DNA of 64,000 nt, from contig JAZQFG010000050.1 of the NCBI GenBank assembly GCA_045539375.1, positions 68,589 to 132,588 on the forward strand, read 5' to 3'. Under the pieces are notes generated by a model. That model was not told where the DNA came from and ran no database searches. It saw nothing but the letters and a program-made list of their open reading frames with translations. Below, piece after piece: positions 1 to 64,000 of this stretch. This DNA comes from Acutalibacteraceae bacterium (GTDB lineage: Bacteria; Bacillota; Clostridia; Oscillospirales; Acutalibacteraceae). How positions within the stretch are numbered: position 1 is the first letter of the stretch; each line of letters begins with the position of its first letter. A program made the position numbers and the translations under genes.

Positions 1-1098
1 ATCGTCCAGACCGGCTACCAGGCGGCCATAGGCGCCGCGGCGCACCGCCTCAGCGGCGGCGGGGTCCAGCCCCTCTTTTTGCAGGCGGAGGATCTCGTTG
101 CACACCAGCTCCTTCACACGGGCGGGGTCAGCGGATTCGCCACCCACCAGCCACACGCCGTAGCCGGGGCCACAGAAATACTCGGCCTCAAACTGGTCGT
201 TGATCAGCCCCTCCTCCATTAGACGGGTGTAGAGGGGAGAGGATTTGCCCATGATCAGCTCAATGAGCACGCGGGATGCGGCGATGGTCTCGGCGGTACG
301 CGGACCCACCGGCTCCTTGATGCCCATATAGAACAGAGGAGAAGCTACCGGCATCTTGTCCTCCACGTAGGTGTCCCGTACGTGGGCGGGTTCGTCGCAG
401 GTAAAGGTGACCGGCGGCAGATCGGCGGCGGGCTTCAGCAGACGGTCGGCCAGCTCCATCACCTCGTCGGGGGTGATGCGGCCCGCTACCACCAGCACCA
501 TGTTGTGCAGGTTGTAATACTGCTCATAGCAGCGATACAGCAATTCAGGGGTGATGTGGGAGATGGACTCCACCGTACCGGCGATGTCCACCCGCACAGG
601 ATGGTTGTGATACATACCCCGCAGCAGGTTAAACAGCACCCGCCGTCCGGGGTGATCCTCACCCATACGGATCTCCTGCCCGATGATACCCTGCTCCTTC
701 TGCACCGTTTCCTCGGTGAAATAGGGCTTTTGTACAAAGTCCAGCAGGATCTCCAGGCTGGGCAGGATGTTCTCGGTGGCGTGGAACAGATAGGCGGTGC
801 GGTCAAAGCTGGTATAGGCGTTGGCGTTAGCGCCGGTCTGGGCATAGCGGGTAAAGGCGTCCTCGCCGTTTTCACCCTCAAACAGCTTGTGCTCCAGATA
901 GTGGGCGATGCCCTCCGGCACCACCTCGTTACCGCCGTCGGCGGTGGTCAGGGTGTTGTTCACCGAGCCGTAGTGGGTGGCGAACAGGGCATACACAGAG
1001 GATGCCTCGGGCTGGGGCCACACCACGATGCGCAGACCGGTGGGGTGGACACAGGAATATAGGGTATCCCCCAGCAGGGGGTGCTTGATTGTGTTCAT
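1..1098 (-). CDS. M16 family zinc metallopeptidase (insulinase/YfmH-like), C-terminus cut by window edge
   Basis: Absent from the ORF track because it is open at the window edge. My minus-strand translation from the ATG (complement of 1096-1098) reads MNTIKHPLLGDTLYSCVHPTGLRIVVW...EGIAHYLEHKLFEG, which contains the HxxEH inverted-zincin motif. There is an ATGA overlap with the upstream partner gene. Confidence 0.8.
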   Translation of the reverse strand, partial: MNTIKHPLLGDTLYSCVHPTGLRIVVWPQPEASSVYALFATHYGSVNNTLTTADGGNEVVPEGIAHYLEHKLFEGENGEDAFTRYAQTGANANAYTSFDRTAYLFHATENILPSLEILLDFVQKPYFTEETVQKEQGIIGQEIRMGEDHPGRRVLFNLLRGMYHNHPVRVDIAGTVESISHITPELLYRCYEQYYNLHNMVLVVAGRITPDEVMELADRLLKPAADLPPVTFTCDEPAHVRDTYVEDKMPVASPLFYMGIKEPVGPRTAETIAASRVLIELIMGKSSPLYTRLMEEGLINDQFEAEYFCGPGYGVWLVGGESADPARVKELVCNEILRLQKEGLDPAAAEAVRRGAYGRLVAGLDD

Positions 1099-2375
1099 CA
1101 TTCTTCTACCTCCTCGTTGGGCGCCAGCAGATAGGTGGAATCGAAGTGGGTCAGACGGGCGGCGCGGCACACGTCCTCGCGGGTGACCGCCAGCACACGG
1201 CTGCGCTTTTCGTCGGGGGTGGCATAGATGTCGTACAGGGTCTGCCCGATATAGAAGCCCTCCAGCGCATCGGGGTTATCGCAGGCAGAGGTGTGGCGCT
1301 GGATCAGGCTGCGGCGGGCAGACTCCAGTTCCTCATCGGTGAACTCGCCCTGACGGATAGCCTCCAGCTGCTTGAGGATCTCCTCCTTGGTGCGCAGGGC
1401 GTTTTCCAACTGCACACCGCTGTCCACCAGAATCACGCCCTGATGGCGGTCATAGCTGGCGGCGCAGTAATAGCACAGGCTCTGCTTTTCACGGACGTTG
1501 GTGAACAGCAGAGAGGTGGGGCATCCACCCAGCAGGGTGCACATCAGCTGGGCGGCATCCACCGAGCCGTCCGGCTCGGATGCGGCGATGCGGAAGCCCA
1601 GCACCAGCTTGGCCTGCTTAAGGGCCATATACTCGGTCTTTTCCGACTCTTTCATGGTAAAGGTGGTATCCACGTGTAGGGTGGCGGGGCGGCGATAGGG
1701 CAGGGTGGCAAACCGTGTCTGCAGGGCATTGGTGAGAGCGGCGGTATCGCCGTTGCTCTGGTACAGCCAGTGGATGTTGGCCTCGGCCAACAGCCGCTCG
1801 CGGGCGGCGGCAGCGGATATGGGGGTCAGGGCAGACACGGTCTGCTCCGAGCCGTTGGGATTCAGGCTGAAGGGGTGGTCGGGGCACAGCACCTCCTCGC
1901 ACCGCTGGCGGGCGTACATCCGCTTGTCGTTCATCTCGCCCTGCAGCCGCTCCAGCAGGCACCGCTGCTCTTGGGCAAAGGCATCCTCCGTAAAGGCACC
2001 GTCCTCCAACACGGGGCAGAACAGCATATCCAGCAGTAGCTGGGTGCAGTCGGCGGTCAGGTCACTGCCGTCCAGCGTATAGCGGCGGTTGAGGTAGCTC
2101 ACCGAGAAGGTCAGCACCTGCCATCCGCCCAGACGGAACACCTGCCCCTGCACGGTGGCACCGTACAGTTCATCCAGCCGGCGGCTGAAGGCGGCCACGG
2201 TAGGATAGGCGGCACAGCTGCGGGTCAGCAGACCCGGCAGGATGGCGTAGCCGGCGGCGGTCTCCGCGGTCAGCGGCACCGCAAACACACCGGTCAGACG
2301 ATCGGTGCGGAAGGTCTGCTCCGATAGGTGGAGCAGGGTCATATCGTTGGCTAATTTCTGTGGAATCGGTCGCAT
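1098..2375 (-). CDS. M16 family peptidase partner subunit (YfmF-like, no HxxEH motif)
   Basis: 425-aa ORF with M16-like length and layout but no HxxEH at the expected N-terminal position. AAGGAGAA RBS upstream. Stop overlaps the start of the downstream M16 gene. Confidence 0.7.
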   Translation of the reverse strand: MRPIPQKLANDMTLLHLSEQTFRTDRLTGVFAVPLTAETAAGYAILPGLLTRSCAAYPTVAAFSRRLDELYGATVQGQVFRLGGWQVLTFSVSYLNRRYTLDGSDLTADCTQLLLDMLFCPVLEDGAFTEDAFAQEQRCLLERLQGEMNDKRMYARQRCEEVLCPDHPFSLNPNGSEQTVSALTPISAAAARERLLAEANIHWLYQSNGDTAALTNALQTRFATLPYRRPATLHVDTTFTMKESEKTEYMALKQAKLVLGFRIAASEPDGSVDAAQLMCTLLGGCPTSLLFTNVREKQSLCYYCAASYDRHQGVILVDSGVQLENALRTKEEILKQLEAIRQGEFTDEELESARRSLIQRHTSACDNPDALEGFYIGQTLYDIYATPDEKRSRVLAVTREDVCRAARLTHFDSTYLLAPNEEVEE

Positions 2376-2440
2376 ACTATGTTCTCCTTATCGTGTGTAA
2401 GATGTAGGGATAGTGTATCCGTTCATAGTGGGTTTATGAA

Positions 2441-3151
2441 TCACAGGGATGCCAGCAGGGCGGCGGTGATATCCCCCGCCAGTTGTCCGGCATACCGTTC
2501 CAATTCGTCAAAGGATACCGAGGCGTCGTGCTCCGCCAGATCGGATATGGTGCGCAGGATGACAAAGGGGATGCCGTTGGCGGCGGCGGTCTGGGCGATG
2601 GCGGCGCCCTCCATTTCTGCGGCGGCGGCGCCGAAATCATCCCGCAGAGCGGCCTTCAGCACACTGTCATCCACAAACACGTCGCCGGAGGCGATGGTGC
2701 CGGTGATGGCCTTGCTGCCGGCGGGCAGCTCCGCCGCGGCGGCGGCCAGTGCTTTCTCAACCAGGGTGAGGTCGGCGGCAAACAGCGTGGGTGTTTGGTC
2801 GTCCTCGCCGTACAGAAAGCCGCGGACGTGGCCAAAGGCGGTCAGGTCAAAATCATGCTGCAGGGCAGCGGTGCCCACCACCAGATCCTTGACCGCCAGA
2901 CGGGGGTCCAATCCGCCGGCCATACCGGTGTTCAGCAGGGCACAGACCTGAAAACGGTCGATGAGCATCTGGGCGGTGATGGCGGCGGCCACCTTGCCGA
3001 TGCCGCTCTGCACTACCACGGCGTCCTTGCCCGCCAGCTGTCCGGTGACAAAGCGGCGCCCCGCATACGTCACGGTGGCGGTGTTTTCCATCCGTGTGAT
3101 GAGATTGTTGACTTCCGAGTCCATTGCGCCGATGATTCCGATAGGCTGCAC
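2441..3151 (-). CDS. mtnN: 5'-methylthioadenosine/S-adenosylhomocysteine nucleosidase
   Basis: 236 aa. MQPIGIIGAMDSEV N-terminus and the EMEGAAIAQ motif are typical of Pfs/MtnN. GTG start with an AAAGGAG RBS. Confidence 0.9.
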   Translation of the reverse strand: MQPIGIIGAMDSEVNNLITRMENTATVTYAGRRFVTGQLAGKDAVVVQSGIGKVAAAITAQMLIDRFQVCALLNTGMAGGLDPRLAVKDLVVGTAALQHDFDLTAFGHVRGFLYGEDDQTPTLFAADLTLVEKALAAAAAELPAGSKAITGTIASGDVFVDDSVLKAALRDDFGAAAAEMEGAAIAQTAAANGIPFVILRTISDLAEHDASVSFDELERYAGQLAGDITAALLASL

Positions 3152-3346
3152 AGACCGTCACTCCTTTGCCATAAACTACCTTTCATTCTACCATAAAATG
3201 CAGGTAGTTGCAATCTTTATTTTATCCATATATTGTTTACAAACAAATTCACAGAAAACTCTTTTCTTTTGCCACCGCGTGTGGTATAGTGTATTGTGAC
3301 ATAACTTGGACAATGATTCCGACCAAAACCGTGAGGAGGGACCGTC

Positions 3347-4339
3347 ATGGCCCGTCAGGCGAATCAAAAACTGAAGCTTTTGTACCTGCTGGAGATCCTG
3401 CGGCGGGAAACGGATGAGGAGCACCCTCTGACCCTACGGCAGATTCAGGATCTGCTGGAGCAAAAGGGTGTATCCGCCGAACGCAAGAGCCTGTACGACG
3501 ACATCGAGCAGCTTCGCCTGCTGGGGGAGGACGTGATATCGGTGCGGGATACCACCGTGCGGTACTATATCGGCGACCGCACGCTGGATATGGCACAGTT
3601 GCGCCTGCTGGTGGATGCGGTCCAGTCCTCTAAGTTCATCACCCGTAAGAAGAGCGAGGAGCTTATCCGCCGTCTGGAAAGCCTGACCAGCCGCCATCTG
3701 GCGGGTCAGCTGCAGCGGCAGGTGCTGGTCTCCGGCCGTATCAAAAATATGAACGAGAGTATCTACTACAACGTGGATAGTCTGCACAATGCCATGGCCG
3801 CCAATCGGCAGGTATCCTTTCAGTATTTTGATTGGGGTGTGGATAAGCAGCAACACCTGCGCCACGGCGGCGCCCAATACACCCTCAGCCCCTGGGCATT
3901 GACCTGGGATAACGAAAACTACTATCTCATTGCCTACGACAGCGTGCGGGGCACCATCCGCCATTACCGCGTGGATCGGATGCTGCGCATTCGCCAGACC
4001 GACGCCCCCCGCGAGGGCGAGGCGGTGTTCCGCGGTCTGGATATGGCGGTGTACAACCGCAAGGCCTTTGGTATGTTCGGCGGACAGGAGCAGCCGGTCA
4101 CCCTGCAGTGTGTCAACTGGATGGCGGGCGTGATTCTGGATCAGTTCGGGCAGGACACCCCTTTGGTCCCTGCGGATGAGGACACCTTCACCGCCCGTGT
4201 GCCGGTGGTGGTCAGCCCGCCCTTTTTCGCGTGGCTGTCCGGCTTTGGTGCGGATATCCGCTTGATTAAGCCCCAAAGCGTGGCCGAGGAATACACCCGT
4301 TACCTCCACGGCATTTTAGCGGGGTACGGCGATGATTAA
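3347..4339 (+). CDS. WYL-domain transcriptional regulator (N-terminal wHTH, central WYL, C-terminal WCX-like)
   Basis: 330 aa. N-terminus KLKLLYLLEILRRETDEEHPLTLRQIQDLL is wHTH-like. The central block FQYFDWG...YTLSPWALTWDNENYYLIAYD...IRHYRVDRM is the WYL signature. Confidence 0.8.
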   Translation: MARQANQKLKLLYLLEILRRETDEEHPLTLRQIQDLLEQKGVSAERKSLYDDIEQLRLLGEDVISVRDTTVRYYIGDRTLDMAQLRLLVDAVQSSKFITRKKSEELIRRLESLTSRHLAGQLQRQVLVSGRIKNMNESIYYNVDSLHNAMAANRQVSFQYFDWGVDKQQHLRHGGAQYTLSPWALTWDNENYYLIAYDSVRGTIRHYRVDRMLRIRQTDAPREGEAVFRGLDMAVYNRKAFGMFGGQEQPVTLQCVNWMAGVILDQFGQDTPLVPADEDTFTARVPVVVSPPFFAWLSGFGADIRLIKPQSVAEEYTRYLHGILAGYGDD

Positions 4340-4859
4340 GTACATACTGATCCGTTCGACCCGCCGCACCTTGGGGCTGGAGATCACCCGTGATCTGGAG
4401 ATTCTTGTACGGGCACCCCTGCGGTGCTCCCAGCGGGAGATTGACCGCTTTGTGGAACAGCATCGGGATTGGATCGTCAAAAAGCTGGCGGTGCAGCAGC
4501 ACCGCCGTGAGGCGCAAAAGGCGTATGAGGTCACTCCGGAGCAGGAGCAGGCCCTGCGTCGCCAGGCAGCAGAGGTGATCCCCAAACGGGTGGCGTATTA
4601 TGCCCCGCTGATGGGGGTGACCCCCACCGGTGTCAAGATCACCTCCGCCCGCACCCGCTTCGGCAGCTGCAACGGAAAAAACAGCTTGTGCTTTTCTTGG
4701 CGGCTGATGCAGTATCCCCCGGAGGCGGTGGATTACGTGGTGGTGCACGAGCTGGCGCATATCCGCCACCATGATCACAGCCGTGCGTTTTGGTCTTTTG
4801 TAGAGTCGGTGATGCCGGATTATCGGCATCGTCAATCTCTTCTCGTGCGGGAGGAATGA
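4332..4859 (+). CDS. DUF45/YgjP-like (SprT/M48-like) HExxH metallohydrolase
   Basis: 175 aa. The RFGSCNGKNSLCFSWRLM...VDYVVVHELAHIRHHDHSRAFW pattern is typical of the YgjP family. The ATG overlaps the WYL gene stop by 8 nt. Confidence 0.8.
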   Translation: MIKYILIRSTRRTLGLEITRDLEILVRAPLRCSQREIDRFVEQHRDWIVKKLAVQQHRREAQKAYEVTPEQEQALRRQAAEVIPKRVAYYAPLMGVTPTGVKITSARTRFGSCNGKNSLCFSWRLMQYPPEAVDYVVVHELAHIRHHDHSRAFWSFVESVMPDYRHRQSLLVREE

Positions 4860-4892
4860 TCCCGTTCCATTCGATGCAAAGGAGGATTCCCC

Positions 4893-6218
4893 ATGAAACA
4901 GAACAAGCGTATCATCGCCCTGTTGGCGGCGGTACTGGTGCTGTGCACCGGATGCAGTATGGATGTGGAATCCTTTCTGCAGCCGCCCCGTGTGGGCGGC
5001 CAGCAGCAGGCGGGGCAGGCGGCGCTGGAGACCTATCTGCGGGATAGCGGCGGCTCCGGTGTGCGCTATACTTTGGAGTACCCCGTGGAGGGGGAATATA
5101 CCGCCGCCTTTTTGCTGTGTGATGAGCAGGGTTTTCCCGTAGAGGATACCGCCACCGCCCAATCGGCGCTGGCCTTTTATTCCCTGTCCACCGCCCCCGA
5201 CGTAACCCGTATGAACCGCCTGCAGCGCAGCGGCGGGGAATGGGTATCGGTGGCGGATACGGTGGGCGAGGGTCCCGCCATCCGTCAGGTGAGCTTTGGC
5301 GATCTGGACGGAGATGGTACTGCCGAGATCGTGACCGGCTGGTCCACCTATACCGCCGGCTCCAACCGCTTGGCGGTGTACGGCACTGCTGAGGGACTGA
5401 CCCTGATCGACGGCACCAAGCAATATACCTCCCTTTTTGTGGGGGATCTCACCGCCGCGGGCTATGACAGCCTATTACTGCTCACCGTAGGCAGCGGTGA
5501 ACGGGTCACCGCCACCCTGGAGACCTTAGGGGATGATGCCCTGCGCACCGTGGATACGGCACGGCTGGACGGTGCGATCCGCCAGTTTGGCACGATGACC
5601 CTGTGCCGTCTGTCTGCGGATGTGCACGGCCTGTTTGTGGACGCCTTCAAGACCGAGGGGGTCACCATCACCGAGCTGATTTATTATGATGATACGGGGC
5701 TGCAGACCCCGTTCTATGATCCGGCCACCAATACCACCGCCGCCACCGCCCGTGTGGGGCGCACCGCCGCCCGGGATATGGATGGGGATGCGCTGGTGGA
5801 GATCCCCCGGCATACGGTGCTGGCGGGGCATACCGCCGCCGACGTGGGCGGCACTGTGACGCTGTGGCGGGGCTGGGATTATTCCACCCGTACGTGGCTG
5901 GATTATGCCTATACGTTACTGAACGAGGCGGACGGATATATGGTGGTGCTGGGGGATGGCCTCCACACCCATTTGGATACCGCCTATGATACCGCCACAC
6001 GCACCCTGACCCTGACCGATACCGTCACGGCTGCCCCGTTTCTGTGGCTGACGGTGGGGGCACAGGCACCGGATTCCCCTGCCGAGGGGCTGGAGCTGTT
6101 GCGGCTGTTTGACACCCGCCAGGGGCAGTGGGGCTATTATGCGTGGTATGATCCCACCGTGATGACGGCGGAGAAGGTGCGGTATACCGTGACCCGCCTG
6201 ACTGGGGAAGGAGGTTGA
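4893..6218 (+). CDS. Lipoprotein of unknown function with FG-GAP/VCBS-like DxDGDG motifs
   Basis: Signal peptide plus lipobox (LVLCTG-C). Contains FGDLDGDGTAEIVTGW and ARDMDGDALVEI motifs. The stop overlaps the start region of the downstream response regulator. Confidence 0.7.
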   Translation: MKQNKRIIALLAAVLVLCTGCSMDVESFLQPPRVGGQQQAGQAALETYLRDSGGSGVRYTLEYPVEGEYTAAFLLCDEQGFPVEDTATAQSALAFYSLSTAPDVTRMNRLQRSGGEWVSVADTVGEGPAIRQVSFGDLDGDGTAEIVTGWSTYTAGSNRLAVYGTAEGLTLIDGTKQYTSLFVGDLTAAGYDSLLLLTVGSGERVTATLETLGDDALRTVDTARLDGAIRQFGTMTLCRLSADVHGLFVDAFKTEGVTITELIYYDDTGLQTPFYDPATNTTAATARVGRTAARDMDGDALVEIPRHTVLAGHTAADVGGTVTLWRGWDYSTRTWLDYAYTLLNEADGYMVVLGDGLHTHLDTAYDTATRTLTLTDTVTAAPFLWLTVGAQAPDSPAEGLELLRLFDTRQGQWGYYAWYDPTVMTAEKVRYTVTRLTGEGG

Positions 6219-6223
6219 CCGCT

Positions 6224-6913
6224 GTGAAGAAGATATTGGTATGTGAAGACGAAGAGTCCATCCGCTCCTTTGTGGTAGTCAATCTGCGCCGCGCCGGCTA
6301 CACCGTCACCGAGGCGGGCTCCGGCGAGGAGGCGCTGGCCTGCTACGAGGCGGATCCCTCCATCTCCATCGCCCTGCTGGATGCGATGCTGCCCGGTATC
6401 GACGGCTTTGAGACCTGTCGCCGTCTGCGGCAGCACAGTTGCACCATGGGCATCCTGATGCTCACCGCCCTGAGCGGCGAGGCGGATAAGGTGGGCGGCC
6501 TGCAGGCGGGAGCGGACGATTACGTAACCAAGCCCTTCGGCACCGCCGAGCTGGTGGCCCGTGTGGATGCACTGTATCGCCGTGTCAACACCCAGACCGC
6601 CGTGGCCGACGACGGCACCCTGCGCTGTGGTGATTTTACGCTGGATATGCGGGCGGATCGCTTGCTGTGTCGGGGCGCGTGGGTGGAGCTGACCCAGATC
6701 GAGTGTCAGATCCTCACCTGCTTTATGCGTAATCCCGGCAGCTTGATTACCCGTGCCGCTCTGCTGGAGGCTGTGTGGCACAATGAAGAATACGTGGACG
6801 ATAAGATTGTGGATGTGAACATCCGCCGTCTGCGGATGAAGGTGGAGATCGATCCCTCGGTCCCCCGCCATCTGCAGACCGTATGGGGGCGTGGTTATCA
6901 ATGGAACGTGTAA
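6224..6913 (+). CDS. OmpR-family response regulator
   Basis: KKILVCEDEESIR receiver N-terminus and a winged-helix C-terminus (VWGRGYQW). GTG at 6224 lies 9 nt after the GGAAGGAGG RBS. The track start at 6215 is a TTG abutting the RBS. Confidence 0.9.
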   Translation: MKKILVCEDEESIRSFVVVNLRRAGYTVTEAGSGEEALACYEADPSISIALLDAMLPGIDGFETCRRLRQHSCTMGILMLTALSGEADKVGGLQAGADDYVTKPFGTAELVARVDALYRRVNTQTAVADDGTLRCGDFTLDMRADRLLCRGAWVELTQIECQILTCFMRNPGSLITRAALLEAVWHNEEYVDDKIVDVNIRRLRMKVEIDPSVPRHLQTVWGRGYQWNV

Positions 6914-8364
6914 AGGACGGGCGGCTCCGTCGGCTGTTCCGACGGTTAGCCCCCCAAAACGGATTGACCCGCCGCTGGTTGCGGCATGCCTTTTTCCTCA
7001 TCGTGGCCTTTTTGCTGGCATTGCAGCTGTTGTTTACGGTGATGATGGCTTTCTACTACTATCAGAGTGCCGAGAATGCGCTGGAGAGCCGTGCCCGTCT
7101 GCACCAGCGCACCATGGAGGCGCAGTTCGGCGCCGATACGCTGCTGGGCGAAGAGGTCAGCCGCGAGATCATCGCCGCCTTTAACGAGAAAGATAAGATG
7201 GAGCTGCAGGTGCTGAACAGCACCGGCAAGGTGCTGTTGTCCTCCAGCGGCTTTGTGCCGTCGGTGGATCAGACCCCGGACTTTCGCCGTGCGATGGCAT
7301 CGGCGGAGGGGCAGGGCGTCTGGCGTGGGCGCTCCGACAGCCGTGAGCGGGTGATGGCGCTGACCATTCTCGCCCGTGGCAGCGACGGGGCGGTGGCCGG
7401 CGGCCTGCGGTACGTCATTTCCCTAACGGCGGTAGATCGGCAGATCGTGTTTTTATCCCTGACACTGCTGGGCTTTATGCTGTTGATTGTTTTCTTCGTA
7501 TCCCTCTCCGGCTGGTATTTCATCAATTCCATCGTCACGCCGGTGGCGGCGATCAATACTACCGCCCGCCGCATTGCCATGGGGGAATACGATGCCCGTC
7601 TGGAAAAGCGGTACGACGACGAGATCGGTGAACTGTGCGATACCATCAACTTTATGGCGGGGGAGATCGCCGCAGCCGAGCGGATGAAGAATGAGTTTAT
7701 CTCCTCGGTATCCCACGAGCTGCGCACCCCCCTCACCGCCATTAAGGGCTGGACCGAAACCCTGCAGAATGAGAGCGAGGATCGGGAGCTGGCGGCGCAG
7801 GGTCTGGCGGTGATCGGCAAAGAGGCGCGCCGTCTGACCGGCATTGTGGAAGAACTGCTGGACTTCTCTCGGATGGAAAGCGGCCACATCGCCCTGCGGC
7901 AGGAGCGGGTGGATCTGCAGGCCGAGCTGGAAGAGGCGGTATTCCTGCTGCGGGATAAGGCACGCCGCAGCGGTGTCGCCTTGGAATACGTGCGGCGGCA
8001 GGAGCTGCCGCCCACGCGGGGGGATAGCGCCCGCATCAAGCAGGTGTTTGTCAACCTGTTGGACAATGCCGTTAAGTATTCCCGCTCCGGCGATCGGGTG
8101 CGGATCGAGGCGGCGACGGTGTCCGACGGTGTGCAGGTGGTCATCAGCGATACCGGTGTGGGCATCCCGCCGGAGAAATTGCCGCTGATCACCCGAAAGT
8201 TTTATCAAGCGGAGCCCAATGGCGCCGGCGCCGGCATTGGTCTGGCGGTGGCGGAGGAAATTCTGCAGCTACACGGCGGCAGTATGGAGATTGACAGTGA
8301 ACCGGAGGTCGGCACCACCGTAACGGTGTGGCTGCCTGCGGAAGGAAAGGAACGTACGATATGA
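6901..8364 (+). CDS. Sensor histidine kinase (2 TM, HAMP, HisKA, HATPase_c)
   Basis: H-box SHELRTPLTAIKGW, N-box LLDNAVKYS, G-boxes DTGVGI and GAGIGLAV. The start is ambiguous between 6883 and 6901. Confidence 0.85.
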   Translation: MERVKDGRLRRLFRRLAPQNGLTRRWLRHAFFLIVAFLLALQLLFTVMMAFYYYQSAENALESRARLHQRTMEAQFGADTLLGEEVSREIIAAFNEKDKMELQVLNSTGKVLLSSSGFVPSVDQTPDFRRAMASAEGQGVWRGRSDSRERVMALTILARGSDGAVAGGLRYVISLTAVDRQIVFLSLTLLGFMLLIVFFVSLSGWYFINSIVTPVAAINTTARRIAMGEYDARLEKRYDDEIGELCDTINFMAGEIAAAERMKNEFISSVSHELRTPLTAIKGWTETLQNESEDRELAAQGLAVIGKEARRLTGIVEELLDFSRMESGHIALRQERVDLQAELEEAVFLLRDKARRSGVALEYVRRQELPPTRGDSARIKQVFVNLLDNAVKYSRSGDRVRIEAATVSDGVQVVISDTGVGIPPEKLPLITRKFYQAEPNGAGAGIGLAVAEEILQLHGGSMEIDSEPEVGTTVTVWLPAEGKERTI

Positions 8365-9374
8365 GCAAGCAAGACAGTGTATTGAAAAAGACCTCCATCG
8401 GCGGACAGGCGCTGATCGAGGGCGTGATGATGCGTGGTCCCGAGCGTACTGCCATGGCGGTGCGCCACACCTCCGGCGAGATTCGGATGGAGGAGTGGGA
8501 GAACCCCGCCCCCAAGTTTGGCGTTATCGCCAAATTGCCCTTGATCCGTGGCGTGTTTGGTATGATCGACTCTCTGCGCTATGGCTATAAGTGCCTGATG
8601 CGCTCCGCCGAATTGTGCGGTCTGGAGGAGGAGCTGGAGGAGGCGCTGGACGAGGAACAGCCCAAGTCCGACGCCTCTGCTGAGGATTCTGTCGAGACTC
8701 CCGCCGCCCCCGAAAAGGCGAAGGAGAATAAGGAAAAGGCCGGTATGCTGATGAATGTGGTAATGATCATCGGCACCGTGCTGGGCGTGGCGCTGTCGCT
8801 GGTGCTGTTTATGTGGCTACCCATCCAGCTGTTTAACTGGCTGACCCTGGCCTTCCCTCAGTTGGATCAGCAGTCCTTCCGCGGCATCTTTGAGGGTGTG
8901 GTGCGGATTCTGATCTTCCTGTGCTACATTCTGGCGGTGTCCCGTATGAAGGATATCCGCCGCACCTTCCAGTATCACGGTGCGGAGCATAAGTCCATTT
9001 TCTGCTATGAAAAGGGTCTGCCCCTGACGGTGGAGAACGTGCGGATGCAGAAGCGCTTCCACCCCCGTTGCGGCACCTCCTTTTTGGTACTGATGCTGGT
9101 GGTGGGCATCCTGATCTCTATGCTGATTCCCATCCATCATGCAGTGTGGCGCACGGTGATCAAGCTGCTGCTGCTCCCCGTGACGGTGGGCATCGGCTAT
9201 GAGCTGATTAAGCTGGCGGGTCGCCACGATAACTGGTTTACCCGCCTGATCTCCGCCCCCGGTCTGTGGATGCAGCGCATCACCACCGTGGAGCCGGATG
9301 ACGAGATGATCGAGTGCGCCATTCGGGCACTGGAGGCGGTGATCCCCGAGGATCCGGAGGCGGACAAGTGGTAA
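8361..9374 (+). CDS. DUF1385 (YqhQ-like) membrane protein
   Basis: MSKQDSVLKKTSIGGQALIEGVMMRG N-terminus and the YHGAEHK motif. ATGA overlap with the kinase stop. It sits directly upstream of prmC, as in many Firmicutes. Confidence 0.8.
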   Translation: MSKQDSVLKKTSIGGQALIEGVMMRGPERTAMAVRHTSGEIRMEEWENPAPKFGVIAKLPLIRGVFGMIDSLRYGYKCLMRSAELCGLEEELEEALDEEQPKSDASAEDSVETPAAPEKAKENKEKAGMLMNVVMIIGTVLGVALSLVLFMWLPIQLFNWLTLAFPQLDQQSFRGIFEGVVRILIFLCYILAVSRMKDIRRTFQYHGAEHKSIFCYEKGLPLTVENVRMQKRFHPRCGTSFLVLMLVVGILISMLIPIHHAVWRTVIKLLLLPVTVGIGYELIKLAGRHDNWFTRLISAPGLWMQRITTVEPDDEMIECAIRALEAVIPEDPEADKW

Positions 9375-10207
9375 CCCGCCGCGATTGGCTTGCCTCGGCC
9401 ACCGCCCGTCTGCTGGCGGCGGGGTGCGAGGATGCCGCCTTTGACGCCCGCTGTCTGTTAGAGGATATGGGCGGCCTGCCCCGGGGGCAGATGGCGGGGG
9501 ATACGCCGCTGACGGCGGCGCAGGAGACCGCCCTTACCGCCGCGTTGGAACAGCGGCTGGCGGGACGCCCCCTACAGTACGTGTTGGGACAGTGGGAGTT
9601 TCTGACCCTTACCCTCAAGGTGGGGGAGGGGGTGCTGATCCCCCGCCCGGACACGGAATTGCTGTGCGAGGCGGCGGCAGAGCGCCTGCAGGGAAAACCT
9701 GCCCCCCGTGTGCTGGATCTGTGCGCCGGCAGTGGTTGCGTGGGTCTGGGGGTTGCCTCACTGGTACCCACAGCGGCGGTGACCGCCGTGGAGCTATCGC
9801 AGGAGGCACTGCCCTATCTGCGGGAGAATCTGCACCGCTATCCTGCCTATGATGTGACGGTGCGGCAGGCGGATGTGCTGACCGACTATGCCGCCTTTGA
9901 GGGGGGCTATGATGCTATCCTCTCCAATCCGCCCTATATCCCCACGGGGGATCTGGCTACCCTCCAGCGGGAGGTGCAGCGGGAGCCCCGTATGGCGCTG
10001 GATGGCAGTGCCGACGGCCTGCTGTTCTACCGCGCAATTGCCGAACATTGGTGCGGAAAATTGGCTCCCGACGGCTTCTGTGCCGTGGAGGTCGGAGTGG
10101 ATCAGGCGGAGGACGTAGCGGCGTTGTTTGCCGCCGCAGGCCTTGAAAATACGGCGATCCTGCCGGATCTGGCGGGCATCCCCCGTGTGGTCATAGCGCG
10201 AAAATAA
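9368..10207 (+). CDS. prmC: Peptide chain release factor N5-glutamine methyltransferase
   Basis: SAM motif VLDLCAGSGCVG and catalytic NPPYIP. GTG at 9368 overlaps the DUF1385 stop. The track start at 9314 would overlap by 60 nt. Confidence 0.85.
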   Translation: MVTRRDWLASATARLLAAGCEDAAFDARCLLEDMGGLPRGQMAGDTPLTAAQETALTAALEQRLAGRPLQYVLGQWEFLTLTLKVGEGVLIPRPDTELLCEAAAERLQGKPAPRVLDLCAGSGCVGLGVASLVPTAAVTAVELSQEALPYLRENLHRYPAYDVTVRQADVLTDYAAFEGGYDAILSNPPYIPTGDLATLQREVQREPRMALDGSADGLLFYRAIAEHWCGKLAPDGFCAVEVGVDQAEDVAALFAAAGLENTAILPDLAGIPRVVIARK

Positions 10208-10213
10208 ATTTTA

Positions 10214-10227
10214 CAAACAAATGTTCG
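10214..10227. promoter_or_regulatory. Candidate LexA (Cheo/SOS) box upstream of recA
   Basis: The complement reads CGAACATTTGTTTG against the Firmicute consensus CGAACnnnnGTTCG (12/14 match). It lies immediately upstream of the predicted recA -35. Confidence 0.45.
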
Positions 10228-10235
10228 GAAACTAC

Positions 10236-10264
10236 TTGCATTTTCTGTAAACCTGTGTTATGAT
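10236..10264 (+). promoter_or_regulatory. Candidate sigma-A promoter of recA
   Basis: TTGCAT, 17-nt spacer, then TGtTATGAT (extended -10), about 60 nt before the recA ATG. Confidence 0.45.
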
Positions 10265-10324
10265 GGGGTCAATGGGTCGCGCCGTGTGCCGACCGACACT
10301 GCTGATAGAGAAGGAAGGATAACA

Positions 10325-11479
10325 ATGGCAGCAAAGACGAAGAAAACCACCGATATCCCTGCCGCCGCCGATCGTACCGAGCGGCAAAAGGCGCTGGATA
10401 TGGCGCTGGCTCAGATTGAAAAGCAGTATGGCAAGGGCTCGGTGATGCGCCTGGGCGAGAATATTAAGATGAACGTGGATTCCATCCCCACCGGCTCTAT
10501 GGCGCTGGATGCCGCCTTGGGCATCGGCGGCCTGCCCCGTGGCCGTATTGTAGAGATCTACGGCCCCGAGGCATCGGGTAAGACCACGCTGGCGCTTCAC
10601 GCCGTGGCCGAGTGCCAGAAAAAGGGCGGCGAGGCGGCCTTCATTGACGTAGAGCACGCACTGGATCCCGTGTATGCCCGCGCGCTGGGCGTGGACGTGG
10701 ATTCTCTGCTGGTGTCCCAGCCGGATACCGGCGAGCAGGCGCTGGAGATTATGGAGGCGCTGATTCGTTCCGGCGCCGTGGATATCGTGGTGCTGGACTC
10801 GGTGGCGGCGCTGGTGCCCCGTGCCGAGATCGAGGGGGAGATGGGCGATGCCCACGTGGGTCTGCAGGCCCGCCTGATGTCCCAGGCGATGCGTAAGCTG
10901 GCTCCCGCGGTGTCTAAGTCCAACTGCATTGCCCTGTTCATCAACCAACTGCGTCTGAAGGTGGGCATCGTCTATGGTAACCCCGAGGTGACCAGCGGCG
11001 GTAACGCCTTGAAATATTACGCCTCTGTCCGTCTGGATGTCCGCCGCACCGAGACGCTGAAAAACGGCGCCGATGCCGTGGGTGCCCACACCCGTGTCAA
11101 GGTGGTGAAGAACAAGCTGGCGCCCCCCTTCAAGCAGGCAGAGTTTGATATTCTGTACGGTGTCGGCATCTCCAAGGAGAGCGAATTGTTGGATCTGGCT
11201 GTCAAGCTGGACGTGATCGAGAAATCCGGCTCTTGGTTCGGGTATAAGGGCGAGCGTCTGGCCCAGGGCCGTGATAACGTGCGGGAGTATCTGCGGGAGC
11301 ATCCCGAATTGTCGGATGAGATCGAGGCCATCGTGCGTGAGAATATGCACAAGCTGGTGCCCGGCACCCGCCCCTCTGTGGCGGCGGCACCCGCCCCGGT
11401 GGAGATCCCCTTGGCGGCGGCGCCCCAGGTGACCTCTGCGGCGGCTAAGGCGCAGATCGACATCGTGGTAGACGACTGA
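10325..11479 (+). CDS. recA: Recombinase RecA
   Basis: Walker [10 protein letters not shown], and the unmistakable [21 protein letters not shown] and FINQLR blocks. The ATG at 10325 follows AAGGAAGGA. Confidence 0.97.
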
Positions 11480-11493
11480 TTTTGAACGAATTA

Positions 11494-11530
11494 GGCAGGA
11501 GAGATTTCCTCTCCTGCCTGTTTGTGTTTT
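11494..11530 (+). terminator. Stem-loop plus T-rich tract between recA and recX (partial terminator/attenuator)
   Basis: GGCAGGAGAG-ATTTC-CTCTCCTGCC followed by TGTTTGTGTTTT. Confidence 0.6.
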
Positions 11531-11542
11531 GTAGGTGTGTGT

Positions 11543-12172
11543 ATGAAGATTACAGAAGTGGCTGTCCGTCGCCGCCGTCTGTACCTGCTGCGGTTGGATA
11601 CCGGGGCGGAGCTGACGGTGGATCGGCAGACCTTTGACGAGTCCCCGTATCGGGTGGATAGCGAGATAACCGAGGAGCAGCTGGAGACTTTGCTGGCACG
11701 GTCTCAGTATCACCGTGCCCGTGAGCGGGCGCTGTATCTTTTGGGTCTGCGGGATTATGCCTGCCGTGAGCTGGAGCAAAAACTGCTCACCGAGGCCACT
11801 CCGGAGATTGCCGCCGCGGTGGTGGCCCGCCTGCAGGAGGTGGGTCTGCTGGACGACGAGCAGTATGCCGCCCGTCTGGCGCGCCATCTGTCCGAGTATA
11901 AGCAGTATCCCCGCCGTCGGGTGGAGCAGGAGCTTTGCCGCCGCGGGGTGGATCCACTGACCGCCCGCACGGCGGCAGAAGCGCTGGACAGCGAGGATTT
12001 TCAACAGGCACTTGCACTTTTGGAGAAAAAATATTATAATAAACTGAAAACTCCCGATGAGCGCCAGCGGGTTACCGCCGCGCTGGCCCGCCGTGGGTTT
12101 ACCTATACAGCGATCCGCCGCGCGATGGATGCCTTCGGCGCGGATATGGAGGAAGAGGACCAATGGCAATAA
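11543..12172 (+). CDS. recX: Recombination regulator RecX
   Basis: About 210 aa, helical-repeat protein immediately after recA. RARERALYLLGLRDYACRELEQKL is RecX-like. Confidence 0.85.
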   Translation: MKITEVAVRRRRLYLLRLDTGAELTVDRQTFDESPYRVDSEITEEQLETLLARSQYHRARERALYLLGLRDYACRELEQKLLTEATPEIAAAVVARLQEVGLLDDEQYAARLARHLSEYKQYPRRRVEQELCRRGVDPLTARTAAEALDSEDFQQALALLEKKYYNKLKTPDERQRVTAALARRGFTYTAIRRAMDAFGADMEEEDQWQ

Positions 12173-13491
12173 AAGTAGGAATGGTGTCCCTTGGATGCCC
12201 GAAAAATCAGATGGATGCCGAATTGATGCTGGACAAATTAGAGGCCGCCGGATTTGAGATCACCGCCGAGAGCGGTCTGGCGCAGGTGGTGATCGTCAAT
12301 ACCTGCGGATTCATTGCGGATGCCAAGCAGGAGTCTATTGAGAATATTCTGGAATTTGCTCAGTTGAAGAAGGAAAAGCAGATTCAGAAGATCATTGTCA
12401 CCGGCTGCTTGGCGCAGCGGTATCAGCAGGAGCTGGCGGATGAGATCCCGGAGTGTGACGGCGTCATCGGTCTAGGTGCCAATGACGATATCGTCCAGGT
12501 GGTTCAGCGCGTGATGGAGGGGGAGACGGTGCGTTCCTTCCCCTCCCGTGACAGCTGGTGTCTGGACGGCGACCGCCTGCAGACCACCCCCCACTTTTTT
12601 GCCTATCTGCGCATTGCCGACGGCTGTAATAACCGTTGCACCTATTGTGCGATCCCCGGCATTCGGGGTAATCTGCGCAGCCGCCGTATGGAGGATATCG
12701 TCGCCGAGGCGGAAAAGCTGGTGGCGGACGGTGTGCGGGAATTGGTGCTGGTGGCGCAGGATACCACCGTTTACGGACAGGATCTTTACGGCGAAAGCTG
12801 CCTGCCCCAGCTGCTGACCGCCCTGTGTCAGATTGAGGATCTGCGCTGGATCCGCCTGCTGTATTGCTATCCGGAGCACATCACCGACGATCTGCTCACC
12901 GTGATGGCGCAGGAGGACAAGGTGCTGCCCTATATGGACATTCCCCTCCAGCACGCCAGCGGTGCGGTGCTTAAGCGGATGAACCGCCCCGGCAATCGGG
13001 AGAGTCTGCTGGAGCTGATCGGCCGCATCCGTCAGCGGGTGCCGGAGATCACCCTACGCACCACCGTGATGGTGGGCTTCCCCGGCGAGACCGAGGCGGA
13101 TTTTGAGGAATTGTGCTCCTTTATTCAGGAGGCCAAGTTCCAGCGCCTGGGCTGCTTCGCCTTCTCACCGGAGGAGGATACCCCCGCCTACAACCTGCCG
13201 GATCAGCTGGAGGATGCCGTGAAGTATCGCCGCCGTGATATCGTGATGGAGGAGCAGAGCCGCATCTCCGATGCGTATAATGAGCAGATGATCGGCAGGA
13301 CCGTGACCGTGCTGGTGGAGAGTTTTGACAAGTATGCCGAGTGCTGGTTTGGTCGCACACCGGGGGATGCCCCCGACATCGACGGCAAGGTGTTCTTTGC
13401 CGCCACCCGCCCCATACAGCCCGGCGATTTCGTACAGGTGACCGTTACCGATACCATGGACTGGGATTTGATAGGAGAGATGAGCGAATGA
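12163..13491 (+). CDS. rimO: Ribosomal protein S12 methylthiotransferase (radical SAM, MiaB family with TRAM)
   Basis: N-terminal SLGCPKN, radical-SAM CNNRCTYCAIP, and a C-terminal TRAM-like segment. Confidence 0.85.
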   Translation: MAIKVGMVSLGCPKNQMDAELMLDKLEAAGFEITAESGLAQVVIVNTCGFIADAKQESIENILEFAQLKKEKQIQKIIVTGCLAQRYQQELADEIPECDGVIGLGANDDIVQVVQRVMEGETVRSFPSRDSWCLDGDRLQTTPHFFAYLRIADGCNNRCTYCAIPGIRGNLRSRRMEDIVAEAEKLVADGVRELVLVAQDTTVYGQDLYGESCLPQLLTALCQIEDLRWIRLLYCYPEHITDDLLTVMAQEDKVLPYMDIPLQHASGAVLKRMNRPGNRESLLELIGRIRQRVPEITLRTTVMVGFPGETEADFEELCSFIQEAKFQRLGCFAFSPEEDTPAYNLPDQLEDAVKYRRRDIVMEEQSRISDAYNEQMIGRTVTVLVESFDKYAECWFGRTPGDAPDIDGKVFFAATRPIQPGDFVQVTVTDTMDWDLIGEMSE

Positions 13492-14066
13492 ATTTACCGA
13501 ATAAACTGACCCTGATCCGTTGCATACTGACCCCCGTTTTTATGGCGCTGATGCTGATGCACTTCCCCTTCCATTACGGCGCCGCTCTGTTGGTGTTTAT
13601 TATTGCCTCCCTCACCGATATGTGGGATGGTCAGATTGCCCGTAAGCGGGGTCTGATCACCAATCTGGGCAAGTTTCTGGATCCTCTGGCGGATAAGGCG
13701 CTGACCACCGCCGCCTTCATCGGTTTTTTGGCGGTGGTGCCCAGCCGCAGTATGCCTTGGGCGCTGATGCTGATTATGACCCGTGAGTTTATGGTCACCT
13801 CGGTGCGTCTGCTGGCGGCCAAGGATGGCGTGGTGGTTGCCGCCTCCTTTGCGGGCAAGCTAAAGACGGTGATGCAGATGGTGTCCATCATCTATATGCT
13901 CGCCCTGCTGCAGGCCATGCAGTTCCCCGTTCTGACCGCCATCCCCGGCTTTGTGAAGTGGGGCGGCCGTCTGGGTATGGTGTTGATTTGGGTATCGGTG
14001 ATCGCTACGGTGGTGTCCGGCATCCAGTACGTATGGGAATTGCGCCGTTATTTCAAGGAATCCTAA
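13488..14066 (+). CDS. pgsA: CDP-diacylglycerol-glycerol-3-phosphate 3-phosphatidyltransferase
   Basis: MNLPNKLTLIRC... and the DMWDGQIARKRGLITNLGKFLDPLADK CDP-alcohol phosphatidyltransferase motif. ATGA overlap with rimO. The track start at 13341 lies inside rimO. Confidence 0.85.
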   Translation: MNLPNKLTLIRCILTPVFMALMLMHFPFHYGAALLVFIIASLTDMWDGQIARKRGLITNLGKFLDPLADKALTTAAFIGFLAVVPSRSMPWALMLIMTREFMVTSVRLLAAKDGVVVAASFAGKLKTVMQMVSIIYMLALLQAMQFPVLTAIPGFVKWGGRLGMVLIWVSVIATVVSGIQYVWELRRYFKES

Positions 14067-14074
14067 AAAAACAG

Positions 14075-14102
14075 TAGACAAATCGGAAATTCTGTATATA
14101 AT
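14075..14102 (+). promoter_or_regulatory. Candidate promoter of the cysE-cysS leader
   Basis: TAGACA, 16-nt spacer, then TATAAT. Confidence 0.4.
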
Positions 14103-14104
14103 GT

Positions 14105-14376
14105 TAGTATACATAACGGAAAAGCAATGGATGGGAGAAGTACCCGAACACGGCGCAGCAGAGAGGGACCGCCTTGGCTGAAAGCGATCTCGGCGCACGA
14201 CCCGGTGAAATGCACCCATCCGCTCTGTCGGGGAACGGCTATGCTCAGTATCCGGCGGCGGGTGTCCCCGTTATCGGACCGGGCTCTGTTAGGGGCCTAT
14301 GAGTGAATGACGGAGTGGAACCGTGGGTAGATGCTCACCTCCGTTGCCCTTGCGTGGGGCAACGGAGGTGTTTTTT
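14105..14376 (+). promoter_or_regulatory. T-box leader (tRNA-Cys specific) with intrinsic terminator
   Basis: AGAGAG and GCTGAAAGC stem-I elements. Specifier-loop context GAAA-TGC-A (UGC = Cys at 14211-14213). T-box GGAGTGGAACCGTGGG with the UGGA bulge. Terminator CACCTCCGTTGCC...GGCAACGGAGGTG plus TTTTTT (14336-14376). Downstream genes are cysE and cysS. Confidence 0.8.
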
Positions 14377-14426
14377 ATTACCGTGCTGCCCACCCCGTTT
14401 CGTCGGCCACCTGTACGAAAGGAGAG

Positions 14427-15065
14427 ATGGTCTTGCTGAGCAAAATGAGAGAAGACATCGCCACCATTCGGGAACGGGATCCTGCTTCCCGCTCGAATTT
14501 CGAGGCGTGGGCGCTGTACAACGGCTATAAGGCGTTGCGTGCCCATCGGCGTGCCAACTGGCTGCATCGCCACGGGCTGTTTTTCTTGGCCCGCTGGGTG
14601 TCCCAGCGCTGTGTGCGCCGCACCGGCATTGAGATTCACCCCGCCGCCACCATCGGCCGCCGCTTTTTCATCGACCACGGCACCGGCGTGGTGATTGGTG
14701 AAACCACCGAGATCGGTGACGATTGCACCATCTATCAGGGTGTCACCCTCGGCGGTACGGGTAAGGATACCGGCAAGCGGCATCCCACGCTGGGCAATAA
14801 CGTGATGGTGGGCAGCGGTGCCAAGGTGCTGGGCCCCATCACCATTGGAAATAACGTTCGCATTGCCGCCGGCGCGGTGGTGCTGACCGATATCCCCGAC
14901 AACTGCACCGCCGTGGGCATCCCCGCCCGTGTGGTGCGGCGGGATGGGGAAAAGGTGCAGGATCTGGATCAGATCCACATCCCCGATCCGGTGGCGCAGG
15001 AATTGCGTCGGCTGGAGGAGCGCATCGCCGCATTGGAACAGAATGACGAAAGCATAGGAGGATAA
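14427..15065 (+). CDS. cysE: Serine O-acetyltransferase
   Basis: Hexapeptide-repeat core GIEIHPAATIGRRFFIDHGTGVVIGETTEIGDDCTIYQGVTLGG. The track start at 14331 lies inside the T-box terminator, so the start must be 14427 (or the ATG at 14445). Confidence 0.88.
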   Translation: MVLLSKMREDIATIRERDPASRSNFEAWALYNGYKALRAHRRANWLHRHGLFFLARWVSQRCVRRTGIEIHPAATIGRRFFIDHGTGVVIGETTEIGDDCTIYQGVTLGGTGKDTGKRHPTLGNNVMVGSGAKVLGPITIGNNVRIAAGAVVLTDIPDNCTAVGIPARVVRRDGEKVQDLDQIHIPDPVAQELRRLEERIAALEQNDESIGG

Positions 15066-15070
15066 GCAAT

Positions 15071-16474
15071 ATGCGTGTATTTAATACCATGACCCGGCAG
15101 AAGGAAGAACTGATCCCCATTGAGGAGGGCAAGATCCGGCTGTATGCCTGCGGCCCCACCGTGTACAATTTCATCCACATCGGCAACGCCCGCCCGCTGG
15201 TGGTGTTCGATACCCTGCGCCGCTATCTGGAGTGGCGGGGCTATGACGTGAATTTCGTCCAGAACTTCACCGACATTGACGATAAGATCATCCGCCGTGC
15301 CAACGAAGAGGGCATCACCTATCAGGAGGTGGCGGAGAAATACATTGCCGAGTTCTGGACCGATGCCAAGGGCTTGGGTGTCCGTGAGGCCACCACCCAC
15401 CCCAAGGCCACCGAGAACATCGACACCATCATCGATATCGTTTCCCGTCTGGTGGAGCGGGGCTATGCCTACCGTGCCGAGAACGGTGACGTCTATTTCC
15501 GCACCCGTCGGTTTGACGAGTACGGCAAGTTGTCCCATCAGCCCATTGACGATCTGGAGTCCGGCGCCCGCATTGCCGTGGGCGACGTGAAGGAGGATCC
15601 CCTGGACTTCGCCCTGTGGAAGGCGGCGAAGCCCGGCGAGCCCAGCTGGCCCTCCCCTTGGAGCGACGGCCGCCCCGGCTGGCACATTGAATGCTCGGCC
15701 ATGGCCCGCCGCTATTTGGGCGAGAGCATTGATATCCACGGCGGCGGACAGGATCTGATCTTCCCCCACCACGAGAATGAGATCGCCCAGAGCGAGTGCT
15801 GCAACGGCATGCCCTTTGCCCGCTACTGGATGCACAACGGCTATATCAACGTGGACAACAAGAAAATGTCCAAGTCCCTGAACAATTTCTTCACCGTCCG
15901 TGACGTGGCCAAGGCCTACGGCTATGAGGCGATCCGCTTCTTCCTGATCTCCTCCTCCTACCGTATGCCCATCAACTACAACACTGAGATCATCCAGCAG
16001 GGCATGAATGCGCTGGATCGGTTATATAATTGTAAGAACGGTATCGCCTTTGCCTTGGGCAATGCGCCCTCCGGTGCGGCGGACGCCGCCTTTGCCGCAA
16101 AGGTGGAGGCGCGCCGTAACCAGTTTATCGCCGCTATGGACGATGATCTGAACACCGCCGACGGCATCGCCGCTTTGTTCGAGCTGGTGAAGGATATCAA
16201 CGTGATGCTGGCCGATGGCACCGCCACCAAGGAGACCATCCTGTGTGGCAAGGCGCTGTTTGACGAATTGACCGACGTGCTGGGCTTCTGCTATGAGCGG
16301 GGTCAGGTCGGCGACGATGAAGAGAGCCGCGAGATCGAGGAGCTTATCGCCGCCCGTACCGCCGCCCGTAAGGAGAAGAATTGGGCCGAGGCGGATCGCA
16401 TCCGTGACGAGCTGACCGCCCGTGGCATCGTGCTGGAGGATACCCCCCAGGGTGTCAAATGGCACAAGGCGTAA
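15071..16474 (+). CDS. cysS: Cysteinyl-tRNA synthetase
   Basis: HIGNARP (HIGH) and KMSKS motifs, 467 aa. Confidence 0.97.
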
Positions 16475-16484
16475 GGTGAGTATT

Positions 16485-17657
16485 ATGACCGAAAACGAAA
16501 AGGCACTGCAACAGCATTTTGACTGGGCGGGCAAGCTGGAGATCACCTCCCGGGCACCGGTGCGGGATGCCGCCGATCTGGCGGTAGCCTACACCCCGGG
16601 TGTGGCACAGCCCTGCCTTGCTATTCGGGATAATCCCGAGCTGTCCTTCTCTCTGACCCGCCGTTGGAATACGGTGGCGGTGGTCACCGACGGTACCGCC
16701 GTGCTGGGTCTGGGGGATATCGGCCCCGAGGCGGGTATGCCGGTGATGGAGGGCAAGTGCGTGCTGTTCAAGGAGTTTGCCGGAGTGGATGCGTTCCCTC
16801 TGTGCATTAAATCCAAGGACGTGGACGAGATCGTCCGTACCGTCTATTTGTTGTCCGGTTCCTTTGGCGGTATCAATTTGGAGGATGTTGCCGCCCCCCG
16901 CTGCTTTGAGATTGAGCGGCGGCTGAAAGAATTGTGTGAGATTCCCGTATTTCACGATGACCAGCACGGCACCGCCATTGTGGTGGGTGCCGCCCTGCTC
17001 AATGCCCTGCGGGTGGTGGGCAAGGATCTCGCCGCCGTGCGGGTGGTGATCAACGGTGCCGGCTCGGCGGGCATCGCCATCGCCGAGCATCTGTTGCGGT
17101 TGGGTGTCACCGATCTGACCCTGTGCGATATCGGCGGCATTCTTACCCGCACCGCCACCTACGATAATCCCGCCCATAATGCCATTGCCGCCCGCACCAA
17201 TGCGGCCTGCCGCACCGGCACGCTGGCGGATGCCATGGTGGGTGCAGACGTGTTTATCGGCGTATCCGCCCCTAACGTCGTGACCCCCGCTATGGTGGGA
17301 CGGATGGCTCCTGATGCCATCGTGTTTCCCATGGCTAACCCCGTGCCGGAGATCACCCCCGATGCCGCCAAAGAGGGCGGTGCCGCCGTGGTGGGCACCG
17401 GTCGGTCGGATTATCCCAACCAGATCAATAACGTGCTGGCGTTCCCCGGTATTTTCCGTGGAGCGCTGGATGTCCGCGCCGGCGATATCAATGATGAGAT
17501 GAAGCTGGCCGCCAGTTTGGCCATTGCCGGTCTGGTAGTGGCCGAGGAGCTGTCTGCCGACTATATCCTGCCCCGTGCCTTTGACCCCCGTGTGGGTCCT
17601 GCGGTGGCGGCGGCGGTGGCGCAGGCGGCGCGGGAGAGCGGCGTGGCACGCAAGTGA
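16485..17657 (+). CDS. NAD(P)-dependent malic enzyme (short form)
   Basis: [33 protein letters not shown] and [10 protein letters not shown] blocks. The ATG at 16485 lies after cysS. The track start at 16422 overlaps cysS. Confidence 0.9.
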
Positions 17658-17683
17658 GGGAATGCAACTGAAGGAGAACGAGA

Positions 17684-18247
17684 ATGAACATCCTCAACGT
17701 GATTATGATCGGCATCGGTCTGGCGATGGATGCCGCCGCAGTATCCCTGTGTAAGGGGTTGGCGGTAGGACGGGCCAAGCTGCGCCACTGCCTGATCGCC
17801 GGTGCCTATTTCGGCGTGTTTCAGGGGTTGATGCCTGCCATCGGCTACGCCCTGGGGCGCACCTTTGCGGAGTTTATCAATGCCTTTGATCATTGGGTTG
17901 CCTTTGCTCTGTTGGCGCTTATCGGTGTCAATATGCTGCGGGAATCCTTTGGGGAGGAGGAGTGCCAGTCCTGCTCCTTTGCCCCGATGGTGATGCTGCC
18001 TATGGCGGTGGCCACCAGCATTGATGCGCTGGCAGTGGGTGTCACCTTCTCCTTTGATATGAGCTGGCTTCAGCTGCTGGTGGCGGTGGCCATGATTGCG
18101 GTCATCACCTGCGTCATCTCTGCGGTGGCGGTGCGGCTGGGCAGTCTGCTGGGCGCCCGCTATGGCAAGCTGGCGGAGCGGGCAGGCGGCTGTGTTCTGG
18201 TTTTGATGGGCCTTAAGATTCTTTTGGAGGGCCTTGCCATTCTGTGA
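17684..18247 (+). CDS. mntP: Manganese efflux pump MntP (DUF204)
   Basis: 187 aa, 6 TM, with duplicated GLAMDAAAVS and ATSIDALAVG motifs. Confidence 0.85.
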   Translation: MNILNVIMIGIGLAMDAAAVSLCKGLAVGRAKLRHCLIAGAYFGVFQGLMPAIGYALGRTFAEFINAFDHWVAFALLALIGVNMLRESFGEEECQSCSFAPMVMLPMAVATSIDALAVGVTFSFDMSWLQLLVAVAMIAVITCVISAVAVRLGSLLGARYGKLAERAGGCVLVLMGLKILLEGLAIL

Positions 18248-18257
18248 TTATTGAAAA

Positions 18258-18296
18258 AAGCAGCCGTTCTTTTATAGGACGGCTGCTTGTTCGTTT
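18258..18296 (+). terminator. Rho-independent terminator of mntP
   Basis: AAGCAGCCGT...ACGGCTGCTT stem followed by a T-rich tail. Confidence 0.7.
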
Positions 18297-18322
18297 TACG
18301 CAATGATTCTTGCCCACGTTGC

Positions 18323-18420
18323 ATCGTGCCCGTAGGGGCGGACATCCTCGACCGCCCAAGAGCCTCCCTCCTTGAGGGAGGTGGATTTTCGCCGTAGGCG
18401 AAAAGACGGAGGGAGTTATA
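18323..18420 (+). repeat. Intergenic multi-hairpin repeat element, copy A
   Basis: About 100 bp, aligning with 21290-21383. Shared core is ATCGTGC..GTAGGGGCGG.C.TCCTCGACCGCCC...CTCCCTC.TTGAGGGAGGTGG...GACGGA.GGAGTTA. Confidence 0.75.
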
Positions 18421-18452
18421 CACACCAAAAGCCACCCATTTTCGGGTGGCTT

Positions 18453-18662
18453 TCACTTTTTTGGGGATAGCCCCAAAATATAATCGGTGGTAGTGTGGTA
18501 GAGCTTTGCTAAGCGAATGAGCACATCGGTGGGAATATCCCGCAATCCTCGCTCATAGCGGCTGTACTGGGGTTGCTTCATCTGCAGGTAGTCTGCCACC
18601 TGTTGTTGGGACAGATCGTGATCCTCTCGCAGATCCCGTAATCGGGGATAAAAATTGTCCAT
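18453..18662 (-). CDS. XRE-family HTH transcriptional regulator (69 aa)
   Basis: LSQQQVADYLQMKQPQYSRYERGLRDIPTDVLIRLAKLY is a Cro/C1 HTH. The ATG at 18662 lies behind a GGAGGT RBS. AT-richer than the flanks. Confidence 0.8.
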   Translation of the reverse strand: MDNFYPRLRDLREDHDLSQQQVADYLQMKQPQYSRYERGLRDIPTDVLIRLAKLYHTTTDYILGLSPKK

Positions 18663-18760
18663 TTCGCTACCTCCATAACCATTCGGTATTGACATCCTAT
18701 CATATCGTGTGATAAAATATGGTAAAATATAACCGTACAGTTATAAAAGGGAGGATAAAA

Positions 18761-19489
18761 ATGAAAAAAGCAGTATCACTTATTTTAGCCATCATTATGG
18801 TATTGACCCTTGCCGCGTGCGGCGAGAAAGAACCAGAGAAGAAACCGGGTGAAGTTCGGTGGCCGAATACAGAACTGGTCAACAGATTGCCGGTTCCTGA
18901 ATCCTTATCCGGCAAGGTGTTATGGGAAAGTTCGGAGGATTTTAGTGTTGAATTGATTAATATATCACAGGAACAATACGAAGAGTATGTGAATGCCTGT
19001 ATGGATAAAGGTTTTACGGTGGATTATTACAGAGACGAAGAAGATTTTTGGGCATTAGATGCTGAGGGATACGATTTGTCAGTTGATTATGATGCCGACA
19101 TGTTGGTTATGGGAATTTCTATTGATATTCCGGACGAGGAAGGCGAAGATACACAAGAAGATCCGGATACAACAACGACAACCACCACAACTACTGCGAA
19201 AACCACCACCACTGCTACCAAATCGGATAGTATTAGCTCTGATTTCAAGGCGGCAATGGATGCTTATGAAGCATTTATGAACAAGTACGTAGACTTTATG
19301 AAAAAGTATCAATCCAATCCTACCGATTTGGGCTTATTGGCAGACTATGCCACCTATATGAGCGACTACGCAAAATTCTGTGATGATTTTGCTAAGTGGG
19401 AGGACGAAGAACTGAATACGGCGGAACTGGCTTATTACGTGGACGTACAGTCCAGAGTAACGAAAAAGCTGTTAGAAGTAGCAGGTTGA
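18761..19489 (+). CDS. Lipoprotein of unknown function with poly-Thr linker
   Basis: MKKAVSLILAIIMVLTLAAC lipobox. GGGAGGA RBS. TTTTTTTTAKTTTTAT linker. Divergent from the XRE gene. Candidate TTGACA-18-TAAAAT promoter at 18689-18718. Confidence 0.75.
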   Translation: MKKAVSLILAIIMVLTLAACGEKEPEKKPGEVRWPNTELVNRLPVPESLSGKVLWESSEDFSVELINISQEQYEEYVNACMDKGFTVDYYRDEEDFWALDAEGYDLSVDYDADMLVMGISIDIPDEEGEDTQEDPDTTTTTTTTTAKTTTTATKSDSISSDFKAAMDAYEAFMNKYVDFMKKYQSNPTDLGLLADYATYMSDYAKFCDDFAKWEDEELNTAELAYYVDVQSRVTKKLLEVAG

Positions 19490-19496
19490 CGAAAAA

Positions 19497-19531
19497 AGCA
19501 CCGAACAGACCCGTTCTGTTCGGTGCTTTTT
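19497..19531 (+). terminator. Rho-independent terminator
   Basis: AGCACCGAACAG-N7-CTGTTCGGTGCT followed by TTTTT. Confidence 0.75.
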
Positions 19532-19624
19532 CATCTTGATTTCCCGTTCCCTTTCTGTTACACTATACAAGTATGCGCGCCTGCGGGTGCGCCCCCATAT
19601 TACCCCCTGTAGGAGGATAACGCT

Positions 19625-21226
19625 ATGATTACTGTTTCTGATTTGGGCATTAATTTCAGCGGTCAGGATCTGTTTAAGCACGTGGATCTGAAATTCGTCC
19701 CCGGCAACTGCTACGGCGTCATCGGCGCCAACGGCGCGGGCAAGTCCACCTTCCTGCGTATTCTGTCCGGCGATCTGGATCCCACCTCCGGCGAGGTGAT
19801 CATTGACAAGCGCACCCGTATGTCGGTGCTTAAGCAGGATCACTATGCCTATGACGATCAGACCGTGCTGGATACCATCATTCAGGGCAACCCCCGTCTG
19901 TTCGAGATCATGCAGCAGAAGGACGCTCTGTATGCCAAAGAGGATTTCACCGACGAGGATGGCGAGCTGGCCGCCCAGCTGGAGGGCGAGTTTGCCGAGA
20001 TGAACGGCTGGGAGGCGGAGACCGAGGCCGGTCAGATCCTGCAGGGTCTGGGCCTGGACGACAGCCTGTTGTACAGCGTGATGTCCACCCTGGGCGATAA
20101 GCAGAAGGTGAAGATCCTGCTGGCCCGTGCCCTGTTCGGTCATCCTGATATCATCCTGCTGGACGAGCCTACCAACCACTTGGACATTGACTCCATTCGT
20201 TGGCTGGAGGATTTTCTGATGGATTACGACGGCACCGTCATCGTGGTGTCCCACGACCGTCACTTCCTCAATAACGTCTGCACCCACATCGTGGACGTGG
20301 ACTACAACAAGATCAAGATCTACGTGGGCAACTACGATTTCTGGTACGAGTCCAGCCAGCTGATCCAGAAGATCATGCGGGAGCAGAGCAAGAAGAACGA
20401 GGAGAAGATCAAAGAGCTGCAGGCCTTTATCCAGCGCTTCTCTGCCAACAAGTCCAAGTCCCGTCAGGCTACCTCCCGCCGCAAGCTGCTGGATAAGCTG
20501 ACGGTGGAGGAGATGCCCGCCTCCAGCCGCCGCTATCCCTACGTTGGCTTCCAGATGGACCGTGAGGCCGGCAAGGAGATTTTGGCAGTGGAGGATATCA
20601 CCAAGACCATCGACGGTGTCAAGGTGCTGGACAAGATCTCCTTCCGCATCAACAAGGGGGACAAGGTTGCCTTTGTGGGTCAGGATGAGATCGCCACCAC
20701 CACCCTGTTCAAGATTTTGGCAGGGGAGATGGAGCCGGACAGCGGCTCTTACAAGTGGGGCGGCACCACCAGCCTGTCCTACTTCCCCAAGGATAATTCC
20801 GCCTACTTCGACGGTGTGGATCTACCGCTGATCCAGTGGCTGAACCAGTATTCTCAGGATAACACCGAGACCTATCTGCGCGGCTTTTTGGGCAAGATGC
20901 TGTTCTCCGGCGACGATGTGCTCAAGCCGGTGAAGGTGCTCTCCGGTGGCGAAAAGGTGCGGTGTATGCTGTCCCGTATGATGATGTACGGCTCCAACGT
21001 GCTGATGCTGGATCAGCCCACCAACCACTTGGATTTGGAGTCCATCACCGCGGTCAACGATGGCCTGACCAACTTTGGCGGCAACGTGCTGTTCTCCTCC
21101 TATGACCACCAGTTCATTCAGACGGTGGCGGATCGCATTATGGAGATCAAGGATGGCAAGCTGATCGATAAGATGATGACCTACGACGATTATATCGAGT
21201 GGAAATCCCAGAACGGCATCAAATAA
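19625..21226 (+). CDS. ABC-F family ATPase (YkpA-like, two ABC domains, no TM)
   Basis: Two Walker A motifs (GANGAGKST, and the second domain), two LSGGE-type signatures, and DEPTNHLD twice. N-terminus MITVSDLGINFSG..FVPGNCYGVIGANGAGKSTFL closely resembles B. subtilis YkpA as I recall it. Confidence 0.88.
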   Translation: MITVSDLGINFSGQDLFKHVDLKFVPGNCYGVIGANGAGKSTFLRILSGDLDPTSGEVIIDKRTRMSVLKQDHYAYDDQTVLDTIIQGNPRLFEIMQQKDALYAKEDFTDEDGELAAQLEGEFAEMNGWEAETEAGQILQGLGLDDSLLYSVMSTLGDKQKVKILLARALFGHPDIILLDEPTNHLDIDSIRWLEDFLMDYDGTVIVVSHDRHFLNNVCTHIVDVDYNKIKIYVGNYDFWYESSQLIQKIMREQSKKNEEKIKELQAFIQRFSANKSKSRQATSRRKLLDKLTVEEMPASSRRYPYVGFQMDREAGKEILAVEDITKTIDGVKVLDKISFRINKGDKVAFVGQDEIATTTLFKILAGEMEPDSGSYKWGGTTSLSYFPKDNSAYFDGVDLPLIQWLNQYSQDNTETYLRGFLGKMLFSGDDVLKPVKVLSGGEKVRCMLSRMMMYGSNVLMLDQPTNHLDLESITAVNDGLTNFGGNVLFSSYDHQFIQTVADRIMEIKDGKLIDKMMTYDDYIEWKSQNGIK

Positions 21227-21240
21227 GAATGTATCAAAAA

Positions 21241-21269
21241 ACCGCTACCCGTCAGGGTAGCGGTTTTTT
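21241..21269 (+). terminator. Rho-independent terminator of the ABC-F gene
   Basis: ACCGCTACCC-GTCA-GGGTAGCGGT followed by TTTTT. Confidence 0.8.
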
Positions 21270-21289
21270 GATGTTTCGTACTTGCGGAA

Positions 21290-21383
21290 ATCGTGCTTGT
21301 AGGGGCGGGCGTCCTCGACCGCCCGTAAGACTCCCTCTTGAGGGAGGTGGCAAAAATATTCGATTTTTGACGGAAGGAGTTAA
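21290..21383 (+). repeat. Intergenic multi-hairpin repeat element, copy B
   Basis: Same orientation and architecture as 18323-18420. Like copy A, it sits just downstream of a terminator. Confidence 0.75.
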
Positions 21384-21415
21384 TTTCTCATTGCCCATTG
21401 CTCATTCCTAATTGT

Positions 21416-24400
21416 TTATTTCACCACAGCCACGTTATCCTCGCCCAAAATCTGTTTGAGCGTAGCAATCAGCGCCGCGGTGGGGGTCACGCACCATTCT
21501 TTGGGCGCCTTGACCAACCGTCCGCTATCCGTAAAACGGATATACACCGGCAGGGTGCCGGGTGCGGTGGTTACGGCATTGTAAGCGCTTTCAAACTGGG
21601 CACATTGCTCGCATTTCAGCCGCAGATACAGCCCCGCGCGGGGGGCGGGGGTGGTCGGCTGCTGCGGTGCTTCTTGGGGCATGGGGGGTGCCTGCTCCGG
21701 CACCGCCTCGATGCGCTCACACAGTAATTTCGGCTCTTTTTCCTCTTGGATATCCAGCCGTCCGGTGACCAGAATCACCTGCCCGGGCTGCAGCATCTCC
21801 TCGTATTGCGCCAGCGTTTTGGGGAATATCACCGCCTCCATAGCGCCGTAGAGATCCTCCAGTTGGGCATAGGCCATTTTCGCACCGCTCTTGGTGTTCT
21901 GCATTCGCAGGGCGCCCACCATACACAGCAGACGTATGGTGGAGCCGTCCTTATACCGTTCGCCGCCCTCTTCGGCGGCCTCCAGTATGCGGTCGATGCG
22001 GTGCGCCCGCAGGGGCTTATAGTGCTCCTTATAGGGGGTCAGGGGATGTCCCGTCAGGTACAGTCCCGTGGCCTCCTTTTCCATCTGCAGCAGCTGGGCA
22101 TAGGGCAGCTCCGGTACGTCGGGGGGCGTGATGGGGGTATCTCCGGCGGCCTCCGCCGCATCAAAGAAGCCCACTTGCCCGTCCACGGCATAGCGGCTCT
22201 GGTTGTCCAGCTGATCCATCACCAGGGGTGCCATTTGCAGCATCTGGCGGCGGTTCAGCCCCAGTCCGTCCAAAGCGCCGCAGCGGATCAGGCTATCCAG
22301 CCCCAGTCGATTGAATTCCCGATGGGCGCTCAGCCGTTTGCAGAAGCTGTAATAGCCGGTGTAGGGGCCGTTGTTCTCCCGTTCGGCCACCATCACGTCC
22401 ACAAAGCCGCGTCCGATGTTTTTCACCGCCAGCAGGCCGAAGCGGATATGGTTGCCCACCACCATAAAGTCGGCGTCCGATTCGTTCACCGAGGGGGGGA
22501 GTACGGGGATGCCCATCCGCTCACATTCACGGATATAGGTGACCACCTTACTGCTGCCGAACACGCTGGTCAGCAGGGCAGCCATATATTCGTTGGGATG
22601 CAGGCACTTGAGATAGGCGGTCTGATAGGCCACCAGCGCATAGGCGGCGGCGTGGGATTTGTTGAAGGCATAGGAGGCGAAGGAGGCCATCTCGTCAAAA
22701 ATGTGGTTGGCGGTGGCGGCGGGGACACCCCGACGGACACAGCCCTCCACCACCACCTGACCGTTTTCGGTCAGGCCGTTGATGAAGATCTCACGCTCCT
22801 GCTCCATCACGTCGTGTTTTTTCTTGGCCATGGCACGGCGCACCACGTCGGCACGGCCGAAGGAATAGCCCGCCAGCGCCTGTAGCACCTGCATCACCTG
22901 CTCCTGATATACGATACAGCCGTAGGTGACCCGCAGGATGGGCTCCAGTAGGGGGTGGGCATACTTGACCTGCCCCGGCTTACGGCTGTTGGCAATGTAG
23001 CGGGGGATGGAGTCCATAGGCCCGGGGCGGTACAGAGAGATCACCGCAATCAGATCCTCAAAGCGGGTGGGACGTAGCTGCATCAGCACCCGCTTCAGGC
23101 CGCCGGATTCCATCTGGAATACGCCGTCGGATTGGCCTGCGGACAGCATCTGATACACCCGCGCATCGTCCAGCGGAATATCCGCCACATGGAAATCGGG
23201 GTGATGCTTTTGAATCATTTTCTCCGCATCGGCGATCACCGTCAGGTTGCGCAGGCCGAGAAAATCCATTTTCAGCACACCCAGCTCCTCCAGATTGTGC
23301 ATGGGGTACTGGGTGGCGACGGCATCGTGGTTCATACACAGGGGCACGTATTCACTCACCGGCTTGGGGGCGATCACCACACCGGCGGCATGGGTGGAGG
23401 CATTGCGGGGCATTCCCTCCACCTTCTGTGCCATATCGATCAGTTCCTTCACCTGCGGGTCGCTGTCCCGCAACTCGCGGAGCTTTTCACTCTCGTTCAG
23501 CGCCCGTTCCAGCGTCATATTGATGGCAAAGGGGATCAGCTTAGACACCTTATCCCCCACGGCATAGGGCAAACCCATCACACGGGCCACGTCCCGCACG
23601 GCGGCCTTGGCGGCCATGGTGCCGAAGGTGATGATCTGCGCCACCCGATCAGCGCCGTATTTGCCGATGACGTAGTCGATGACCTGCTGCCGCTTTTCGG
23701 TGCAGAAGTCCACGTCAAAATCGGGCATACTCACCCGCTCGGGGTTGAGGAATCGCTCAAACAGCAGATCGTATTTCAGGGGGTCGATGAGGGTGATGCC
23801 CATACAATAGGCACACAGACTGCCGGCGCCGGAGCCACGTCCGGGGCCGACGGGGATATCGTGGGTGCGGGCATAGTTCACGTAGTCCGCCACGATGAGA
23901 TAATAATCTGCATAGCCCATACGGCGGATGACGGATAATTCATATTCCAGACGGTCGGTGACCGTTTTGTCGGGGTTGTCACCGTACAGACGGCGCATGC
24001 CCTGCCGACACAGCTGCTCCAGATAGGCGTCGCTGTCCCCGCCGGGGCTGTCAAAGGCGGGTAGCTTGATCTGTCCGAATTGTAGCTCCACCCTACAGCG
24101 CTCTGCGATGCGGGCGGTGTTTTCCAGTGCCTCGGGCAGGGTGGGGAACAGGGCCGCCATCTCCTCGGCAGATTTCAGATAGAATTCTTCGGTTTCAAAG
24201 TTCAGGGGGCTGGGATCGTCCAGGGTGGTGGCGGTCTGGATGCAGGTGAGCACCTGCTGCATCTTGGCATCCTCTTTGCGGATGTAATGCACGTCGTTGG
24301 TGCACACCAGGGGGATGTTCATCTCCCGTGCCAGCCGTGTCAGAGCGCCGTTGACCTCTTTCTGCTCCGCCATGCCATGATCCTGCAGTTCCAGATAGAA

Positions 24401-24910
24401 GTTGCCCTCTCCAAAGGTGGCGGCGTACCATTGCACCAGCCGCCGCGCCTGCCCGAAGTCGGAGCGGGCGATGGCGTGGGGAATCTCGCCGGCTAAGCAG
24501 GCCGACAGAGCGATGAGTCCCTCGTGGTGCTGCTCCAGCAGCTTGTGATCCACGCGGGGCTTGATGTAAAAGCCGTCCACCCAGGCGGTGGATACCAGCT
24601 TCAGCAGGTTTTGATAGCCCACCTCGTTTTCGCACAGCAGCACCAGATGGTGGTATTCGCTGTCGGGGCCGTGCACCTTATCGGTGAGCCCACGGGCGGC
24701 CACGTATACCTCGCACCCGAGGATGGGGCGGATTCCCTGCTTATGGCATTCTTTATAGAAATCAATGACTCCGTACATGGCGCCGTGGTCGGTGATGGCC
24801 AGGGCGGTCTGCCCCAATTCCTTGGCACGGGCCACCAGCGCCGGGATACGGCAGGCGCCGTCCAGCAGGGAGTATTCGGTATGTACGTGTAGATGCACAA
24901 AATGATCCAT
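21416..24910 (-). CDS. dnaE: DNA polymerase III alpha subunit
   Basis: 1164 aa. N-terminal PHP domain (FVHLHVHTEYSLLDG), polymerase core, and a C-terminal OB fold. Confidence 0.97.
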   Translation of the reverse strand: MDHFVHLHVHTEYSLLDGACRIPALVARAKELGQTALAITDHGAMYGVIDFYKECHKQGIRPILGCEVYVAARGLTDKVHGPDSEYHHLVLLCENEVGYQNLLKLVSTAWVDGFYIKPRVDHKLLEQHHEGLIALSACLAGEIPHAIARSDFGQARRLVQWYAATFGEGNFYLELQDHGMAEQKEVNGALTRLAREMNIPLVCTNDVHYIRKEDAKMQQVLTCIQTATTLDDPSPLNFETEEFYLKSAEEMAALFPTLPEALENTARIAERCRVELQFGQIKLPAFDSPGGDSDAYLEQLCRQGMRRLYGDNPDKTVTDRLEYELSVIRRMGYADYYLIVADYVNYARTHDIPVGPGRGSGAGSLCAYCMGITLIDPLKYDLLFERFLNPERVSMPDFDVDFCTEKRQQVIDYVIGKYGADRVAQIITFGTMAAKAAVRDVARVMGLPYAVGDKVSKLIPFAINMTLERALNESEKLRELRDSDPQVKELIDMAQKVEGMPRNASTHAAGVVIAPKPVSEYVPLCMNHDAVATQYPMHNLEELGVLKMDFLGLRNLTVIADAEKMIQKHHPDFHVADIPLDDARVYQMLSAGQSDGVFQMESGGLKRVLMQLRPTRFEDLIAVISLYRPGPMDSIPRYIANSRKPGQVKYAHPLLEPILRVTYGCIVYQEQVMQVLQALAGYSFGRADVVRRAMAKKKHDVMEQEREIFINGLTENGQVVVEGCVRRGVPAATANHIFDEMASFASYAFNKSHAAAYALVAYQTAYLKCLHPNEYMAALLTSVFGSSKVVTYIRECERMGIPVLPPSVNESDADFMVVGNHIRFGLLAVKNIGRGFVDVMVAERENNGPYTGYYSFCKRLSAHREFNRLGLDSLIRCGALDGLGLNRRQMLQMAPLVMDQLDNQSRYAVDGQVGFFDAAEAAGDTPITPPDVPELPYAQLLQMEKEATGLYLTGHPLTPYKEHYKPLRAHRIDRILEAAEEGGERYKDGSTIRLLCMVGALRMQNTKSGAKMAYAQLEDLYGAMEAVIFPKTLAQYEEMLQPGQVILVTGRLDIQEEKEPKLLCERIEAVPEQAPPMPQEAPQQPTTPAPRAGLYLRLKCEQCAQFESAYNAVTTAPGTLPVYIRFTDSGRLVKAPKEWCVTPTAALIATLKQILGEDNVAVVK

Positions 24911-25037
24911 AGTCAGCGCCTCCTTTCTTCAGAAAGGCCGATTTTCACGCTGTCGGCGTTAAAATGCGCGCCAATACATACCGTATTGGCTGTGCTCTTG
25001 CCTTGACAGCGCAAAAATCCTCTCTTTCTGTGGCTGT

Positions 25038-25940
25038 TTACTCCAAATTTTCCGCAAATTGGATGATGCGTTGCAGACGATGGTTGACTCCACTGCGGGA
25101 GAGGGGCGGATCCATGGCGGCGCCCAGATCCCGCAGGGACATATCCGGATTTTCCAGCCGTAGGCGGGCCACGGTTTGCAGCTCCTCCGGCAGGGCGGCC
25201 AGACCGCAGGTGGCCTCGATGCGGGCCAGCGCATCGGTCTGCGCCACGGCGGCCTGCACCGTCTTGTCCAGATTGGCGTTTTCAAAATTCAGGCGGCGGT
25301 TGGTATCGTTACGGATGCTCTTGACCATTTTGACACCCATCAGCTCCAGAGAAGCCTTGGTGGCACCCAAAAAAGTCAGGCAATCCTCAATGCGCTCACT
25401 CTCTTTGATGTATACGATATAGGAGCCGCCGCGGGTGGCGGTTTTCGCCGGGAAATCCCATTCCCGCAGCAGGGCGGCGATATCACGGCTGAGATTGTAG
25501 TGGGGCACCGCAAACTCCAGATGATAATCGTGTTCCGGATCGGTGACCGCCCCGCAGACCAGAAAGGCGCCCCGCAGATAGGCACGGGCGCAGGCCTCGC
25601 ATTCTAAATTGGCACGGTTGAGCCGCAGGGATACCTCGCTGCCGCTATGACCAAAGCGTTCCAGCAGTGCTTGCCGCTGGGCAGGGTCCTCAATGCTGCT
25701 CTGGTGAAGGGTGGTACGGCGGCGCAGCTCCTGCCGCTGCGGGCGGGGGATGCCGCCGATGCGGGACACCAGACGCTCGTATACGTCCGCCACCGCCTCC
25801 TGCTCGGTCTGCAGAGAGATCTCTGCGGGGGTAAAGGCGTGACCGCATTCCAGCATTCCATAGGCTTGGGCGGTGCGGCAGCACAGCTTGTCCGGTGTGG
25901 CGGCGGCGATTTCTTTTTTGGCTTCGGATGAAAAGGACAT
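25038..25940 (-). CDS. whiA: DNA-binding protein WhiA
   Basis: MSFSSEAKKEI start, LAGLIDADG-like middle region, and a C-terminal HTH (LSRSGVNHRLQRI). Confidence 0.95.
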   Translation of the reverse strand: MSFSSEAKKEIAAATPDKLCCRTAQAYGMLECGHAFTPAEISLQTEQEAVADVYERLVSRIGGIPRPQRQELRRRTTLHQSSIEDPAQRQALLERFGHSGSEVSLRLNRANLECEACARAYLRGAFLVCGAVTDPEHDYHLEFAVPHYNLSRDIAALLREWDFPAKTATRGGSYIVYIKESERIEDCLTFLGATKASLELMGVKMVKSIRNDTNRRLNFENANLDKTVQAAVAQTDALARIEATCGLAALPEELQTVARLRLENPDMSLRDLGAAMDPPLSRSGVNHRLQRIIQFAENLE

Positions 25941-25975
25941 GGCTGTGCCTCCTTTCTTTCGTTTCAGGGTGGGGA

Positions 25976-26836
25976 TTATTCCCGGCCGATATCCCGGTGA
26001 TACACCAGAATCTGTCCGTCGGTCATCTCCTTGAGGGCATCGGCCAGCCGATTGGCCATGGTCACCGAGCGGTGCTTGCCGCCGGTGCAGCCGATGGCGA
26101 TCACCAGCTGACTGCGGCCCTCTTTTTTATACAGGGGGATGGTATGCCCCAGTAGGGCGCAAATGTGCTTCAGATAGGCGGCGGCATCGGGGTTGTCCAT
26201 CACGTAGTCCTGCACCGCCGGATCCATACCCGTCAGGGGACGCAGCTCCGGCACGTAAAAGGGGTTGGGCAGACACCGCATATCCAGCATAATATCCGCC
26301 TCGGCGGGGAAGCCGTACTTATAGCCGAAGGACAGCACTTGCACCGTCATGGCCATCTCCGGCCGCACCGCAAACAGGTTTGCCAGACGGCTTTTTAGCT
26401 GGGCGGCGGTGAGGTGGGTGGTATCGATGCGGTAGTCCGCCATCTCGTACAGCGGTGCCAGCAGCTGCCGCTCCATCTGCAGTGCCTGCTCGATAGGGCG
26501 CCCCTCTTCGGCAAGAGGGTGGCTGCGGCGGGTCTCTTTATAGCGGCGGCGCAGGGCCTCGTTGCTGCAATCCAGAAACAGAACGTGACAGCATTCCACC
26601 GCCTCGGTCAGGGCGGGGAGCACCGCCTGCAATTCTTCAAACAGCATACCGGAGCGCACGTCGGTCACCAGAGCCACCCGATTCAGATCCTGGCTGCTCT
26701 GGCGGCACAGCTGTAAAAAGGGTACCATCAGCGCCGGCGGCATATTGTCCACGCAATAGTACCCCACGTCCTCCAGTGCCTTGCTGGCCTGGGATTTACC
26801 TGCGCCGGACATTCCGGTGACGATCATCAGCTCCAT
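25976..26836 (-). CDS. rapZ: RNase adapter protein RapZ (YvcJ)
   Basis: MELMIVTGMSGAGKS P-loop start with a GAGAGGAAAG RBS. C-terminal CTGGKHRSV. The track start at 26935 overlaps murB. Confidence 0.9.
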   Translation of the reverse strand: MELMIVTGMSGAGKSQASKALEDVGYYCVDNMPPALMVPFLQLCRQSSQDLNRVALVTDVRSGMLFEELQAVLPALTEAVECCHVLFLDCSNEALRRRYKETRRSHPLAEEGRPIEQALQMERQLLAPLYEMADYRIDTTHLTAAQLKSRLANLFAVRPEMAMTVQVLSFGYKYGFPAEADIMLDMRCLPNPFYVPELRPLTGMDPAVQDYVMDNPDAAAYLKHICALLGHTIPLYKKEGRSQLVIAIGCTGGKHRSVTMANRLADALKEMTDGQILVYHRDIGRE

Positions 26837-26853
26837 AGATGCTTTCCTCTCTG

Positions 26854-27774
26854 TTAAAACTCTCCGATAAAACGGACCTCGGGCTCTAATAGAACCCCGT
26901 CCTTTTCCATAATCTTGGTCTGCACCTGCCGACACAGTTCCAGCATATCGGCGGCGGTGGCGGCACCACGGTTGATCACAAAGCCGGCGTGTTTTTCGCT
27001 GACCTGGGCATCTCCCACGGAGAAGCCCTTCAGCCCCGCCTGTTCAATGAGCGCACCGGCAAAATATCCCTCGGGTCGCTTGAAAAAGCTGCCGGCGCTG
27101 GGATATTCCAGCGGCTGCTTTTCGCGGCGGCGTCCCAGCAGGTCTTTCATTTCACTCCAGATGGTGTTCTTGTCCCCCGGCTTCAGCTGCAGGGTGGCAC
27201 CGGTGACGATGAGATCCTTTTCCATCAGGGCAGAGTGGCGATAGCCCATATCCAGTTCTTCCGCCGGCAGAAAGCCGGTCTCGCCGTTGGGAGTAATGCA
27301 GTGAGCCAGCATAACCACGTCCGCCATACAGCCGCCGTAGGCGCCGGCGTTCATATACACCGCGCCGCCCACCGTACCGGGGATGCCGAAGGCAAACTCC
27401 AGTCCGGACAGACCGTGGTCGCGCGCAAACAGGCACAGCCGTTGCAGGCTCATACCGGCGGGGGCATAGATCACACCCTCGCCCAATTCAGGCTGTAATA
27501 CGGGGGTGGCATCCCGCTCCGCCAGCCGCAGTACCGCGCCGCGGATGCCCTTATCTCCCACCAGCAGGTTCGAGCCGTTGCCGATGAACAGATAGGGGAT
27601 GTTCTCCTGTTTACACAGACGCAGGATCTCTGCGGCAGCGGTGCCGTCCGGCAGGTCGATCAGCAGGTCGGCGGGCCCTCCGATCTTAAAGGTGGTGTGA
27701 GCGGCCATGGGGGCGTTTTCGGTTATTGTACACCCCAGAGCGGTGGCTGTATGTTTCAGGTGTTGATAATCCAT
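26854..27774 (-). CDS. murB: UDP-N-acetylenolpyruvoylglucosamine reductase
   Basis: FAD-binding FKIGGPAD...GNGSNLL and a C-terminal MurB domain. Confidence 0.95.
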   Translation of the reverse strand: MDYQHLKHTATALGCTITENAPMAAHTTFKIGGPADLLIDLPDGTAAAEILRLCKQENIPYLFIGNGSNLLVGDKGIRGAVLRLAERDATPVLQPELGEGVIYAPAGMSLQRLCLFARDHGLSGLEFAFGIPGTVGGAVYMNAGAYGGCMADVVMLAHCITPNGETGFLPAEELDMGYRHSALMEKDLIVTGATLQLKPGDKNTIWSEMKDLLGRRREKQPLEYPSAGSFFKRPEGYFAGALIEQAGLKGFSVGDAQVSEKHAGFVINRGAATAADMLELCRQVQTKIMEKDGVLLEPEVRFIGEF

Positions 27775-27799
27775 GGTGTCAACTCCTCGGGTGGAATCA

Positions 27800-28771
27800 T
27801 CAGAATTTTTCCCATTCTTCCTTCAGATCGCCGGGCAGACCGGTCTCCTCCGCCATCCCCAGCTTGTGTAGCAGCTCCTGGGCGGCGTTGTAGCCCATCT
27901 TCTTCTGGCGGTTGACCATCGCCGCACCCTCGATGATGATGGCGAGGTTTCGTCCGGGAGAAACGGGGATGGTGATGCTGGGCACCTCAATGCCCAAAAT
28001 ATTGATGGTTTCCCCATCCAGACCCATGCGGTCGTAGTTTTTGCCCTGCTCCCAGGGCTCCATCTGGATGGCCATATTGATCTTTTCGGTGTTCTTGACC
28101 GAGCCGATACCGTACATACGGCGCACGTTCACGATGCCGATGCCCCGCAATTCCACAAAGTGGCGGATGTTATCGGGGGAGGAGCCCACCAGCGTCTTGG
28201 CGGACACACGGCGGATCTCCACCGCATCGTCGGCAATCAGACGGTGACCGCGCTTGATCAGCTCAATGGCGGTCTCACTCTTACCGATGCCGCTGTCGCC
28301 CAGCAGCAACACACCCTCGCCGTACACCTCCACCAGCACACCGTGGCGGGTGATGCGGGGGGCCAGCTGCACGTTTAAGAAGGAGATCAGCGCCGCCATC
28401 AGCTGCGAGGTGGAATCCTTGCTCCGCAGCAGGGGCACCTGATGCTTTTCGCAGGCCTCCAGCAGCTCCGGCAGGATAGGCAGATCGCGGGTGACGATCA
28501 CGGCGGGGGGATTGGTGCCCACCAGTTCGTCAATATGGGTCTGGCGCAGATCGTGGGGCAGGTTTTCCAGAAAACCGTGCTCGTTTTTGCCCAAGATCTG
28601 CAGACGATCGCTGTCAAAATAATCCAGATACCCGCTGAGAGCCAGACCGGGACGGTTCACGTCCGGCGAGCTGACCAGCCGCTCCTCGGCGGGGGAGGGC
28701 ATATAGATGACCTCCAGCGTGCTTTCCTTGATGATGGCGGACAGCGGTACAGTATATGTTTGCTTTGCCAT
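27800..28771 (-). CDS. hprK: HPr kinase/phosphorylase
   Basis: LLLGDSGIGKSETALELI P-loop and the conserved IRGIGIVNV block. Confidence 0.95.
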   Translation of the reverse strand: MAKQTYTVPLSAIIKESTLEVIYMPSPAEERLVSSPDVNRPGLALSGYLDYFDSDRLQILGKNEHGFLENLPHDLRQTHIDELVGTNPPAVIVTRDLPILPELLEACEKHQVPLLRSKDSTSQLMAALISFLNVQLAPRITRHGVLVEVYGEGVLLLGDSGIGKSETAIELIKRGHRLIADDAVEIRRVSAKTLVGSSPDNIRHFVELRGIGIVNVRRMYGIGSVKNTEKINMAIQMEPWEQGKNYDRMGLDGETINILGIEVPSITIPVSPGRNLAIIIEGAAMVNRQKKMGYNAAQELLHKLGMAEETGLPGDLKEEWEKF

Positions 28772-28869
28772 AGTGATACCTCCTGAGGGTAGAATAGGGC
28801 ATATTATAATTAATTCTATTCTATCATAAGATGCACAAAAAGCAAAGGAAAAATTATAAAAAACAAAAA

Positions 28870-28900
28870 AAGGCGGGTAAGCCGTGGGCTCACCCGTCTT
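28870..28900 (-). terminator. Terminator downstream of the CDF transporter gene
   Basis: On the minus strand, GACGGGTGAGCC-CAC-GGCTTACCCGCC followed by TTTTTTTGTTTTTT. Confidence 0.6.
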
Positions 28901-28908
28901 TTGCCTGT

Positions 28909-30075
28909 TTATGTATAACTGTATTCCACCTTGATGACTGCGTAGAGCTTGGGGTCGGCGGCGTGCACCGCCTCCCGCATACGGGCGGCGATGGCCTCAG
29001 GGTTTTTCTCCTGATGGGGCATTACCAGGTCGAACAGCAGGTTGGTGTGGGTCTCGCCCGCCACCACCCGAAAATCGTGGAGGGTCAGCCGCTCGTCCAC
29101 GGCGTTCATCAGGCCGATGGTCATTTCCTTCAGCCGCAGGGTCTCGGGATTATCGGTATCCACGGGATCCATATGGATGCAGGAGAGGATGTTGTATTTC
29201 TCCATCAGTTCCATCTCGATGTTATCAATCACGTCGTGGCTCTTGCTGATGGGCTGATCCTCCGGCACCTCGGCGTGGAGGGATACGATGGTGCGGCCGG
29301 GGCCGTAATCGTGGACGATCAGGTCGTGGATACCCACCACCCCGTCATAGGCCATTACCGTGCGCTGAATATCCGCCACCAGCTCCGGATCGGGAGCCTG
29401 CCCCAGCAGGGGGGAGACGGTATCCCGAATCACCGTAAAGCCGGACCAGACCACGAACAGCGCCACCGCCATACCCACGTAGCCGTCCAGGGAGAGGTGG
29501 GTGAAATACCCCACCACCGAGGAGAGCAGCACCACGGCGGTGCAGATGACGTCGTTGCGGCTGTCGGTGCCGGCGGCTGCCAGAGCGTCCGAGTGGATCT
29601 TCCGTCCGATGCGTCCGTTGAACAGCGCCATCCACAGCTTCACACCGATGGATACCGCCAGAATGATCACCGAGATCAGGCTGAAGGATGCCTCGGCGGG
29701 GTGCAGGATCTTCTCAAAGGCGGAGGTGGCCAGCTCCACGCCCGCCAGAATGATCAGCACCGCCACGCCCATGGCGGATAGGTATTCCATCCGTCCGTGG
29801 CCGAAGGGGTGATCCTTATCGGGGGGCGCCCCCGCCAGCTTAAACCCGATGAGGGTCACCACGGAGGAGCCGGCATCGGAGAGATTGTTAAAGGCGTCGG
29901 CGATCATAGCCAGACTGCCGGCGAGCACACCCGCCAACAGCTTCAGGGCGCACAGCAGCGCGTTGCACACGATGCCGGTGATGCCCGCCAGCCGCCCGTA
30001 GGCCAGCCGCACCTGAGGATCCTTATCGTTGTCGCCGTCCTTGATAAACCAGCGACACAGAGCACGGGTCAGCAC
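28909..30075 (-). CDS. Cation diffusion facilitator (CDF) family metal efflux transporter
   Basis: 388 aa, 6 TM, with ADAFNNLSD and HPFGHGR motifs and a C-terminal cytoplasmic domain. Confidence 0.85.
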   Translation of the reverse strand: MLTRALCRWFIKDGDNDKDPQVRLAYGRLAGITGIVCNALLCALKLLAGVLAGSLAMIADAFNNLSDAGSSVVTLIGFKLAGAPPDKDHPFGHGRMEYLSAMGVAVLIILAGVELATSAFEKILHPAEASFSLISVIILAVSIGVKLWMALFNGRIGRKIHSDALAAAGTDSRNDVICTAVVLLSSVVGYFTHLSLDGYVGMAVALFVVWSGFTVIRDTVSPLLGQAPDPELVADIQRTVMAYDGVVGIHDLIVHDYGPGRTIVSLHAEVPEDQPISKSHDVIDNIEMELMEKYNILSCIHMDPVDTDNPETLRLKEMTIGLMNAVDERLTLHDFRVVAGETHTNLLFDLVMPHQEKNPEAIAARMREAVHAADPKLYAVIKVEYSYT

Positions 30076-30081
30076 AAACTA

Positions 30082-31413
30082 TCACAGCTTTCTGTTGTAA
30101 ATTGCGTGGAGGTACTCCGCCACGCCGTCGGCGGTGTTGGCGCCGATAACGCGGTCTGCCACCGCCTTTGCCTCCGGAGAGCCGTTCTCCACACACAGGG
30201 CCAGATCCGCCTCGCGGAAGAGGGGGATATCGTTGCGGTTATCGCCAAAGGCCACCATACGGTCGGCACCCACCCGCTGGCACAGACGGCGGGCAGCATA
30301 GCCCTTGTCGGCGTCGTCGCGGCAGATCTCCAAGAACCAGTTGTCCTCGTGATAGGTGTCGGCATACAGCACCACACGGATGCCGGGGATGGCTTCCAGC
30401 TTGGCGGCCAGCGCCGCCTGCTGGGCGTGGGGGCCCTGACAGCTGAAGAAGATGGCAGGGGTGTTTTTGAGATAGGGGACCCGATGGTAGAAATGGTCAA
30501 AGGTGTGTCCCTCCGGGTCGGTGCGGTGGATGAATTTCTCCTCCTCCGGGGTCAACTCGGTGTAGAAGATGTGCACCTCGTTGCCCCGCCGCCGATACAG
30601 CTGGGGATGCCGCCCCTCGGCGCGGAATACCTGCAGCACCGCCGATACGGTGGCGGAATGGATATCACAGCTGTGGAGGATGCGGCGACGATACAGGTCG
30701 TAGGTCAGCACGCCTCCCAGCATGATCACCGGCACACGGAAACGGATGCGATCCAGATGCACCAGCTGTACGCCGATGGTACCACGGGCGGTGGCGGCGG
30801 AGATCATCATACCGCGACTGATCAGGCGATTGACCGTCTCCACCGTATGGTCGGACAGGGTCTGATCGTTTTGCAGCAGGGTGCCGTCCAGATCGGTGAT
30901 GTATAGGGTACGGCGCCCCCGCTCAATGGCGCGGAACACAAACTGGAAATAGGCGGTACCGTAATGGTGGAAGGAGCGATCCTCCAGCATACCGATCAGT
31001 TCCTCGGTGGTTACCCATTTGGCTTGGGCGACCTCCTCTCTTTGCAGACGCAGGGAGGATACGTCGATGTCCCGATAGAGGATCCACAGATCGGTAAAGG
31101 AGTTGCGGCGGCGCATCCGTCCGCCGTACACCAGCTCGCCGGGGGCGGTGCGGATGCTCAGCTCCTCAAATAATTCGCGGCGGGCGGCGCTTTCGCTGTC
31201 CTCGCCGGCCTGGGCGCTGCCGCTGTTGGCTGCCCACACCCCCGGCATCAGCCGCAGGTCGGGGTTGCGCTGCTGGATCAGCAGCCGTCCCTTGGAATCC
31301 ACGATCCAGATATGCTCCACCAGGTGGTACATACCGGCCCGTAGGGGCTCGCCCCGTACAATGGTTTTACCGGTCGGATTGCCGTCGGCATCCAACAGAT
31401 CCCATTTCTCCAT
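30082..31413 (-). CDS. Fusion protein: N-terminal Nudix hydrolase plus C-terminal Cof-type HAD-IIB phosphatase
   Basis: Nudix box GSAQAGEDSESAARRELFEELSI. HAD motif I LYITDLDGTLL and a C-terminal GDNRNDIP. The ATG at 31413 lies 6-7 nt after AAAGGAGGTG. Confidence 0.75.
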   Translation of the reverse strand: MEKWDLLDADGNPTGKTIVRGEPLRAGMYHLVEHIWIVDSKGRLLIQQRNPDLRLMPGVWAANSGSAQAGEDSESAARRELFEELSIRTAPGELVYGGRMRRRNSFTDLWILYRDIDVSSLRLQREEVAQAKWVTTEELIGMLEDRSFHHYGTAYFQFVFRAIERGRRTLYITDLDGTLLQNDQTLSDHTVETVNRLISRGMMISAATARGTIGVQLVHLDRIRFRVPVIMLGGVLTYDLYRRRILHSCDIHSATVSAVLQVFRAEGRHPQLYRRRGNEVHIFYTELTPEEEKFIHRTDPEGHTFDHFYHRVPYLKNTPAIFFSCQGPHAQQAALAAKLEAIPGIRVVLYADTYHEDNWFLEICRDDADKGYAARRLCQRVGADRMVAFGDNRNDIPLFREADLALCVENGSPEAKAVADRVIGANTADGVAEYLHAIYNRKL

Positions 31414-31522
31414 AGGGCGCACCTCCTTTCATTATACAAAGTCAAAGATAGATTTATTCTACTCCAACTCAGGGCAAAAGTCCAGTAATTTATCAAAAAA
31501 GCAACGTTTTATACAAAAAAGG

Positions 31523-31540
31523 CCGTTGGCATTGCCAACG
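31523..31540 (-). terminator. Terminator hairpin downstream of the 635-aa lipoprotein gene
   Basis: CGTTGGC-AAT-GCCAACG on the minus strand, followed by a T-run (A-run 31515-31520 on plus). Confidence 0.6.
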
Positions 31541-31564
31541 TCCCTTGGGGGTCATACGGATCGA

Positions 31565-33472
31565 TTAGTTGAAGTTCAGATCGTTGTATACCTTGGTGCC
31601 GTCGGCCTTGACCACCGCCAGCACACAGCCGGTATAATAGTTCTTGCTGTTCCAGTTGCAGGCGGCGATCTCTACGGTGACCTCCTGACCGGCATAGGCC
31701 TTCAGCCAGTTGTACTGGTTTGCAGAGGAGCAATACAGGCGCACGGTGGTCTTACCGTCGGTGAGACTGATGTTGGAGTAATAGGTGCTCTCCTCCACCT
31801 TGACGGTGGCCTTCATCGTATAGACGCAGGTGGTGTAGTCGGTGGTGATGGGCAGTGCATAGAAGTCCGCCACAGAGATGTTGCCCTTGAAAGCGTCGGT
31901 GGGATAGGGGTTATTGCCGTACTGATTCACCTTGACGGTGGCATCCTTCAGGCAGGTCTGGCCATAGTCTTTATCCTTGGTGTTCAGACCACGGGTGGCC
32001 TCCAGCACCACGTCGTGACCGATCTCGATGGTATCCATCACGGTGGCAGAGGTCTCCACGGCGATGACGCCGCTCTTATCGATGAGATAGAAGCCGGTCT
32101 TGTTCACCAGAGAAGGACCTACGATACCCCGGACGGTCACCTTGTCGCCCACCTTGGCGGCGATGGCCTCTTTCACGGTGGGATAGTTTTGCTCGGTCTT
32201 GTTGACGGTAACGTTGATGGTCACCTTGCCGGAGTAGGTCTTGCCGCCGTAGGTGCCGGTGACGGTGATGGTCACCTTGCCGGTGGACAGGCAGTGCAGC
32301 ACGTTGCCGCTGACGGTGGCTACCTTGGTATCGCTGCTGGCATAGGTCAGCTTGGCACCGCTGAACTTCAGCAGGTCGTTGTCCACCGAGGAGGTCAGCT
32401 GCAGGGCGGGGTCGCCGGTATAGGCGGTCAGGAACTGGGGCAGGCCGTAGTATTTCACGGCGAATTCCGCCACGTTCACCGACTTGGGATCGAAGCCCTC
32501 GTTCTTGACGTCGATGGGCAGGAAGCGCCAGACACAGCCGGCGGAGGAGGACTTGGCGTTCAGGGCGGTCAGATACACGGTGCAGATCTGGCCGTCAAAC
32601 TTATCTAACCAGGAGAAGTCGGAGCCGTTGCACTGGGTGTAGACGTAGGAGCCGGTCTGACCGTCCAGATCGTTGATGTAGTAGTTGGTAAAGCCCTTGC
32701 CGGGGGCCTTTTTGACCAGAGCGGTCACCTTATAGACCTTGGAGGTGATGTCCTGGCTGACGGGGGTGTCCATGATCTCCTTCACGGTGGCGGAGGGGAT
32801 TCCCTTCTTGCTGAAATCGGAGACCTTGCCGTCGTTGGAAACGAGGGTGGCCTTTTCGATCTGGTTACAGCCTTTATAGCTGAACTTAGCGGCGTTGGAC
32901 TGCTCGGTATCCAGCACCCAATAGGCCTTAGAGCCCTTGATGGTGATGGTGTTGCCCACCTTCACGGCGGCGGCAACGGTGCTGTCGTAAACGTAGATGG
33001 AGCCGGTACCGTCCACCAGCATCAGACCGGCGGGCTTCATACCGAAGGAATAGGTGATGCGGGCCACCACACCGGATACGTGCAGCTTGGTGCCGGTCTG
33101 GGCGGCGCGGGCGCCGGCGATATCGGTGTGCACAAAGCCGTCGGGCTTGACCGTGGTGGTGGGCTTGCTGCCGCCACCACCTGTGGTGGTGCTGTTGCCG
33201 GAGCCACCGTTGTTGGTGCCGCCGTTATTGCCGCCGTTGTCGGTATTGTCGGCATCGGAGCTGTCGGGGATGCCGGCGGCATCGTCCGACGTATCGGGCA
33301 CGGTGCTATCCTCCGCATCGGTGCCATCCGGCACGGTATCGTCGGAGCTGTCGGGGATGATGGCGCCACTGTTGTTGGCAGAGGTATCGGGGTCTTTATC
33401 CGCGTTACCGCAGCCTGCAACGGCGGTCAGCATCAGGAGCAGACAGAGCAGTAGGGCAAGAAATCTTTTCAT
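31565..33472 (-). CDS. Surface lipoprotein with low-complexity linker, OB-fold-like modules and a Big_2 Ig-like domain
   Basis: MKRFLALLLCLLLMLTAVAGC lipobox. D/S/T/G/N-rich linker. LTYASSDTKVATVSGNVLHCLSTGKVTITVTG is Big_2-like. Repeated V.V.G.V......G..L.D.SG.I.V segments are OB-like. Confidence 0.65.
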   Translation of the reverse strand: MKRFLALLLCLLLMLTAVAGCGNADKDPDTSANNSGAIIPDSSDDTVPDGTDAEDSTVPDTSDDAAGIPDSSDADNTDNGGNNGGTNNGGSGNSTTTGGGGSKPTTTVKPDGFVHTDIAGARAAQTGTKLHVSGVVARITYSFGMKPAGLMLVDGTGSIYVYDSTVAAAVKVGNTITIKGSKAYWVLDTEQSNAAKFSYKGCNQIEKATLVSNDGKVSDFSKKGIPSATVKEIMDTPVSQDITSKVYKVTALVKKAPGKGFTNYYINDLDGQTGSYVYTQCNGSDFSWLDKFDGQICTVYLTALNAKSSSAGCVWRFLPIDVKNEGFDPKSVNVAEFAVKYYGLPQFLTAYTGDPALQLTSSVDNDLLKFSGAKLTYASSDTKVATVSGNVLHCLSTGKVTITVTGTYGGKTYSGKVTINVTVNKTEQNYPTVKEAIAAKVGDKVTVRGIVGPSLVNKTGFYLIDKSGVIAVETSATVMDTIEIGHDVVLEATRGLNTKDKDYGQTCLKDATVKVNQYGNNPYPTDAFKGNISVADFYALPITTDYTTCVYTMKATVKVEESTYYSNISLTDGKTTVRLYCSSANQYNWLKAYAGQEVTVEIAACNWNSKNYYTGCVLAVVKADGTKVYNDLNFN

Positions 33473-33596
33473 CGTTTACGACCTTCCTTCCTTTTTCAAA
33501 CAGGCTTTTACGGGAGCCATTGGGACGATTATAACACGGACGATGAGGGAACGCAACATCCTTGGTAAATATGTGCAAAATCGGAACTGTAAGCGC

Positions 33597-34268
33597 TTAC
33601 AACTCCACCGAAACGGGTTGCCGATGGGCTAAGGAATCGGGGGTGACGGTGCAGTCCACCGCCCACACCTCCACGCCGGTGGCGGCGGCCTGCCGTAGAG
33701 CATCGCCAAAGGCGGGATGGGTCTCATCGTTGGGGCGGATGGCGGTGATCCCCTCCATCTGGATGACGAAGAGAACGGCGGCACGATACCCCTGCCGGAC
33801 CGCTCGGGTCAGGTGCTGCAGATGCTTGACCCCGCGCAAAGTCGGGGCGTCGGGGAAATAGCCCACGTTTTCCCGTTCCAGCGTACAGCCCTTCACCTCG
33901 ATCCACCAATCCGTCACCCCGTCGGTGATGTGAAAATCAAAGCGGGATTCACCGTAGGTAACCTCCCGTCGGATGGTAGCGTGGGGAAACCGCTCCGCCA
34001 GATAGGCGGCGGCCACCACGTTGGGGGCTTGGCTGTCTATATTGATCAGGCGCTCTCCTTTGTATACGGCGATGACGTCGTAGGGGGTCTTGCGGGCGGG
34101 GTTTTCCGCCGCCGCCAGCACCACGGTGCAGCCGGGGATCAGCAGCTCCTTACAGCGGCCGGTGTTTTTCACGTGGCAGACGGTGTCGATGCCGTCGATC
34201 TCCACAATGGCGATAAAGCGGTTGGGACGGGACCGAAAAATACCGGTCCGCACAGAGGAATAGGTCAT
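33597..34268 (-). CDS. sfsA: Sugar fermentation stimulation protein SfsA
   Basis: GIFRSRPNRFIAIVEIDG...CHVKNTGRCKELL is the SfsA signature. The start is taken at MTYSS (34268). Confidence 0.85.
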   Translation of the reverse strand: MTYSSVRTGIFRSRPNRFIAIVEIDGIDTVCHVKNTGRCKELLIPGCTVVLAAAENPARKTPYDVIAVYKGERLINIDSQAPNVVAAAYLAERFPHATIRREVTYGESRFDFHITDGVTDWWIEVKGCTLERENVGYFPDAPTLRGVKHLQHLTRAVRQGYRAAVLFVIQMEGITAIRPNDETHPAFGDALRQAAATGVEVWAVDCTVTPDSLAHRQPVSVEL

Positions 34269-34495
34269 AGAGCAGTCACCTCGCAATGGATATCCCCATT
34301 GTAGCAGAGAGCAGGGCGGGGTGCAAGCAAAACAAAGTATCACAATTTGACTATGTTATATTAATTTTCACAGACTTCACCGGAATCGGGGGGGACGCAT
34401 ATTGCGTTTCTTTTATATATAGTGATATAATGCAAACTGGAAAAATCGGATCGTAGTATCTGTGCGAAGCCATGGTAACCCGAGGAGGAGATTCT

Positions 34496-37400
34496 ATGCA
34501 TTATCAAAGCTTTAATGATCGTATGCTGAAAAAGCTGAATAACCTGACCTGGCAGTATGCCGGTTACGTATATCACGCAGAGGCGGTCTTCAGTGAGGTG
34601 CAGGGCTATGAGACCAAAGTGCACCATCGTCAGGCCCCCGATGCGGAGTATCAGACTATTAAGGACGGTTACGTCTGGGGTGGCGAGTTTGGTAACCTGT
34701 GGGTCAAGTTTGATTATACCGTGCCGGAGCATCTGGCCGGAAAGGAACTGTACGTTTTGCAGAATACCGAACTGCGGGAGGGTCTGCTGTTTGTGAATGG
34801 CAAGCCCTGCGGCATGTACGGCACCATTGTGAAGGACTATGACGGTCTGCAGCACAACATCCGCCTGACCCCCGGTGCGGCGGCGGGAACGCAGTTCCAT
34901 ATTGATCTGGAGTGCTACGCGTGGCACGATGAGCGGGAGGTACATCCCTACGCCCGCGAGGAGAACCTGCCGGACGAGCATTATCGCCACACCTTCCACA
35001 ACGTATACATCGCCACCCTGAATCGGGAGATCAAGGATTTTATCCGCGACCTGCGCATTTTGATGTCTATGGCGCAGATTGACCAGAATCCCTTCCTGAA
35101 GGCCCGTGCCATCACCCTGCTGGAGCGGGTGTTTGCCGAGGCGGTGCTGCACCCCACTATGGTGGATTACGAGGTGGTGATCGCCGGCGTGCGCCGTTGC
35201 AACGCGATTATGAGCGAGATCTTCACCGGCAACCCCTGCGGCGACACCTATGGCAAAGTAGGCATCGTGGGTCACTCCCATATGGACACCGCCTGGCTGT
35301 GGCCCATCGCCGAGACTATGCGTAAGTGCGCCCGCACCTTTGCTAACGCCATCGCTCTGATGGATCAGTATGCGGACTATAAGTTCATCCAGTCCTCGGT
35401 GCTGCACACCGCTTGGATGGAGGAAAAATATCCCGCCATCTTTGAAGATATCAAGAAATATCAGGCCGAGGGTCGCTTCGAGATCAACGGCGGCGCGTGG
35501 GTAGAGTGCGATTGCAACATCACCGGCGGCGAGTATATGGTGCGCCAGTTCCTGAAGGGACAGAAATACCTGCAGGAGAAGTTCGGCATCACCAACGATG
35601 CCTTCTGGCTGCCCGATACCTTCGGCTATAATGCCGCCATCCCCCAGATCATGCGGGGATGCGGTATGAAATATTTCTACACCACCAAGCTCAGCTGGAA
35701 CGAGCATAACAAATTCCCCTTTGAGACCTTCCGTTGGGTGGGTATCGATGGCAGCGAGGTTATCACCCACTTTAACATCACCCACTGCGAGCCCGCCCCC
35801 CATCTGCTGATGAATCACGTATCGGCTCTGCAGGATAAGACCGGCGATGAGAGCCGTTTGGTCGCCTTTGGCTACGGCGATGGCGGCGGCGGCCCCACCG
35901 ACGTGATGGTGGAGGAGGCCACCCGCGTGATGCAGCTGGGCGGCCTGCCTAAGGTGGAATACAAGACCATCAGCGCCTTTGGCCAGGAGATGGAGCAGAA
36001 CGTCGATAAGCTACCCGTCTATAACGGTGAACTGTATCTGGAACTGCACCGCGGCACCCTGACCCAGCGCCACCAGACCAAGCGCAACAACCGCCTGTGC
36101 GAGAACGCCCTGCGGAATATGGAGCTGATGGCGGTGATGACCGGCGCCGATTACAATGCCGCCGACTACGACAAGTGGGTCAAGGAGCTGCTGGAGAATC
36201 AGTTCCACGATATCCTGCCCGGCACCTGCATCCAGTGTGTCCACGACCGCTCCGAGAAGGTGGTTGGTGAGCTGATTGCCACCGTCAATGGCGAGACCCA
36301 GCGTCTGGCCGCCACCGTGGCCGAGGGCGATCATGCCCTCACTCTGGTCAACCCCCTGTCCTTCTACCGTGAGGACGTTATTACCATTGACGACAACGGC
36401 AAGTATATTGCCGATGCCAAGAATCAGCCCTACGAGGACCTGTTCGGCCGCAAGAAGATCGCCGTGTCCGGCGTGGCGCTGGATGCCTTTGAGGCCAAGA
36501 GCGTGGCGTTGACCGCCGATGCCGGCGATACCGCCTCCGCCTTTACTTATGACGGCAATCACTTGGAGACCCCCTATGCCTCGGTGGATTTTGATGAAAA
36601 CGGCTATATCGCCTCCTTCATCGACAAGCAGTCCGGTCGCCAGCTCCGCCGTGAGGGCGCCGCCCCTCTGGGCACCTTCTATATGGGCGAGGATATCCCC
36701 GAGTATTGGGATAACTGGGACGTGGAGTACGATCAAAAGTTCAAGATGGCGCCCCAGACCGCGCTGTTGGAGCGCACGGTGGTGTCCGACGGCTGTGTGG
36801 AATGGCGTGTGCGCTCTGCCTATAAGCTGGGCAACCACTCCCGTATGGATGTGGATACCATCTTCTACGCCGACAGCCCCCGCGTGGACTTCCACGCCAA
36901 GGTGGACTGGAAGGATAAGCACCAGCTCTTAAAGGTGAGTTTTGACGTGGACGTGCTGACCACCAAGGCGAAGCACGAGATCCAGTTCGGCCACATCGAC
37001 CGCGCCACCACCGAGAATGACTGCGTGGAGACTGCCCGCTTTGAGGTGTGCAACCTGAAGTGGACCGACGTGTCCGAGAGCCGCTTCGGTGTGGCTCTGC
37101 TGAACGATTGTAAATACGGCATCTCGGTCCGCGGCTCGGATATGCGCCTGAGCCTGCACCGCGGCGGTACCCACCCCGATCCCGCCGGTGATTTCGGTGT
37201 GCACGAGATGACCTACAGCCTGTTGCCCCACTGCGGCGATTTCTGCGTGCAGAACGTGGTGTGTCCCGCCTATGAGCTGAACGCCCCCGTCCTTGTCACT
37301 CCCGGCGCGTTAAAGGCACCTTTGGCCGCCCCCGTGCTGGTGGATGCCGATAACGTTATCGTCGAGGCGGTTAAGCCTGCGGAGGACATAGCGGATGCCT

Positions 37401-37588
37401 ACGTGATCCGTCTGTACGAGGCGGAGCGGGCCCGCACCCTGACCCAGTTGACTTTCCCCGCCGACGTTAAGCGGGTGCAGGAGTCCAATATGCTGGAGGA
37501 GGCGTTTGCCGACGTCACTCTGACCGACGGCGTGGCAGAGGTCACCTTTAAGCCTTTTGAGATCAAAACCTTCATCTGCTATCGTTAA
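34496..37588 (+). CDS. GH38 alpha-mannosidase
   Basis: About 1030 aa. VGHSHMDTAWLWP (GH38 metal/nucleophile region), DTFGY, YLELHRGT. The ATG at 34496 follows GAGGAGG. Confidence 0.9.
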   Translation: MHYQSFNDRMLKKLNNLTWQYAGYVYHAEAVFSEVQGYETKVHHRQAPDAEYQTIKDGYVWGGEFGNLWVKFDYTVPEHLAGKELYVLQNTELREGLLFVNGKPCGMYGTIVKDYDGLQHNIRLTPGAAAGTQFHIDLECYAWHDEREVHPYAREENLPDEHYRHTFHNVYIATLNREIKDFIRDLRILMSMAQIDQNPFLKARAITLLERVFAEAVLHPTMVDYEVVIAGVRRCNAIMSEIFTGNPCGDTYGKVGIVGHSHMDTAWLWPIAETMRKCARTFANAIALMDQYADYKFIQSSVLHTAWMEEKYPAIFEDIKKYQAEGRFEINGGAWVECDCNITGGEYMVRQFLKGQKYLQEKFGITNDAFWLPDTFGYNAAIPQIMRGCGMKYFYTTKLSWNEHNKFPFETFRWVGIDGSEVITHFNITHCEPAPHLLMNHVSALQDKTGDESRLVAFGYGDGGGGPTDVMVEEATRVMQLGGLPKVEYKTISAFGQEMEQNVDKLPVYNGELYLELHRGTLTQRHQTKRNNRLCENALRNMELMAVMTGADYNAADYDKWVKELLENQFHDILPGTCIQCVHDRSEKVVGELIATVNGETQRLAATVAEGDHALTLVNPLSFYREDVITIDDNGKYIADAKNQPYEDLFGRKKIAVSGVALDAFEAKSVALTADAGDTASAFTYDGNHLETPYASVDFDENGYIASFIDKQSGRQLRREGAAPLGTFYMGEDIPEYWDNWDVEYDQKFKMAPQTALLERTVVSDGCVEWRVRSAYKLGNHSRMDVDTIFYADSPRVDFHAKVDWKDKHQLLKVSFDVDVLTTKAKHEIQFGHIDRATTENDCVETARFEVCNLKWTDVSESRFGVALLNDCKYGISVRGSDMRLSLHRGGTHPDPAGDFGVHEMTYSLLPHCGDFCVQNVVCPAYELNAPVLVTPGALKAPLAAPVLVDADNVIVEAVKPAEDIADAYVIRLYEAERARTLTQLTFPADVKRVQESNMLEEAFADVTLTDGVAEVTFKPFEIKTFICYR

Positions 37589-37605
37589 GAAAGGCGGTAT
37601 TCCTA

Positions 37606-39927
37606 ATGAACTACGGACATTTTAATGAACAAGGAAATAAATTCATCGTCACTTCCCCCGATACCCCCCGTCCCTTTGACGTGATGCTGTTTAACGACGT
37701 GTGTTATGCCAACGTGCACCACACCGGTATCGGCTGCTTCGATTACCAGTACCCCGGTGAGGAGGGCATCCAGCTGTTCACCGGCGTGGGTCGTATCTGC
37801 GACTACGATATTTTCGGTAAGGAGCATCTGTACAGCCGCATTATCTACATTCGGGATAACGAGACCGGCAAGTTCTGGACCGTGAACTGGGAGCCTGTCT
37901 GTGCCGACGTGCAGTCTTTCTCCTGCACCCACGATCTGGCCTATACCACCATCGTCAATCAGACCGAGGACGTAAAGGCCACCCTGATCATCTCCATCCC
38001 CCCCGGAAAGGATGCGGTGGAGATGTGGCAGTTCAAGGTCGAGGACGTCAACGGCCGTCCCCGCGATCTGTCCATCTTCCCTTATTTCCAGCTGCAGTTT
38101 AAGTATAAGTGGGGCTTTGACAGCTATGGCGATATGATCTATCGCACCACCCGCTTTGACAAAGAGAATAATATGTTCCTGGCGGAGAAGCACCCCTACG
38201 TCAAGCCCCATAATAACCTGACCGCCTTCTTCACCTGCGATTATCCCGTATCCGGCTTTGACGGCAGCCGCCGTCTGTTTATGGGACAGTACGGCTCGGT
38301 GGCCAACCCCGTCTGTGTGAAGAACGGTGGCTGTAAGAATTCCGACGGCTCTGCCGAGGATACCATCTGCGCCCTGCAGTGGGACGTAAAGCTGAACGGC
38401 AACGTGCAGAATATTCAGTTCATTCTGGGTGCCGGCGACAGCGCCGCCCGCTGTTTGGAGCTGAAGAAGACCTATCTGCACAATATTCCCGCCTACACTC
38501 AGCTGGCTCAGCTGTACCGTGAGGGCGATCTGAAAAAGACGGTCATTAAGACGGGTGACGAGCATCTGAACCGTCTGCTGAACAACTGGACCAAGCTTGC
38601 CTGTCTGTACGGCGCTACTTGGTGTCGCTGGGGCTACAACGGCTACCGTGACATCGTGCAGCACGGTCTGGGTGCGGTCAACCTGAATCCCAAGCGCACC
38701 AAGGCCATTCTGCTGGAGGCGCTCAGTTATCAGCACGATTTCGGTATGGCGGTGCGTGGCTGGAATCCCATCGACGACCGTCCCTATTCCGACTCTGCTC
38801 TGTGGTCGGTATATACCCTGACCGCTTATATCAAGGAGACCGGCGACACCCCGTTCCTGTATCAGGAGATTCCTTTCCTGAACAACCCCGACGTAAAGGA
38901 CACTGTGCTGGGTCACGTGATCCGTGCCTTGGACTTCCTGGAGAACAATAAGGGTGCCCACGATCTGTTGCTCATTAAGTTCGGCGATTGGAACGATTCT
39001 CTTACCGGCGCCGGAAAAGAGGGCCGCGGCGAGAGCGTGTGGCTGTCGATGGCCTATGCCTATGCGCTGGGTCAGATGGCAGAGCTGTGCCGCTTTGTGG
39101 GCGAGGAGGATAAGGCGGCTGATCTGCAGGCACGCAGCGATGCGATGACCGCCGCCATCCGTGAAAACGCTTGGGAGGGCGACCGCTTTATCCGTTGCTT
39201 TGACGATAACGGCGGCTTGATCGGCTCCTCCACCAGCAAGTATGCTAAGCTGTTCCTGGAGACCCAGTCCTTTGCTCTGATCACCGGTATCGCCACCCCC
39301 GACCGCCGCGAGAAGATTCTGGAGAGTCTGAAGCGGGAGTCCTATACGCCGCTGGGCTATCTGTTGCTCAGCCCTGCCTATCAGGAGTTTGACGACCGTG
39401 TGGGTCGTTTGTCTGCTATGGAGCCCGGCATTGCCGAAAACGGCACCATCTACACCCATCCTAATATGTGGCTGGTGCTGGGTCTGCTGCGCAGCGGTAA
39501 GCCCGACGAGGCCTACGAGCTGTTCCGCCGCGTGGCCCCCGGCTATTACGAGGAGGACAACTACGAGCTGAAGAAGGACGCTCTGCCCTTCCAGTTTGCC
39601 AACTGCTTCTTCGGCCCCGAGCACCGTAACAACGCCTATCAGATGGAGTATAGCTGGATCACCGGCTCGGTGGCCTGGGTCCGTCTGGCGATGGAGGAGT
39701 GGATGCTGGGTATCCGTGCTGAGTACGACGGTCTGCACGTGGAGCCCTGCCTGCCCACCGATTTCGGCACCTATACGGTGGAGCGTATCTGGCGTCAGGC
39801 CAAGTATATCATCACCGTACAGCAGGGTGAGAACAAGGGTATGCTGGTGGACGGCGTTGCCGTAGAGGACACCGTTCTGCCCGCCTATGAGGACGGTCTG
39901 GTACATACCGTTACCGTAACCATCTAA
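37606..39927 (+). CDS. GH94-like glycoside phosphorylase (cellobiose/chitobiose phosphorylase superfamily)
   Basis: 773 aa. The N-terminus MNYGHFNEQGNKFIVTSPDTPRPF matches the M.YG.F....EY.IT.PDTPRPW start of GH94 enzymes. (alpha/alpha)6-type C-terminal region. Family assignment is from memory only. Confidence 0.65.
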   Translation: MNYGHFNEQGNKFIVTSPDTPRPFDVMLFNDVCYANVHHTGIGCFDYQYPGEEGIQLFTGVGRICDYDIFGKEHLYSRIIYIRDNETGKFWTVNWEPVCADVQSFSCTHDLAYTTIVNQTEDVKATLIISIPPGKDAVEMWQFKVEDVNGRPRDLSIFPYFQLQFKYKWGFDSYGDMIYRTTRFDKENNMFLAEKHPYVKPHNNLTAFFTCDYPVSGFDGSRRLFMGQYGSVANPVCVKNGGCKNSDGSAEDTICALQWDVKLNGNVQNIQFILGAGDSAARCLELKKTYLHNIPAYTQLAQLYREGDLKKTVIKTGDEHLNRLLNNWTKLACLYGATWCRWGYNGYRDIVQHGLGAVNLNPKRTKAILLEALSYQHDFGMAVRGWNPIDDRPYSDSALWSVYTLTAYIKETGDTPFLYQEIPFLNNPDVKDTVLGHVIRALDFLENNKGAHDLLLIKFGDWNDSLTGAGKEGRGESVWLSMAYAYALGQMAELCRFVGEEDKAADLQARSDAMTAAIRENAWEGDRFIRCFDDNGGLIGSSTSKYAKLFLETQSFALITGIATPDRREKILESLKRESYTPLGYLLLSPAYQEFDDRVGRLSAMEPGIAENGTIYTHPNMWLVLGLLRSGKPDEAYELFRRVAPGYYEEDNYELKKDALPFQFANCFFGPEHRNNAYQMEYSWITGSVAWVRLAMEEWMLGIRAEYDGLHVEPCLPTDFGTYTVERIWRQAKYIITVQQGENKGMLVDGVAVEDTVLPAYEDGLVHTVTVTI

Positions 39928-39935
39928 GAACCGAT

Positions 39936-39970
39936 AAAAGCGGCAAACCCTGCAGGGTTTGCCGCTTTTT
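39936..39970 (+). terminator. Rho-independent terminator
   Basis: GCGGCAAACCC-TGCA-GGGTTTGCCGC followed by TTTTT. Confidence 0.85.
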
Positions 39971-40088
39971 ATAAATGAAAGCCACGGGATCGTCGTGTGG
40001 TTCAAAAGGGCTCTGGCGGTGAAAAAACCGCTGTAGCGGAGAATTTCCTTTCACAGGGGATATTTTATTAAGCTCTGCCGAGAATAAA

Positions 40089-40116
40089 CCCCCTCGCTAT
40101 GCGGGGGGATTTTTTT
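40089..40116 (+). terminator. Orphan terminator-like hairpin upstream of spoVAC
   Basis: CCCCCTCGC-TAT-GCGGGGGG followed by TTTTTTT. No plus-strand CDS lies between it and the preceding terminator. Confidence 0.45.
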
Positions 40117-40154
40117 GCGTTGGGAGGATATACTACGGGCGAGGAGTGATGGAT

Positions 40155-40598
40155 ATGAACCCCACCGAAAAGGAATATCAGCAGATGACCAAAAAGGCGT
40201 CCCCCGGCTCTCCCGTGGTAAAAAATTGTTTGTTTGCCTTTGGTGTCGGCGGTTTTTTGTGCGCCTTGGGTGAGACGGCGTATCAGCTGATCGCCATGAC
40301 CGGTATGGAGCAAAAGACCGCACGGATGCTGGCCTCCGGCTTGCTGATTTTGCTGGCGGCGGTGCTGACGCTGCTGCAAGTGTTTGATAATATCGCCAAG
40401 CACGCGGGGGCCGGCACGCTGGTGCCCATCACCGGCTTTGCCAATTCGGTGGTCTCCCCGGCCATTGAGTTTAAGACCGAGGGTTTCATCCTCGGTCTGG
40501 GTGCTAAGATGTTCACCATCGCAGGGCCGGTGATCGTGTACGGTGTGTCTGCAAGTGTAGTGTATGGACTGATTTATTGGATAACCACATTATTTTAA
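40155..40598 (+). CDS. spoVAC: Stage V sporulation protein AC
   Basis: MNPTEKEYQQMTKKASPGSPVVKNCLFAFGVGGFLCALGE...PITGFANSV..PAIEFKTEGFILGLGAKMF matches SpoVAC end to end. The ATG at 40155 lies 8 nt after GAGGAG. Confidence 0.9.
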   Translation: MNPTEKEYQQMTKKASPGSPVVKNCLFAFGVGGFLCALGETAYQLIAMTGMEQKTARMLASGLLILLAAVLTLLQVFDNIAKHAGAGTLVPITGFANSVVSPAIEFKTEGFILGLGAKMFTIAGPVIVYGVSASVVYGLIYWITTLF

Positions 40599-40604
40599 CA
40601 AAAA

Positions 40605-40627
40605 GGCTTGACCAAATCGGTCAAGCC
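40605..40627. terminator. Bidirectional terminator hairpin (array hairpin 1)
   Basis: AAAAA-GGCTTGACC-AAATC-GGTCAAGCC-CTTTC, lying between the convergent spoVAC and the cassette-1 gene. Confidence 0.65.
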
Positions 40628-40634
40628 CTTTCTG

Positions 40635-41300
40635 TTATTCTGTAGTAAAGAAACCATCGCTAGTGGTAACATTTAAAATTCCGTAAGAAGAGAGTGTAGT
40701 CTTTGGTCCTGTTTCTTGGGGATATCTATAAGGCCACCAAGTTAAGAACTCTTCGGATACTTGATCAATAGGAGTATCGGGAAGGTAGAAAATGAATTCG
40801 GTACATTCTTGCTTTTTGCTGGGATCATACAGTCCATAAGGGGCACTTGCTATATAACGGATTTCATCCTCAATCCATTCTTCACCAACTACTTTTTCAG
40901 TTTTTACATCTGTTAAAGTCATTTGGTAGGAATACTCATCGACTTTTTTGATGTTCTCAAACTTTCCAGAAAAATCACAAATGTATGCACTACCCTTCGG
41001 ATAACCCTCACCGGTTTCGCCCATCTCTGAATCAAGATACCGTCCTGTAAATGTGCCATCACGGTTTAGTGTTATAGTTGTCCGCCAAGCCCCTGCACCA
41101 GAAAGAAAAGAGAATTCTATTGAATCTTGCGGTAAAGGTAAGGACTCTACTTCCGTGGTGTGTTTTGCTTCGGTGGATATTGTGGTTGTAGGGTCGTCAT
41201 CGGATATGCTTGGATTACTCTTTTGCAGTTCATTCGAACAAGCGGTTAAAAGCAAGAAAAGTAATGCTATGACGAGAATAATGCTTAATAACTTTTTCAT
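40635..41300 (-). CDS. Cassette 1 cargo: lipoprotein of unknown function
   Basis: MKKLLSIILVIALLFLLLTAC lipobox and a GAGGTGG RBS. Hand counts of 60-nt lines give about 38-45% GC, against about 57-65% in the flanks. Confidence 0.75.
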   Translation of the reverse strand: MKKLLSIILVIALLFLLLTACSNELQKSNPSISDDDPTTTISTEAKHTTEVESLPLPQDSIEFSFLSGAGAWRTTITLNRDGTFTGRYLDSEMGETGEGYPKGSAYICDFSGKFENIKKVDEYSYQMTLTDVKTEKVVGEEWIEDEIRYIASAPYGLYDPSKKQECTEFIFYLPDTPIDQVSEEFLTWWPYRYPQETGPKTTLSSYGILNVTTSDGFFTTE

Positions 41301-41321
41301 AAAACCACCTCACTTTATTTC

Positions 41322-41349
41322 ATTATACCACACCGCCGTTTTAATGTAA
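41322..41349 (-). promoter_or_regulatory. Candidate sigma-A promoter of cassette 1 (inside the conserved cassette backbone)
   Basis: The minus strand reads TTACAT, 16-nt spacer, then TGgTATAAT. The TSS would fall about 15 nt upstream of the ATG. Confidence 0.5.
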
Positions 41350-41389
41350 ATGTTATTTTAAATGGGTGTGTCCTATATTGACAGCAGCA

Positions 41390-41509
41390 GAGGGTTTCAT
41401 CCTCGGTCTGGGCGCAAAGATGTTCACCATCGCCGGCCCCGTTATCGTCTACGGCGTCGCCGCCAGCGTGGTTTATGGCTTCATTTATTGGATTACCACA
41501 TTGTTCTAA
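41390..41509 (+). pseudogene. Stranded copy 2 of the spoVAC 3' end (last ~39 codons plus stop)
   Basis: Encodes EGFILGLGAKMFTIAGPVIVYGVAASVVYGFIYWITTLF*. It aligns base-for-base with 40479-40598, with mostly third-position differences. There is no 5' part of the gene. Confidence 0.9.
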
Positions 41510-41516
41510 CGAAAAA

Positions 41517-41539
41517 GGCTTGACCCATCGGGTCAAGCC
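41517..41539. terminator. Array hairpin 2
   Basis: GGCTTGACC-CATCG-GGTCAAGCC, flanked by an A-run and CTTTCTC. Same stem as hairpin 1. Confidence 0.65.
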
Positions 41540-41545
41540 TTTCTC

Positions 41546-42187
41546 TTATATATCCAACAATTCCTTAAAATCATAAATATAAAAGTCGGTGGTGGCTTTC
41601 ATTTGCTCTACATAATCCTTCGAGGAATCGTCATATACGCCGCAGACCGACATACCCGCCGACTTTGCGGTTTTATCGGCATCAATATTGTCATCTAAAA
41701 ACAGAACATTGTCAACAGAGGTCTTCATTTTTGCAGCTGCCATAACATAGATGTTCGGGTCTGCCTTGGTTGTATTAAAATCGTCGCAGGACCAAATGTT
41801 ATCAAAGAGTTCCCACATACCCAGTCGCTTCAAGCAAGCATCCAGTGTAATGTGGGGACTGGCAGTTAGCACATTTAAGCTTGCCCCTTGCTGCTTTAGC
41901 TCTTGGAGAACGGATATCACATTGCTTTTTGCGGGAATGGTATAAAAATACGCGTCCAGCATATATTCTTTCATAGTAAGCATCAGCTGCTCCTTGGACA
42001 TTTGCAGACCTAACTGGTTTATGAAGTACTCGGCTGTACCGCTAAGTCCAAGGGGTGTAATAACTTTTACGATGTCATCCCCATAAGAGATGTTGTTTTC
42101 ATCCAAAATGCGGAGCATACAGGAGCAGAAAGTGGGCATAGAATCCACCAATGTTCCGTCAAAATCAAAAAGATAAAAAGATTTCAT
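41546..42187 (-). CDS. Cassette 2 cargo: HAD-IA family hydrolase (phosphatase)
   Basis: MKSFYLFDFDGTLVDS motif I and LFLDDNIDADK motif IV. The ATG at 42187 lies 6 nt after AAGGAGAG. AT-rich. Confidence 0.85.
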   Translation of the reverse strand: MKSFYLFDFDGTLVDSMPTFCSCMLRILDENNISYGDDIVKVITPLGLSGTAEYFINQLGLQMSKEQLMLTMKEYMLDAYFYTIPAKSNVISVLQELKQQGASLNVLTASPHITLDACLKRLGMWELFDNIWSCDDFNTTKADPNIYVMAAAKMKTSVDNVLFLDDNIDADKTAKSAGMSVCGVYDDSSKDYVEQMKATTDFYIYDFKELLDI

Positions 42188-42215
42188 TGTCAACTCTCCT
42201 TAAAATATCCCCATT

Positions 42216-42243
42216 ATTATACCCCGCCGCCGCGTTAATGTAA
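42216..42243 (-). promoter_or_regulatory. Candidate sigma-A promoter of cassette 2 (same backbone position as in cassette 1)
   Basis: The minus strand reads TTACAT, 16-nt spacer, then TATAAT. Confidence 0.5.
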
Positions 42244-42281
42244 ATATTTTTTCATCATTGTGTCCTATATTGACAGCAGCA

Positions 42282-42401
42282 GAGGGTTTCATCCTCGGTC
42301 TGGGCGCTAAGATGTTCACCATCGCCTGCCCCGTTATCGTCTACGGCATCGCCGCCAGCGTGGTGTATGGGGTGGTGTATTGGATAACGACTATAATATG
42401 A
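42282..42401 (+). pseudogene. Stranded copy 3 of the spoVAC 3' end
   Basis: Encodes EGFILGLGAKMFTIACPVIVYGIAASVVYGVVYWITTII*. The left junction is identical to that of copy 2. Confidence 0.9.
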
Positions 42402-42404
42402 AAA

Positions 42405-42429
42405 ACAGGCGGTCTAAATGACCGCCTGT
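42405..42429. terminator. Array hairpin 3 (different sequence)
   Basis: ACAGGCGGTC-TAAAT-GACCGCCTGT, preceded by AAAA. Confidence 0.6.
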
Positions 42430-42477
42430 TCAACTTTTATGTTCTTTCTATCCCTAACATTTCTTTGATCTGGGTAT

Positions 42478-44442
42478 TCACTCTACAAACATCCGGAAGT
42501 CGAAGGCTTTTGGCACGGATGCTGTGGTTGGGTCGAAGGTCAGACCGGCTTTCTTGGCTTTTTCACACTGGATATTCAGATAGAGTTCGGTGAGGGACTC
42601 CTCGCTCTCGCGGATGTCCTCCACCACCAAGCCGCCATCGCGGTAAAGTACGGCTTCGGCGGCGTCAACCTCACCTTGCCGCAGCAGGGCAAGTGCATAC
42701 AGCATACTGACCCGACCATCCTGTGCAACGGCTGCCGGCAAGGTTGTATACGTCCGGACAACCGCCTGCAGATCGTTCACGTACAGAGCTGCCCGCAGGG
42801 CCTCTCTGGTCAGGGGAATATCGTCAGTACATACACTCTGGGCCTCCAGCAGCGTGGAGGCGCAGGCTTGCTGCTCGCCGGCCATCCGCTGGATCTCAGC
42901 CAGCACGAACAGTGCAGCGGCCGAGCGGGAGAAGGCCACGGCTGCCTGTGCCGCCTTTTTAGCGGTCTCCAGCTGTCCTTGTACAGCGTAGATTGCCGCC
43001 AGGTGCAGTTGTTTTTCGTAGCTGTCCGGCGCCGCCTCCAACAGAGCGGTCCACTCCTTTTGCAGCATCCAGGAAACAGGGAAGGCACAAGCCTCCTGCC
43101 GCGATAGGCTGCCCTGTTGCAGTAGCGCATACCACGGCTGCTGCTCATCCTGTAACTGACCGAAATCCAGATACGGGCACAAGGGATCCTCATCCTGTAC
43201 TTCCCGGCGCAGCTGTTCCAGTTTGCCCCATCCGGAGCCACAGAAAACGGTCTTTGCCGGTGAGGTAGCCATTCCATGGGTATCCGCCAGCAGCTTGTTC
43301 AATGTTTCCGGGGAGACTTGTTCCCCGATTGCTGCGGCTGTCTGCTCAATGGCAGTATCCCAGTCACCGTTAACCGTGGACGGATCCATCGACACGGCAC
43401 CGTAGCATTCTACCCATTCCCAGGCGGTTTTTGGGGGCATAGGGATGCACTCATACTGTGTCTGCCCTACGCCCGCTTGGATCTCTGCATAGCGACGGGT
43501 GGTATCGTCTTCGGAGAGAAATTCCTGCCAGCGTGCACCACCCGGCCCCTGTCCCCAGACGAACAGCTTGCGCCCTCTCTGTCGGGCGGTGGAGGCTTGG
43601 AAAAAGCCATATCCATCCGGAGCAAAATAGGCCATGAATTTCCGCTCTTCAGGCGGGATTTTCCAGAAATAGTCCACTGCCACGGGGTTGTTTGTGGGGT
43701 AGCTGATGTCCCGCCCCTGATGAAGCGGCGCCTGCACCTTGCCGAGGACATAATTCTTATTGGTATAAGCGGCGTGGGCAGGGACGATCATGCGGTAGCC
43801 CTCGTCTTCCGGTACGGCGATGTTCGTCCACCAGTACATGGGGACCGTCTCTCGATTGGGGTTGACGATGCGCATACGACCGTACAGCACTTTAGAGTCG
43901 GCGGGCAGAAAGAAATCCATCTGATAGACGCAGGCGCGGATGCGTTCATATTCGTAAAAACGCAGCACCGGTGTGCCGTCTTCCAGGGCGGTCTGAGCCA
44001 TAAACATACGGTCGCAGGTGAAGGGGCCGTGCCCCACCATGCCGCAGTTGAATTCGATGCCGCCGGAGAGCCAGGCGTTGCGCAGTGCCAGATTACAAGG
44101 ACGGACGACGGTGTTTTCGTACAGCAGGTCTCGACCGGCTTTTTTATCGTACAGCGACCACAGACGTCCCCCCAGCTGGGGCAGAAATACTGCCCGCAGG
44201 TATTCGTTTTCCAGGACGGCTGCCGTATATTCTCGAGGTGTCAGTGTGCGGTCATAAAGATCCTGCATACGGTAAGGAAAGATGGACTGTAAAAACCCGT
44301 ATCCGATGTAAATCTCATCATCTTCATCCAAGGCGCCGCCGGTCATATTTTGCACGTTAGACACCGCGGCCAACGGGGGCAGTGACGAGACTCCGTGGAA
44401 ATCCGCAGACGGAATGATCATCTTTTCAAAATGCAAGCTCAT
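42478..44442 (-). CDS. Cassette 3 cargo: DUF5107-like beta-sandwich protein with C-terminal TPR-like helical repeats
   Basis: About 654 aa. The ATG at 44442 lies about 10 nt after GGGAGG. The N-terminal two thirds resemble DUF5107/aldose-epimerase-like proteins (from memory). The C-terminus is alanine-rich helical repeats. Confidence 0.55.
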   Translation of the reverse strand: MSLHFEKMIIPSADFHGVSSLPPLAAVSNVQNMTGGALDEDDEIYIGYGFLQSIFPYRMQDLYDRTLTPREYTAAVLENEYLRAVFLPQLGGRLWSLYDKKAGRDLLYENTVVRPCNLALRNAWLSGGIEFNCGMVGHGPFTCDRMFMAQTALEDGTPVLRFYEYERIRACVYQMDFFLPADSKVLYGRMRIVNPNRETVPMYWWTNIAVPEDEGYRMIVPAHAAYTNKNYVLGKVQAPLHQGRDISYPTNNPVAVDYFWKIPPEERKFMAYFAPDGYGFFQASTARQRGRKLFVWGQGPGGARWQEFLSEDDTTRRYAEIQAGVGQTQYECIPMPPKTAWEWVECYGAVSMDPSTVNGDWDTAIEQTAAAIGEQVSPETLNKLLADTHGMATSPAKTVFCGSGWGKLEQLRREVQDEDPLCPYLDFGQLQDEQQPWYALLQQGSLSRQEACAFPVSWMLQKEWTALLEAAPDSYEKQLHLAAIYAVQGQLETAKKAAQAAVAFSRSAAALFVLAEIQRMAGEQQACASTLLEAQSVCTDDIPLTREALRAALYVNDLQAVVRTYTTLPAAVAQDGRVSMLYALALLRQGEVDAAEAVLYRDGGLVVEDIRESEESLTELYLNIQCEKAKKAGLTFDPTTASVPKAFDFRMFVE

Positions 44443-44495
44443 ACTGCTATTTTCCTCCCAACTTAACATCTGGTATAGTATTGTTGTATCATGTT

Positions 44496-44663
44496 TTGAC
44501 AGGGGGTTTCAATAGCAAATTTTTTAGAATGTTATGGTTTATTTGGAAAGGTTCGGAAGGCAGGCTTCTATGGTGCGTTACCAAGATATTCACCATCGCC
44601 GGCCCGGTGATCGCCTACGGCGTCGCCGCCAGCGCGGTGTATGGGGTGATTGTTGGAGAATAG
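44496..44663 (+). pseudogene. Degenerate copy 4 of the spoVAC 3' end (junction motif, ~70-bp replacement, then last ~26 codons)
   Basis: TTGACAGGGGGTTTCA junction at 44496-44511. From 44583 it encodes KIFTIAGPVIAYGVAASAVYGVIVGE*. The track ORF 44481-44663 is a chimera of filler and this fragment. Confidence 0.8.
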
Positions 44664-44680
44664 CACTACCCTAACACAAA

Positions 44681-44705
44681 AGGCTTGAGCGGACGCTCAA
44701 GCCTT
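44681..44705. terminator. Array hairpin 4
   Basis: AGGCTTGAGCG-GAC-CGCTCAAGCCT followed by TTT. Related to hairpins 1 and 2. It also lies downstream of the convergent sdaA. Confidence 0.65.
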
Positions 44706-44710
44706 TTCGC

Positions 44711-45910
44711 TTACGTATGGGAATACAGCTTTGCCAGACCGCCCTCGGAGGTTTCGCGGTACAGGTGGGACAGATCCTTACCGGTTTGATACATGGTCTC
44801 CACCACGCAGTCAAAACTGACCTTGCGGCTGCCGTAGAGGAAATTCGCCAGACTCAGGGCGTTGATGGCCCGCATCGCCGCCACGGCGTTGCGCTCGATG
44901 CAGGGGATCTGCACCAGTCCGCAGACGGGGTCGCAGGTCAGCCCCAGATGGTGCTCCATCGCCACCTCGGCGGCGTATTCGATCTGGTCGATGCCCATCT
45001 CGAACAATTCGCACAGAGCCGCCGCCGCCATACTGCAGGCGGGGCCCACCTCGGCCTGACAGCCGCACTCGGCACCGCTGATGGAGGCGTTGGTGGCCAC
45101 GATGCTGCCTACCAGACCTGCCACTGCCAGAGCGCGGAGGATATCGTTGTCGGAGAAGCCGTTTTTATCCTGCATATATTTCAGCACCGCCGGCACGATG
45201 CCGCAGGAGCCGCAGGTGGGGGCGGTGACGATGATGCCGCAGTCGGCATTCTGCTCGCTGACCGCAAAGGCATAGGCGCACACCAGCCGGTTTTCGCGGG
45301 TCTGGGGGCTCTCGTCAATGTGCTTTTGGCTGTACAGGAACTGGGCCTTGCGCTCCACGTCCAGTCCGCCGGGCAGGATGCCGGTCTTGGTCAGTCCCTC
45401 GCTGATGGCGTTCTGCATGGTGTGCCACACGCTCAGCAGATAGGGCTTGATCTCCGGTTCCCGCTCAAACACGTAGTCGGACAGACGGATGTTCCGTGCC
45501 TTGCACAGGGTGGCGATGGCGCCGAAGGTGTTTTCAGGATACACCTCCACGGCGGTGGTGGTATCGCCGCCGTCGGTGCGGATCTCGCCGCCGCCGATGC
45601 TGTAATAGCGCTGCTTGCCCATCTCGACGCCCTTGCGATAGGCCGTAAAATCAATGGTGTTGGGGTGTATGGGGGTGGGGGAGTCGGTGTCCCAGACTAC
45701 CTCGGCGGGCACGTCCGCCAGGGTATCCAGCACCGCGCGGTCGGTGCCGTGCCCCTTACCGGTTTTGGCCAAAGAGCCGTAGAGGGTCACCCGTACGAAA
45801 TCTGCCCCATCGTGGGCGGAGATGAACTGCTGTGCCGCATAGGCGGGGCCCATGGTGTGGGAGCTGGAGGGGCCGTAGCCGATCTTATAGATATTTTTGA
45901 TGGATTGCAT
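44711..45910 (-). CDS. sdaA: L-serine ammonia-lyase (iron-sulfur dependent, single-chain)
   Basis: MQSIKNIYKIGYGPSSSHTMGP N-terminus, and the CGSCG and SGAECGCQAEVG cluster regions. The track start at 46087 runs through a terminator and into the XRE gene, so it was trimmed to 45910 (alternative 45940). Confidence 0.88.
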   Translation of the reverse strand: MQSIKNIYKIGYGPSSSHTMGPAYAAQQFISAHDGADFVRVTLYGSLAKTGKGHGTDRAVLDTLADVPAEVVWDTDSPTPIHPNTIDFTAYRKGVEMGKQRYYSIGGGEIRTDGGDTTTAVEVYPENTFGAIATLCKARNIRLSDYVFEREPEIKPYLLSVWHTMQNAISEGLTKTGILPGGLDVERKAQFLYSQKHIDESPQTRENRLVCAYAFAVSEQNADCGIIVTAPTCGSCGIVPAVLKYMQDKNGFSDNDILRALAVAGLVGSIVATNASISGAECGCQAEVGPACSMAAAALCELFEMGIDQIEYAAEVAMEHHLGLTCDPVCGLVQIPCIERNAVAAMRAINALSLANFLYGSRKVSFDCVVETMYQTGKDLSHLYRETSEGGLAKLYSHT

Positions 45911-45971
45911 CAAAATCACCTGCTTGTCATTTTTTCTCATTTTATCACGAACCCAACCTCTTTGCAACCAT

Positions 45972-46003
45972 AAAAAAGCCTCCCCGTGTGGGGAGGCTTT
46001 TTT
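45972..46003. terminator. Terminator hairpin, left copy of an identical 32-bp repeat
   Basis: AAAAAAGCCTCCCCGTGTGGGGAGGCTTTTTT. Confidence 0.8.
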
Positions 46004-46232
46004 AGTTTTCACGAAAATCAAAGAGCTTGCTGGGAGATACCTGTAACACTTCACAAATCTGAAATACCACATCCAGCGAAACGGCACAGTCTGCCGTTTC
46101 GATACGGCTCATATGGGTACGGCTGATGTTGACCCTTTCGGCTAATTGCATTTGAGAAAGACCGCACTTTTTGCGGTAATAGGCAACGTTTAAGCCCAGA
46201 TAACGGAACTTGTCTTGATGATGCATATCCAT
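46002..46232 (-). CDS. XRE-family HTH transcriptional regulator (76 aa)
   Basis: LSQMQLAERVNISRTHMSRIETADCAVSLDVVFQICEVL is a Cro/C1 HTH. Confidence 0.8.
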   Translation of the reverse strand: MDMHHQDKFRYLGLNVAYYRKKCGLSQMQLAERVNISRTHMSRIETADCAVSLDVVFQICEVLQVSPSKLFDFREN

Positions 46233-46292
46233 CGTATCACCTCAATACCAGTATACCCATCCAAACACGCAAGAGCGACAACGCTAATTGTT

Positions 46293-46321
46293 ATTTATGT
46301 AACTTGACAAGTTACATAAAT
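46293..46321. promoter_or_regulatory. 29-bp perfect palindrome (candidate XRE operator) overlapping a TTGACA -35
   Basis: ATTTATGTAACTTG-A-CAAGTTACATAAAT. TTGACA at 46304-46309, then about a 16-17 nt spacer to TGTGTAATAAT. Confidence 0.5.
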
Positions 46322-46362
46322 TGTGTAATAATACACGAGATAGGGATACGAAAAGAGGTGAG

Positions 46363-47085
46363 GTGGATTTGTATTCAACCATCATTATTATCATCGCGGG
46401 CGTCTGTGCTTTGTTTGCGATGGGACTGTTTGTGAAGGCGGGTTTTCTAAGAAAGATTTTAGTAAAGTTAGGTGTTGCGGAACAGCGGGGGAAAGTCAAT
46501 TGGACCGCTTTTTCGTGGGAAACTTGTCTTAAGAAAATGGATTGCCGGGCCGATGTGGTATTCTTTGGCGATTCTATTGTGCAGGGCGGCAATTTTCACC
46601 TCGCTTTCCCAGAGTATAAGATCGTCAATTTAGGGCTCGGCGGCGATACTTTGTCAGGTATGTGTGGACGGGTATCCACAGTGCAGGCATTACAACCGCA
46701 AAAAGTGTTTTGCCTTGGCGGTATTAATGGATTAACCGACTGGAACGGTAAAATGAGTTTAAAGACCTATCGACGGTTACTAACACGGTTACGAGAAGAG
46801 TTGCCATTCGCTGAGATTTATGTGCATAGTTTGTTCCCGGTGACGAAAAGTAGAGAACGTGGTCTATGTAAAAACAGCACTATCCTATGGTTTAATCGTG
46901 AGGTTGAAAAGATGGCAAAAGAAATGGGCGTTAACTATATTGATATTCACAGTCGGTATGTTATGGAGGGTGTGATGAATCCTGCGTATTGTCAGAAAGA
47001 TGGTCTGCATATTGCCAATGCCGGATATGCATTGTGGTATGAGGAGTTAAAAGCGTACTTACCTACTATTGCAGAAAAAAAGTAA
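46363..47085 (+). CDS. SGNH/GDSL-family hydrolase with N-terminal membrane anchor
   Basis: Block I FFGDSIVQGG, block II LGLGGDT, block III GGINGL, block V DGLHI. The start is GTG 46363 or TTG 46369, after GAGGTGAG. The track start at 46321 lies inside the promoter/palindrome. Confidence 0.75.
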   Translation: MDLYSTIIIIIAGVCALFAMGLFVKAGFLRKILVKLGVAEQRGKVNWTAFSWETCLKKMDCRADVVFFGDSIVQGGNFHLAFPEYKIVNLGLGGDTLSGMCGRVSTVQALQPQKVFCLGGINGLTDWNGKMSLKTYRRLLTRLREELPFAEIYVHSLFPVTKSRERGLCKNSTILWFNREVEKMAKEMGVNYIDIHSRYVMEGVMNPAYCQKDGLHIANAGYALWYEELKAYLPTIAEKK

Positions 47086-47117
47086 AAAAGCCTCCCCGTG
47101 TGGGGAGGCTTTTTTTA
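47084..47117. terminator. Terminator hairpin, right copy of the identical 32-bp repeat
   Basis: AAAAAAGCCTCCCCGTGTGGGGAGGCTTTTTTT, between the convergent SGNH and acyltransferase genes. Confidence 0.8.
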
Positions 47118-48221
47118 CTGATCGGTTTTGGCAAGATCCCGGATGCGGGTCAGCAGGGCGGCGCCGCCCCGATACAAAAGCTCCAGCACCCCGGACAGCA
47201 GCAGCGAGCACACAAACACCGTGATAACGATTTGCGGCATATAATTGAGCCGTAGGGGCATGGCGGTGATGCAGGTGTTCAGCATACCATAGAAGATCTG
47301 ATCGAAGATCCAGGACACCAGATAGGCGCCAAAGGACAACTCGGAAATAACACGGAACACCGCCGCAGCCCATCGGGGGAAGCGGTCGTACCGCAGATTG
47401 TCAAAAAAGGCGAAGAACAGCACCGCCTGCGCCACCACCAGTAGCGAGCCGTACTGTTGCCAGCCACCCTGGACAAAGAGGGAGCCGTAGGAGCGATACA
47501 CGTTAAAGGCACCGTTTACCGCAAACAGCACTACCGACAACAGGGCGATGGTGCGGCTGCGTAGGCGGAGCGGGAACTCCCGCAGATAACAGCCGAGAAA
47601 ATAATAGGTGATGGGGTACAGTCCGGTCCAGTAGGAAGGCACCAGCTTGTGGTAATCCGTGGAGGAGGTGGGGTTGGCAAACCAGCCCAGATCGGGGATG
47701 AAGATGTTCAGCACGTAGGGCAGGGCGGTCAGAAACAAGAGGGTCAGTAGCAAAATCCGCTTTTCCTTTTTGCCGTTCAGATGGTTGTACAGCACGTTCA
47801 GCAGGGGCGCCAGCAGGAACAGCCCGATATACATCTCCACGTACCACGCATAGGGGGCGTTGGTATAGGCGAAAAAGCCGCGGATAAAGGGTAGCCACGC
47901 AAAGGGGGCACCGCCGGCCAGCACCCGATACACCACACAGCATACTGAGGCCAGCACGTAGATGACTAGGATGTATCCGATCTTTCCGTAATAGGCACGG
48001 CTGATGGTCTTGCGGCACATCAGATAGCCGGTGAGCAGCATAAACAGGGGCACACAGATCATGCAGAATGCCCGTAGCAGGGTCATTACGATCATACGTG
48101 TGCCCTCAACGGGCTGCCGATAATAGCCGTTGTTGTAAAAGAAATGCACCGCCACCACCAAAAACAGGGCGCAGCTGCGGATGATATCCATGGCCGGCTT
48201 GCGGGTGTTTTGCTCTGCCAT
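47115..48221 (-). CDS. Acyltransferase family 3 membrane protein (O-acetyltransferase)
   Basis: About 368 aa, 10 or more TM segments, N-terminal MDIIRSCALFLVVAVHFF, typical of Acyl_transf_3. The ATG at 48221 follows GAGGAGG. Confidence 0.85.
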   Translation of the reverse strand: MAEQNTRKPAMDIIRSCALFLVVAVHFFYNNGYYRQPVEGTRMIVMTLLRAFCMICVPLFMLLTGYLMCRKTISRAYYGKIGYILVIYVLASVCCVVYRVLAGGAPFAWLPFIRGFFAYTNAPYAWYVEMYIGLFLLAPLLNVLYNHLNGKKEKRILLLTLLFLTALPYVLNIFIPDLGWFANPTSSTDYHKLVPSYWTGLYPITYYFLGCYLREFPLRLRSRTIALLSVVLFAVNGAFNVYRSYGSLFVQGGWQQYGSLLVVAQAVLFFAFFDNLRYDRFPRWAAAVFRVISELSFGAYLVSWIFDQIFYGMLNTCITAMPLRLNYMPQIVITVFVCSLLLSGVLELLYRGGAALLTRIRDLAKTDQ

Positions 48222-48364
48222 AAACAACGCCTCCTCTTCTGTTTATCAGTGTATCACGGAATGATGCTGTTTGCAACAGCAAGATGATAGGGCGGTGCTG
48301 TCGAAAGCGGGTGGATGTTTCGACAATAAAAGTACATTTTAATTAAATAAATAAATAATTATTA

Positions 48365-48393
48365 TTGAAAACCAAAAAGCATTGTATTATAAT
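48365..48393 (+). promoter_or_regulatory. Candidate sigma-A promoter of the polysaccharide operon
   Basis: TTGAAA, 17-nt spacer, then TATAAT, in a very AT-rich stretch about 125 nt upstream of the first gene. Confidence 0.5.
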
Positions 48394-48516
48394 GATATCA
48401 TGACCGTAGTGTCGGTTCGTGCGTTCATACAGCGCGAAACAGTGTCCCGATACCTATCGGGAACAAGGATGAAAAGGACCGAGAACGATCGGAAAAACTG
48501 CTGAAGGAGCATGGCA

Positions 48517-49293
48517 ATGGAAAGAGCAGATAAAAACATAAAAGATTATTACGTTGTAGATCTTGCGCACATCGTTAAGGTAGTGTGGCAGCGCATTTGG
48601 GCGGTTGCCTTTGTCAGTATTCTGACCACGGTGATCGGCTTCTCGCTGGCGGCGTTTATCATCCCGCCCACCTATTCCTCCTCGATTATGCTGTACGTCA
48701 ATAACAGCTCGTTCAACGTGGGGGATCTGGGCTTCAGCATCAGCTCCTCCGAGCTGACGGCAGCCCACAGTCTGGCTAAGACCTATACCGTGCTGCTGAA
48801 AAACCGCACCACTCTGGAGCGGCTGATTGATGAGACCGGTGTGGATTACGACTGGAAAGAGATCTACGATATGATCGAATCCGGCCCCGTAGAGGAGACG
48901 GAGGTAATGCAGGTGACGGTGACCTGCCGCAATCCTTATGAGGCAGAGCGCATCGCCAACGGAATTGCTACGGTACTGCCCCAGCGGATCACCGAGATCG
49001 TAGAGGGCGCCACCATGGAGGTAGTGGATTCTGCCATCGCCGAAACGGACAAGGTTGCCCCCAGTATTGCATTGTATACTGCCGTAGGCTTCTTGCTTGG
49101 CGCAATGCTGTCGCTGCTGGTGCTGATCATCATCGCGCTGATGGATAACACCGTCCATGACGAGGAATACATTATTCGGACCTACGACTACCCGATTCTG
49201 GCTAAGGTGCCGAATCTGAACGGTGCCGGCGGCAAGAAATATGCGTATGTTTCCAGCCGTAGCAATGGGAAGGGAGCGAATCATCATGCTTAA
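48517..49293 (+). CDS. Wzz/CpsC-type polysaccharide chain-length determinant (BY-kinase modulator)
   Basis: Two TM segments flanking a periplasmic-type loop. PTYSSSIMLYV is a Wzz motif. ATG 7 nt after GAAGGAG. Confidence 0.85.
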   Translation: MERADKNIKDYYVVDLAHIVKVVWQRIWAVAFVSILTTVIGFSLAAFIIPPTYSSSIMLYVNNSSFNVGDLGFSISSSELTAAHSLAKTYTVLLKNRTTLERLIDETGVDYDWKEIYDMIESGPVEETEVMQVTVTCRNPYEAERIANGIATVLPQRITEIVEGATMEVVDSAIAETDKVAPSIALYTAVGFLLGAMLSLLVLIIIALMDNTVHDEEYIIRTYDYPILAKVPNLNGAGGKKYAYVSSRSNGKGANHHA

Positions 49294-50056
49294 ACTGAAA
49301 AACGTAAAACACAAGAGCAGCTTCCTCTCGCTGACGGACGACCAGAAGACGTTGCATAAGAATCTGGAATTCACGGCGGTGGAGCAGTACAAACTGTTGC
49401 GTACCAACCTGTCCTTCACCCTGCCGGAGAGTGAGGGCTGTAAGATCATCGGTGTCACCAGCTCCATCCGTGGTGAGGGAAAGAGTACAACGGCGGTCAA
49501 TCTGTCGTATGTGCTGGCCGAAAGCGGTAAGCGGGTCGCACTGATCGACGGCGACCTGCGCATTCCTTCGGTGGCGAAGAAAATGAAGATTGCCAGCACT
49601 CCCGGTCTGACCGACCTGCTGCGGGGCGAGGCGGCAGTCAATCTGGCGGAGTTCAAATCGCCCCATCTGTCGAACTGGTACATTATTCCGTCCGGCATCC
49701 TGCCTCCCAATCCTTCTGAGCTGTTGGGCTCCAAGCGGATGGAAGCCACGCTGAAGAGCTTGTCCGCCCACTTTGATTATATCATCGTGGACCTGCCGCC
49801 CATCAACATCGTTTCCGATGCTCTGGCCATCTCCAATTATATCCACGGTATGATCGTGGTGGTCCGTGAGGATTATACGGAGAAGAAAGAACTGGAGAAC
49901 TGCTTCCGTCAGTTACGCTTGTCCAATGTAAACGTGCTGGGCTGTGTTATGAACGAAACCAAGGACGGCAAGGGGTATTACAGCAAATACCGCTATAAGC
50001 GCTATTATCGCTATTACAAGACCTACGGAAATTACGATTCCAAGGAAAACCGCTGA
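49286..50056 (+). CDS. CpsD/YwqD-type bacterial tyrosine kinase
   Basis: Walker A SSIRGEGKST, A' LIDGDLR, B IIVDLPP, and a C-terminal tyrosine cluster YYSKYRYKRYYRYYKTYGNY. Overlaps the Wzz stop. Confidence 0.9.
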   Translation: MLKLKNVKHKSSFLSLTDDQKTLHKNLEFTAVEQYKLLRTNLSFTLPESEGCKIIGVTSSIRGEGKSTTAVNLSYVLAESGKRVALIDGDLRIPSVAKKMKIASTPGLTDLLRGEAAVNLAEFKSPHLSNWYIIPSGILPPNPSELLGSKRMEATLKSLSAHFDYIIVDLPPINIVSDALAISNYIHGMIVVVREDYTEKKELENCFRQLRLSNVNVLGCVMNETKDGKGYYSKYRYKRYYRYYKTYGNYDSKENR

Positions 50057-50098
50057 TCGGTTTTCGATAGGAGCAGATCAAGATGGGAGGGAGCCTTT

Positions 50099-51097
50099 AT
50101 GCACCGACACAGACATAACAAAGATACACGCGATACGGTTTTAAAGATCGCAGCAGTGGTGTTTGCCGCCCTCTTGCTGTTGTCCTGCATTCTCTTTGCT
50201 CTGGATCTGTGGGAGAGAAACCACAGTGCCTATCACGACGGTCCTGCTCCGATGGAAGATACGCTAACCTACAACGGCGTGAAATACACGTTGCGAGAGG
50301 ATATTGAAACGCTGCTCCTTATTGGTCTAGATACCTATGAGGATGACGGGATCGAATCCTACAACAATCATAAGCAAGCGGATTTTCTGCTGTTACTGGT
50401 AGTGGATCATCAGTTGGATACCTTCCGTGCTATTCACATTAACCGTGATACGATGGCAGAATTTAACATTTTGGGTGTGGCGGGTGACCGCATCGGTACC
50501 ACCACCCGACAGATTGCTTTGTCCCATACGTACGGCAACGGGCGGGAGGTCAGCTGCCGCAACACAGCGAATGCTGTTTCCACCCTGCTGGGTATCGATG
50601 TGGATCATTACGTATCGGTGACCATGGATGCTGTTCCGGTCTACAATGATCTGGTTGGTGGCGTCACCGTTGAGGTGCTGGATGATTTTACCGGTATTGA
50701 TGATGCTTTGGTGCAGGGCACGACGGTTACCCTGACAGGAGAATCCGCTCTGCGCTACGTGCGAGCCCGCTATGGCCTGGAGGATCCGACCAACACCCAC
50801 CGTATGAAACGGCAAAAGCAGTATTTAGAGGCGCTGTATGAGCGTACCCGCCTGCGTGTCCGGGAGGATGAATCCTTTGTGTCCCGGGCGGCCTTGGTGA
50901 TGACCGATTATTTGGTGTCCGACTGCTCTGCCAATAAATTAGAAAGTATGATGTCTCGTTTCGCTGAGCATCAGCTGGACGCGATCTACTCCATTGAGGG
51001 AGAGACGGTAGCGGGCGCTGAATTCGCAGAGTTTTATCCCGACGAAGCCTCCCTCCGTCAGGTGGTTATTGATTGCTTCTATCAACCGAAAAACTAA
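50099..51097 (+). CDS. LytR-CpsA-Psr (LCP) family glycopolymer transferase
   Basis: N-terminal TM. LLIGLDTYED...KQADFLLLLVVD and R-rich LCP core motifs. Confidence 0.85.
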   Translation: MHRHRHNKDTRDTVLKIAAVVFAALLLLSCILFALDLWERNHSAYHDGPAPMEDTLTYNGVKYTLREDIETLLLIGLDTYEDDGIESYNNHKQADFLLLLVVDHQLDTFRAIHINRDTMAEFNILGVAGDRIGTTTRQIALSHTYGNGREVSCRNTANAVSTLLGIDVDHYVSVTMDAVPVYNDLVGGVTVEVLDDFTGIDDALVQGTTVTLTGESALRYVRARYGLEDPTNTHRMKRQKQYLEALYERTRLRVREDESFVSRAALVMTDYLVSDCSANKLESMMSRFAEHQLDAIYSIEGETVAGAEFAEFYPDEASLRQVVIDCFYQPKN

Positions 51098-51129
51098 CAA
51101 ACTTATACAATGATCAAAGAAAGGAAGTG

Positions 51130-51822
51130 ATGGACTTGGCTATGACACCCCCTGCAGATGCAGAAGAAACAGCGGTGATTCTCCCCTGCGAAAGCGATGA
51201 GGAGTTTTTCGTTGAGGATCTGGGCGTGATTGAGGAAAAGCCGGTCTATTCTTTCCTGAAACGCACGTTTGATATTGTCTTTTCTCTGTTTTTCTTTGTA
51301 CTGCTGCTGTTGCCGATGCTGGTCATTGCGCTGTTGGTATGGTGCACGTCTAAGGGCCCAATCTTCTATCATCAGGAGCGATTGGGTCTAAACGGAGTCA
51401 AAATTGACGTCATTAAATTCCGCACCATGCGTGAGGATGCGGAGCGGGACGGTATTCGTTGGTCGATGGGGGAGGAAGACCCCCGCATTACGCCCTTGGG
51501 GCGGGTGTTGCGGCGGTCGCGTTTGGATGAACTGCCCCAGCTCTGGTGTATTTTAAAAGGGGAAATGAGTGTGGTAGGCCCCCGCCCGGAGCGGGAGGCG
51601 TATTACCGTCGCTTTGAGCAATACATACACGGCTTCAGCGAGCGCTTGAAGGTCAAGCCCGGCCTGACCGGTCTGGCGCAGGTGCGCGGTGGCTATTATC
51701 TGATGCCCCAAGAGAAGATATTATACGATGTGGAATATATCAAGAGCCGTTCCGTGTGGCTGGATCTAAAGATCGTTTTTGAAACGGTAAAGGTTGTGTT
51801 CTGCGGCGAGGGCGCGAAATGA
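51130..51822 (+). CDS. Undecaprenyl-phosphate sugar phosphotransferase (bacterial sugar transferase, priming enzyme)
   Basis: KRTFDIVFSL..., GPIFYHQERLG, KFRTM, DELPQLW, MSVVGPRP. Confidence 0.9.
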   Translation: MDLAMTPPADAEETAVILPCESDEEFFVEDLGVIEEKPVYSFLKRTFDIVFSLFFFVLLLLPMLVIALLVWCTSKGPIFYHQERLGLNGVKIDVIKFRTMREDAERDGIRWSMGEEDPRITPLGRVLRRSRLDELPQLWCILKGEMSVVGPRPEREAYYRRFEQYIHGFSERLKVKPGLTGLAQVRGGYYLMPQEKILYDVEYIKSRSVWLDLKIVFETVKVVFCGEGAK

Positions 51823-51835
51823 GGATGCCGTATTT

Positions 51836-53173
51836 ATGGTGACAATTCAACGAAAAACTGTGTTTTTATGTGCCTGCTTTTTAGAGGCGTTTTGGCTGTT
51901 GCTGGCGCAGACCTTAGGCAGTACGATGCTGTTGCTGCCGTGTTTGGTTTGTTTTCTGGCGTTGGTGGTATGGGCCGCCGTGCAGGATATGGCTATGCCG
52001 GTGCTGTTGTTCTTTTTACCCTTTGCAGCATTACTAAAAGTGGCGCCGGGCACGATCTCCTTTTACACGCTGGCGTTGCTGGTTGTGTACGGGGTCTGTG
52101 TGGTGCTTAAGAGCCGTCAGGTACCGATCGTTCATTTGATTCCTGCACTGCTTTTGATCGCGCAGACGTTGATCGTTAAGGTTTCTTACGGATATTCCTT
52201 CAGCAACAGTTATGTTTTGTTTTGCGCCACTTTGTTGCTGATTCCTTTTATTAAGCAGGCGCTGGACGGAGCATACGATTATTACTGGCTCACCCTTTGC
52301 TTCACGTTGGGCGTTGTGCTGGCGGCGATCACTTCGCAATATCTGACGGCATATCCGTCGATTGCTCAGTACATCGAAACGATCGATATGGTGAGTTACA
52401 CACGTCATTCCGGTTATTACGGCGACCCTAATTTCTATTCGGCGATCATTACCACCGCCATGAGCGGCGTTTTGGTGCTTCTCTCCAATCAAGGAAAAAA
52501 GAGCCGTGTGATTGCGTTGGTGCTGACCGTGCTGCTACTGGTATATTGCGGCTTGTTGTCGGTATCCAAGACGTTCCTGTTGGTGGCGGTATGTCTGTTC
52601 CTGTTTTGGGGCGCCGATCTGATGTTCCAAAAAGGAAAACTGTCTGCGAAACTGACCATGATTATTATCACGATCATAGCGATCTGCTTTTTGCTGTCCT
52701 CCACGGTGTTTACGGATCTGATCAGCGTAGCATTATCCCGTTTCAGTCGGGATGCCAACCTGTCCGACTTTACCACGGGACGCACCGACCTGTGGCTCAA
52801 TTACCTGCGTGCGTTGGGTAGCGATCCGAAGCTGCTGCTGTTTGGCAGCGGATACACAAAGGTGGAGGTCGGCGGCCGTGCTTCCCACAACACCATCATT
52901 CAGATGGTATATCAATTCGGTTTGGTCGGCAGTGTGTTTTTGGTGTCTTGGATCGTCTGTTTCGTGCGGACGCTGTTGGCGGATATGCGCCGTTCTCGCG
53001 TACGGTTGGCGCAGGTTGCCATCCTTCTGCTGGGGGCGTTTGGCCCGTGGATCGCACTGGACTATCTGTTCTTTGATGAATTTTTCTTGTTTATTGTCTA
53101 CGTATGTATTGCCCTGCGCTATCTGGTGGATCAATCGGTGGCGACAGAGAGCCTGATGGAAGGAAATGAATGA
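51836..53173 (+). CDS. O-antigen polymerase/ligase family (Wzy) membrane protein
   Basis: About 445 aa, at least 10 TM segments, with a large loop and an ASHNTIIQMVYQFGLVG Wzy_C-type motif. Confidence 0.75.
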   Translation: MVTIQRKTVFLCACFLEAFWLLLAQTLGSTMLLLPCLVCFLALVVWAAVQDMAMPVLLFFLPFAALLKVAPGTISFYTLALLVVYGVCVVLKSRQVPIVHLIPALLLIAQTLIVKVSYGYSFSNSYVLFCATLLLIPFIKQALDGAYDYYWLTLCFTLGVVLAAITSQYLTAYPSIAQYIETIDMVSYTRHSGYYGDPNFYSAIITTAMSGVLVLLSNQGKKSRVIALVLTVLLLVYCGLLSVSKTFLLVAVCLFLFWGADLMFQKGKLSAKLTMIIITIIAICFLLSSTVFTDLISVALSRFSRDANLSDFTTGRTDLWLNYLRALGSDPKLLLFGSGYTKVEVGGRASHNTIIQMVYQFGLVGSVFLVSWIVCFVRTLLADMRRSRVRLAQVAILLLGAFGPWIALDYLFFDEFFLFIVYVCIALRYLVDQSVATESLMEGNE

Positions 53174-53993
53174 CGAAGCTATGAATGCCTATGCAGAGAA
53201 CGTGGCGGCGCCGACAGTATCGGTGCTGATGCCTGTCTATAATTGTGCGCTCTACGTGGAAGAGGCCATTCGCTCTGTGATGGTGCAAACCTATACGGAT
53301 TGGGAACTGATCGTCATTGACGATGGTTCCACGGATAACACCCGTGCCATCGTCCAACGTCTGTCTGACGAGGACGCGCGCGTGCGGTTGATCTGCAATC
53401 CCGCCAATATGGGCGTGGCGAAAACCCGTAACCGAGGTTTGGATCTGTGTGGCGGGCAGTATGTGGCGCTGTTGGATGGGGATGACCGCTGGTATCCCAC
53501 CAAGCTGGAAAAACAGCTTGCTTTGGCTGAGGAGACGGAGGCCGACATCATCTATTGCTCCTACGGTATGGAGGATGAAAACAGTGAAAAACTGTGTGAG
53601 GACTTTATAGTACCGGAGGAAACCGACTATCGACGGATGCTGGTACAGTCTGTGATCAGTTGTTCTACGGCATTGCTGTCCCGCCGTGTTGCGGATACCT
53701 ACCGCTTCCGCACCGATTTTTATCACGAGGATCTGGTTCTGTGGCTGGAAATGCTGCGGGATGGGCATCAAGCACGGGGTGTCACCGAGGTGCTGGCTGT
53801 GTATCGGGTGGCTCGCGGGTCCCGTGCCTCGAATAAACTGAAAAGTGCGGTAGAACGCTTTAAGATCTATCACAATTGCTTGGGCGAGCCGTTGCTGCAG
53901 TGCGTGCGATGCATTGTGGAGTATGCGTTCCTGGCCACCAAGAAGTACAAAAAGTGCAATGATACGAGAAGGGAGCAGCATGCCGTTGTTTGA
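53166..53993 (+). CDS. GT2 family glycosyltransferase
   Basis: VSVLMPVYNCALYVEEAIRSVMVQTY.DWELIVIDDGSTD and DGDD motifs. Confidence 0.9.
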   Translation: MNDEAMNAYAENVAAPTVSVLMPVYNCALYVEEAIRSVMVQTYTDWELIVIDDGSTDNTRAIVQRLSDEDARVRLICNPANMGVAKTRNRGLDLCGGQYVALLDGDDRWYPTKLEKQLALAEETEADIIYCSYGMEDENSEKLCEDFIVPEETDYRRMLVQSVISCSTALLSRRVADTYRFRTDFYHEDLVLWLEMLRDGHQARGVTEVLAVYRVARGSRASNKLKSAVERFKIYHNCLGEPLLQCVRCIVEYAFLATKKYKKCNDTRREQHAVV

Positions 53994-54852
53994 AGTCAGT
54001 CAAGAACAACATCAGACCCACCAACGGGCATTGCTGACCCTGCTGGCGGAATTTGACCGGGTGTGTCGGGCGTTGGAGATCCCATACACCCTATTCGCCG
54101 GCACGATGCTGGGGGCGGTTCGCCATCAGGGATTCATCCCTTGGGATGACGACCTGGATATTTTGATGCTGCGGTCGGATTATGACCGCTTTCTGGAGCA
54201 GGCAGAACAGGTGCTGGATACAGAGCGGTTCTATTTGCAAAAAGAGTTTTCCGCCCACTGGCCTATGTTTTTCTCCAAACTGCGTTTGAATCATACAACG
54301 TGCCTGGAAAAATTCCATCCCAAGGATCCTATGGTCCATCAGGGAATCTATATTGACCTCTTCCCCTGCGATAATGCGGCAGGTACTTCCTTGGGGCGCA
54401 AGATGCAGTTTTGGGCGTCCAAGGTGGTGATTGCCAAAGCACTGGATCGCCGGGGATATGAAACGGACAGCCTGTCCAAAAAGCTGTTTATGGGCTTGTG
54501 CCGGTTGTTGCCGCAGAAATTATTTCTGCGGATTGCCAAGGGTGGGCGTTCCGATAGCCGCTGTGTACATAGTTTTTTTGCAGCGGCACGCAGCTATGAC
54601 AAAAACGTGTATTCCCGCAGCTGGTTGACCGAGAGCGTCGCGATGCCCTTTGAGAACGGATCGTATCCGGTATCCACCCACTATGATACGTTGCTGACGC
54701 TGTTTTACGGCGACTATCGGCAGCTACCCCCTCCGGAGGAGCGCCGGTGCAAGCAGCACGCCATTCTGGTGGATACAGAGCATTCCTATGAGCATTACGC
54801 CCATTATCGGGACGATATGACCTTTGAGGTTTATACCAGAAGCATTCGCTGA
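53980..54852 (+). CDS. licD: LicD-family phosphotransferase
   Basis: YTLFAGTMLGAVRHQGFIPWDDDLDILM and IYIDLFPCD motifs. The ATG at 53980 follows GGGAG and overlaps the GT2 stop. Confidence 0.85.
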   Translation: MPLFEVSQEQHQTHQRALLTLLAEFDRVCRALEIPYTLFAGTMLGAVRHQGFIPWDDDLDILMLRSDYDRFLEQAEQVLDTERFYLQKEFSAHWPMFFSKLRLNHTTCLEKFHPKDPMVHQGIYIDLFPCDNAAGTSLGRKMQFWASKVVIAKALDRRGYETDSLSKKLFMGLCRLLPQKLFLRIAKGGRSDSRCVHSFFAAARSYDKNVYSRSWLTESVAMPFENGSYPVSTHYDTLLTLFYGDYRQLPPPEERRCKQHAILVDTEHSYEHYAHYRDDMTFEVYTRSIR

Positions 54853-54888
54853 ATCGGTTATCAACATACAATGACGGAGCATACGACA

Positions 54889-55692
54889 ATGGATCTGCAG
54901 GTTTTGGTTGCCACGATGGAGCAACAAAATTTGAATATTGCACAGCGTATGAATATACACTGCGATGCGGTCATTGCGAACCAGGCGGATCGTGACGAGG
55001 TGGAGTGTGTCCATTCCCCGTGGGGGGAATGGAAGATGATCACCACCGCCACCCGTGGTGTGGGACGCAATCGGAATATTGCCATTTCCTATGCTGAGGC
55101 ACCGCTGCTGTTGATGGCGGATGATGATATGGTGTACAACGACGATATGCCGCAACGGGTGGTGGAGGCCTTTGAGCAGAATCCGCAGGCGGACGTGCTC
55201 GTTTTCGGGCTGGATATCCTTCGGGATGGTGTTGTCACCGAAAAGCGCATCGATCCCCGACGACGGTTGCGGATATGGAATGCGATGCGTTACGGCACCT
55301 GCCGTGTGGCGATCCGTCGTCAGGCGTTGCTGGAGCACCATATTACTTTTAATGAGAACTTTGGTGGCGGTTGCCCCTTTAGTGCAGGAGAGGACAGCTT
55401 GTTCTTAAAGGCGTGTTTTGATTGCGGTCTGCAGGTGTACACCTATCCGTATACATTGGGCACCTGCAGTAAGGATACCTCCACTTGGTTCACAGGCTAT
55501 AACGAGAAATATTTTTACGATAAGGGAGTGCTGGTACGGCAGCTGTTTCCCCGCAGTGCGTATCTGATGGCACTGTATTTCGGCGCTCGATTTAAGCGAG
55601 AAACGACGGTTGGCTTGCTGAAACGACTGCAATTGGTGTATGCAGGGGTGCGCGGGGGAAAACGAATGATCCCGTATGCGGAGACGCTATGA
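54889..55692 (+). CDS. GT-A fold glycosyltransferase (GT2-like, short)
   Basis: LQVLVATMEQ...RGVGRNRNIAI...LLMADDDMVY (DxD). The start is either 54871 or 54889. Confidence 0.6.
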   Translation: MDLQVLVATMEQQNLNIAQRMNIHCDAVIANQADRDEVECVHSPWGEWKMITTATRGVGRNRNIAISYAEAPLLLMADDDMVYNDDMPQRVVEAFEQNPQADVLVFGLDILRDGVVTEKRIDPRRRLRIWNAMRYGTCRVAIRRQALLEHHITFNENFGGGCPFSAGEDSLFLKACFDCGLQVYTYPYTLGTCSKDTSTWFTGYNEKYFYDKGVLVRQLFPRSAYLMALYFGARFKRETTVGLLKRLQLVYAGVRGGKRMIPYAETL

Positions 55693-56861
55693 AAGAACTA
55701 TTGATTGTTAACAACAATATGAAAGTGGGCGGCGTGCAGAAGAGCCTGTACAATCTGCTGTGGTCTTTGGATCCGGCGGAATATCGGGTAACGCTGCTGC
55801 TGTTTTCCAAGGACGGTGCTTATCTGGATAACCTACCGGATACCGTCCGTGTGACAGAGGTCACCGGCCCGTTTCGTCTTTTCGGAAAGAGTCAGGACGA
55901 ATATACGGGTTTGGATGCCCTTAAGCGAGGTTTTTTGGCCGTTGTCAGCCGTTTCTTGGGGCGGGATGCCGCCGTGTGGCTGATGCGGCGTTGCCAACCT
56001 CGGCTGACCGAGCGGTATGATTGCGCTATATCGTTTTTGAATAACGGACCGACAGAGGTCTTTTACGGTGGCGCGCAGGATTACGTGCTGTATTGTGTAG
56101 AGGCGGCACGCAAGGTGGTGTTCCTCCACAGCGATTATCAAAAGAGCGGTGCCAATCAGCCCGCCAACAATCGGATGATGGAACGCTTTGACGTGATCGC
56201 GGCCTGTTCCGAGGGGTGTCGTCGTTGTTTTGTGTCGGCGCTGCCCCATTTGGCGGATCGCTGTGTGGCGGTACCCAATTGCCACCGCTATGATGAGATC
56301 CGTGAATTGGCGGATCGCGATTTGGTTGAGTACAAAAAGGATGAGATCCATGGAGTCACAGTATCCCGTATGACCCCACGCAAGGGTTTGGATCGGGGTA
56401 TTCGGGCGGTGGCTGCGGCCCGTTCCCGGGGGATACCGTTGACGCTGCATATTGTCGGTGAAGGACCGATGTGGAATAGCTTGCAGACGCTCGCCCAAGA
56501 ACTGGGGGTGTCGGAAGCGGTGCTGTTCCACGGTCAGCAGGAGAATCCCTATCCCTACATAAAACAGGCGGATTTCCTGTTGCTGCCCTCCTATCACGAG
56601 GCGGCACCGATGGTGATCGACGAGGCTCGTTGTTTGGGGGTGCCGATCCTGAGCACCGAGATCATCTCGACCCAAGAGATGGTGATACAGGCGCAGGCCG
56701 GGTGGGTCTGTGCCAACGATCAGGAGGCACTGACCGATATGGTGTGCCGTGTCGCCGCGGATCGCGACGGCCTTGCAGAGGTGAAAGCCCGATTGGCGCA
56801 GGAGCAGCCGGATAACCGTATGGCACTGGCGCAATTTGCTGTTGCTGTGACCGGTGAATGA
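55689..56861 (+). CDS. GT4 family (GT-B) glycosyltransferase
   Basis: MKVGGVQKSLYNLL N-terminus and the C-terminal EAAPMVIDEARCLGVPILST E-x7-E region. ATGA overlap with the previous gene. Confidence 0.85.
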   Translation: MKELLIVNNNMKVGGVQKSLYNLLWSLDPAEYRVTLLLFSKDGAYLDNLPDTVRVTEVTGPFRLFGKSQDEYTGLDALKRGFLAVVSRFLGRDAAVWLMRRCQPRLTERYDCAISFLNNGPTEVFYGGAQDYVLYCVEAARKVVFLHSDYQKSGANQPANNRMMERFDVIAACSEGCRRCFVSALPHLADRCVAVPNCHRYDEIRELADRDLVEYKKDEIHGVTVSRMTPRKGLDRGIRAVAAARSRGIPLTLHIVGEGPMWNSLQTLAQELGVSEAVLFHGQQENPYPYIKQADFLLLPSYHEAAPMVIDEARCLGVPILSTEIISTQEMVIQAQAGWVCANDQEALTDMVCRVAADRDGLAEVKARLAQEQPDNRMALAQFAVAVTGE

Positions 56862-56949
56862 TAGCACCATAAATTATGTATATAAATGGGGACAATGCCC
56901 GTATATATAAATTTCAGTTCATCTATTTTGATACGAAGGAGAGAAGACA

Positions 56950-59900
56950 ATGCTGAATAAGATGAGTGCAAAAATATTGTCTTTTGTCTTGGCACTGCTG
57001 ATGCTGGTCGGAATGATGCCGATCACTGCATTGGCTGCCGGCAACGTGACAAACTATGCCGACTTTTTGGCGAATCTGAAGCAGCTGGAGATCTATGCGG
57101 ACGAATTCGCCGCACAGTCCAGCCGCGATGCCGGTGAGTTGGTGCTGAACTTCATCCGTACCGGTGTGGAGCGTTACCAGGATGGTAACTGGGCCGCACT
57201 GGCGGGTCAGGAGATCACCGTTTTCACGGAATACGTAGAGGCGCAGGATGCCGCCAACGGCACCACCGCGATGGATCTGCGTGATATCGTGATTAAGGAC
57301 TTTAAGCTTCCGAACGGGAACCCCTCTGACTTTGGCCATATGTTCGGCACGATGAACATTTCCTACGTGGCGTCGGCGGTACAGTCGGATGACCTGGCCG
57401 GTTGGGCGGGCGATCTGTGCGATCTGTTGTATTTTTCCGCAGAGCGCGCCAACGTGCCGGAGGGCACGGTGGACGAGATGGCCGCCTATATCCTGGAGCA
57501 TTGCTTCGGCGTGGATGCGGATGACGCATTTGGCTGGGATGATTTCTACGGCGATATGGATGCCTATTACCTCATTAGCGAGTACGAGGCAGGCAACGGC
57601 AGCTACAGCGAGCTGATGGAGGCCTATTTCACCGCCGACCTGAGCGATACGGACCGCGCGGTGTATTTTCTGAATAACCGCTTCTCCGGTCAGGTGACCC
57701 GTGAGGCTGTGCGCACGGCGCTGTACAATGCCTATCGCACTAACGTGGGCATTCAGATCCTGGAGGCGGACCGCGCCATCAGCGATTATGACACCCTGCG
57801 TCAGGCCAGCTGTTATGCTCTGGCAGATTATCTGTTTGAGCACGCCGAGGGTCAGCTGGAGGCTGGCGGCAACGAGGGCGATGAGGAAGAAGATCAGCCG
57901 GATAACGGCTATTATTCCGTATTCTCCACCACCTCCTCCGTTTTGGCCCCCGGCATTACGCAGGACATTCATTATGCCCGTTCTGCTGACGGTAAGCAGA
58001 TGGTCTATTACGTGGCCACGGTGGATGTGACCCGTGATGACGTGACCATTATGGCGAACTATAAGGATAATGATCCCTCTAAGGGCTGGGGTATGCAGCG
58101 CGTGGAGGATCAGGTGGCCGCATTGGTAAAGAACAACGCCCACTTGGAGAATTTCACTCCTGTTGTTGCCACCAATGGTGACGGCTTTAATACCACGACC
58201 GGCCAGCCCGGCGGTCTGCTGCTGATGCAGGGTGTGGAATGGCATCCTGTGGATGGTGACGGCTTCTTCGGTATTCTGAAGGACGGCACCGCCATCATCG
58301 GCACCAAGGCGGATTATGAGGCGAACAAGGATCAACTGCAGGAAGGTATCGGCGCCTTTGGCTCCGGTAAGCTGTTGGTGCAGAACGGCGCGCTGGCTTC
58401 CGGCGCTACCGATGGCAACCGCGCCAGTCGCACCGCAATCGGTATCAAGGCGGATGGCTCGGTGGTTATGATGGTTATGGATGGCCGTCAGGAGCCCTTC
58501 TCCTGCGGCGGTAGCCTGGCCGAGATCGCTCAGGTGATGCTGGAGGCCGGCTGTGTGACGGCTGTTAACCTGGACGGCGGCGGCTCCACCACCTATATGT
58601 CCAAGCCCGAGGGCAGCGATACCATTCAGGTGGTTAACCGTCCCTCCGACGGTTATGCCCGTAGTGTGGCCGCTACTCTGGTGGCGGTTTCCACCGCTAA
58701 GTCTTCCAAGGAATTTGACCGTGCCATCATCCAGTCGGATTACGACTATCTGACCAAGGGCACGCAGTTGAAAATGACTGCCGTCGGCGTCAATAATATC
58801 GGCTCCTCCGCCGTGATTCCCGAGGGCGCGTATTGGCAGGTCTCGGATGAGTCGTTGGGCTCTATTTCCGAGGATGGTGTGTTCACCGCCGTGGGTTGCA
58901 CCTGCGAGTGGGCCGGCACCTGTGACGTGTGCGTGAATCCTCTGCCGGAGGATGCGCAGGTGGAGGTCCGCCTGATGGTAGGCGACCAGGTGGTAGGATC
59001 TAAGACGCTGCACGTGGTTGTTCCCGACACCCTGGAGTTCACGGAAAAGACGCTGACTCTGATCTATGACGTGACCTCCGAACTGCCGCTGGCGGCCTAT
59101 TACAACGGCAATCCCGTGGCGATGAACGCCAATGATATTTTCACCGGCTGTTTGGAGAGCGAAGAGTGGGCCGTTTTTGACGGCTTCAACGTCACCGCGC
59201 TGCAAGAGGCCGGCGCCCGCGCGATGACCGTGTTCGCTATCGTGCTGGAGAACGAGGATGCCTATTGCGAGATTCGGGCCTCTATGTTCCGCGCGGATGA
59301 GGCTACCTTTGATTTCGATCAGGCCACTGCAGGTAACCGCACTTTGGCCTGGAACCGTGAGGTGCTCAACGCCACCACCACGGATAAAATGAATTATACG
59401 GTGACCGATCCTACTAAGGGCGTAACCCTGGGATACACCTTTGCGTTGGATATGACCACCATTGAGATCCCCGCCCATTTGGCAGACATCGTGTTTATGC
59501 TGCCCAACTCGGACAATCAGGGCGATTCCGCTTTTGGCTATATGTTGGCTTTGGCGGAGCGTGTCAGTATCCTGACCGAGGTGCGTATCACTGCCCAGTT
59601 TGATAAGGATCTGGACGTGGACGTGTCCGAACTGCAGGTATTTAATGACTACTTTGAGCTGAAATCCGCCACGGTGGATGAGAATAACCAGTTGACTATG
59701 GTATGCAACTGGATCGACCGCACCGAGGCGATTGACCAGACCACGGCCAACCCGCTGTGCATTCTGGCCGGTATCAAAGCGACTCCTAAGGACGGTGTCT
59801 GGAACGGCAACGAGCTGATCGTGGCCAACTCCGGTAACGTCAGCTACGACGTGTATCTGCGTGCCTCCTCTCTGTATTCCTTCGCACAGAAGCCGGAGAA

Positions 59901-61695
59901 CCAGCAGAAATACGGCCTGCAGCCCTATGTTTCCAGCGAGACCGGCTGGGAGGGCGGCACCGAGACCGGTGCCCACTATTCCAGCGTGTACGCCGATTTT
60001 GAGGATGGCTTTATCATCAATAACGAGGTGCGTCAGGGCTGGTTTAAGGAGAACGGTGAGTACCTGTATTACGTTGATCACAAGCCGGTGACCGGTGTGC
60101 AGTACGTCCCCTCCCGTGAGGACGCAGCCGTCTCTCTGTTCTACGAATTTGATGAAAACGGCGTGTGCCGCGGAAAGCTGTCCGGCACCGTCAACTACAA
60201 TGGCGGTCTGTATTACGCTGTTAACGGCGAAAAGACCACCGGCTGGATCTCCGGTTATGATGCCGAGGGCAACTCGGTCGATTATTACTTTGATCCTGCT
60301 ACCGGTAAGGCGGTAGACGGCGTGCAGAAGATTGCCGGCTATACCTATACCTTTACCGATCATATCCTGACCCGCGGCGATCTGGTAACCGATGCTAACG
60401 GTACCCGCTACAGATGGGCCGGTCGCTGGCTCCATGGTCAGTGGTTCCAGGTGGATGGTAATTGGTACGCCACCAAGAAGTACATTTATTATGTGGTTAC
60501 CGGTTTTGTCAACGTACCTGCCAAGGACGTTCCCGATTGGAAGTGGCACCTGTTTGATGATAAGGGTGTTTTCCAAGAGGATTATACCGGCATTTACCTC
60601 TATAACGGGGATACCTATTACGTGAAAAACGGTCTGCGCGACAGCACGGCCGGTCTGGTTTATGAGGATGGGTATTATTACTTTATCAATCCCGCGGATG
60701 CCAAGGCGTATAAGAATCGCACCGCGTGGATCAACCGCACCAACGGTTTGGTGCCTGCCGGCCGATACACCTTTGATGAGAATGGTCGGATGGTGGATCC
60801 TCCCGTAACGGAGCCCGATGTGCCGGATGTTCCGGACGTGCCCGATATTCCCGACGTTCCGGATGTTCCCGACGTACCGGATGAGCCGGTAGATCCTACC
60901 CTCAACGGTATTATCGAGCAGGACGGCATACTGTATTATTACGTCGACGGCGTGTGCCAGAGAGGTAACGGCGTTGTAAAACTGACGGATGACAACGGCG
61001 AGGAGTTCTACATTTACGTGCGCTCCAACGGTCAGTTGGCGGTAGGCACCTATTGGATCACCGTCACCAACGGTCTGCTGACCAAGGGTAAATACACCTT
61101 TGATGCCAATGGTAAGTATTACGTGCCCGCGGAACAGCCGGATCCTGATGTCCCCGCTGTCAAAAATGGTGTTATCACCGATGAGGATGGTATTGTACGG
61201 TACTATATCAACGGTGTGCGTCAGATCAATCTGGGCGTTCTCAAATTGGTGGATGAAAACGGTCTGACCTATTACATCTACGTGCGCTCCAACGGCCAGC
61301 TGGCCACCGGCGTATACTGGCCCACAGTCCGTAACGATCTCCTGCCTCGTGGCGGTTATGATTGGGGTGCTGACGGTAAGTATTATCCCCCCACCGTTAC
61401 CCCCGATCCTGATGAGCCGGAGATTCCTGACGAGCCGGATACTCCCGTTGAGCCGGAGATTAAGAACGGCATCTACGAGGAGAACGGAGACAATTATTAT
61501 TACGTCAATGGCGTCAAGCAGAAAGGTATCGGCGTTGTGAAACTGACCGATGAGACCGGCGCAACCTTCTACATCTATGTTCGTACCAACGGCCAGTTGG
61601 CTACCGGTATTTACTGGCCCACTGTCCGTAACGATCTGCTTCCCCGCGGCCCCTATGATTGGGGCACCGACGGTAGATATTACCCTGCCGTTTAA
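56950..61695 (+). CDS. 1581-aa secreted multidomain protein: phosphodiester glycosidase (NAGPA/DUF2233-like) domain, Ig-like region, cell-wall-binding-type repeats, PDV linker, three C-terminal ~85-aa repeats
   Basis: Signal peptide MLNKMSAKILSFVLALLMLVGMMPITALAAG. VATNGDGF...RTAIGIKADGSVVMMVMDGRQ...AVNLDGGGSTT (about 58160-58610) matches the phosphodiester glycosidase family. GW/YY-rich repeats run from about 60037. GAAGGAGAG RBS. Confidence 0.85.
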   Translation: MLNKMSAKILSFVLALLMLVGMMPITALAAGNVTNYADFLANLKQLEIYADEFAAQSSRDAGELVLNFIRTGVERYQDGNWAALAGQEITVFTEYVEAQDAANGTTAMDLRDIVIKDFKLPNGNPSDFGHMFGTMNISYVASAVQSDDLAGWAGDLCDLLYFSAERANVPEGTVDEMAAYILEHCFGVDADDAFGWDDFYGDMDAYYLISEYEAGNGSYSELMEAYFTADLSDTDRAVYFLNNRFSGQVTREAVRTALYNAYRTNVGIQILEADRAISDYDTLRQASCYALADYLFEHAEGQLEAGGNEGDEEEDQPDNGYYSVFSTTSSVLAPGITQDIHYARSADGKQMVYYVATVDVTRDDVTIMANYKDNDPSKGWGMQRVEDQVAALVKNNAHLENFTPVVATNGDGFNTTTGQPGGLLLMQGVEWHPVDGDGFFGILKDGTAIIGTKADYEANKDQLQEGIGAFGSGKLLVQNGALASGATDGNRASRTAIGIKADGSVVMMVMDGRQEPFSCGGSLAEIAQVMLEAGCVTAVNLDGGGSTTYMSKPEGSDTIQVVNRPSDGYARSVAATLVAVSTAKSSKEFDRAIIQSDYDYLTKGTQLKMTAVGVNNIGSSAVIPEGAYWQVSDESLGSISEDGVFTAVGCTCEWAGTCDVCVNPLPEDAQVEVRLMVGDQVVGSKTLHVVVPDTLEFTEKTLTLIYDVTSELPLAAYYNGNPVAMNANDIFTGCLESEEWAVFDGFNVTALQEAGARAMTVFAIVLENEDAYCEIRASMFRADEATFDFDQATAGNRTLAWNREVLNATTTDKMNYTVTDPTKGVTLGYTFALDMTTIEIPAHLADIVFMLPNSDNQGDSAFGYMLALAERVSILTEVRITAQFDKDLDVDVSELQVFNDYFELKSATVDENNQLTMVCNWIDRTEAIDQTTANPLCILAGIKATPKDGVWNGNELIVANSGNVSYDVYLRASSLYSFAQKPENQQKYGLQPYVSSETGWEGGTETGAHYSSVYADFEDGFIINNEVRQGWFKENGEYLYYVDHKPVTGVQYVPSREDAAVSLFYEFDENGVCRGKLSGTVNYNGGLYYAVNGEKTTGWISGYDAEGNSVDYYFDPATGKAVDGVQKIAGYTYTFTDHILTRGDLVTDANGTRYRWAGRWLHGQWFQVDGNWYATKKYIYYVVTGFVNVPAKDVPDWKWHLFDDKGVFQEDYTGIYLYNGDTYYVKNGLRDSTAGLVYEDGYYYFINPADAKAYKNRTAWINRTNGLVPAGRYTFDENGRMVDPPVTEPDVPDVPDVPDIPDVPDVPDVPDEPVDPTLNGIIEQDGILYYYVDGVCQRGNGVVKLTDDNGEEFYIYVRSNGQLAVGTYWITVTNGLLTKGKYTFDANGKYYVPAEQPDPDVPAVKNGVITDEDGIVRYYINGVRQINLGVLKLVDENGLTYYIYVRSNGQLATGVYWPTVRNDLLPRGGYDWGADGKYYPPTVTPDPDEPEIPDEPDTPVEPEIKNGIYEENGDNYYYVNGVKQKGIGVVKLTDETGATFYIYVRTNGQLATGIYWPTVRNDLLPRGPYDWGTDGRYYPAV
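60814..60885 (+). repeat. Eight tandem 9-bp (Pro-Asp-Val/Ile) units inside the giant gene
   Basis: CCC GAT GTG / CCG GAT GTT / CCG GAC GTG / CCC GAT ATT / CCC GAC GTT / CCG GAT GTT / CCC GAC GTA / CCG GAT GAG, all codon-aligned. Confidence 0.9.
60901..61692 (+). repeat. Three tandem ~255-300-bp coding repeats (C-terminal modules R1-R3)
   Basis: Units start at 60901, 61159 and 61459. Consensus is NG.I.E.G...YYV.GV.Q.G.GV.KL.DE.G..FYIYVR.NGQLATG.YWPTVRNDLLPRG.YDWG.DG.YY. Confidence 0.85.
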
Positions 61696-61714
61696 TTCCC
61701 TTTTGTTAAGGTGA

Positions 61715-61744
61715 GGGTGTCCGTCCCAAAGCGGACGGACACCC
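61715..61744 (+). terminator. 12-bp stem hairpin after the giant gene (no T-run)
   Basis: GGGTGTCCGTCC-CAAAGC-GGACGGACACCC. Confidence 0.4.
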
Positions 61745-61786
61745 CCGCATGGATCGATATTAACACACAATGAAAGGAACATTGCA

Positions 61787-64000
61787 ATGAAGAATGTAAT
61801 GCGCCGCATCGGTGCGATCCTGCTCACGATCGCTATGTTCGCAACGATGCTTCCCGCCGTTTCTGCGGCGAATGTTTTGACGACTTCCGTGACCGGTCTG
61901 ACCGCGTCCTGGGAGTACTCCAACCAGGGCGGCGGCTCCGCCACCTGGACCTCCGGCGGCACCTCCATCTCTGCTGAGACCAAAGGTACGGCTGCCAAGA
62001 CCAATATCTCCGACCTGACCCTGACCAACAATTCCGGTGCAGAGGCTGTGCTGAGTTTTAATTGGTCTCTGACCACCGGCGGCACCACCGCCGCCAACCG
62101 CGCGTCGCTGACCGGCGCCATCGCTGTCAGCAACAAGGCCAGCGCCTCCGGTGAGTTCTCCCAGACTTTAGCCGACGGCGAGAGCATCATCATTCAGCTG
62201 AAATCCCCTCGTGGTGCTGCTTACAAGGGAACCTTCGTCATCACGGATCTGGCTCTGGTCGGCCTGAATCAGGCTGACCCCATCCTGACCTTCAAGCCCG
62301 CTATCGAGGGTGGTTCCTACACCCTGGACGGTGCCGCTGTCACCGCTGACGTGACGAAGGAGGTTGCTATCCGTACCGAGCTGATGCTGTCTGCCACTGC
62401 CGAGGAGGGGTATATCTTCTACGGCTGGTACGATTCCATTAGCCAGAAGTATCTGTCTCAGGACACCACGTTTAAGCTGGTGGCTTCTGCGGATGCCAAC
62501 GTGACCGCCGTATTCGTATCTGACAGCGTGGCTCTGTTCGGTGTCGGTACGGCTAAGTACGACAACCTGACCGATGCCGCCAACGCCGCAGATAAGAGCA
62601 CCACCCATAAGACGGTGATCCTGCTCAACGACGGCACCATCACCGGCGACCATGTGATCCCTGCCGGTGTCACCCTGCTGATCCCCTATGACGATGCCAA
62701 TACGGCCCACGGCAACGTGCCCGCTTGCACCAGCTCCGACGGCAACTCTGTTAAGTGGGTAACCCCCTATGCTTACCGTACACTGACTCTGGCCGCCGAT
62801 GCGACCATCACTGTCAACGGCGCTCTGGAGGTGGGCGGCCGTCATGCTGCCGCCGGTGGTTCTGCCGGTATGTATGCTGCCCCCACCGATGCTCTGGGTT
62901 ACATCTATATGACTGCCGGCTCTCACATCGAGGTCAACGGCGACCTGTACGCTTGGGGTTACGTCTACGGCGAGGGTACTGTCACTGCCAATGAGGGCGC
63001 CGGTATTTATGAGGTGTTCCAGGTTACCGACTTCCGTGGCGGTAACGCCACCTTGGCTCTGGCCGGCGATTATCTGGTATTCCCCATGACCCAGTATTAC
63101 GTGCAGAACGTGGAGGTTGCTACTACCTATCACTACGGCGCCACTGCCTATGTGACCACCACTATGTTCGTGTCTTCTCAGTGTGTCACCGCTCCCCCCA
63201 TCAAGTTCATCGGTGCGGGCGCTATGTTCCAGCCCGGCGAGGGAAGCTATATTATTAAGGAGTATGACCCTGTGACCGACACCCTGAATCTGGATGCCTA
63301 CGGTGATTGTGCTCTGTCCACGATGACCGTTTCCTTGGCCGGTAACACGGTGGATACTACCAATTTTGTCCTGCCCATCACCAACAATATCAACATTTAC
63401 ATTCATGAAGGCACCGCTACCTTGAAGCAGGATATCGCGATGCTGCCCGGCTCCACCCTGACGGTTGGCTCTGAGGCTGTACTGGAGATCGGCACTGCCG
63501 AAACCCCCACCGCTGCTATGACTGCCGGTTACAACCTCATTGTGTACGACAGCGAAAACTGGACCAGCGGTCTAAACTACTTCACTTTCGAGAACGAAGA
63601 GGATCTGACCTTTGTCCATCCCAGCAACCTGTTGGTTCCCGTTAAGTATTCTCCCAGTGAACATAAGGTGCGCACCGATGCCGATATCAAAGACGTGGTT
63701 TTTGATATCAACGGTCTCGTTGTCGCCGACGGCTATCTGTACAGCACCGTTACTTGGGCGGATGCTCTGAACGAGGACTTCTCCATTGTCAGTGGCGGCG
63801 CTTCCGTCATCTCCTCTGAGGGCACCGGTGTTGTGTGCCTGAATAGTGGTGCCGGCGCGGATCTGCTGACCTATCAGTACGACCAGATCAAGGATACCGC
63901 GTATAAATCTTCTCCCGATTACGATGCCGAGAATGGCGGTACTCTGTATTACATGATCCCCCTGGCTGCCATCCAGTTGCAGAACGGCGACGGCTCTCTG
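61787..64000 (+). CDS. Large secreted protein, partial (738 codons, runs off the window), with a Listeria-Bacteroides-type repeat
   Basis: Absent from the track because it is open at the window edge. I translated it by hand: MKNVMRRIGAILLTIAMFATMLPAVSA|ANVLTTSVTGL..., with no stop through 64000 and a length that is an exact multiple of 3. EGYIFYGWYD motif. AAAGGAA RBS. Confidence 0.75.
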   Translation, partial: MKNVMRRIGAILLTIAMFATMLPAVSAANVLTTSVTGLTASWEYSNQGGGSATWTSGGTSISAETKGTAAKTNISDLTLTNNSGAEAVLSFNWSLTTGGTTAANRASLTGAIAVSNKASASGEFSQTLADGESIIIQLKSPRGAAYKGTFVITDLALVGLNQADPILTFKPAIEGGSYTLDGAAVTADVTKEVAIRTELMLSATAEEGYIFYGWYDSISQKYLSQDTTFKLVASADANVTAVFVSDSVALFGVGTAKYDNLTDAANAADKSTTHKTVILLNDGTITGDHVIPAGVTLLIPYDDANTAHGNVPACTSSDGNSVKWVTPYAYRTLTLAADATITVNGALEVGGRHAAAGGSAGMYAAPTDALGYIYMTAGSHIEVNGDLYAWGYVYGEGTVTANEGAGIYEVFQVTDFRGGNATLALAGDYLVFPMTQYYVQNVEVATTYHYGATAYVTTTMFVSSQCVTAPPIKFIGAGAMFQPGEGSYIIKEYDPVTDTLNLDAYGDCALSTMTVSLAGNTVDTTNFVLPITNNINIYIHEGTATLKQDIAMLPGSTLTVGSEAVLEIGTAETPTAAMTAGYNLIVYDSENWTSGLNYFTFENEEDLTFVHPSNLLVPVKYSPSEHKVRTDADIKDVVFDINGLVVADGYLYSTVTWADALNEDFSIVSGGASVISSEGTGVVCLNSGAGADLLTYQYDQIKDTAYKSSPDYDAENGGTLYYMIPLAAIQLQNGDGSL

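Follow-up and report, generated by a model that had tools for sequence, protein, structure and literature searches.

A tandem array of single-gene cassettes at the 3′ end of spoVAC in an Acutalibacteraceae genome

A 64-kb stretch of an Acutalibacteraceae genome (referred to here as the window) carries the last 39 codons of spoVAC in four directly repeated copies, as established by repeat search and alignment in agreement with the first-pass annotation of this DNA. The intact gene stands alone, with neither spoVAD nor spoVAE adjoining, and is followed by three stranded copies of its own end (c2, c3, and c4; the end inside the intact gene is c1). How did the end of a protein-coding gene come to be repeated downstream of itself, with a different gene in every interval? 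The region probably consists of three non-autonomous gene cassettes that integrate site-specifically and stand in tandem, the enzyme being supplied by larger elements bearing a recombinase triplet.

Each cassette is composed, in order, of the last 39 codons of spoVAC, a bidirectional terminator, a cargo gene on the opposite strand, the promoter of that gene, and a 23-bp junction, J (Table 1). Exactly one minus-strand gene lies between successive spoVAC ends, and the open reading frames and Pfam matches agree with the earlier assignment of a lipoprotein, an HAD phosphatase, and a DUF5107/TPR protein. On the minus strand, cassettes 1 and 2 each harbor a promoter close to consensus, TTTACA-17-TATAAT (11 of 12 matches). 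The stem-loops previously noted behind each copy are present at all four ends and are strong (−20 to −23 kcal/mol, z-scores of −5.6 to −7.9), three of them being variants of GGCTTGA..TCAAGCC. The first two cargoes had been described as richer in AT than the host, which holds: the GC content is 0.40 in cassette 1 and 0.43 in cassette 2, compared with 0.58–0.62 in the flanks and 0.58 in the host, while cassette 3 is host-like at 0.55. The sequence GTGTCCTATATTGACAGCAGCAG occurs exactly twice and GAGGGTTTCATCCTCGGTCT three times in the window, with an expectation of 0 for both in shuffled sequence.

Table 1. Features of the spoVAC array, in coordinates of the window.
Feature	Position	Strand	Remarks
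Intact spoVAC	40146-40598	+	Pfam PF03862, E=1e-37
Host-derived part of spoVAC, codons 1-111	40146..40478	+	88% nucleotide identity to relative L240; 3′ end cassette-derived
GA crossover dinucleotide	40479..40480	+	First two bases of codon Glu112; recurs at 41390-41391, 42282-42283, 44556-44557
Cassette 1	40479..41389		911 bp; newest
c1, spoVAC end inside intact gene	40479-40598	+	Repeat search, alignment
Terminator, cassette 1	40600-40630		Bidirectional; c1 hairpin 40605-40627
Cargo, cassette 1	40635-41300	-	Lipoprotein-like; no match in Pfam search
Promoter, cassette 1	41350-41322	-	
J, TGTGTCCTATATTGACAGCAGCA	41367..41389	+	Proposed left half-site of attP; identical copy at 42259-42281 (cassette 2)
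Cassette 2	41390..42281		892 bp
c2, stranded spoVAC end	41390-41509	+	Repeat search, alignment
Terminator, cassette 2	41511-41545		c2 hairpin 41514-41542
Cargo, cassette 2	41546-42187	-	HAD phosphatase; Pfam HAD_2
Promoter, cassette 2	42244-42216	-	
Cassette 3	42282..44555		2274 bp; oldest; decayed junction remnants
c3, stranded spoVAC end	42282-42401	+	Repeat search, alignment
Terminator, cassette 3	42404-42430		Identical with c3 hairpin
Cargo, cassette 3	42478-44469	-	DUF5107/TPR; Pfam DUF5107
Junction remnant, TTGACAG..GGGTTTCA	44496-44511		Decayed; right side of cassette 3
Degenerate J	~44533-44555		Decayed; right end of cassette 3
c4, decayed copy of ancestral spoVAC 3′ end	44556-44663	+	Whole part, with hairpin, 44556..44706
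c4 hairpin	44678-44706		

The fourth copy is degenerate, as first described, but the span then given to it (44496-44663) includes a separate junction remnant, and its tail beyond 44645 has been replaced in the window, as judged against the complete homologue in the closest relative. Likewise, the single left junction attributed to all three stranded copies is identical at c2 and c3, while the fourth copy retains it only in decayed form.

The regular spacing of the direct repeats (911 and 892 bp) could point to duplication in place or to faulty assembly. The copies, however, differ from one another at 21–24 of 117 positions, mostly synonymously: of the differences between c1 and c2, 19 are synonymous and 2 non-synonymous (pN/pS 0.03), and pN/pS is 0.20 for c1 versus c3 and 0.33 for c2 versus c3. 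This is the synonymous bias from which duplication had already been considered doubtful. The cargo genes are mutually unrelated, and independently assembled genomes of other hosts and studies contain the same units, near-identical cassettes being present in unrelated hosts. The cross-genome data refute duplication or artefact, and the probability left to either is negligible.

The first-pass annotation had proposed comparing relatives for differences in the number and content of cassettes, and both vary. In one relative (L126, SpoVAC 86% identical), the site is empty and spoVAC is followed by its own native terminator, GGGCGGATGTGGGCATCCGCC. The closest relative (L240, SpoVAC 93% identical) has the DUF5107 cassette alone, which adjoins spoVAC directly and is 98.8% identical to the unit in the window over 2364 bp; there, the counterpart of c3 is the functional spoVAC end, and a complete ancestral spoVAC end with the same native terminator lies downstream of the cassette. 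Relative to this genome, the window has two more cassettes on the upstream side, gained in the order HAD, lipoprotein. Two further relatives (L127 and L128) contain arrays different from that of the window. The spoVAC end is thus polymorphic for insertions, and the empty site, the one-cassette relative, and the sharing of cassettes described below all agree with the original proposal that elements bringing a replacement gene end integrate one after another at a fixed site.

Cassettes are shared across species. Cassette 1 matches one from an unrelated Acutalibacteraceae MAG (L104) at 99.85% identity, and the exact HAD protein of cassette 2 is encoded on three other contigs. In one of the genomes sharing cassette 2 (L004, 35% GC), identity is 99.4% over the cargo region, the SpoVAC protein is only 62% identical to that of the window, and the neighboring cassettes differ; the HAD cassette is common to this host and a 58%-GC host. 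In total, 40 cassette pairs are common to different genomes at 88–99.8% identity, and in none of the 40 is a neighboring cassette shared as well.

A search for the 23-bp junction motif in other genomes, also suggested earlier, located it in at least 119 stretches from approximately 114 gut or rumen Clostridia genomes, beside a spoVAC end in every one. These stretches contain 267 spoVAC-end copies, with the intact gene leftmost in all, and 147 cassettes with a median length of 956 bp, 113 of which hold a single gene. The stranded ends are still in frame in 170 of 199 cases, and the cargo is very diverse (121 clusters among 200 proteins).

These numbers bear on the possibility that the cassettes are not self-moving units but remnants left by in-situ deletion within repeatedly integrated, full-size recombinase elements, in the manner of CIME debris, and that they spread vertically or inside a parent composite. 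CIMEs have by definition lost their integration and transfer genes while retaining attL and attR (PMC6323972), the parent elements considered below share the integration site and head some arrays, and the decayed junctions and host-like GC content of cassette 3 would suit such an origin. Against it, none of the 147 cassettes contains a recombinase or backbone pseudogene fragment, promoter, single gene, and terminator follow a stereotyped arrangement, the cargo is highly diverse, and identical cassettes occur in different species beside other neighbors. A deletion origin is accordingly considered unlikely.

The point of exchange is confined to the GA dinucleotide of codon 112. In 132 stranded copies, a conserved block of 23–24 bp abuts the crossover on its left side. 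In all 40 shared pairs, the right boundary is sharp, with 95–98% identity up to base −1, which travels with the junction in every pair, and a fall to background identity (~70%) once the spoVAC fragment begins; at base +3, 16 of the 40 pairs disagree, close to the chance expectation of roughly 44%. In the youngest shared pair (WIN_0/L104_0), the exchange is narrowed to GAGGG. The left boundary is not sharp, as on average only the last 20–30 nt of the carried spoVAC end accompany the cargo.

Variability of this left boundary inside the spoVAC fragment, the mosaic nature of these fragments, and the identity of c1, c2, and c3 over their initial 23 nt within the window could all be accommodated without a site-specific enzyme. 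The 120-bp spoVAC end would then act as a portable homology arm for RecA-dependent entry, either by a Campbell-type single crossover or by a double crossover after transformation, transduction, or conjugation. Scattered crossovers would be expected in that case, but in 40 of 40 pairs, identity across the right-hand fragment has dropped to background by base 3. The 23-bp non-coding junction is moreover conserved despite unrelated cargo and is found on recombinase-bearing elements as well, and the spoVAC fragments, only ~75% identical between hosts, are poor RecA substrates. RecA-dependent entry is thus regarded as improbable.

A tyrosine recombinase (i.e., an integron integrase, hijacked Xer as in IMEX and pdif modules, or a tycheposon-like integrase) has a still smaller chance of having built the array. 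The arrangement of small cassettes is integron-like in appearance, and a perfect 9-7-9 palindrome spans the crossover in the intact spoVAC of the window (40474-40498). This palindrome is not kept in other hosts, however, the exchange region is 2 bp rather than 6–8 bp, and the hairpins are plain terminators rather than attC sites. The window encodes no tyrosine recombinase, a single XerD-like gene, probably coincidental, was seen among 119 loci, and the junction is found with serine, not tyrosine, recombinases.

Under site-specific integration of cassettes, J plus approximately 25 bp at the start of the carried spoVAC end would form attP, while attB would correspond to codons about 104–120 of the resident gene, with strand exchange at the GA of Glu112. 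Exchange at this position implies that an incoming cassette would provide a new functional spoVAC end and displace the old one downstream as a stranded copy, such that the newest cassette would adjoin spoVAC and the ancestral end would lie farthest away. Since the left boundary is not sharp, this model requires an extra process. The 5′ parts of carried ends are mosaic between genomes, probably owing to exchange among the tandem 120-bp copies, whether by homologous recombination or by gene conversion; the same process may also remove cassettes.

The enzyme does not appear to be cassette-encoded; larger plasmid- or ICE-like elements most likely provide it, in trans or via cis-accretion. No recombinase gene was found in the 64-kb window or in 119 8-kb genome loci, as had been remarked for the window. 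Larger elements elsewhere, however, harbor three tandem Resolvase + Recombinase + Zn_ribbon_recom genes directly upstream of J and a spoVAC fragment. Of 94 loci with a true third recombinase, 80 end in J and a spoVAC fragment; the other 14 have no match to the fragment, many being cut contigs. In 21 triplet elements, the terminal junction is TGTGTCCTATCTTGACACAAGCA, which differs from J of the window at 3 of 23 bases. The triplet is thus linked to the junction, and parent elements stand at the head of cassette arrays in three genomes (L137, L140, and L146).

In addition to the three paralogous large serine recombinases and DUF6870, the parent elements encode a RecD2-like helicase and primase-like, ParM-like, sigma70_r4, and HTH_16 proteins. 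In the 100+ loci examined, their left end, predicted to consist of the 5′ part of spoVAC, GA, and the element's own spoVAC end with terminator, is farther than 10 kb from the first recombinase on the upstream side. Two copies of a 16-kb parent element (L152 and L153) are 100% identical up to position 5 of the spoVAC end and diverge from position 6, and parent elements are proposed to integrate using the same GA and junction type. The cassette recombinase is probably this trio. Because the parents end in a cassette-type junction and the cassettes lack a recombinase, the latter look like non-autonomous riders; circular intermediates and mobilization in trans are presumed, with the acting enzyme among the three. 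No circle or excision product of a cassette was observed.

No prior description of such a system was found in the literature. The layout, earlier called integron- or tycheposon-like, does resemble that of integrons, with a fixed chromosomal platform, small and mostly single-gene cassettes of hugely diverse cargo, and the newest unit nearest the platform. By defining features, the array is nevertheless neither: unlike integrons, it has no IntI tyrosine recombinase, attI, or attC, the platform does not include the recombinase, the cassettes have their own promoters and are transcribed away from it, and the 2-bp exchange core is typical of serine recombinases. Tycheposons of Prochlorococcus also form tandem cargo elements at gene 3′ ends, each leaving a partial target copy, but they target tRNA genes, are defined by a tyrosine recombinase or other hallmark genes, measure kilobases to tens of kilobases, and reside in marine cyanobacteria. 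With arrays in more than 100 gut Clostridia genomes and a junction common to triplet elements, the system looks like an undescribed, integron-like form of single-gene sharing.

In logic, the closest known analogues appear to be SCC/psi-SCC composite islands and CIME/ICE accretion. SCC elements likewise employ large serine recombinases at the 3′ end of a conserved gene (rlmH, or orfX) without destroying it and pile up in tandem, and many psi-SCC members lack recombinase genes but keep the bounding repeats (PMC7029136). The present system differs in its target, in the make-up of its recombinases (a trio with DUF6870 instead of a CcrAB or CcrC complex), in miniature cassettes (median below 1 kb, one gene) with a standard promoter and terminator, in the replaced segment, which is 117 coding bp and not a short terminal repeat, and in spanning many gut Clostridia genera rather than one genus. 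CIMEs can be mobilized by an ICE in tandem (PMC6323972), and accretion of this kind, exemplified by ICESt1/ICESt3 at the 3′ end of fda, places such att-bounded elements in tandem with an ICE at a protein-coding gene end. The described cases, however, rely on tyrosine integrases and are regarded as decayed ICEs, whereas the riders here are linked to serine recombinases and form a uniform class of single-gene units, highly varied in cargo, that move singly.

Streptococcal ICEs of the Tn5252/Tn1549 type carry three adjacent same-strand serine integrase genes at one end and are bounded by direct repeats of 2–8 bp (Ambroset et al. 2016, PMC4701971), comparable to the three adjacent same-strand recombinases and very short junction identity of the parent elements. 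Those ICEs disrupt mutT, traG, or hsdM and have no reported satellite cassette arrays, and their hosts and backbone differ; in contrast, the element at spoVAC restores its target with the gene end that it carries.

The array of cassettes behind spoVAC is a real, non-trivial feature. A single minus-strand gene occupies each interval between successive direct copies of the last 39 spoVAC codons (see table), and the cassette boundaries consist of a 23-bp junction (J) plus a coding fragment. Within the 64-kb window, the two junction motifs are confined to array positions, with a chance expectation of 0 matches. Every spoVAC-end copy has a strong hairpin on its 3′ side (dG −20 to −23 kcal/mol, z −5.6 to −7.9), and the cassette hairpins are perfect-stem terminators. 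Cassettes 1 and 2, which carry the lipoprotein-like and HAD genes, respectively, have a GC content of 40-43% vs 58-62% in the surroundings. Each harbors its own cargo-facing near-consensus promoter (TTTACA-17-TATAAT, 11/12 matches), and their cargo is oriented away from spoVAC. The spoVAC-end copies differ mainly synonymously; between the copy in the intact gene and the next one there are 19 synonymous and 2 non-synonymous differences (pN/pS 0.03), the bias that the first-pass annotation had claimed. Its description of the repeats, hairpins, cargo, and GC content is therefore likewise correct, with sequence, Pfam, hairpin, and pN/pS analyses in agreement. The stranded 47-codon spoVAC reading frames should be annotated as att scars rather than as genes. 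Rfam gave no above-threshold match in the array, and exact-protein look-ups returned none for the GH94 neighbor, the cargo of cassette 1, or the SpoVAC of the window (P0001).

Features of the spoVAC array in the window
Feature	Position	Strand or orientation	Family
spoVAC, intact, stand-alone	40146-40598	+	Pfam PF03862
spoVAC-end copies (last 39 codons)	41390-41509; 42282-42401; decayed 44556-44663	direct repeats	
Lipoprotein-like cargo	40635-41300	minus	
HAD phosphatase cargo	41546-42187	minus	
DUF5107 cargo	42478-44469	minus	

Relatives of the locus are polymorphic in both number and content of cassettes, as had been anticipated. L126, a locus with a SpoVAC 86% identical to that of the window and the same GH94/GH38 neighborhood, has an empty site, its spoVAC being followed by its own terminator, GGGCGGATGTGGCATCCGCCC, and by a downstream region free of junctions or extra copies. 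In the closest relative, L240 (SpoVAC 93% identical), a DUF5107 gene lies directly behind spoVAC. Nucleotides 392-2755 of L240 match window positions 42282-44645 at 98.8%; therefore, the stranded third copy of the window is the working spoVAC end in L240. Downstream, L240 harbors the same decayed junction, followed by an ancestral end that is complete and by the native terminator found in L126. Compared with L240, the window has two more cassettes upstream of the DUF5107 unit. From these three states, the order of insertion follows, with the ancestral end farthest from the gene, then DUF5107, then HAD, and the lipoprotein nearest. This is the cassette order that sequential integration at one site in a live gene would be predicted to leave. 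L127 and L128 (SpoVAC 83% identical) have a quite different array at the same place. The earlier proposal of small elements that carry a replacement end and integrate serially at one site gains support from the empty site, the one-cassette relative, and the cassettes shared between genomes.

The fourth copy had been placed as a single degenerate unit; a decayed copy is indeed present, but it starts at 44556, apart from a junction scar at 44496-44511. Past 44645, it leaves the L240 version (window 44645-44706 vs L240 2755-2807) and stops early, with a cassette-type hairpin, GGCTTGAGC..GCTCAAGCC, in place of the native terminator. Such a tail points to another deletion, or to recombination with a cassette since lost.

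The junction also occurs well beyond the window, as expected from the first-pass annotation. A scan with GTCCTATATTGACNGCNGCAGARGG, using one genome per species and thus ascertained on one J type, found at least 119 stretches from ~114 MAGs. The hosts among the stretches listed include Oscillospiraceae, Acutalibacteraceae, Faecousia, Ruminococcus, Avispirillum, and others, the majority sampled from the guts of ruminants and birds. These 119 stretches contain 267 spoVAC-end copies, the leftmost of which is always the intact gene, and 170 of the 199 stranded ends are still in frame. Their 147 cassettes measure 454-6290 bp (median 956 bp), 113 of them carry a single gene, and 75% of the cargo genes are directed away from spoVAC. 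The cargo proteins (n = 200) form 121 clusters and match 89 Pfam families, among them AraC and Xre regulators, SDR and ADH enzymes, HAD, BNR, DUF6442, and one retron reverse transcriptase, along with many unknown lipoproteins and membrane proteins. The reverse transcriptase is RT_Ec107-like in PADLOC (E = 3e-126); defence genes are otherwise not prominent. Three junctions with no tblastn match to spoVAC (L063, L101, and L117) raised the candidate of a second target, which was rejected, as decayed spoVAC copies are found there instead.

Sharing between genomes is observed for 40 cassette pairs at 88-99.8% identity. The exact HAD protein of cassette 2 is present on three other contigs, and in L004, a locus of a 35%-GC genome, the HAD cassette sits behind a spoVAC that is only 62% identical and between different neighbors (AraC and GH127, and peptidase M55). 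The same cargo can also be found with two junction types, TGACCACAAGCA and TTGACAGCAGCA (cassette L028_2 vs L106_0, L122_1, and L065_0; L060_2 vs L061_0); cargo and junction modules therefore recombine independently.

The shared pairs locate the crossover. In all 40, the right boundary is sharp: identity stays at 95-98% through the final junction base and drops thereafter to ~70%, the background level for unrelated spoVAC ends. The crossover lies within GARGG, with codon 112 of spoVAC as the target. Base −1 travels with the junction in 40/40 pairs, and base +3 (the R of GARGG) differs in 16/40, as by chance; the exchange is therefore confined to GA, positions 1-2. In the youngest pair, cassette 1 of the window and its counterpart in L104 (99.85% identical), the left boundary matches at the same GAGGG. 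Integration of the RecA type is disfavored because the exchange region is 2 bp and lies at the edge of homology, an arrangement that is a hallmark of serine recombinases.

The left boundary of older pairs varies in position within the carried spoVAC end, of which, on average, only the final 20-30 nt remain with the cargo. Copies in one genome have been homogenised at their 5′ side: the first three copies of the window are identical over 23 nt, and differences between the third copy and its L240 equivalent are confined to the first 50 nt. Homologous recombination is the probable source of these mosaic ends, through gene conversion or homologous excision between the tandem 120-bp repeats.

The attP and attB sites of large serine recombinases measure ~40-50 bp, with an imperfect dyad symmetry about the central dinucleotide. 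Here, conservation extends ~24 bp to the left of GA, and a dyad scan gave no clear axis at GA, where the right half is coding-constrained. In the intact gene, the crossover lies inside a perfect 9-7-9 palindrome, AGACCGAGG-GTTTCAT-CCTCGGTCT (40474-40498). This palindrome is not conserved in the spoVAC of other hosts and is probably a by-product of codon choice. The junction plus this palindrome was considered as a dif-like core site for a tyrosine recombinase and rejected on two grounds, the host specificity of the palindrome and an exchange region of 2 bp. No tyrosine recombinase motif was found in the 64-kb window or in Pfam scans of neighboring genes. A single XerD-like gene among the 119 loci listed (L083) was judged coincidental.

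The earlier remark that no recombinase is in sight holds for the window and the 119 loci listed, where, apart from that XerD-like gene, neither motif regexes nor tblastn with the three recombinases described here found one; a candidate serine-recombinase triplet is located at the same junction elsewhere. Stranded copies outside the search pattern yielded a second junction type, GGGTCCTAAGTTGACACAAGCA followed by GARGG, which was found in three viral contigs. All three have a DUF6870 gene and three tandem genes directly upstream of the junction and a spoVAC fragment. The tandem genes encode proteins of ~550, 567, and 535 aa with ~31% mutual identity; all three have Resolvase and Recombinase domains, and two have Zn_ribbon_recom. 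They are therefore large serine recombinases. Their annotated relatives in phages or plasmids do not exceed 52% identity.

In homologues collected from ENA/Logan assemblies, IMG/VR, and JGI/ENA metagenomes, the same module is terminal on larger parent elements. The parent backbone encodes a RecD2-like helicase, a DnaG-zinc-ribbon/DUF3854 primase-like protein, a ParM-like ATPase, sigma70_r4, and HTH_16, as well as toxin-antitoxin and Abi genes. Among 94 loci in which a third recombinase is truly present (down to 48% identity), 80 have a spoVAC fragment 63-240 nt, occasionally a few kb, downstream; the 14 without a fragment match include many cut contigs. In L137, three co-oriented recombinase genes (591-5543) are followed by J (5662-5686). 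L152 and L153, two copies of one element, are identical over >16 kb and diverge from position 6 of the fragment. The junctions of parents and cassettes form one family, and 21 loci have TGTGTCCTATCTTGACACAAGCA, 3/23 bases off the J of the window. In L137, L140, and L146, a parent element stands upstream of ordinary cassettes in the same array. Inspected by eye, the large cassettes of the 119 loci listed harbor metabolic and regulatory genes only.

Phages or plasmids with a spoVAC end as attP were searched for by tblastn of the C-terminal peptide against phage and plasmid collections. This source was rejected because all matches were complete spoVAC genes, on contigs of bacterial origin that had been entered as phage by mistake. 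The left end of the parents lies >10 kb ahead of the first recombinase in all loci: in 80 metagenome and 20 viral loci, the 10 kb preceding that gene contain no spoVAC. For this end, a protein search with a RecD2-like fragment gave truncated relatives only, and two unrelated prophages were all that scanning viral contigs with a SpoVAC profile recovered. No terminal overlaps indicative of circularity were found in the recombinase contigs of 5-8 kb.

The addiction and abortive-infection genes of the parents comprise AbiEi/AbiEii, RelB/YafQ, HicB, and Barstar with an RNase toxin (L140 1518-2947; L152 852-1411, 11802-12143, and 14832-15708). In L152, ~4.5 kb of such cargo separates the third recombinase from the junction. 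In several human-gut contigs (L302 15158-16580, L303 5199-6627, and L244 15011-16530), a SpoVAE/EB-like gene is found ~1 kb past the post-triplet spoVAC fragment; thus, the large element splits the canonical spoVAC-spoVAD-spoVAE operon in those hosts. The window lineage is unlike them in that its spoVAC stands alone.

It is hypothesized that the cassettes are non-autonomous integrative units in which J and the start of the carried spoVAC end would serve as attP, with attB in the live spoVAC. Exchange at GA by at least one of the three recombinases, supplied by a parent, would insert the cassette and renew the gene end. The units would pass through circular intermediates, and the recombinases would act in trans or through accretion; what each recombinase and DUF6870 contribute to this scheme is presumptive. 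The array is rated as a miniature, integron-like version, run by serine recombinases, of integrative elements that lack a recombinase and stack up at the end of a gene. We give an even chance to the full model of a serine-recombinase integron analogue in gut and rumen Clostridia, in which promoter-equipped single-gene cassettes are captured at a spoVAC-end landing pad, stacked, and exchanged individually across >100 species, the trans-acting trio resides on separate mobile elements, and exit is enzyme-independent, by homologous recombination between carried ends.

The array is not an integron. The adjacent intI (tyrosine integrase) and attI of integrons are absent from the window and the 119 loci listed, and while integron cassettes have attC imperfect palindromes and are mostly promoterless and read from Pc, the spoVAC cassettes have no attC but a 23-bp junction, a coding fragment, and their own promoters. 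Nor is it a tycheposon. Tycheposons integrate at the 3′ end of tRNA genes by an element-encoded tyrosine recombinase, whereas here the target is protein-coding and the link is to serine recombinases.

The closest working analogues are the psi-SCC/SCC composite islands and the CIMEs that accrete with ICEs. psi-SCC elements lack ccr and keep their bounding repeats, and SCC elements form composite islands at rlmH (PMC7029136). Mobilisation of SCC is by Ccr large serine recombinases. The spoVAC parents encode large serine recombinases and the cassettes none; the nearest annotated relative is TndX (~33% identical). The SCC/psi-SCC target is the rlmH (orfX) 3′ end at the ISS/att repeat, and that of the cassettes is spoVAC codon 112. 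CIMEs retain att sites, lack integration and transfer genes, and accrete with ICEs (PMC6323972). By sequence, the cassettes would fall under this definition, with att sites kept and integration and transfer genes absent. Cassettes 1 and 2 have cargo only, GA cores, and an intact J 3/23 bases from parent junctions, whereas the junctions of cassette 3 are decayed. CIMEs are ICE-deletion derivatives mobilised in cis by accretion, and no backbone remnants were found in the cassettes listed. Serine-integrase triplets are located at the end of streptococcal ICEs and leave 2-8 bp repeats (PMC4701971). The parent elements, not the window, match this arrangement, with three adjacent co-oriented genes at the att junction, and the crossover confined to GA corresponds to the short 2-8 bp identity.

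Several features are new: miniature riders of uniform build, in which one gene comes with a standard promoter and terminator; the 117-bp replacement of a protein-coding gene end in each rider; spoVAC as the target; the high diversity of the cargo; and one-at-a-time cassette exchange across >100 species. In full-text literature searches, spoVAC was never linked with attB, integrase, or serine recombinase, and DUF6870 was unmentioned. If confirmed, the system would represent a widespread, unrecognised single-gene trade among strictly anaerobic gut Firmicutes and across family boundaries, moving regulators, enzymes of sugar and redox metabolism, lipoproteins, and a retron, in a role like that of integrons for Proteobacteria. 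Large serine recombinases, including the poorly understood three-gene modules, would then support miniature non-autonomous cassettes, extending the phenomenon beyond SCC-like islands. In practical terms, a natural attB/attP pair with many junction variants could offer a landing pad in hard-to-engineer organisms, and the arrays form an ordered record of acquisition, useful in strain tracking.

Other small elements are found in the window and in stranded ends elsewhere. Identical perfect hairpins, AAAAGCCTCCCC....GGGGAGGCTTTT, at window positions 45971-46004 and 47083-47116 flank an AT-rich 1.1-kb segment (40-46% GC) between sdaA and an acyltransferase gene. It contains an Xre-type HTH gene (46002-46232, minus) and a GDSL lipase gene (46321-47085, plus) and could be another small insertion. 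In five genomes (L015, L037, L072, L088, and L092), a similar GC-rich insert of ~100 bp (..CGACCGCNGCCACTCNCTC..CATCCGCCACCGGCGGCG..) breaks a stranded end past codon ~127; the L015 example (reverse complement, ~3270-3368) gave no Rfam match at E ≤ 0.01. In L101 (oriented, ~400-520 and ~5540-5660), one and the same insert cuts off each of two stranded ends after 8 codons; it contains a pair of GGGGCGGCA..TGCCGCCCC hairpins and may be a small palindromic repeat element.

Follow-up and report, generated by a model that had tools for sequence, protein, structure and literature searches.

Several groups of mobile elements combine features that bear on the locus described here. Composite SCC islands, including pseudo-SCC elements without ccr, occupy the 3′ end of rlmH/orfX (PMC7029136), and many SCC members have no recombinase of their own and presumably depend for movement on one supplied in trans. 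In Streptococcus, conjugative elements with triplet serine integrases insert inside genes, generating repeats of 2-8 bp and disrupting the gene; their published targets are mutT, traG and hsdM, not spoVAC (PMC4701971). Gene-intervening elements reside in sporulation genes, namely skin in sigK, SPbeta in spsM and gin in gerE, (PMC5595907, PMC4191935); in titles and abstracts, the papers found name sigK, spsM and gerE as targets but not spoVAC, and they do not contain the term 'spoVA'. Integrons, finally, hold arrays of mostly single-gene cassettes whose functions are highly diverse and mostly unknown. The present analysis concerns a ~70-bp sequence that recurs beside repeated ends of the sporulation gene spoVAC, and which probably represents the right-hand end of mostly single-gene cassettes that lack a recombinase and pile up in the 3′ end of spoVAC through serine recombinases acting in trans together with homologous reshuffling. 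This family of tiny, recombinase-less gene cassettes is widespread in gut Clostridia and apparently undescribed.

The window, by which we mean the whole analysed stretch of 64,000 nt from an Acutalibacteraceae genome, contains an intact spoVAC gene (40146..40598, plus strand; 150 aa; Pfam PF03862, E=1e-37) which is nevertheless chimeric, as its 3′ end from the GA at 40479-40480 onward belongs to the first of two cassettes. This 3′ part is low in GC, like cargo, and from 40479 on the sequence is 99% identical to the same cassette in another species (locus L160), as compared to only ~75% upstream. Cassette 1 (40479..41389) comprises the replacement spoVAC 3′ end, a terminator, a lipoprotein-like cargo gene, a predicted promoter and a 23-mer designated the P arm; junction to junction it is 99.9% identical in L160, while the flanks have diverged. 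Its terminator is a bidirectional hairpin (GGCTTGACC...GGTCAAGCC; 40605..40627) whose sequence recurs at ~90% identity in the cassettes of other genomes. The cargo gene (40635..41300, minus strand) specifies a 221-aa lipoprotein-like product with a signal peptide and Cys but no Pfam family, has a GC content of 0.39 as compared to ~0.58 in the flanks, and has relatives at three loci. A ribosome-binding site, GAGGTGG, was read from the sequence 5 nt before the ATG at 41300 (41305..41311, minus strand), and its positions are 60-80% conserved among 68 backbones.

Cassette 2 (41391..42281) has the same composition. Its left end is a displaced copy of the spoVAC 3′ end with an open frame (EGFILGLGAKMF...TTLF*; 41390..41509, plus strand), followed by a terminator (41514-41542), a cargo gene for a HAD-family hydrolase (41546..42187, minus strand; 213 aa from the ATG at 42187, with an alternative TTG start at 42193; Pfam HAD_2, E=1.4e-24), a predicted promoter and a P arm. 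An exact-protein look-up found the identical HAD protein in three other assemblies or contigs with different neighbours, and the same kind of look-up, conducted for strain-level variants, returned no record of the flanking glycosidase and lipoprotein. A second displaced spoVAC end lies at 42282..42401 (plus strand) and is followed by a different terminator (42404-42430); this combination of end and terminator recurs as the left end of cassettes at three other loci (L144, L080 and L069). Beyond a DUF5107 gene (42478-44469, minus strand), which separates spoVAC-end copies 2 and 3, a decayed fourth junction with a spoVAC end that is a 63% copy (..KIFTIAGPVIAYGVAASAVYGVIVGE*; 44496..44663, plus strand) probably represents the oldest or original end. 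The window thus holds four copies of the spoVAC end. Displaced copies 1 and 2 are 89% identical and both have a host-like GC content, as would be expected had a local tandem duplication occurred in this genome only, without mobility and with subsequent divergence of the intervening genes; the cargo genes are, however, unrelated, and the same units occur with other cargo in more than 100 other species, so that this explanation, already refuted, has a negligible probability.

The original prediction, that both cassettes share a ~70-bp backbone ending in an identical 23-mer next to a spoVAC fragment, was borne out in each of its parts. Positions 41321-41389 and 42213-42281 agree in 56 of 71 aligned columns (~80%), and an independent repeat search paired 41322-41358 with 42216-42252 at 84% identity. 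The 23-mer, GTGTCCTATATTGACAGCAGCAG, ends both backbones (41368-41390 and 42260-42282) and has exactly two copies in the window, while 100 shuffles gave no match even with three mismatches permitted; each copy directly adjoins a repeat of the last 120 nt of spoVAC (41390-41509 and 42282-42401). The two cargo genes (40635-41300 and 41546-42187, both on the minus strand) were likewise confirmed to be unrelated, their mutual similarity not being significant.

The backbones also carry the minus-strand promoter-like sites that had been proposed as TTACAT with a 16-nt spacer, which is TTTACA-17-TATAAT read one base over. These sites, at 41350-41322 and 42244-42216 (minus strand), are the two best sigma-70-type matches in a 4.8-kb region, each agreeing at 11 of 12 positions, and with hexamers close to TTGACA/TATAAT and a spacer within the range of 16-18 nt both are predicted sigma-70/sigma-A promoters. 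In cassette 1 (41322..41350, minus strand) the -35 element TTTACA at 41345-41350 is followed after 17 nt by the -10 element TATAAT at 41322-41327, with a TG extension (TGg) and a predicted start at ~41315, and in cassette 2 (42216..42244, minus strand) TTTACA at 42239-42244 and TATAAT at 42216-42221 are spaced by the same 17 nt, with no TG and a predicted start at ~42209; the 5′ UTRs of the two cassettes are unlike each other. Conservation among 68 unique canonical backbones is ~99% at the -35, TGn and -10 positions as compared to ~82% in the spacer. The proposal that a promoter-bearing end is common to the family holds as the commonest option but not as an obligatory feature, as the canonical promoter is present in ~60% of cassettes and the other ~40% have other upstream sequences. 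Most of the latter carry another promoter-like sequence: of the 39 non-canonical ends, 23 reach 10 of 12 or better, and the mean score is 9.4 as compared to 7.9 for shuffled sequence. The cassettes would need a promoter of their own because they are oriented backwards behind the spoVAC terminator. The view of the backbone as a single promoter unit has to be revised, as its most conserved part, the 23-mer, is a putative recombination half-site outside the promoter. Read from its sequence, the backbone is thus a predicted outward promoter for the cargo gene joined to what would be a 23-base docking site borrowed from large mobile elements.

The search for further backbones with different cargo was decisively positive, in support of a modular mobile cassette family. 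The backbone with its spoVAC end recurs in 29 of 61 related genomes, in at least 119 genome stretches and in 31 metagenome contigs, and ~200 displaced spoVAC ends were counted at 131 loci of Oscillospirales metagenome-assembled genomes, in arrays of up to seven junctions. Nearly all of 138 pattern matches were followed by the SpoVAC C-terminus in frame. All junctions fall at the same GA of spoVAC, the live gene ending in a cassette-borne 3′ copy, and 171 of 197 displaced fragments keep an open frame of 36-44 codons, as is expected if each regularly serves as the end of the live gene. From 128 delimited cassettes, 178 cargo ORFs were obtained which form 113 clusters (86 of them singletons), mostly without a Pfam family, and cargo GC is 0.31-0.39 even within high-GC hosts. 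A GC3 gradient, with the first fragment foreign and the last host-like, is seen in several high-GC hosts including this window but not overall (p=0.96), the test being confounded by loci cut at 8-kb blocks. A match to the spoVAC fragment in a 'phage' record proved to be simply an intact spoVAC.

The 23-mer is ~100% conserved and always abuts the GA in the Glu codon of spoVAC; the adjoining linker is 45-66% conserved and the third positions of the adjoining coding sequence vary freely. In some classes the conserved end extends up to ~40-60 nt, and three variant classes of unchanged length (A, B and C) have the pattern GTCCTA..TTGAC..CA.GCAG in common. Related ends were found on large elements that do encode recombinases. 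Three viral contigs (L267, L268 and L270) each specify three consecutive proteins of 535-571 aa with Resolvase and Recombinase domains (plus Zn-ribbon and DUF4368), while a fourth, cut contig (L269) retains only the recombinase nearest the junction, and on all four a class B/C junction with a spoVAC fragment follows ~100 nt after the end of the recombinase genes. The ends of recombinase elements and cassettes match at 54 of 60 and at 23 of 23 positions. A further genome, G283, has a three-recombinase module that closes an element of ~117 kb, the left junction of which cuts spoVAC short at the same GA; its left arm (P′) repeats the P arm imperfectly and in inverted orientation (16 of 30 positions match, including GTCCTAT). 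Imperfect inverted half-sites around a shared short crossover, GA, are thus present in G283, and this P-GA-P′ arrangement is, in its sequence, the layout of a serine-integrase attP, whereas the cassettes of the window have the P arm only: GTGTCCTATATTGACAGCAGCAG minus its last G at 41368..41389 (plus strand) with the crossover GA at 41390-41391 in cassette 1, and 42260..42281 (plus strand) with GA at 42282-42283 in cassette 2. The same end closes the triple-recombinase elements, which suggests that the 23-mer represents the P half, on the side of the element, of an attachment site for serine recombinases. Among viral contigs the class A 23-mer gave no matches, and no recombinase-bearing element with an exact copy was found, the closest agreeing at 20 of 23 positions; a search of 300 loci for the P′ arm of G283 turned up no further copy, and its single viral match was dismissed as a chance match within coding sequence.

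The 23-mer might instead be a transcription-factor operator for the cassette promoters, its link to spoVAC being incidental, and indeed it contains a weak palindrome, GTGTC-N7-GACAG, centred at about -62 from the predicted start. The position of the 23-mer is, however, fixed relative to the spoVAC GA rather than to the promoter, and it is kept, at different distances, in cassettes with other promoters or with plus-strand cargo. It also ends recombinase-bearing elements that have no cargo promoter there, and elsewhere in this genome it occurs in no functional-looking context and with no regulon-like copy, the near-matches being one inside the coding sequence of a hydrolase and one in an unremarkable position. 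An operator is therefore very improbable.

The mobility of the cassettes is indicated by cargo that is identical, or 97-99.9% identical, across different species and array positions, and the cassette 1 unit common to the window and L160 extends exactly from GA to GA. The left boundaries of near-identical cargo usually lie off the GA, from 9 to ~150 nt into the fragment or terminator, and the right boundaries are sometimes inside the backbone, such variable boundaries being the pattern that homologous recombination alone would give. According to such an explanation, one or a few ancient insertions of a serine-recombinase element left behind the P arm and the duplicated spoVAC end, and all later spread was RecA-dependent. 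The conserved fragment with its terminator and, on the far side of the cargo, the promoter with the 23-mer would act as portable homology arms, and the 23-mer would owe its uniformity to gene conversion or to selection for proficient recombination. In its favour, both boundaries of near-identical cargo vary inside conserved modules, array-bearing genomes lack a cognate recombinase, the HAD cargo at locus L236 is joined within the terminator to a different left context, and the invariant block with its core measures ~26-30 nt, which is near the minimal length for efficient RecA pairing. Conservation is nevertheless sharply confined to the 23-mer, with the linker at 45-66%, and classes A, B and C preserve length and motif and match the variation among the ends of recombinase elements. 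In addition, in none of 11 independent pairs does identity extend beyond the GA into the fragment on the right, and one pair is shared exactly from GA to GA. Homologous recombination could not, moreover, make new cassettes around genes without homology, and it is inefficient at the 75-80% identity seen between the fragments of different species. We therefore regard homologous recombination as the sole agent as rather unlikely.

Recombinases were sought within the arrays and in the genomes that carry them. Cognate recombinases are absent from this genome and from eight array-bearing relatives, in which the best matches are 25-28% identical, this genome having one unrelated large serine recombinase (~25% identical); none was found within 1.17 Mb of array loci, and a clear orthologue is present in only one of 400 genomes sampled from the order. 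The triplet recombinase genes are thus absent from the cassettes of the window and from the genome, being present only in related large elements. The junction-proximal recombinase gave only itself as a match among viral contigs, and its best identities were 52% in phage and 39% in plasmid collections, with TndX-like proteins at ~33%. A recurrent 410-aa plus-strand ORF, suspected to be a transposase, turned out to be a MerR-type membrane protein, and no Rfam family scored above threshold.

These searches also bear on whether the arrays belong to an integron-like or other tyrosine-recombinase system, be it IntI/attC, CIME accretion, tycheposon-like or Xer-exploiting. A single-gene cassette array beside a fixed site, with no recombinase inside, would be compatible with such a system, and the repeated partial copy of a target gene resembles tRNA-anchored islands. 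No recombinase was found inside or beside the arrays, however, as a tblastn search with all 12 recombinases of this genome against ~130 loci yielded one match at an edge, the only array-linked tyrosine recombinase. The tyrosine and serine recombinase sets of this genome and eight relatives have only a housekeeping Xer-like gene in common. A small tyrosine recombinase of 185 aa, shared with another family, was considered and rejected, as it is present in five of 61 genomes and does not co-occur with the arrays. There is no IntI beside the arrays, the tyrosine recombinases of this genome being located elsewhere; the only inverted repeats between cargo genes are terminator hairpins, with nothing attC-like, and no dif-like site was found within seven mismatches of the Bacillus consensus. 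As the end sequence belongs, furthermore, to serine-recombinase elements, a tyrosine-recombinase system is extremely improbable.

The resemblance to integrons is accordingly one of organization. Like integrons, the arrays are made up of mostly single-gene cassettes with highly diverse cargo of mostly unknown function, new cassettes are probably added beside a fixed site, and arrays without a nearby integrase are common, as in CALINs. Unlike integrons, the arrays have neither a tyrosine integrase nor a folded attC, the site consisting instead of a putative duplex serine-recombinase half-site and a copy of the end of the target gene, and the hosts are Gram-positive. The contrast with promoterless integron cassettes that had been drawn at the outset also stands, in that each cassette of the window has its own promoter-like site pointing away from spoVAC, and across the family the cassettes bring a predicted promoter and a terminator of their own and are mostly directed away from the gene that anchors them.

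The resemblance to SCC extends to the mode of insertion. In both cases there is one insertion site in the 3′ end of a conserved gene, which is not destroyed, elements stack in tandem, and the gene-end site is repeated at the boundary of each; the autonomous members carry more than one large serine recombinase, as with CcrA/CcrB. At spoVAC, insertion at the 3′ end with an intact frame, direct repeats containing the integration site and end sequences shared with recombinase-bearing members were all found. The target is spoVAC rather than rlmH and the hosts are Clostridia of the order Oscillospirales rather than staphylococci, for which reason the cassettes are considered an analogue and not a member of SCC. 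The repeated piece is, moreover, 120 nt of coding sequence as compared to ~18 nt, and the cassettes, typically of 0.5-1.3 kb, are miniatures that hold a single gene along with a standard, predicted outward promoter and a terminator. The autonomous relatives differ from SCC in having three recombinases, and that of G283, the one relative whose left end was observed, splits the gene rather than restoring it. In this respect G283 is like the triplet-integrase elements, having three tandem large serine recombinase genes at one end, GA as its repeat and a truncated spoVAC; in the literature searched, no recombinase-less satellite cassettes sharing an element end are described for these elements. 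Similarly, G283 is like the gene-intervening elements in being a large serine recombinase element within a sporulation gene, whereas the cassettes restore spoVAC by carrying a spare end, so that no developmental excision is needed.

By analogy with pseudo-SCC, it is most likely that the cassettes are mobilized in trans and that homologous recombination subsequently reshuffles them. Each cassette starts at the GA in the Glu codon of ...EFK(T/S)-E-GF... and consists, in order, of the last 120 nt of spoVAC, a bidirectional terminator, cargo that usually lies on the opposite strand, a predicted sigma-A-type promoter that has a short leader and is directed away from spoVAC, and the 23-nt end, its own spoVAC copy keeping the gene whole after insertion. 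Triple-recombinase elements integrating at the same GA would supply recombinases in trans, which would insert, and perhaps excise, cassette circles bearing the joint P-GA-(spoVAC 3′ end). Insertion would always occur at the junction beside the live gene, much as ccr-less pseudo-SCC is handled by Ccr, and homologous recombination across the ~250 bp of conserved sequence between cargo genes would delete, swap and mosaic cassettes. Within this explanation we infer both the activity of the promoters and the action of recombinases on the cassettes. As this genome has no cognate recombinase, its two cassettes would currently be stranded passengers. To our knowledge, a canonical single large serine integrase needs a directionality factor to recombine attR with attB; the cassette joint P-GA-B′ is of the attR type, so that it is only the analogy with CcrAB that makes action in trans plausible. 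We tentatively propose, as a possibility somewhat short of even, that the system is a serine-recombinase counterpart of the integron in gut Clostridia, that is, a spoVAC-anchored capture platform at which self-expressing one-gene cassettes are inserted, excised and exchanged between species with recombinases borrowed from rare triple-recombinase conjugative elements, where the three paralogues may divide the work, so that no directionality factor would be needed for recombination of an attR-type joint with attB.

For annotation, repeated spoVAC ends are to be read as cassette boundaries rather than as pseudogenes or assembly errors. If the proposed explanation is true, cassette-type gene capture would extend beyond the integrons of Gram-negative bacteria, in a compact, promoter-equipped form, to abundant and mostly uncultured Clostridia of the gut and rumen, and one would have to ask how modules of several recombinases handle attachment sites that are hybrids. 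The system would further provide parts that could become genetic tools for organisms that now have none: a strong and conserved promoter whose leader is short, a terminator that works in both directions, and a natural landing site together with its recombinases. It would also mean that more than 100 gene families of unknown function circulate between species of these Clostridia, and even between families.

The intact spoVAC gene of the window (40146-40598; Pfam PF03862, E=1e-37) is followed by three displaced copies of its last approximately 120 nt, located at 41390-41509, at 42282-42401 and, in decayed form, near 44560-44663. The intervening genes all lie on the minus strand and comprise a lipoprotein-like gene without a Pfam family (40635-41300), a HAD hydrolase gene (41546-42187) and, between the second and third copies, a 663-aa DUF5107 gene (42478-44469) with a host-like GC content of 0.57; the GC content of the first two is 0.39-0.42 as compared to approximately 0.58 in the flanks. 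The original prediction held that two backbones of some 70 bp supply a promoter to unrelated cargo genes, and the underlying observations were borne out: 41321-41389 and 42213-42281 are identical at 56 of 71 aligned columns, their shared terminal 23-mer occurs twice in the window with no occurrence expected by chance, the two best TTTACA-17-TATAAT promoter-like sites of the region lie on the minus strand of these backbones (41350-41322 and 42244-42216), and direct comparison of the lipoprotein-like and HAD cargo genes revealed no significant similarity. Within this genome the unit of backbone and spoVAC end is confined to this single locus. At the end of the DUF5107 region a decayed junction reads TTGACAGGGGGTTTCA..., followed by approximately 70 nt of unrelated sequence and a fragment ending VYGVIVGE*; the DUF5107 unit (42478-44663) may be either a third cassette, acquired long ago and since domesticated, or the gene order that was originally there. 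Just past the array, a low-GC (0.38-0.45) two-gene islet at 45900-47100 lies between high-GC genes and consists of a Cro/C1-type HTH gene (46002-46232, minus strand) and a GDSL/SGNH hydrolase gene (46321-47085, plus strand).

The backbone unit was found in 29 of 61 related genomes, one of these from another family, and often as several units in tandem. When one genome per species was scanned for the exact pattern, at least 119 stretches matched, and a further 31 metagenome contigs also did. The genomes listed in the per-species scan are all metagenome-assembled and belong to Acutalibacteraceae, Oscillospiraceae, Faecousia, Ruminococcus, Avispirillum and relatives; many come from the ruminant gut (goat, sheep, deer, cattle, buffalo). 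The SpoVAC C-terminus, EGF(I/V)LGVGAKMFTIAGPVIVYG...TTLF*, follows in frame in nearly all of 138 pattern matches; the sole clear outlier, without a recognisable SpoVAC fragment, is locus L153 from a genome labelled Faecalimonas, a genus of the Lachnospiraceae and thus outside the Oscillospirales. The layout is constant: behind the live spoVAC come one to at least seven units, each made up of a spare spoVAC end, a hairpin terminator, cargo and the end sequence. The 128 delimited cassettes yielded 178 cargo ORFs, which group into 113 clusters, including 86 singletons. As these further backbone copies carry other cargo, the reading as a modular mobile cassette family is supported, and the existence of a promoter-bearing mobile family is near-certain. 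Most cargo ORFs have no Pfam family, while those assigned include DUF6442, DUF4304, MerR-type membrane proteins, polysaccharide deacetylase, and GDSL and HAD hydrolases.

A few cassettes carry small operons. Loci L261 and L266 share a four-gene module (344/403/215-220/302 aa) whose last product is LysR-like by eye, L260 holds a unit of five ORFs with 699-aa and 292-aa products resembling a glycyl-radical enzyme and its activase by eye, and L262 a module with 224-aa and 548-aa ORFs that appear two-component-like by eye; the presence of such units between the same junctions indicates that the platform is not restricted to single genes. At least seven consecutive junctions are present at L266 (G065:C17). 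In the Faecousia genome G070, junction arrays with 15 matches in total occur on at least three contigs (C110, C59 and C44; L263-L265), which may reflect either a fragmented assembly or the presence of more than one spoVAC-like anchor. Three other public assemblies (L235-L237) encode exactly the same HAD cargo protein, with approximately 95% DNA identity to 41391-42281 and different left neighbours; in L236 the join to the different left context lies inside the terminator hairpin. In L138 and L063, junction and fragment units occur although the 5' part of spoVAC is missing from the 5-6 kb upstream, which could be due to rearrangement, loss of the live gene, or a binning or assembly error.

Minus-strand cargo, the exact 23-mer end and the canonical promoter coincide in 75 of the 128 cassettes. 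The 68 unique canonical backbones show approximately 99% conservation at TTTACA, at the TGn extension and at TATAAT, approximately 82% on average in the 17-nt spacer, and 60-80% in the ribosome-binding region. Among 39 minus-strand cassettes with different upstream sequence, 23 match at least 10 of 12 promoter positions, and the mean best promoter score of the 39 is 9.4 as compared to 7.9 for shuffled sequence. These scores in canonical and non-canonical ends alike indicate that self-expression, from promoters predicted by sequence and conservation, is the rule, which is consistent with cassettes lying backwards behind the spoVAC terminator.

No other part of the unit is as strongly conserved as the 23-mer (approximately 100%), which is bordered by a linker of 45-66% conservation on one side and, on the other, by the spoVAC fragment, in which third codon positions vary freely. 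Its position is fixed relative to the GA dinucleotide of a Glu codon of spoVAC regardless of upstream content, including other promoters and plus-strand cargo, and displaced fragments without the exact 23-mer almost all carry an equal-length variant, GGGTCCTAAGTTGACACAAGCAG or GGGTCCTACTTGACCACAAGCAG; ahead of the former, the motif is often repeated once more in direct orientation. The window's genome contains no other functional-looking copy of the motif. The limits of conservation, the fixed position and the variant classes argue that the 23-mer behaves as a protein-binding recombination site and not as a promoter element.

Scanning of viral contigs with variant junction patterns identified four contigs, three of which encode three consecutive proteins of 535-571 aa with Resolvase, Recombinase and mostly zinc-ribbon and DUF4368 domains; the fourth, which is cut, retains only the junction-proximal recombinase. 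In all four the recombinase genes stop approximately 100 nt short of the junction motif with its spoVAC fragment. The genes fall into three orthologous groups, with 55-78% identity between contigs, and the ends of the elements agree with those of cassettes at 54 of 60 and 23 of 23 positions. The nearest such element end departs from the window 23-mer at 3 of 23 positions, and the 23-mer probably represents the element-side half-site of this family of serine-recombinase attachment sites.

The same module is present at the end of an approximately 117-kb low-GC element with three serine recombinases in genome G283 (G283:C1:60880-178915; L291-L298), which splits spoVAC and leaves a truncated product of 149 aa. 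The right junction reads ...GGGTCCTATCTTGACACAAGCA-GA-GGGGTAC..., behind which lie the spoVAC end and then a SpoVAD-like gene, and the left ...GCGAAGGCG-GA-TGAGCGTGATATAATAGGACTCAG..., or ...AIDAKA|DERDIIGLSRKAQTFSG* in protein. The two arms form an imperfect inverted repeat in which 16 of 30 positions agree, GTCCTAT among them; the ends have the anatomy of a large-serine-integrase attP with GA as the crossover. The element either inactivates spoVAC or needs excision for sporulation, as skin-type intervening elements do. The SpoVAD-like gene (G283:C1:181750-182748) was recognised by eye from its N-terminal sequence; the window spoVAC is solitary, without spoVAD or spoVAE nearby, and the platform thus occurs in both orphan and operon contexts.

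On the right of a cassette lies the right element-side half-site, the P arm, and its left, where an element has the P' arm, is formed by a copied spoVAC end, so that the joint of a cassette circle would be P-GA-(spoVAC end). Insertion of such circles at the GA of the live gene, by recombinases of triple-recombinase elements acting in trans, would place the newest cassette beside the gene and push the previous gene end outward, giving the observed arrays. This insertion model is supported by cassette 1 (40479-41389), which is 99.9% identical to locus L160 of another species exactly from GA to GA and approximately 75% identical outside, by open frames kept in 171 of 197 displaced fragments, and by several high-GC hosts, including that of the window, in which the gene-attached fragment has low GC3 and the last fragment is host-like, a trend absent overall. 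In most other near-identical pairs identity begins only within the left fragment or terminator, 27 to approximately 150 nt in, and sometimes stops inside the backbone, never extending past GA into the right fragment. These shifted boundaries count against movement by recombinase alone; homologous recombination between the tandem fragments and backbones, with loss or swapping of sequence, explains such mosaics and is surely part of the dynamics. It could even account for all of the movement, although this is the less likely reading. The cassette joint (P-GA-B') is formally an attR, and single serine integrases do not by themselves recombine attR with attB; CcrAB of SCC provides a precedent for a multi-recombinase system whose sites have a gene-end half in common. 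Recombinase action in trans, as against spread by homologous recombination only, is judged somewhat better than even, and the overall explanation is considered moderately probable.

No recombinase was found in or near the cassette arrays, and no dedicated recombinase is common to array-bearing genomes except a housekeeping Xer-like gene. The cognate triple recombinases were found neither in the window's genome and eight array-bearing relatives nor in 1.17 Mb of array loci, and a clear orthologue occurs in only one of 400 sampled genomes of the order. Cassettes therefore far outnumber their presumed helpers, and non-autonomous elements usually do so. Full-text literature on spoVAC with cassettes, integrons, hotspots or intervening elements yielded no description of a spoVAC-anchored cassette system. 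Functionally, the system comes closest to the SCC family, in which ccr-less pseudo-elements and composite islands occupy the rlmH end (PMC7029136). Insertion logic, stacking, bounding repeats and borrowed serine recombinases are common to both, but the spoVAC system has another target and another host, a repeat of 120 nt, miniature cassettes with their own promoter and terminator, and recombinases in triplets. The cassettes are not integrons, as they are without IntI, attC and a platform promoter. The large helper elements group with conjugative elements bearing serine-integrase triplets, for which insertion within genes and repeats of 2-8 bp are described (PMC4701971) and which the G283 element matches with its GA in spoVAC, and they resemble skin-type intervening elements because a sporulation gene is split. 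The backbone of the original prediction is thereby refined to a promoter module fused to a putative serine-recombinase half-site, and it is the half-site, and not the promoter, that constitutes the universal mark of the cassette family.
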